This document shows positions 1 through 19,305 of a DNA stretch of 19,305 bases, piece after piece. Position 1 is the stretch's first letter; each line of letters begins with the position of its first letter. The stretch is taken from the NCBI GenBank assembly GCA_038320275.1, contig JBBQEB010000066.1, forward strand, positions 1 through 19,305. Reading direction: 5' to 3'. The notes below the pieces were generated by a model, which was not told where the DNA came from, searched no databases, and saw nothing but the letters and a program-made list of their open reading frames with translations. The stretch is from Myxococcales bacterium. GTDB lineage: Bacteria > Myxococcota > Myxococcia > Myxococcales > Anaeromyxobacteraceae. The translations under genes were made by a program, and so were the position numbers.

Positions 1-697
1 CCCGAGCTTTGTCAAAGGCGAGCCGCTCCAGCGCGGGGCGCAGCGCCCTGAAGGCCGCGCCGCGGTGCGAGAGCCGGTCCTTCTCCGCGGGCTCGAGCTC
101 CGCCATGGTGCGCGCAGGCGTGACGCCGTCCGGCAGGAACAGCGGGTCGTAGCCGAACCCACCCGAACCGCGGCGCGTCTGGGCGACGCTGCCGCGGCAG
201 GTCCCCTCGACCGCGGTGGCGATCGAGCCGTCCGGGCGCGCCAGTGCCAGCACGGCCACGTACGCGCCGCCGCGCCCGCCCTCCCCCACGCTCTCCAGGG
301 ACCGCAGGAGCTTGTCGTTGTTCGCCTCGTCGCGGGCGGCGCGAGAGAGCTCCACTCCCAGCTCGCGTGCGGCCACCTCGGGGAGCGTACAGGCAGGGCT
401 CGCGAGGCTGGCGCCTCCACCCATCTCGGACCAGCGCGCCGAGTGGACCCCGGGGGCACCGCCCAGCGCGTCCACGCACAGCCCGGAGTCGTCCGCGACC
501 GCGTGGAGGCCCGCGACGCGCGCGAAGGCGGACGCCTTCTTCTCGGCGTTCTCCCGGAAGGTGGCTCCGTCCTCCACCACCTCCGGAAGCGGCCAGCCCA
601 GATCCTCGGGCCCGACGACCTCCACCTGCAGACCCGAGACCATCCGCCGGAGCTCGCGCAGCTTGCCGGGGTTCGTCGAGCCGAAGAAGAGCTTCAT
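1..697 (-). CDS. rdgB: Non-canonical purine NTP pyrophosphatase (RdgB/HAM1 family), 3' end beyond the window edge
   Basis: Manual translation from ATG 697: MKLFFGSTNPGKLRE...EDGATFRENAEKKA...ADDSGLCVDALGGAPGVHSARW...GFGYDPLF...EKDRLSHRGAA. All HAM1 motifs are present. There is no stop before position 1, so it is absent from the ORF track. It starts 3 nt after the rph stop. Confidence 0.96.
   Translation of the reverse strand, partial: MKLFFGSTNPGKLRELRRMVSGLQVEVVGPEDLGWPLPEVVEDGATFRENAEKKASAFARVAGLHAVADDSGLCVDALGGAPGVHSARWSEMGGGASLASPACTLPEVAARELGVELSRAARDEANNDKLLRSLESVGEGGRGGAYVAVLALARPDGSIATAVEGTCRGSVAQTRRGSGGFGYDPLFLPDGVTPARTMAELEPAEKDRLSHRGAAFRALRPALERLAFDKAR
10..15 (-). promoter_or_regulatory. 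Possible sigma70 -35 hexamer (TTGACA) inside the rdgB 3' end
   Basis: Plus-strand tgtcaa at 10-15 reads TTGACA on the minus strand, a perfect consensus in GC-rich DNA. A matching -10 would lie outside the window. Confidence 0.3.
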
Positions 698-700
698 CGT

Positions 701-1423
701 TCAGCCCCGGATCGCGAGCGCCCGCTCCTGCGCCGCGTGCAGCGCAGCGATCCCAGCCAGCGCGGCGTCGAGCATCCGGTCGAGCTGCTCGCGGCCGAAG
801 GCCTTTCCTTCCGCGGTGCCCTGCACCTCCACCAGGTCGCCACCCGCCGTCGCGACAACGTTCATGTCCACGTCGGCGGTGGAGTCCTCCGCGTAGTCGA
901 GGTCGAGGAGCACCTCGCCCCGGAGCACGCCCACCGAGATCGCGGCCACCGGCCGCTTCACCGGCTGGGCGGACACGCCCTTCCGGCCCTTGAGAGAGCG
1001 GATGGCGAGCGACATGGCCACGAAGCCGCCGGTGATGGCCGCGGTGCGCGTGCCGCCGTCCGCCTGGATGACGTCGCAGTCCACCGTCACGGTGCGCTGG
1101 CCGAGCTCCCGCAGGTCGACCGAGGCGCGCAGCGCTCGGCCCACCAGGCGCTGGATCTCGAGCGTGCGGCCGCCCTGCTTCCCCTTCGCCGCCTCGCGGG
1201 CCATGCGCTCGTGGGTGGAGCGCGGCAGCATCCCGTACTCCGACGTGATCCAGCCCGCTCCGGTGCCCAGGACGTGCGGGGGGACGCGATCCTCCACCGA
1301 GGCCGTGCACAGGACGTGCGTGTCGCCGAAGCGCGCCAGGCAGGAACCTTCCGCGTGCTTCGAGACGCCCGCCTCCAGCGCGATGGGCCTGAGGTCGAGC
1401 GCTCCGCGTCCGTTCGTTCGCAT
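701..1423 (-). CDS. rph: Ribonuclease PH
   Basis: 240 aa with [56 protein letters not shown] and DMNVV motifs; classic rph-rdgB pair. Confidence 0.98.
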
Positions 1424-1432
1424 CGCCCAAGC

Positions 1433-2212
1433 CTAGCGTGCGCCCGACCGCCATGCCGCCACTCCGTCCGCCACCGCGCGCGCCACCTGCTCCTGGTATG
1501 CGGCGCTCGCGAGCTTGCGTGCCTCGGAGGGGGAGGAGAGGAAGCCGACCTCCACGAGCACCGCCGGCATGCGCGCCCCGGCCAGCACGTAGAAGGGTGC
1601 CTGCTTGACCCCGCGGTCCTCCGCGCCGAGGCTCCCCACCAGGCTATCGTGGATCGCGTAGGCGAGGCGCGAGCTTTCCTGAAGCGCGTCCGTGTCGGCG
1701 AGGTCCTGCAGGATGCCGGACACGGCGTCCCGGGGGTCGGGCCCGCTCTCGCCCGCCAGCCGATCGGCGTTCTCGCGTGCCGCCACCGCGGTAGCGGAGG
1801 CGTCGCTCGCGTCGGCGGAGAGGAAGTAGGTCTCCACCCCGCGGGCGCGCGCCGGGCCGGGCATGGCGTTGAGGTGGATCGAGATGAAGAGGTCCGCGTG
1901 AGCGGCGTTGGCGCGGGCAGCCCGGGCAGCAAGCGCGACCCCCTCGTCGCCGCGGCGGGTGAGGAGGACGCGGGCGCGCTGGCGGGTGAGGCGCCCGGCG
2001 ATCCTGCGCGCGATCTGGAGCGCCAGATCCTTCTCGCGCATGCCCCCCGCGCCCACCGCGCCGTCCTTGTCGCCACCGTGCCCGGGGTCGAGCACGACGG
2101 TGAATGCTGGCTCGTTCCCCCGCGCCGGCGTCGCTGCCGCCGTTCCCAGAAACCTCGGCCCTGGCAGGAGGAGGAGCGCGACGGCCGCGAGCGCCCGGAG
2201 CGGCGCCCTCAC
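1433..2212 (-). CDS. N-acetylmuramoyl-L-alanine amidase (Amidase_3, AmiA/AmiC-like) with signal peptide
   Basis: C-terminal part of ORF 1433..3217. The likely start is GTG 2212, overlapping the selD stop (GTGA). Hydrophobic signal RALAAVALLLL, then VVLDPGHGG, EKDLAL, FISIHLNA, GVETYF and MPAVLVEVGF Zn-amidase motifs; about 259 aa. Confidence 0.92.
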   Translation of the reverse strand: MRAPLRALAAVALLLLPGPRFLGTAAATPARGNEPAFTVVLDPGHGGDKDGAVGAGGMREKDLALQIARRIAGRLTRQRARVLLTRRGDEGVALAARAARANAAHADLFISIHLNAMPGPARARGVETYFLSADASDASATAVAARENADRLAGESGPDPRDAVSGILQDLADTDALQESSRLAYAIHDSLVGSLGAEDRGVKQAPFYVLAGARMPAVLVEVGFLSSPSEARKLASAAYQEQVARAVADGVAAWRSGAR

Positions 2213-3267
2213 CCTGCCACGACCTCGATGCGCGCCGCGCCGGCCTCCACTACCTCGCCCACCCTCACCGCACGCACCCCCCTCGACGCGAGCGCGGCCT
2301 GGAGCTCCTCGGCGCGATCGGCGGGGACAGCGGCGAGCAGCCCTCCGTTGGTCTGGGCGTCGGCGAGCACGAAACGGGTGGCCTGGTCCACCCCGGGATC
2401 GTAGCGCACGTGCGGCGCCACCCAGGCGAGGTTCGCCCTCGAACCGCCCGGAACCACGTCGTCGAGGGCCAGCGCGTGCACGCCCTCCAGCACCGGCACC
2501 GCCGCGGCGTGGAGACGCAGCGTGACGCCGGAGCCTTCCGCCATCTCGAGGGCATGGCCGAGCAGGCCGAAGCCGGTCACGTCGGTGAGGGCGTGGACGG
2601 CGCCGCTGGCGGCCAGCACCTCCCCGGCGGCGCGGTTGAGCGCGCTCATCACGGCCACCACGCGGTCCACGAGCTCCGGCGACGCGGTGCCCCGCTTGAT
2701 CGCCGTGGTCGCGATCCCGGAGCCGAGGGGCTTCGTGAGGAGGAGCGCGTCGCCAGGCCGCGCGCCCACGTTCCGGAGCACCTTCAGGGGATGGACGATG
2801 CCGGTGACGGCCAGGCCGTACTTGGGCTCGGGGTCGTCGATGCTGTGCCCGCCCAGGATGGGCGCGCCCACCTCGGCGGCCACCTCGGCGCCCCCCCGCA
2901 GGATCTCGCCCAGCACGTCCATCGAGAGCTTGCCCACCGGGAAGGCCACCAGGTTGAGCGCGAAGAGCGGCCGCGCGCCCATGGCCCAGATGTCGGAGAA
3001 CGCGTTGGCAGCCGCGATGCGGCCGAACAGGAACGGGTCGTCGACCACGGGCGTGAAGAAGTCCACCGTCTCGACGATCGCCTGCTCCTCCGAGAGCTGA
3101 TAGACGGCGGCGTCGTCGCGCGTGTCGTGTCCGACGAGCACGCGCGGGTCGGGCGCATGGGGTGGAAGGCGGCGCAGAACCTGCGCCAGATCCGCCGGGC
3201 GGATCTTGCAGGCTCAACCGGCCCCATGGCTGAAGGTGGTCAGCCGCACCTGGTCTGAGCCGGACAT
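2209..3267 (-). CDS. selD: Selenide, water dikinase (selenophosphate synthetase), selenocysteine-containing (UGA at codon 18)
   Basis: From ATG 3267: MSGSDQVRLTTFSHGAG-UGA-ACKIRPADLAQVLRRLPPHAPDPRVLVGHDTRDDAAVY..., continuing in frame into ORF 2209..3141 (TVDFFTPVVDDP, AAANAFSDIWAMG, GGHSIDDPEPKYGL, TDVTGFGLLGH, DAQTNGGLL). The TGA at 3216-3214 aligns with the catalytic Cys17 of E. coli SelD (HGAGCGCK). Confidence 0.96.
3179..3213 (-). promoter_or_regulatory. Bacterial SECIS-like hairpin immediately 3' of the selD UGA
   Basis: mRNA after UGA: GCCUGC-A-AGAUCCGC-CCG-GCGGAUCU-GGC-GCAGGU. This gives a perfect 8-bp upper stem and a lower stem GCCUGC/GCAGGU. Confidence 0.75.
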
Positions 3268-3355
3268 GCCCGGGGAGGTAGCCGCCGCCGGGCGCCGCGG
3301 CAAGCGACCCGGAGCTCGGCGGCCAACTGTCCGACGAGGAGCGACGCGGGGCCGG

Positions 3356-4081
3356 TCAGCCGCCCTGCGCCGGCGTGGCCGCGGCCAGCTTGAGATATCG
3401 CTCTGCGCTGCGGTTGCCGGGCGAGAGCTCGAGCACCGCGTTCCACTGCGCGATGGCCTCTTCGGCCCGGCCGGCGGCGAGCAGCGAGAGGCCCAGCGAG
3501 ATCCGCGCCGGGAGGAAGCCGGGATTCCTCCGCACGATCTCCTCGAACTCCGCGATGGCGCCCTCGCGGTCGCCGGCGTCGCGGTGCGCGCCCGCGAGCT
3601 TTGCCCGGATGTCGACGAAGGTCGGGCAGAGCTGGAGCGCGCGCTGGTACTCGCGAATCGCCTCGACGTATCTCCCCGCGGCGAGCCAGACGTCGGCCAC
3701 GTCGGAGTACATGTTGGCGAGCTTCCCCTGCACGGAGCGGTCGAGCTCGCCGGGAGCGGCGCGCGCGCCTCCGAGCGCCTGGCGATACACCTCGCGGGCC
3801 TCGTCGTACTTGCCGGTGTCGTTGTAGATGATGGCCAGGTTCAACGCTGCGTCGGTGTACGCCGGATTGAGGCGCAGCGCGGCCTCGAGCGCCCGCTGCG
3901 CTTTCGCGTACTGTCCCCCGTCGTGATAGATGACGCCGAGCATGTTGTAGACGTCGGCGAAGGACTGGTTCTGCTCGACCACCTGCGTGAGCTGCTCCTC
4001 CGCTCGCGCGTACTCGCGGCGCAGGTAGAAGGCTCGCCCCAGCGTGAGCGCCTGCTTGAGGTTCTCGTCCAGCTCGGTCAT
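3356..4081 (-). CDS. Tetratricopeptide repeat protein (no signal peptide)
   Basis: 241 aa with repeated TPR patterns (ADVYNMLGVIYHDGGQYAKAQRALEAALRLNP; TDAALNLAIIYNDTGKYDEA; ARISLGLSLLAAGRAEEAIAQWNAVLELSP). Confidence 0.9.
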   Translation of the reverse strand: MTELDENLKQALTLGRAFYLRREYARAEEQLTQVVEQNQSFADVYNMLGVIYHDGGQYAKAQRALEAALRLNPAYTDAALNLAIIYNDTGKYDEAREVYRQALGGARAAPGELDRSVQGKLANMYSDVADVWLAAGRYVEAIREYQRALQLCPTFVDIRAKLAGAHRDAGDREGAIAEFEEIVRRNPGFLPARISLGLSLLAAGRAEEAIAQWNAVLELSPGNRSAERYLKLAAATPAQGG

Positions 4082-4147
4082 GCCGGGAAGTGTACCTCAG
4101 CCCGAGAGGGATGGACTGCTCGGCCCGGCTGCGGGCGGTCTCCGCTC

Positions 4148-4831
4148 TCAGGCCCCGCTGGCAAACACCCAGCGCTCACTCTCCCGGACGAGCTTCGACA
4201 CCCGGCGCTCCCGGACCGGCGGGGCGCTTCCTCTTCTGACCTCGACGTCCTCTCCCACCTCCGCCCCGTCCCGCTCCACGCGCACCTGCCACCCGAGCAC
4301 GCGTGCCCGCGCGGGGCTCGCGCTCTCCGCGCGCAGCCGCGCGACCGCAGCTTCCCGGCCCTCCGGACCGCCCGCGTAGCCCGACCCCAGGAGGCGCTCG
4401 AAGGCAGCCGCGTCCCCACGCTGTCGCGCGTCGTGCCGGCGGAAGAGTGGCAGGAGCACGCCGCGGAGCCGGTCGAACTGGTCGCCCTCGCCGCACCAGC
4501 CCGCGATCGCGCACCGCTTCATGTGGAAGCGCTCGCGGCCCACGTAGGCGAGGCTCGCCTGCTGGTCGCGCCAGACCACCCGCCCTTCCGCCTCCAGCAT
4601 GGCGACCACGGTGGCGCGCGCGCCTTCCACGACAGGCGACACGTCGGAGAAATGCACCGGCACGAGCTCCACCGTGCCGCCCCCCTTGAAGCCATAGACG
4701 TCGTCGAGCTGGGCGCGATCCTGCCGGTCCAGGGCCTCGCGCACCTGCGTCTCGGGGCTCCGCAGGGACGGCGCGCAGGATGCGAGGCGGCCCCCGAAGG
4801 CCCAGACGAGGAACAGCGCCGCGAGCGCCAT
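4148..4831 (-). CDS. Hypothetical exported or membrane-anchored protein, possibly NTF2/SnoaL-like domains
   Basis: The frame of ORF 4148..4963 has protein-like composition from ATG 4831 (MALAALFLVWAFGGRLASC...). The C-terminal KLVRESERWVF resembles NTF2-like ends. The start is uncertain (TTG 4963 is an alternative). Confidence 0.65.
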   Translation of the reverse strand: MALAALFLVWAFGGRLASCAPSLRSPETQVREALDRQDRAQLDDVYGFKGGGTVELVPVHFSDVSPVVEGARATVVAMLEAEGRVVWRDQQASLAYVGRERFHMKRCAIAGWCGEGDQFDRLRGVLLPLFRRHDARQRGDAAAFERLLGSGYAGGPEGREAAVARLRAESASPARARVLGWQVRVERDGAEVGEDVEVRRGSAPPVRERRVSKLVRESERWVFASGA

Positions 4832-4946
4832 GCCGCCGGGGACGAGGTACGGAGCCCCGGCTCGGTGAGAGCGGTCGGCCTTTCCGCCCGCGCCGATGCG
4901 CGAGAGGTCGCCCTGCGAGGTGCGCGTGCGGCCCCGCTCGCCGAAC

Positions 4947-5723
4947 CTACCGGAGCGAGGCAAGGAGCTTCTCGGCGGCCGCGCGCCGCGCGTCCTGCGG
5001 GTGCTTCACGAGGAGTTGCTGGAGCGCCTGCTGCGCGCGGTAGCGCTCGTCCATCTTCAGATAGGCCTGCGCGAGCCCGTACAGTGCGGCGGGCTCCTGA
5101 CGCGAGCCCGGGTAGTCCCGCACGAGCCCCTCCAGCCGGGACGCCGCACCGGCCCAGTGCCCGCGCTTGGCGTAGAAGTCGGCTGCATACCACTCGTGCT
5201 CCGCGAGCTGTCCGCGGGCCGACGCCAGAGCCTTCTCCGCTTCCGGCCGGTGCTTCGACTGCGGGTAGTTCTTGACGAACTCGGCGAGCGCCTTCGCGGC
5301 CTCGCGCACCTGCGTCAGATCCTTCTCGTATCCGGGAGGAAAGAGGAAGAAGTCGCTGGGCGCGTCCTTCCAGCGCGAGAGGCCGACCCGGTAGGCGGCG
5401 TAGTCGGCCTGCTCGTGGTTCGGGTGGAGCCGGACGAATTGCGCGTACGCGTCCGCCGCCTCCGTGAGCCGGTCCTGCTCGAACTTCACGTCGGCGAGCC
5501 GCAGGTCGGAGAGGGCGGAGTACTTGGAGAACGGGTACTTCGTCCGCACGTGCTCGAAGAACCTGGTGGCTTCGGGAAAGTTGCGGGCCTTCAGCTCCAC
5601 GTTCCCGGACAGGAAGTCCTCTTCGGCGCTCTTCCCATACCTGGCGTCCCCTCCGGTGAGAGAGCCACGGCTCGTCGAGCAGGCGGCGAGAAGCAGGGAG
5701 AGAGCGGCGAAGCGGCGGAGCAT
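4947..5723 (-). CDS. bamD: Outer membrane protein assembly factor BamD (ComL/YfiO lipoprotein)
   Basis: From ATG 5723: MLRRFAALSLLLAAC lipobox; YPFSKYSALSDLRLADVKF, FVRLHPNHEQADYAAYRVG, LAEHEWYAADFYAKRGHWAGAASR, typical BamD TPRs. Confidence 0.92.
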   Translation of the reverse strand: MLRRFAALSLLLAACSTSRGSLTGGDARYGKSAEEDFLSGNVELKARNFPEATRFFEHVRTKYPFSKYSALSDLRLADVKFEQDRLTEAADAYAQFVRLHPNHEQADYAAYRVGLSRWKDAPSDFFLFPPGYEKDLTQVREAAKALAEFVKNYPQSKHRPEAEKALASARGQLAEHEWYAADFYAKRGHWAGAASRLEGLVRDYPGSRQEPAALYGLAQAYLKMDERYRAQQALQQLLVKHPQDARRAAAEKLLASLR

Positions 5724-5777
5724 GGGCGGAGCGGGAGGATAGTCCAAACCGCGGCGGGACGCAGCAGGCGCGAAGGA

Positions 5778-5860
5778 TCGACCGCGACCGCGACCTTCAC
5801 TGTGACCTCGACCACGACTGCGACCGCGATCCCCGACCTCGACTGCGACCTCGACCTCGA
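5778..5860. repeat. Degenerate hexamer tandem repeat (consensus NCGACC), about 13-14 units
   Basis: tcgacc gcgacc gcgacc ttcact gtgacc tcgacc acgact gcgacc gcgatc (c) ccgacc tcgact gcgacc tcgacc, in the recX-bamD intergenic space. Confidence 0.85.
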
Positions 5861-5885
5861 AGGAGACCGCGGCCGCTTCCTCGGC

Positions 5886-6440
5886 TCACTCCTCGAGCTC
5901 CTCCATCCGCCCGACCACCCTCGCGACCACCTCTCCTCCGAACCCCCTCACAAGGAGGAAGCGCGAGAGCCTGGCTCGCCCCTTCGCGTCGCTGGGCAGC
6001 TTCCCGCCGCGCAGCTTCTTCGCCAGCGCGACACGGCAGAGGGTCACCTCGGCCGGCTCGCGCTCGCCCCGGCGCGGGACCTCGGCGGCGCGCTCCTCGA
6101 GCGCGGCGATCACTGCCTGAGCCGCTGCCGCGCTGGGGATACCCTCCGACACCAGCCGCCGCTCCGCCGCGCGAGGGCCAGCCCTCCCCCCGTCGAGCAG
6201 CGCCCTCGCCCTCGCCCGGGCATAGGCGACGTCGTCGAGGTAACCCAGCCGCCCCGCCCAGCGCAGCACCTCCTCCGCCTCGGCCTCGAAGCCGGCGCGG
6301 ACGAGGCGGGCGCGGAGCTGCACCTCGGTCCGCGCATGGAACGCGAGCACCCGCAGGGCGAGGGCGCGCGCACGCTCGAGCGGCGACTCCTCGGTGGAGG
6401 GACTGGCCGATCCCGCGTTTCGCGTCGCGCGCCGCGGCAC
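5886..6440 (-). CDS. recX: Regulatory protein RecX
   Basis: The likely start is GTG 6440, 2 nt after the pilT stop. ALALRVLAFHARTEVQLRARL, GYLDDVAYA, GPRAAERRLVSEGI and RLSRFLLVRGF match the RecX three-helix-bundle repeats. Confidence 0.85.
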   Translation of the reverse strand: MPRRATRNAGSASPSTEESPLERARALALRVLAFHARTEVQLRARLVRAGFEAEAEEVLRWAGRLGYLDDVAYARARARALLDGGRAGPRAAERRLVSEGIPSAAAAQAVIAALEERAAEVPRRGEREPAEVTLCRVALAKKLRGGKLPSDAKGRARLSRFLLVRGFGGEVVARVVGRMEELEE

Positions 6441-6442
6441 GG

Positions 6443-7654
6443 TCAGAAGCGCTCGATCTGGAACTCGTCCTCGGGCGCGGGCCGTGCGGGCGCAGGCGCC
6501 GCGACCACCGCCGGGGCTTGCCTGCTGGAAGCTTCTCGCGCAGCGCCCGGCTTCTCGAACCCGTCCCACCGCGCGTCACTGGTGCCCGACACACCGGAGA
6601 CGCGCAGCGCGAAGTCGTCCGGGTTGGTGGCCTGGCGCAGCGCCTCCTCGTAGGTGACCCAGCCGGCGCGCAGCAGGCTCATGAGGCTCTGGTCGAACGT
6701 CTGCATGCCGTAGGTGGTATGTCCCTGCGCGATGGCCTCGGGGATGAGCTTGGTTCGATCCTTGTCCTCGATGAGCTCCCGCACCCGCGCCGTGACGAGC
6801 ATCACCTCGGTGGCCGGCACGCGGCCCTTGCCATCCGCTCGCGGGACCAGCCGCTGCGACACCACCCCGCGGAGCACCGACCCGAGCTGCACCCGCACCT
6901 GCTTCTGCTGGTAGGGAGGAAAGGCCGAAATGATCCGGTTGATCGTCTCGGTGGCGTCGAGCGTGTGAAGCGTCGAGAGCACGAGGTGACCCGTCTCCGC
7001 CGCGGTGAGCGCGGTCTCGATGGTCTCGAGGTCGCGCATCTCGCCCACCAGGATCACGTCGGGGTCCTGGCGAAGCGCGCTCTTCAGCGCCTGCCCGAAG
7101 CTCATCGTGTCGACGCCCACCTCGCGCTGGTTCACCAGGGACCGCTTGTCGCGGATGAGGAACTCGATGGGATCCTCGATGGTGATGATGTGGCGCGTCT
7201 CGTGCGTGTTCACGTGGTCGATCATCGCCGCCAGCGGGGTCGACTTGCCCGACCCGGTGGTGCCGGTGACGAGCATGAGGCCGCGCTGCTCGGAGGCGAG
7301 CTCCTCGACCACCTTGGGCAGCATGAGCCCCTCGATGGACTGGATCCTGAACGGGATGACGCGGAACACGGCGCCCGTCGAGCCGCGCTGCTGGAAGACG
7401 TTCACCCGGAACCGGCCGAGCCCGGGCACGCCGTAAGCGAGGTCCACCTCGTTGGTCTGACGGAACTTCTCGCGCTGGAACTCGCTCAGGACGCCGAATG
7501 CCATCCGCGTCACCTCCTCGGCGGGGAGGCGGGGCGCGTCCTTCAGGGCGAGGAGCTTGCCGTCCACCCGCAGCATCGGCGGCAGCCCCGCCTTGAGGTG
7601 GATGTCGCTCGCGCTCGCGCGCAGGGCGACCTGCAGGATCTCGTTGAGCTCCAT
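6443..7654 (-). CDS. pilT: Type IV pilus twitching-motility ATPase, PilT/PilU family paralog
   Basis: 403 aa with ASDIHLKAG, RFRVNVFQQRG, Walker A GTTGSGKS, TIEDPIEF, ALRQDPDVILVGEMRD, AAETGHLVLSTLHT and GMQTFDQSL. It has RVRELIED in place of AIRNLIRE and is not in a pil cluster. Confidence 0.92.
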   Translation of the reverse strand: MELNEILQVALRASASDIHLKAGLPPMLRVDGKLLALKDAPRLPAEEVTRMAFGVLSEFQREKFRQTNEVDLAYGVPGLGRFRVNVFQQRGSTGAVFRVIPFRIQSIEGLMLPKVVEELASEQRGLMLVTGTTGSGKSTPLAAMIDHVNTHETRHIITIEDPIEFLIRDKRSLVNQREVGVDTMSFGQALKSALRQDPDVILVGEMRDLETIETALTAAETGHLVLSTLHTLDATETINRIISAFPPYQQKQVRVQLGSVLRGVVSQRLVPRADGKGRVPATEVMLVTARVRELIEDKDRTKLIPEAIAQGHTTYGMQTFDQSLMSLLRAGWVTYEEALRQATNPDDFALRVSGVSGTSDARWDGFEKPGAAREASSRQAPAVVAAPAPARPAPEDEFQIERF

Positions 7655-7714
7655 CCGGTCGAGCGTAGCACCCGCAATCGAGTGGTGCGAGCGGTGGAGG
7701 GCCCGGAAACGCGC

Positions 7715-7742
7715 GCGGCCCGCCGCGTGTGCGACGGGCCGC
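7715..7742 (-). terminator. GC-rich hairpin downstream of rpsI, putative intrinsic terminator or stabiliser
   Basis: Minus-strand RNA GCGGCCCGUCGC-ACAC-GCGGCGGGCCGC forms a 12-bp stem (one G-U) with a 4-nt loop. The U tract is weak (GCGCGUUUCC). Confidence 0.55.
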
Positions 7743-7787
7743 TGGAATGTCGGTGCCGGTGGGCTGCGGCCCCCCCGGGAGGAAGCG

Positions 7788-8177
7788 CTACCGCTTGGAG
7801 AACTGGAAGCGCTTGCGGGCGCCGGGACGGCCGTACTTCTTGCGCTCGACGGCGCGCGCGTCGCGGGTCACGAAACCGGCCTTCTTGAGGACCGGCCGGT
7901 ACTCCGGATTCATCTCCATGAGCGCGCGCGTGATGCCGTGTCGGATCGCGCCGGCTTGGCCGGAGAGCCCGCCGCCGTGCGCCTTCACGAACACGTCGAG
8001 CTTGCCCATCTGGTCGACGAGCTTGAGCGGCTCGACCAGGATCATCTTCGAGGTCTCGCGGCCGAAGTACACGTCGATGGACCGGTCGTTGATCGTGATG
8101 TTGCCCGTGCCGGGCGCGAGGCGGACGCGCGCGACGGACTCCTTGCGGCGGCCGACGGAGATGTGGAGCTGGGGCAT
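7788..8177 (-). CDS. rpsI: 30S ribosomal protein S9
   Basis: [44 protein letters not shown]...[10 protein letters not shown]. Confidence 0.99.
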
Positions 8178-8192
8178 CGCGATTCCTCGATC

Positions 8193-8639
8193 TTACAGCG
8201 AGAGCTTGAGCGCCTGGGGCTTCTGCGCGACGTGCGGGTGCTCGCCCCCAGCGTACACCTTGAGCTTGCGCATCATGTCCCGGCCGAGCGTGCTCCGGGG
8301 CAGCATCCGCCGCACCGCGTTCAGGAAGATCGCGTCGGGGTGGCGCTGCCGGAGCTTCTCGGGCGGGGTCTGCTTGAAGCCGCCGGGGTGCATGGTGTGC
8401 GTGTAGTACAGCTTGTCCGTCTCCTTGTTGCCGCTGAAGCGGACCTTCTCGGCGTTCACCACCACCACGAAGTCGCCCACGTCCATGGAGGGCGTGTAGC
8501 TCGGCTTGTGCTTGCCCTTGAGGACGATCGCGACCTGGCTGGCGGCGCGGCCAACGGGCAATTCCGCCACATCGACGACCCACCACTTGCGGTCCTTCAG
8601 GGCCTCCGACCTCGTCGCGCTGTGGGTGGTCTTGTTCAT
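8193..8639 (-). CDS. rplM: 50S ribosomal protein L13
   Basis: RKWWVVD, GKHKPSYTPSMDVGDFVVVVNAEKV, AVRRMLP, KLKVYAGGEHPHVAQKP; canonical rplM-rpsI operon. Confidence 0.99.
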   Translation of the reverse strand: MNKTTHSATRSEALKDRKWWVVDVAELPVGRAASQVAIVLKGKHKPSYTPSMDVGDFVVVVNAEKVRFSGNKETDKLYYTHTMHPGGFKQTPPEKLRQRHPDAIFLNAVRRMLPRSTLGRDMMRKLKVYAGGEHPHVAQKPQALKLSL

Positions 8640-8677
8640 GGAAGAACCTGCCAGGACTCCGGGAAAATGGAGGGTGC

Positions 8678-8706
8678 CTTTTAGAGGAGCGCCGGGGCGA
8701 TGTCAA
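8678..8706 (-). promoter_or_regulatory. Sigma70-type promoter of rplM-rpsI
   Basis: Minus strand TTGACA (8706-8701), 17-nt spacer, TAAAAG (8683-8678), 38 nt upstream of the rplM ATG. Confidence 0.75.
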
Positions 8707-8761
8707 GGAGCGCGCGCGCCCGACGCCACCGCGGCGCCGTGAAGTTTCGCTCCCCAGCATG

Positions 8762-10786
8762 TCACGCTTTGGGGGCGGAGAGGCGCGCCCGGAGCTTCGA
8801 GAGCACCTCTGCCGACCTCACCGCGACCTCCTGCGGCGAGTCGCGCTCGCGCAGCGGGTCATGCAGCTCGAAGGCTCCCGCGGGCAGATCGGCGAGGAAG
8901 CGGCTGGGCGTCCTTCGCTCGAGCTTGCCGCGCCGGGTGCGGGACACCGCTCGCGTGAGGACGAGCTTCTCCCGGGCGCGGGTGATGCCGACATAGGCGA
9001 GCCGCCGCTCCTCCTCGATGTCGCGCGCCTCGCCCTGGATGCCCGCGCAGGGGAGCAGATCCTCCTCCAGCCCCACCAGGAAGACCAATGGGAACTCGAG
9101 TCCCTTGGCGGCGTGCAGGCTCATGAGCGACACCCCCGCCTCGGCCTTCGCGTCGTCCGCATCGCGCGAGTCGAGGGCGAGCTTCGCCAACCAGTTGGGG
9201 AGCGTCGGCTTCCTCGTGGTCCTCTCCGCCCAGCCGTCCACCGACCGCAGCAAGGACTCCATGGCCTCGACCTTTCGCGTCGCTGCCGCGGCCGACTTCA
9301 CGGAGGCGCGGGCGTGCGCGGCGAGGTCCACCTCCGCCACCAGCGCGCGGGCCGTCGCGCCCAGCGGAGCCGAGCGGAAGCGCTCCGCGTAGCGGTCCAG
9401 GAGCGCGGCGAAGGTGGCCATGCGCTCGGCCGCCGAGCGCGGCAGCCCGGGGATCTCGCCCGCCCGGCGCAGCGCCTCCAGGAGCCCGATGCTCCGCTCC
9501 ACCGCGAAGTCGTGGGCCCGGTCGAGGGAGGCGTCGCCGATACCCCGGGCCGGGACGTTGACGACTCGAGACAGGGCGATCTCGTCGGTGGGATACGCGC
9601 AGACCTTGAGATAACCGAGCACGTCGCGCACCTCGGCCCGGTCGAAGAACGCCGGCCCTCCGCGCACGTGGTACGGCACGCCGAGCTCGCGCAGCGCTTC
9701 CTCCAGCGGCCGCGACTGTGCGTTGAGGCGGTACAGCACGGCAAAATCGGACAGCGCCCGCCCGCTCCCGCGCGCCTTGGCGATGGCCCCCGCCACGTGG
9801 CGCGCTTCCTCCTCCTCGTCCTCGAAGGCGCCTACACCCACCGGCTCGCCCTCCCCGGCCACCGTCCAGAGCAACTTGGGCTTGCGGTGGGGATTCTTGC
9901 CGATGACTGCATTGGCGCAGGCGAGGATGCGGCCGGTCGAGCGGTAGTTCTGTTCCAGCCGCACCTCCACAGCGCCGGGAAAGTGCCGGTCGAAGCGGAG
10001 GATGTTCTTCACCTCGGCGCCGCGCCAGCCGTAGATCGCCTGGTCGTCGTCCCCCACCGCGCACACGTTGCGGCGCTCGCCGCCGAGGAGCTTCAGGAGC
10101 TCGAGCTGGCAGCGGTTCGTGTCCTGGTACTCGTCGACGAGCAGGTAGCGGTAGCGCTCCTGCCAGCGGGCGCGCAGCGCCGCGTCGGCGCGGAGCAGCT
10201 CGACCGGCCGGGCGATGAGGTCGTCGAAGTCGACGGTGCGCTGGGCCCGGAGCGCCGCCTGGTAGCGGGGGAAGACCTCGGCCGCGACCAGGTCGTAGTC
10301 GTCCCCCGCGCCTTCGGGCCGCACGGCCACCGCCGTCCGGAGCGCGTTCTTGGTCCCCGACAGGAGGAAGAGCACGCGGCGCGCGTCGAACGCGCGGTCG
10401 TCCACCTTCACCTCACCCATGCAGCGCTTGACGAGAGCCGCCTGGTCGCCGGCGTCGGCGATGCCGAAGCGTCGCGGCAGCCCCGCCGCGACGTGCTCCT
10501 CCTCCAGGAAGCGCAGGCCGAAGGCATGGAAGGTGGAGACCGCCACCTCGCGTCCGCGGTCGCCCACCAAGGCCGACACCCGCTCGCGCATCTCCGCCGC
10601 GGCCTTGTTGGTGAAGGTCACCGCCAGGATGGCCGCCGGAGGCACCCCGTTCGCGAGGAGCCAGGCCACCCGATGGACGATGACGCGCGTCTTCCCGGAG
10701 CCCGCCCCGGCCAGCACGAGGAGCGGGCCCTCGGTGGTGGTGACGGCCTGGCGCTGCGGTGGGTTGAGGCTGGAGAGGTCGATCAC
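8762..10786 (-). CDS. ATP-dependent DNA helicase, UvrD/Rep/PcrA family (superfamily 1A)
   Basis: 674 aa with LNPPQRQAV, LAGAGSGKTRV, TFTNKAAAEM, LVDEYQDTN, VGDDDQAIYGWRGA, LEQNYRST, SLHAAKGLEF and EERRLAYVGITRA. The C-terminus is short, with no obvious Tudor tail (Rep-like length). Confidence 0.96.
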   Translation of the reverse strand: MIDLSSLNPPQRQAVTTTEGPLLVLAGAGSGKTRVIVHRVAWLLANGVPPAAILAVTFTNKAAAEMRERVSALVGDRGREVAVSTFHAFGLRFLEEEHVAAGLPRRFGIADAGDQAALVKRCMGEVKVDDRAFDARRVLFLLSGTKNALRTAVAVRPEGAGDDYDLVAAEVFPRYQAALRAQRTVDFDDLIARPVELLRADAALRARWQERYRYLLVDEYQDTNRCQLELLKLLGGERRNVCAVGDDDQAIYGWRGAEVKNILRFDRHFPGAVEVRLEQNYRSTGRILACANAVIGKNPHRKPKLLWTVAGEGEPVGVGAFEDEEEEARHVAGAIAKARGSGRALSDFAVLYRLNAQSRPLEEALRELGVPYHVRGGPAFFDRAEVRDVLGYLKVCAYPTDEIALSRVVNVPARGIGDASLDRAHDFAVERSIGLLEALRRAGEIPGLPRSAAERMATFAALLDRYAERFRSAPLGATARALVAEVDLAAHARASVKSAAAATRKVEAMESLLRSVDGWAERTTRKPTLPNWLAKLALDSRDADDAKAEAGVSLMSLHAAKGLEFPLVFLVGLEEDLLPCAGIQGEARDIEEERRLAYVGITRAREKLVLTRAVSRTRRGKLERRTPSRFLADLPAGAFELHDPLRERDSPQEVAVRSAEVLSKLRARLSAPKA

Positions 10787-11364
10787 GCGAGCAGCGCCAC
10801 GATGAAGAAGCCGGCGCCGCCCGCCCCGAGGGCCATCGATCCCGCCCAGACCATGCGGTTGCGCGTGAGCGCCGCCACCGCGCCCAGCGCGATGGCCACC
10901 TGGAAGAACGCCACCGCGTACGCGTATCGATGGTGAAGGTGCATGAGATGCTCGGCCTCGCGCGCCTTCTCGTCGCGCTCGCGCTCCAGCCCCTCGGCCT
11001 CGCCCTTGATCTCCACCTGCTCCTCGGCATAGCGGCCGCGCTTCTCGGCGTGCTCGCCCGGCGGCTCCTTACCCGCGGCCAGCCAGGCGGCCCGGGTGGC
11101 CTCGGCCACCGCCCCTTTCACGCCCTTCGCCTGGTAGTAGGCCCACTGGTCGGAGGCCTGCGCCTGGAGGCGCGTGGCGGCCGTCTCGAGCCGGAGCGCC
11201 TCGTTCACGGTGCCACCGGCGCGCAGCGAGGCGAGCGCGGCCAGCGCCGCCAGGACCGCGGTGGTGAGCGCGATGCGGCGGAGGAAGTTGCCGCCCTCCC
11301 TCTCGAGCTCCTCGTGGATCGCCTCGTGGAGCGTCTCGGTCTCGACCTCAGGGCCTTCGGGCAT
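10783..11364 (-). CDS. DUF4337-like membrane protein
   Basis: 193 aa with a TM segment (IALTTAVLAALAALASL), ASDQWAYYQAKGVK, a coiled coil, then AVAFFQVAIALGAVAALT and a C-terminal TM. Its stop overlaps the helicase start (GTGA). Confidence 0.8.
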   Translation of the reverse strand: MPEGPEVETETLHEAIHEELEREGGNFLRRIALTTAVLAALAALASLRAGGTVNEALRLETAATRLQAQASDQWAYYQAKGVKGAVAEATRAAWLAAGKEPPGEHAEKRGRYAEEQVEIKGEAEGLERERDEKAREAEHLMHLHHRYAYAVAFFQVAIALGAVAALTRNRMVWAGSMALGAGGAGFFIVALLA

Positions 11365-11403
11365 AGGGCCGAGCGGTGTAGCACGGGCGTCCGACCGGCG
11401 CGA

Positions 11404-14001
11404 TCAGGCCGGCGCGTCGAGCACCTCGCGGACGCGGCGCAGGAGCTCGTCCGGCGTGAAGGGCTTCGCCAGGAAGGCGTGACCCGAGCTCGACACTTCC
11501 TCCGACTCGATCTGCCCGCCGGTGTAACCGGAGGTGTAGAGGACGCGCACGCCGGGGCGCATTCCGAGGATGTGCTTTGCGAGCGCGGGACCCCTCATCT
11601 CTGGAAGGATCACGTCGGTGAGCAGGAGGTGGATCCGCTCCGGATAGCCCATGACGATGTCGATGGCCTCGCGCGGTCGGGCGGCCTCTGCCACCTGATA
11701 GCCCGCCCCCTCGAGCACCCGGCGCGCCAGCGTTCGCACCGGAGCGTCGTCCTCCACGAGGAGCACCGTCTCCGTCCCGTCGGCTGGCGCGCGCGGCGCC
11801 TCTCCGTGCGCCTCCGGCGTCCCACCGCGCGCCGCAGGAGACGTCTCGGCGGCGCGCGGCAGGTAGACGTGAAAGGTGGTGCCCTTCCCGGGAGCGCTCT
11901 CCACCCGGATCGCACCTCCACTCTGGGTCACGATTCCGTAGACGGTGGAGAGCCCGAGGCCGGTGCCCTTGCCCGCCGGCTTGGTGGTGAAGAAGGGCTC
12001 GAACATCCGCTTCGCGGTCTGCTCGTCCATCCCCACCCCGCTGTCGGAGATGGTGAGCCGTACCAACTCGCCGCGGTGGAAAGAGGGGCCTTCCTCCAGC
12101 GCCGCCGCCTCGGCGGGAGGGGCATCGTCCACGGCGATGGAGAGGCGTCCTCCGGACGGCATCGCGTCCCGCGCGTTCACCACCAGGTTGAGGATCACCT
12201 GCTCCAGGTGACCGGGGTCGGCCTTCACCTTGCCCGCCCCCGCTGCAAGGCGCGTCTCCAGGCTGATCGCCTCGCCGATGAGCCTGCGCAGCATCTTCTC
12301 GAGGCCACGTACCGTCGCGCCGAGATCCACCACCCTCGGCTCGAGCACCTGCCGCCGGGAGAAGGCGAGGAGCTGTCTCGTGAGGCCCGCCGCCCGCTCC
12401 GCGGCTCCCAGGATCTCGTCCACGTCCGGGGCGCTCGGGTGACCCGCGCCCAGGTCGTCCCTGACGAAGCGCCCGAACGACAGGATGGCGGTGAGGAGGT
12501 TGTTGAAGTCGTGGGCGATCCCGCCCGCGAGCTGCCCGACCGCCTCCATCTTCTGCGCCTGGCGAAGCTGCTCCTCCAGCCGGCGGCCCTCCGTCACGTC
12601 GCGGAAGGCGAGCACCGCTCCGAGGTCCGCTCCCCCCTCGCTCACCTTCGAGACGGCGTACTCCACGGGCAGGAGGGTTCCATCCCTCCTCGAGAAAGTG
12701 GCGGCGAGCTGACGAGGGGCGCTCTCGGAGGGGCTGCCAGCGGCGCGCTCCTCGCCCGGCTCCAGCACCGGCGCCTCGCCCGGCGCGAGCAGCTCCCGGA
12801 CCGCGCGGCCCATGAGGTCGGTCGCGGGCCTGGCGAGAGCGCGCGCGGCGGCGGGGTTCGCGAAGGTGATGCGCCCGTCCCGGTCGAGCCCGAGGAGCCC
12901 CTCCGAAGCCGAGTCGAGGATGAGCGCGTTCTGCCGCGAGAGCCGCTCGATGGAGCGCGCCATGTCGTCGAACGCCGCGCCGAGCTGGTCGAGCTCGCCC
13001 GCGCCGGCGGCCAGGCCGGTACGGGCGCGCAGATCGCCGCGCGCGAGCCGGCGGGCAGCGCGAGTGATGACGTCGATGCGGCGCACGAGCAGGATCTCGC
13101 CCATGGAGAGGGCGGCCACGATGGCGATGATCGCGAGCCCCCCGAAGCCCAGCAGCGTGCGCGTGAAGAGGTCGCGGAGCTGCGCCTGGGCAGCTTCCGT
13201 CGGCAGCCCCAGCGCCACCAGCATCGCCGGCTTTCCTCCCACCCCGGGGACCGGCTCGAGCGCGTAGGCCCGCCGGACCCCGTCGTCGTCTTCGAGCTCG
13301 GCCTGCGCGCTCGCCCCATTCCTCAGCTGTGCGAGGAGTGGCGAGCTCCACTCGGCGCCGACCCCCTGGGCCGCGGGCCGGCGCGCGAGGAGGACGCCGC
13401 GCGAGTCGGCGATCACCGCCACGGCGCCTTCTGGAAGGGTCTGCGCGTCGAGCCGGCGCTGGAGCTCGACCAGGTCGAGCCCGGCCGTGACCACGGCCTC
13501 CACCGTACCGTCCTCGCGCAGCACCGGCGCCGCGAAGTAGAACGATGGCCTTCCATTGATGCGCCCGACGGCGTACTCGCCGGCGGTGAAGGAACGGCTC
13601 TCCAGCACGCCGCGAAAGTGGGCCCGCTCGGCGAGGTTCACGCCGGGGCCCGCCGGGACGGCGGAACAGACCACCGTGCCGCGCATGTCGGCGAGCGAGA
13701 GGTTGTTGAAGATGGTGCTCTCCCGAGCGATGGCAGCCAACATGGGGTCGCAGCGGCGGGCATCGACCGGCGCGGCGAGCGCGGTGATGTGCGACAGCCC
13801 CGCCAGGAGCCCGCGGGCCGACTCGACGGAGCGCTGCTGCTCGTCGGCGAGGAGGCGCCCCGCGCGCTGCGCCTCGGCCCGGACGCCTTCACGGACGCGG
13901 CGATCCGCCTCCCATGCGGCGTACACCAGGAGCGCGATGCCGGGAAGCACCGCGACCAGGACCAGAGCGAGCAGCCGTGATCTCAGGCTGGCAAGGCCCA
14001 G
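11404..14001 (-). CDS. Hybrid sensor histidine kinase/response regulator (TM-dCache-TM-HAMP-PAS-HisKA-HATPase-REC; CckA-like)
   Basis: [24 protein letters not shown]-box, [29 protein letters not shown] and [15 protein letters not shown]; receiver VLLVEDD...[11 protein letters not shown]...FLAKPF. The N-terminus is extended here to CTG 14001 behind SD AGGAGGT (the ORF track starts at GTG 13950). Confidence 0.93.
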
Positions 14002-14105
14002 GGCACACCTCCTGCCCGGTAGTGTAGCCCGAGCGCGACGCAGGGCGACTTCCCGTCCTCCGGCCGTTCCTTCCCGCCCGGCCGCCGAGGCTCCAAGATG
14101 GCGCG

Positions 14106-14954
14106 GTGAACCCCCTCGTCCTCATGGCGACCGCGCTGGCCACCGTCACGCCTTCACTGTCTGTCGAGCTCGTCCCACCGCGGGCCCGGCCCGGAGATGC
14201 CTTCCTGGTGGTCGTGCGGGGCGCGGGAGAGACGCCGCTCGCCGCGACGGTGGGGGGAAGGCCTCTCCGCTTCTTTCCGGTTCGCGGGGGCATGGCCGCG
14301 GTGGGCGGCCTCCCCGTCGAGACGCCGCCCGGCCCGCTCGCGGTCGAGTTGCAGGGTCCAGCCGAGGCGCGCCCCCGGGTCGTTGCGCGCCTGGAGGTGG
14401 AGCCTGCGCGGTTCCCGCGGCGCGAGCTGGCGGTGGAGAAGCGTTTCGTCGCGCCGCCCTCGCCCGAGTTGCAGCGCCGCATCGACGAGGACCGGGCCGC
14501 CTTCGCCCGCGCCTTCACGCAGCCCCCCGCGGCTCCGCACTTCTCGAGCAACTTCGCGCTCCCGCGCGAGGCCAGGATCACGGCGAATTACGGCGAGGAG
14601 CGCACGCTCAACGCCAGCAAGGCCTCCCAGCACTACGGCATGGACCTCGCCGGGAAGGTGGGAGAGCCCATCGCCGCCGCCAACGCGGGCGTGGTGGTCA
14701 TGGTCCGGGAGTGCTGGGCGGCGGGGCGCGCGGTGGTGCTGTGGCACGGCGGAGACATGTACACCACCTACTTTCACCTCTCGCGCGCGGATGTCCGCGA
14801 GGGCGATCGGGTCCGCCGCGGGCAGCGCATCGGAGCGGTCGGCGCGAGCGGGCGCGTGACCGGTCCGCACCTGCACTGGGGCGTGCGCGTGGGCCAGCTC
14901 TACGTGGATCCGAGGACCGTCCTCGCCCTGCCCTTCGATCGCCTTCTGCGGTAG
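14106..14954 (+). CDS. M23 family metallopeptidase (exported)
   Basis: Signal-like N-terminus; HYGMD (HxxxD), YTTYFHLS, VREGDRVRRGQRIGAVGASGRVTGPHLHWG (HxH), YVDP. Confidence 0.93.
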   Translation: MNPLVLMATALATVTPSLSVELVPPRARPGDAFLVVVRGAGETPLAATVGGRPLRFFPVRGGMAAVGGLPVETPPGPLAVELQGPAEARPRVVARLEVEPARFPRRELAVEKRFVAPPSPELQRRIDEDRAAFARAFTQPPAAPHFSSNFALPREARITANYGEERTLNASKASQHYGMDLAGKVGEPIAAANAGVVVMVRECWAAGRAVVLWHGGDMYTTYFHLSRADVREGDRVRRGQRIGAVGASGRVTGPHLHWGVRVGQLYVDPRTVLALPFDRLLR

Positions 14955-14970
14955 GGAGAAACCTGCCCCT

Positions 14971-15768
14971 CTACGCCAGCCCCGCTCCCCTCACGTCCGC
15001 GAGCACCTGGAGGAGTTGCGGGTGGACCGCTGGCGTGGCGGCACAGATGTGGCCCTCCTGCATCATCGCGTCGCCGCCCACGAAGTCCGTGACGATGCCG
15101 CCCGCCTCCCGGACCAGCAGGATCCCCGGGCCCACGTCCCACGCCTTCAGCTTCATCTCCCAGAACCCGTCGAAGCGGCCGCACGCCACGTAGGCGAGGT
15201 CGAGCGCGGCGCTCCCCATGCGCCGGACGGCGCGGGCGCGCGTCATGTAGGCCGCGAACAGCCGGAGCGGCATCTCGAAGTCCTGGTGGATGTCGTACGG
15301 GAAGCCGGTGCAGAGGAGCGCGCGGTGCAGCTCCCCTCCCTTGGAGACGGAGATGGGCTCGCCATCGAGGGTTGCCCCCTCGCCCCGCGCGCCGAGGAAG
15401 ATCTCGTCGCGGATGGGATCGTACGTCGCCGCGGCGGCGAGCCCCTCCTCGTCCTCCACCGCGACGTTCACCGCGAAGTGTGGGAGGCCGTGCGCGTAAT
15501 TGGTGGTGCCATCCAGCGGGTCCACGATGAAGCGGAGCGGGCCACCGGAGGAGGCGCCCGACTCCTCGGCCAGGATGGCGGCGCTCGGGTGGCGCTCGCG
15601 CAGGAAGGCGAGCAGCACCTCCTCGCTCGCCTTGTCGGCGTCGGTGACGAGGTCGATGCCGCCCTTGTACTCGACCGTCCGGAGCTTGCCGAACCGCTCG
15701 CGGACCACCGCGCCTCCGCGGCGGGCAGCCTCCGCGCACGTCTTCCTCAGTTCGCCGACGTGGGACAT
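14971..15768 (-). CDS. suhB: Inositol monophosphatase family protein (SuhB-like)
   Basis: From ATG 15768: DLVTDADKASE, ILAEES, IVDPLDGTTNYAHG, RRMGSAALDLAYVACGRFDGFWE, WDVGPGILLVREAGG. Confidence 0.92.
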   Translation of the reverse strand: MSHVGELRKTCAEAARRGGAVVRERFGKLRTVEYKGGIDLVTDADKASEEVLLAFLRERHPSAAILAEESGASSGGPLRFIVDPLDGTTNYAHGLPHFAVNVAVEDEEGLAAAATYDPIRDEIFLGARGEGATLDGEPISVSKGGELHRALLCTGFPYDIHQDFEMPLRLFAAYMTRARAVRRMGSAALDLAYVACGRFDGFWEMKLKAWDVGPGILLVREAGGIVTDFVGGDAMMQEGHICAATPAVHPQLLQVLADVRGAGLA

Positions 15769-15892
15769 GTCGCAGGAGGATAGGCACGGACGGCCCAGCC
15801 CGCACGCGGGGGACGGGTCAGGTGTGCAGGATGGACCGGCGGTCGGTTGGGAGCTCGCCCCCGCGAGTGCGGCGCGCCTTTCGTTTGCCTGA

Positions 15893-15921
15893 TCGACGGG
15901 CATGAGGCGGGGCACTAGACT
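15893..15921 (+). promoter_or_regulatory. Putative sigma70 promoter of a leaderless transcript for the 15928 gene and the HDAC gene
   Basis: TCGACG (15893-15898), 17-nt spacer, TAGACT (15916-15921), 6 nt, then ATG 15928; no SD. Confidence 0.55.
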
Positions 15922-15927
15922 GCCGAC

Positions 15928-16227
15928 ATGCTCAAGGCGCTCGCGGTGGTGCGCACCGTCTATCTCGTCTTCATCGTCGGCTACACCATCCGTGCGCTGC
16001 CGATCTTCACGCACGTTGCCAACACCTTCGACGAGAGCTTCGCGCGAAACTCGGCCAAGCTCGAGCTCCTGCAGCGCGCGGCCTGGCTGGCCGTCGGCTG
16101 GATCGCCTTCGACACGCTGGTGGGCTGGCTCCTCGCAGCCCAGGCCACCCGCCGGGCCGCCCGCCTCCGGGCCGCCGCCACGAAGCCTGCCCCGGCCGTC
16201 GCCCCGCCCCCGCCGCCGCGCGCGTGA
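15928..16227 (+). CDS. Small hypothetical membrane protein (two predicted TM helices, Pro-rich tail)
   Basis: 99 aa with hydrophobic segments VVRTVYLVFIVGYTIRALPIF and AAWLAVGWIAFDTLVGWLLAA; GC3-rich codon usage; 9 nt before the HDAC ATG. Confidence 0.75.
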   Translation: MLKALAVVRTVYLVFIVGYTIRALPIFTHVANTFDESFARNSAKLELLQRAAWLAVGWIAFDTLVGWLLAAQATRRAARLRAAATKPAPAVAPPPPPRA

Positions 16228-16236
16228 CGCTTTCGC

Positions 16237-17976
16237 ATGCCGGCGCATCTCCTGGCGAGGCTTCGCGACAGGCTGCTCCGCCGGCCCCTGCCGGTCTGGT
16301 ACTCACCTTCCTATCGCCTCCCGCTGAGCGGCGTGGAGGCCTCCGCCGGCATCGAGCCGCGCCGCGCCGACTTCGTCGCCTGGTGGCTCGTGGAGTCTGG
16401 GGTGATCGACGGCGGGCTCCTGCGCACCCCGCTCCGGATCCCGTACGCCGACCTCGACCGCGTGCACACGCCGGAGCTGCTGGAGTCGCTGAGCCACCCC
16501 GAAGCACTGGCGAGCATCTTCGCCGTCGATCCTTCGGACGTGCCGGTGGACGAGCTTCTCGCGACGGTTCGGCTGGCCTGTGGCGGCACGCTCGCCGCGG
16601 CGCGCGAGGCCCTCGCCGGTGGGGGCGTCACGCTGAACCTCCTGGGCGGGTTCCATCACGCCGGGCCCGGCAGCGCCGGTGGCTTCTGTCCCCTCAACGA
16701 CGTAGCCGTTGCCATCGCGGCGGTGCGGGCCGATGGCTTCGAGGGCCAGGTCGCCGTCCTCGACCTCGACGCGCATCCACCGGACGGCATCGGGGCCTGC
16801 GTCGAGAACGATGCCGCCGTCTGGGTGGGCTCACTCTCGGGATCCGACTGGGGACCGCTCCCGCGCGTGGACGAGACGGTCCTGCCAGAGGGAACGGAGG
16901 ACGAGCCGTATCTGGAGTCGCTCCAGGCGCTCCTGGGCCGCATGCCGGAAGCCGGGCTCGCGTTCGTGCTGGCCGGTGGCGACGTGCTCGCGGGCGACCG
17001 CTTCGGAAGGCTCGGCCTCACCCTCGCCGGCGCGCGGCGGCGCGACCTGACGGTGGCGCGCGCGCTCTCGGGCGTCCCCAGCGTCTGGCTCCCGGCGGGC
17101 GGCTACACCTCCGAGTCCTGGCGCGTGCTCGCCGGCACCGCGCTCGCGCTGGCCTCCGGCTCCGAGGTCCCCATTCCAGAGGGCGCGGATCCCCTCCCGG
17201 CCCGCTTCGCCGCCGTGGCGGCGGGCCTCTCGCCGGAGGACCTGGGAGAGCTGGATTTCGACACGGCCGACATGGAGGAGGCGCTCGGGCTCGCGCCGCG
17301 AGGCGGGCGCCATCGCCTCCTCCTCGGCTACTACACGGCGTCGGGCCTGGAGCACGCCTTCCACCGCTACGGCGTGCTGGAGCAGCTCCGACGGCTGGGG
17401 TTCTCGGGCTTCCGCGTCGCCTTCGACGCGGGGGGGACCGGCGAGCGGCTGAGGCTGTTCGGCACGACCGACGGCGTCGAGCACGTGCTCGTCGAGGAGA
17501 TCCTCGAGCGCCGCAAGTTCGGCGGGCGCGAGGTGCTCTACATCCACTGGCTGAACCTGCGAAACCCTCGCGCCCGCTTCAGCGACCTGCGGCCGCGGCT
17601 GCCCGGCCAGGAGGTGCCGGGGCTCGGGATGGCGCGCGAGATGGGCGAGATCCTCGGCATCATGGCGCGCCGGCTCGGCCTCGCCGCCGTGGTCTTCCGG
17701 CCGGCCCACTTCCACACCGCCTACTCCGTGCGGCGTCCCTTCGCCTTCGTCGTGCCGGAGCGGCAGGGACGTTTCGAGGCCCTGGTGCGCGATCTCGCGC
17801 GGCTGCCGCTGCTGGAGGCCACGGCGGCGGTGGCGGACGGGCGCGTGTGGCTCGGCGGCTCCCCCTACACCTGGGAGGCGGACGAGATGGCCGTGGGCTG
17901 GGAGTGGAGCGAGGTGGCGCAGCGCGACGAGGCGATCCGGCACGAGCGAGAGCGCTGCAGCTTCGAGGTGCGCTGA
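16237..17976 (+). CDS. Zn-dependent histone deacetylase-family (AcuC/APAH-like) amidohydrolase fused to an uncharacterised, GNAT-like C-terminal domain
   Basis: RVHTPELL, GGTLAAAR, GGFHHAG..SAGGFCPLND, VLDLDAHPPDG, LAGGDVLAGDRFG and LPAGGY give a complete HDAC catalytic set in the first ~310 aa. About 230 extra C-terminal aa contain LYIHWL...RLPGQEVPGLG. Confidence 0.9.
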   Translation: MPAHLLARLRDRLLRRPLPVWYSPSYRLPLSGVEASAGIEPRRADFVAWWLVESGVIDGGLLRTPLRIPYADLDRVHTPELLESLSHPEALASIFAVDPSDVPVDELLATVRLACGGTLAAAREALAGGGVTLNLLGGFHHAGPGSAGGFCPLNDVAVAIAAVRADGFEGQVAVLDLDAHPPDGIGACVENDAAVWVGSLSGSDWGPLPRVDETVLPEGTEDEPYLESLQALLGRMPEAGLAFVLAGGDVLAGDRFGRLGLTLAGARRRDLTVARALSGVPSVWLPAGGYTSESWRVLAGTALALASGSEVPIPEGADPLPARFAAVAAGLSPEDLGELDFDTADMEEALGLAPRGGRHRLLLGYYTASGLEHAFHRYGVLEQLRRLGFSGFRVAFDAGGTGERLRLFGTTDGVEHVLVEEILERRKFGGREVLYIHWLNLRNPRARFSDLRPRLPGQEVPGLGMAREMGEILGIMARRLGLAAVVFRPAHFHTAYSVRRPFAFVVPERQGRFEALVRDLARLPLLEATAAVADGRVWLGGSPYTWEADEMAVGWEWSEVAQRDEAIRHERERCSFEVR

Positions 17977-18003
17977 ACGGGTCGCCGCGGACGTGCCACC
18001 CCT

Positions 18004-18540
18004 TCACGGCTCGGCCAGCAGCGCCTCGACCTCCTGCCGCTCCACCGCCGCGCGACCCGCCGTCCAGCCTTGGTGCACGTGCCGCACGATGCCGCGGCGG
18101 TCGACCACCAGCGTCACGGGCATGTAGACGACGTCGAACCGCTGCACCCGCTCCCCACCCTTGTCCCACAGCATCGGGAACCCCACCGGGAGCTTCGCCA
18201 GGTAATCGACGATCTGGGCGCGGTCCTCGTCGATGGAGATGCCGTACACGGACAGCCCGCGCGGACCGAGCTCGCGGGAGAGGGCGTCGAGCGCGGGGAG
18301 CGCGTCCTTGCAGGGCTCGCACCAGGTGGCCCAGAAGTCGACCACGCGCACCCTTCCCTGATCGCCGCCGACGTCCACCAGGAGGCCGTGGAGGTCGGGA
18401 GCGGAGAGCGCGAGCGGTTTGCCGACATGCCGCGCGCTGGGCGGAGGAGGCCGCGCGGCGGCACAGCCGGCCGAGCCGAGGGCGGCGGCCATGGCGAGCG
18501 CGAAAGCCAGAGACCCTGGGTGCGAAGGGACCGTGATCAC
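18004..18540 (-). CDS. TlpA/ResA-family thiol-disulfide oxidoreductase, probable lipoprotein
   Basis: VVDFWATWCEPCK, YGISID, MPVTLVVDRRGIVRH; hydrophobic leader ending ALGSAGC. Confidence 0.92.
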   Translation of the reverse strand: MITVPSHPGSLAFALAMAAALGSAGCAAARPPPPSARHVGKPLALSAPDLHGLLVDVGGDQGRVRVVDFWATWCEPCKDALPALDALSRELGPRGLSVYGISIDEDRAQIVDYLAKLPVGFPMLWDKGGERVQRFDVVYMPVTLVVDRRGIVRHVHQGWTAGRAAVERQEVEALLAEP

Positions 18541-18605
18541 GCACGCGATGGTAACGCGCGGGTCCTCACTCGCCCCCGGAAATCCGGTGAGATCGCTCGT
18601 AGCCC

Positions 18606-18647
18606 CTGACCGGGATCAAGAGTTTCATGACCCGGCTGTGCGATGCT
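18606..18647 (+). promoter_or_regulatory. FNR/CRP-family-like box plus extended -10 upstream of the cytochrome gene
   Basis: CTGAC-CGGG-ATCAA (18606-18619) versus FNR consensus TTGAT-N4-ATCAA; TG-C-GATGCT at 18639-18647. Confidence 0.45.
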
Positions 18648-18712
18648 GCCACGCCAGCGTAGCCTGGGGCGCCGCGGGGCGCGAGGACACGCGGAGCACG
18701 GGAGGAACGGAC

Positions 18713-19305
18713 ATGGTGGTGACCTGTCGACGTTGGGGGGAGCTCGGGCTCTCGCTCTCGCTCGCGCTCGCCTGCGCGTGCGGTGATGCCCGCCCGCTGC
18801 GGCTGGCCGCCGATGGCGGAACGCTGGTGAACGGTGCGCCCGCGGAGTGCACGCGCTGTCACGGTTACCCGCCCAACAAGGATGCTCACTACGCGCATGC
18901 GGGCCTCGCCCCGGCGGACGGCGGGGTGGGCGGCGTGCCGGAGGGCTCCCAGACCTTCTTCGGCCAGGCGTACGGCTGCGAGCAGTGCCACAAGAACGTC
19001 CAGCGCGTGACCGAGCCGGACCACATCGTCCGGGCGAACGGCCAGCCCGTTCCGCGGCCGGCCGAGGTGCGCTTCGATGACCCGAACGCGCTCGCCGCCG
19101 GTCCCAGCGGCGGGGCGCGGGCAGGCCCGCCGTCGTACGACCCGACCAGCCAGACCTGCTCCAACGTCTACTGTCACGGCGCGACCCTGCGGAACCAGGT
19201 TCCGGGGCTCGTGATCGCGCCGCGCTGGTCCGACGCCGGGAAGGGCATCGTGGGCTGCGGCAGCTGCCACGGCATCCCCCCCGCCAACCACCAGCAGGGG
19301 ATCTC
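18713..19305 (+). CDS. Multiheme c-type cytochrome lipoprotein with CxxCH and CxxxxCH motifs (GSu_C4xC__C2xCH type), 3' end beyond the window edge
   Basis: SD GGAGG at 18701 and ATG 18713: MVVTCRRWGELGLSLSLALACACGD (lipobox-like)...CTRCH...CEQCH...CSNVYCH...CGSCH... The frame is open to the window end, so it is absent from the ORF track. Confidence 0.93.
   Translation, partial: MVVTCRRWGELGLSLSLALACACGDARPLRLAADGGTLVNGAPAECTRCHGYPPNKDAHYAHAGLAPADGGVGGVPEGSQTFFGQAYGCEQCHKNVQRVTEPDHIVRANGQPVPRPAEVRFDDPNALAAGPSGGARAGPPSYDPTSQTCSNVYCHGATLRNQVPGLVIAPRWSDAGKGIVGCGSCHGIPPANHQQGI

Follow-up and report, generated by a model that had tools for sequence, protein, structure and literature searches.

Within the window, by which we mean the whole 19,305-nucleotide stretch of DNA that was analysed, an open reading frame on the forward strand encodes a protein of 579 amino acids, as taken from the open reading frame list and its translation. 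The preliminary description of this DNA had proposed a deacetylase fused to a GNAT-like domain, and this architecture was borne out: the N-terminal part matches the Pfam family PF00850 and the C-terminal part was modelled as a GNAT fold. A search with the complete protein yielded 1746 homologues at E≤0.001, with lengths of 557–646 amino acids among the 120 matches listed. In public records, the homologues are labelled merely 'histone deacetylase family', 'arginase family' or 'AcuC-like'. Neither a sigma-70-like promoter nor an intrinsic terminator was found between positions 15500 and 18700, a result that is weakly informative for this phylum. The features of the locus are listed in Table 1.

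Table 1. Features of the fusion gene and its upstream neighbour.
Feature	Position	Strand	Basis
99-aa gene with two hydrophobic segments	15928..16227	+	Ends 9 nt upstream of the ATG of the fusion gene, same strand
Whole gene, deacylase and GNAT-fold fusion protein, 579 aa	16237..17976 (stop included)	+	ORF list, translation
Class IV (HDAC11-type) Zn deacylase domain, aa 1–311	16237..17169	+	PF00850, PDB sequence matches, fold match
Catalytic His-His, H140 and H141	16654..16659	+	Translation, conservation
Zn/K+ loop DLDAHPPDG (D176, D178, H180, D183, G184), with PP for the usual (H/Q)G	16762..16788	+	Translation, conservation
Third Zn-ligand Asp, D249, in GGD motif	16981..16983	+	Invariant in 18 sequences; aligned with the corresponding Asp in 9rje and 9gz5
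GGY with transition-state Tyr Y290	17098..17106	+	Invariant in 18 sequences; xGGY in 77/77 evaluable loci
Start of C-terminal module: conserved helix DPLxARF, then low-confidence linker (aa 339–358)	17170..17331	+	Full-length model; free relatives
Predicted GNAT-fold core, aa 366–579, outside any sequence family	17332..17973	+	AF2, Foldseek, VIA
Long conserved beta4-alpha3 loop NPRARFSDLRPRLPGQEVPGLGM; PGLG as predicted pyrophosphate-binding turn	17563..17631	+	Conservation, model, hhalign
Beta5-alpha4 junction PAHFHTA; conserved P489, H493, A495	17701..17721	+	Alignments; position from full-length model

The small gene directly upstream is likely co-transcribed with the fusion gene. Its product had no match in Pfam or NCBIfam. 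By tblastn, the 99-aa protein was detected at 27 of 30 Anaeromyxobacteraceae loci, and among loci taken from genome contigs it occurred in 36 of 80, all of them Anaeromyxobacter-type. In ten further loci (L037–L046), tblastn gave a match in L045 alone; of the nine that lack one, eight lie outside the Anaeromyxobacteraceae and one, L044, inside this family. Myxococcaceae- or Polyangiaceae-type loci (L099–L131) gave no match either. The neighbour with its two transmembrane segments had also been put forward as an anchor or target within the system; since it is absent at all nine loci examined outside the Anaeromyxobacteraceae and at one of the two fetched inside it, it is better described as a family-level companion. 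A role as a universal partner was rejected, as the protein is conserved within this family only.

The N-terminal domain matches PF00850 (Hist_deacetyl) over residues 40–299 with an E value of 1.2e-29 and 104.1 bits, compared to a cut-off of 27.9. The closest PDB entries by sequence are 9rje and 9gz5, at E 2e-23, and class I enzymes follow at 1e-14 or weaker. The best fold match is likewise 9gz5 (TM 0.80, normalised to the target), and 9gz5, 9gky and 9gkv occupy ranks 1–5. Two HDAC11 motifs are present, LLGGFHHAG, which is of the GGGFHH type replacing RPP, and PAGGY, which corresponds to xGGY. GGFHH and xGGY are named as motifs of cluster 5/HDAC11 by Graf et al. (PMC11532494). Judged by its sequence, the deacylase domain is of the class IV (HDAC11) type. 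The parallel to an AcuC-type deacylase that had been drawn previously is therefore corrected on the grounds of the nearest sequences and folds.

The active site of Zn-dependent histone deacetylases had been described as intact, and all of its elements were found, with the His-His pair at exactly the position given. The His-His pair, the Asp-x-His and Asp Zn ligands, and the Tyr of GGY all line up with their counterparts in 9rje and 9gz5. Across 18 aligned full-length relatives, H140, D176, D178, H180, S199, D249, and Y290 do not vary, and conservation of H141 is 90% or more; GG[FYL]HHA occurs in 77 of 77 evaluable loci. The loop D-x-D-x-H-Q-G-(N/D)-G, which is taken as class IV-defining and is borne by the two aligned structures 9rje and 9gz5, is not matched, Q-G being changed to P-P with D183 and G184 retained. 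This loop had been singled out as unusual, and it recurs as exactly DLDAHPPDG in 74 of 77 evaluable loci, with the other three one residue off. Four distant fused relatives (L048–L051) carry HQGNG or HQGDG in its place. As far as these alignments reach, the HPPDG loop is fixed in the closer clade and serves as its hallmark.

The top fold matches carry ligands, Leptospira HDAC11 a C12 acid and Vibrio HdaH decanoic acid. In one report, clade B HDAC11s are described as long-chain deacylases and the clade A homologues as having no activity on peptides (PMC13325672). By analogy, the nearest solved deacylases, and these alone, suggest a long acyl chain as substrate.

The C-terminal domain belongs to no recognised sequence family. 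Pfam gave no acetyltransferase family at E≤1 for this protein or at E≤10 for 22 members of the family, NCBIfam gave no family match for the domain, and a PDB profile search with it returned 0 matches at E≤10. The Atlas clusters of the domain are unnamed, with one lead to a GNAT cluster at 0.81, which is too low to count. The preliminary description had proposed modelling with AlphaFold followed by Foldseek as a check on the fold, and a GNAT fold came out. The C-terminal ~265 residues were modelled by AF2 with a pLDDT of 92.5 and a pTM of 0.86. Every Foldseek match listed at E≤1e-3 was a GNAT-fold entry, the top one being the C-terminal domain of Mycobacterium tuberculosis ICL2 (9obo_C at 8e-5; also 6edz). 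In VIA, which searched 48,161 chains independently of Foldseek, NatD came first with a Z score of 8.4, and acetyltransferases made up all but 2–3 of the best 50 rows. A second look with VIA placed NatD at Z 7.6–8.4 with 133–148 residues aligned, and the best 50 rows were all acetyltransferase folds. The ICL2 domain ranked below NatD in both runs (Z 6.6–6.9).

These scores have to be read with care, as a Z of about 8 in VIA is moderate, and models with no clear relative typically also have a best score of 7–8. Together with an alignment depth of just 22 sequences, this calibration speaks for the GNAT likeness being a product of the modelling, or of a chance alpha/beta arrangement, in a region of unrelated fold. 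We regard such an artefact as very improbable. All five models reached a pLDDT of 91–92.5, the secondary structure of the domain recurs in the full-length model, and two different aligners, run over 48,161 and 350,542 chains, returned almost exclusively acetyltransferase folds. In addition, an independent sequence-profile alignment falls on motif A: when four canonical GNATs from the same genome were compared by hhalign, E-V-P-G-L-G was placed on R-R-R-G-V-G, in a weak local match with a probability of 6.7%, and the same weak alignment sets the following helix and strand on alpha3 and beta5. For the C-terminal region, a GNAT fold is a high-confidence prediction.

A long conserved loop of the domain is predicted to lie between beta4 and alpha3, the site at which GNATs bind the pyrophosphate of CoA. 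In 18 full-length sequences, P444, F448, L455-P-G-Q458, P461, G462, and G464 are invariant, and P-G-Q-x-x-P-G-L-G is invariant or nearly so over 22 fused and free relatives, down to 26–35% identity. Conservation of this PGxGxG-like loop among homologues, on which the earlier GNAT assignment had been made to depend, was thereby confirmed. In the full-length model, the loop sits between a strand (431–442) and a helix (466–479), and G462-L-G464 directly precede that helix. The C-terminal string that had been read as following the GNAT order is present, and it aligns, weakly, on motif A; the Q/RxxGxG spacing did not hold up, the actual form being Q-x-x-x-G-x-G and hence one residue longer. Position 1 of motif A (R/Q) is variable, and the invariant Q458 lies one residue upstream of it. 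At the beta5-alpha4 junction, P489, H493, and A495 are invariant in the 18 full-length sequences, and H493 reaches at least 90% conservation across 22 sequences including free forms. The position preceding W438 is occupied by H or N here and by E, D, R, L or N elsewhere. Such differences (R442 against Q, H/N437 against E/D and others, and an insertion of 8–12 residues) are distributed by clade and do not separate fused from free copies. The invariant residues fall on the two sites that GNATs use for the cofactor and for chemistry, one at the turn between beta4 and alpha3, the other at the junction of beta5 and alpha4.

This pattern bears on a domain that has lost the use of a cofactor and instead recognises a substrate or acts as a scaffold, by holding an acylated protein, a peptide tail, a lipid head group or another ligand, or by oligomerising. 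The sequence signature of CoA-using GNATs is indeed absent in the Pfam and PDB profile searches, and the proline-rich beta4-alpha3 loop of 23 residues, which far exceeds the canonical length in GNATs, could make a new surface. The GNAT-like domains of ICL2 also dimerise (PMC6788997). In spite of these points, we consider loss of cofactor use rather improbable: the glycine turn before alpha3 is invariant in fused and free forms alike down to the lowest identities sampled, as expected of a retained phosphate-binding turn, and H493 and P489 are conserved at the beta5-alpha4 junction.

The full-length model has a pTM of 0.85, and both domains are predicted to form one rigid unit. Between them, pLDDT falls below 50 at residues 339–342, 344–348, and 351–358; the DPLxARF helix ahead of this linker is the start point of the free-standing relatives. 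Of the 401 Myxococcota genomes sampled, 286 have the C-terminal domain, and the fusion architecture is spread across this phylum rather than being an isolated oddity of the window. A comparison of stand-alone and fused copies, which had been suggested earlier, revealed both forms. The free-standing paralogues have 260–320 amino acids and the same invariant residues, and the C-terminal module may therefore work on its own. At five loci with free copies (L031–L035), the scanned ORFs lying up to ~1.5 kb away in both directions gave no PF00850 match, and the idea that the free genes are split halves beside an HDAC gene was rejected on these grounds. Loss was seen on the deacylase side. In one lineage, family f12, two species no longer have the His-Asp dyad of the deacylase, both members of the dyad being substituted in genus g114 (H141Q, D183V), and their nearest relative lacks the deacylase domain altogether; the C-terminal domain is retained throughout.

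Rigid packing speaks for the GNAT-fold domain being a sensor that binds acetyl-CoA or longer acyl-CoA without transfer and gates the deacylase allosterically, so that deacylation follows the acyl-CoA pool. The precedent is the ICL2 domain at the head of the Foldseek list, which is similarly GNAT-like in fold and an orphan in sequence, is located C-terminal to an enzyme, and responds to acetyl- or propionyl-CoA by activation (PMC6788997). The missing canonical R/Q of motif A, along with the lack of any assignable catalytic residue, points in the same direction. On the other hand, the free paralogues keep the same invariant residues with no output domain to control, and a pure regulator of catalysis should not survive the loss of that catalysis, whereas the C-terminal domain outlives the deacylase in g114 and in the sister lineage devoid of it. 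NatD, a true enzyme, also outscores ICL2 in both VIA runs. Altogether, a pure sensor appears unlikely, though the ICL2 parallel lends it some weight.

Our preferred reading, which we hold tentatively and at somewhat less than an even chance, is that a single chain both adds and removes N-acyl groups, combining a class IV deacylase with an acyl-CoA-using GNAT-fold acyltransferase on a shared substrate. The Zn deacylase domain, with its catalytic residues complete, would take off N-acyl groups. The GNAT-fold domain would likely bind acyl-CoA at the invariant PGLG turn and may pass the acyl group from there to an amine. Both domains would act on the same substrate, which might be a lysine of a protein, a small amine or a lipid amine; the chain would then operate either as a writer/eraser switch or by exchanging acyl groups. 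The intact HDAC11-type site, the predicted GNAT fold, the placement of the invariant residues, the retention of the C-terminal domain where the deacylase has decayed, and the predicted rigid packing speak for this reading. Because free-standing GNAT-fold paralogues exist, an enzyme is a simpler assumption than a sensor without an output. Several observations speak against a writer and eraser on one chain. The domain is a member of no acetyltransferase sequence family, with the low hhalign probability given above; motif A lacks a conserved R/Q; and no residue can be named as general base or acid, the one preceding W438 being variable. The best Foldseek match is a non-catalytic acetyl-CoA sensor domain (PMC6788997), and the Z score in VIA is just moderate. 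Moreover, opposing activities would need regulation against a futile cycle, and no sign of such control was seen. The more specific version, in which a long-chain deacylase and an active but unrecognised acyltransferase, rigidly joined, work on the same amine as a fatty-acylation switch or acyl-exchanger in most Myxococcota, we consider doubtful.

For bacterial class IV deacylases, structures and activities are of recent date, and we know of no physiological substrates. A rigid fusion to an acyl-CoA-type domain that extends across a phylum suggests that deacylase activity is tied to acyl-CoA, either as donor or as signal. No paper describing a fusion of a class IV deacylase to a GNAT-fold domain was found in our literature search. 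To our knowledge, and in agreement with that search, no single-chain writer/eraser of N-acylation has been described; if the second domain is active, this protein would be the first to unite both on one chain. The C-terminal domain would in addition define a new family of the GNAT clan that is missed by current profile libraries. Myxococcus xanthus and Anaeromyxobacter are culturable and the gene is carried in both genera, which makes the system directly tractable.

Among known systems, the class IV deacylases Leptospira interrogans HDAC11 (9GZ5/9RJD), chrHDAC11-1/A (9RJE), Vibrio cholerae HdaH (9GKV/9GKY) and human HDAC11 have the same fold as the N-terminal 310 residues and share the His-His pair, the Asp/His/Asp Zn ligands and the Tyr. 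The solved enzymes of this class are single-domain proteins of ~300 amino acids with HQG(N/D)G in the Zn loop, whereas the fusion protein adds a GNAT-fold domain of 265 residues and has HPPDG. For this second domain, the best structural match is NatD/Naa40 (4UA3, 4U9W, 7KD7), with rmsd values of 3.1–4.7 Å over the 133–148 residues aligned at Z 7.6–8.4. NatD likewise consists of a GNAT core with an N-terminal extension, but identity is 12–14% with no sequence-family link, and the beta4-alpha3 loop of the C-terminal domain is much longer. NatD is the N-terminal acetyltransferase of histones H4 and H2A, and nothing points to such an activity here. The regulatory domain of ICL2 (6EDW/6EDZ/9OBO) and Rv1916 (8G8K) resemble the C-terminal domain as sequence-orphan, GNAT-like modules C-terminal to an enzyme; in ICL2, the domain binds acetyl- or propionyl-CoA (PMC6788997). 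The partner enzyme of ICL2 is a lyase rather than a deacylase, and identity amounts to 12–17%. Free-standing forms are numerous in the family described here, while we found no report of any for the ICL2 domain.

In Bacillus subtilis, the GNAT AcuA and the class I-like Zn deacetylase AcuC are functionally coupled on one target. They are encoded by separate genes instead of residing on one chain, AcuC is not a class IV enzyme, and AcuA is recognisable as a GNAT by sequence, unlike the C-terminal domain; the link of this pair to AcsA was not seen for the fusion protein. Opposing activities on one polypeptide are found in the adenylyltransferase/removase GlnE, in the kinase/phosphatase AceK and in Rel/SpoT. 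Their chemistry differs from that proposed here, but the logic of joining a writer with its eraser is alike.

The gene under study (16237..17976, forward strand) encodes a protein of 579 aa whose sole Pfam match is PF00850 Hist_deacetyl (aa 40-299, E 1.2e-29); comparison with NCBIfam returned zero matches. The preliminary description had proposed a deacylase and a GNAT-like domain on one chain. The fusion was confirmed: the PF00850 part is followed by a C-terminal domain with a confidently predicted GNAT fold. At the sequence level, residues 312-579 have no match in Pfam, NCBIfam or the PDB, and at E<=10 neither a PDB search with a nine-sequence profile of the C-terminal domain nor single Pfam scans of 22 members returned anything.

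The fold was assessed on an AlphaFold2 model of the C-terminal domain, built on a 22-row alignment with identities down to 26% (pLDDT 92.5, pTM 0.86; all five models 91.2-92.5). Foldseek returned 19 PDB matches at E<=1e-3, and those listed are all of GNAT fold. The top match was the C-terminal domain of ICL2 from M. tuberculosis, which binds acetyl-CoA (9obo_C, 8e-5; 6edz next), followed by NatD/Naa40, Rv1916, KacT, AtaT, and Naa50. A Foldseek-independent search of 48,161 representative chains placed S. pombe NatD first (Z 8.4 over 146 residues, rmsd 4.7 A), its best 50 rows including two clear non-acetyltransferases (5wd6, 2obd) and one entry not identifiable by its title (7mq8). When Foldseek's best 997 chains were re-scored, the NatD entries reached Z 7.6-8.4 and ICL2 6.7-6.9, with acetyltransferase folds in 50 of the 50 rows listed. 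Both approaches returned GNAT or acetyltransferase folds nearly throughout and, because a Z of about 8 is only moderate on the structure-search tool's own calibration, the case for a GNAT fold rests on the agreement of two methods and not on the score.

In the full-length model, a strand (431-442) is followed by a 23-residue loop, a helix (466-479), a strand (485-487), and a second helix (492-497). Among 18 full-length relatives, P444, F448, L455-P-G-Q458, P461, G462, and G464 are invariant in the loop, as are P489, H493, and A495 at the junction after loop, helix and strand. When the domain was compared, profile against profile, with four canonical GNATs (PF00583) of the same genome, the result was a weak, single alignment (probability 6.7%), in which E-V-P-G-L-G with the following helix and strand matches R-R-R-G-V-G of a RimI-like protein and its alpha3 and beta5. 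The Q/RxxGxG motif claimed previously needs one correction: the canonical R/Q position is variable in this family, and the invariant Gln is found one residue ahead of it. Taken together, the confident model, two fold searches, loop placement and conserved residues support the GNAT-fold reading, which stands as a confident prediction. One possible role, in our view rather doubtful, is that of an acyl-CoA sensor gating the deacylase. ICL2 provides a precedent, since passages of PMC6788997 describe a domain without sequence homologues and with a GNAT-like fold, in an enzyme activated by acetyl- or propionyl-CoA; the absence of any assignable catalytic residue in our domain also fits.

Full-length homologues at E<=0.001 numbered 1746 among the candidates scored, and the best 120 of these are 557-646 aa long, with public annotation covering the deacylase part only. 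In the Myxococcota sample, the C-terminal domain was present in 286 of 401 genomes; among those of high quality it was present in 227 of 316, and by genus in 92 of 154. Counted in are the genome of the window itself and the unpublished G196, which no other result here draws on. Five further families have open frames of 597-672 aa, showing that the fusion is old. In a pattern scan across genomes of 185,579 species, 162 relatives were confirmed. The labels of the best 80 are all either of Myxococcota type or unspecific or doubtful ones of MAGs, and in 79 of these loci the deacylase part lies upstream, the sole exception being truncated at a contig end. Full-text literature searches on HDAC-GNAT fusions, on bifunctional acetyltransferase/deacetylases and on deacetylases in Myxococcus found no description of this architecture. 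In the main text of two papers on bacterial and class IV deacylases (PMC11532494 and PMC13325672), Myxococc* is absent and a GNAT or C-terminal domain of these enzymes is undiscussed; their supplements might list such architectures. Sections of a review of bacterial lysine acetylation give, for Myxococcus, the NADP-sensing MxPat only. We concluded that the deacylase-GNAT-fold fusion is a real, widespread architecture without a description in the literature.

Features of the fusion gene, its upstream neighbour and selected homologues
Feature	Location	Strand	Remark
Catalytic HH	16654-16659	+	translation
DLDAHPPDG zinc loop	16762-16788	+	translation
Third zinc-ligand Asp	16981-16983	+	translation
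GGY	17098-17106	+	translation
99-aa ORF, two hydrophobic segments	15928-16227	+	stop 9 nt before the fusion ATG
Fused homologue L136 (= L042)	G082:C7		g114 species with decayed dyad
Fused homologue L138	G057:C138		g114 species with decayed dyad
292-aa free C-terminal domain protein	L140:1426-2304 (G087:C281)	+	
Fused gene L041	G389:C2, about 5070-6742	-	three tblastn pieces, ends overlapping
Partial match L036	G035:C10:51547-51954	-	146 residues, E 5e-22

The C-terminal domain also occurs free, in proteins of 260-320 aa. At five such loci (L031-L035), no HDAC gene was found in the ORFs scanned, which reached to about 1.5 kb on each side. In three Myxococcaceae genera (L032, L033, L034), the free paralogue has greA on one side and a PIN-PhoH ATPase gene on the other; these copies have diverged (W438 to S; PGLG to PGLS or PGLA). 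According to a maximum-likelihood tree of 33 C-terminal domains (duplicates L136, L137, and L139 dropped, L036 left out), at least two changes between fused and free states are needed on well-supported branches. In two species of genus g114 (family f12), the deacylase carries H141Q, at the second catalytic His, and D183V, at the presumed Asp partner of that His, with the rest intact, and these proteins may be pseudo-deacylases. Their motifs read GGFHQAG and HPPVG or HQPVG, and they retain the zinc ligands, the Tyr and an entire GNAT-fold domain. The well-supported sister (97/89) of this pair is the 292-aa free protein, which starts exactly at the domain boundary. From this combination of dyad loss and a boundary-true free sister, we conclude that the C-terminal domain is an autonomous module able to outlive the deacylase. 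The free copy is of the fused type, 46% identical to that of the window, in a genome of lower GC; a universal-stress-like ORF and a response regulator lie nearby, as does a thiolase-like gene in convergent orientation, all three named by eye.

Some short 'free' proteins in databases are probably broken fused genes, as judged from L041: its overlapping pieces suggest frame shifts or sequencing errors, and a 231-aa protein called separately, P0173, is encoded on a contig equal in length to that of L041 (454,661 bases). In L036, a second and partial match to the C-terminal domain, the motif of the family is lost beyond beta4, and this copy may be degenerate or frame-shifted.

Because the invariant cleft residues are retained in free forms too, because a free-standing GNAT-fold protein is simpler as an enzyme than as an output-less sensor, and because the domain persists where the deacylase has decayed or been lost, we tentatively put first an active acyltransferase and deacylase on one chain. 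The putative acyltransferase and the deacylase would then act as writer and eraser or, alternatively, the chain would serve as an acyl exchanger. That the domain is instead a substrate-binding or scaffolding module seems unlikely. Whichever of these three roles holds, the full-length model (pTM 0.85, disorder confined to residues 339-358) favours a fixed domain arrangement.

The 99-aa ORF upstream, without a family match, had been proposed as an apparently co-transcribed two-TM protein that could be anchor or target of the fusion. By tblastn, 27 of 30 Anaeromyxobacteraceae loci have the gene immediately upstream of the fusion (the others being one weak match and two loci cut by contig ends), but the link is limited to one family. 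It was found in 36 of the best 80 pattern-scan loci, all of Anaeromyxobacter type, and among ten further loci (L037-L046) only in L045, an Anaeromyxobacteraceae locus; eight of the nine non-matching loci lie outside this family and one, L044, inside. In four Myxococcaceae genomes, a PAP2 membrane phosphatase gene takes its place, and in three of these the genes downstream of the fusion are a hexapeptide-repeat (LbH) transferase and, next, a PAS/GAF histidine kinase; the whole order is seen in L037, L038, and L046 and in part in L043. This order may indicate a membrane or lipid substrate. In other lineages, the neighbours are either a thioesterase together with an SRPBCC protein or a class III aminotransferase. 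There is no universal partner gene, and the recurring membrane- and lipid-type neighbours are only a hint.

The window has a G+C content of ~73%, and the closest relatives of its sequence carry the name Anaeromyxobacteraceae in public records. Its remaining genes are ordinary (Ham1, RNase PH, amidase, AIR-synthase-like, TPR, PilT-like ATPase, L13, UvrD, DUF4337, hybrid histidine kinase, M23 peptidase, inositol monophosphatase, a thiol peroxidase-like gene and, at the 3' end, a multihaem cytochrome gene). The long ORFs 4151-5005 (-), 4896-6650 (+), and 7543-8757 (-) had no Pfam match at E<=1e-4; among such ORFs, some are probably shadow frames at this G+C content.

By sequence, the deacylase part is nearest to two solved chains, 9rje and 9gz5 (E 2e-23); matches to class I enzymes rank behind (E 1e-14 or weaker), and no PDB sequence match goes past residue 314. 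The best fold match of the full-length model was Leptospira interrogans HDAC11 with cis-5-dodecenoic acid (9gz5, E 2e-20, target-normalised TM 0.80), and Vibrio cholerae HdaH with decanoic acid came next. According to PMC13325672, the class IV HDAC11 homologues 9RJE and 9RJD belong to clades A and B; members of clade B are long-chain deacylases, and peptides were not deacylated by clade A homologues in assays. LLGGFHH and AGGY of the window protein are motifs of cluster 5/HDAC11 as presented in the relevant part of Graf et al. (PMC11532494). H140, D176, D178, H180, S199, D249, and Y290 are invariant in the 18 full-length relatives, and the coordinates previously given for the HH pair were correct. 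From nearest chains, fold ranking, motifs and invariant catalytic residues, the N-terminal domain is read as an intact class IV-type deacylase. The zinc loop, noted before as unusual, proved so: of the 79 fused loci that include the HDAC part, 77 could be evaluated, and all of these have D-x-D-x-H-P-(P/A)-D-G, 74 exactly DLDAHPPDG. The Asp that follows P-P presumably partners the second catalytic His, as in HDAC8 chemistry. P-P after the zinc His is a fixed hallmark of the closer clade, and four distant fused relatives retain HQGNG or HQGDG. Compared with HQG(N/D)G, the window loop has P-P in place of Q-G after the zinc His and retains the next Asp and Gly.
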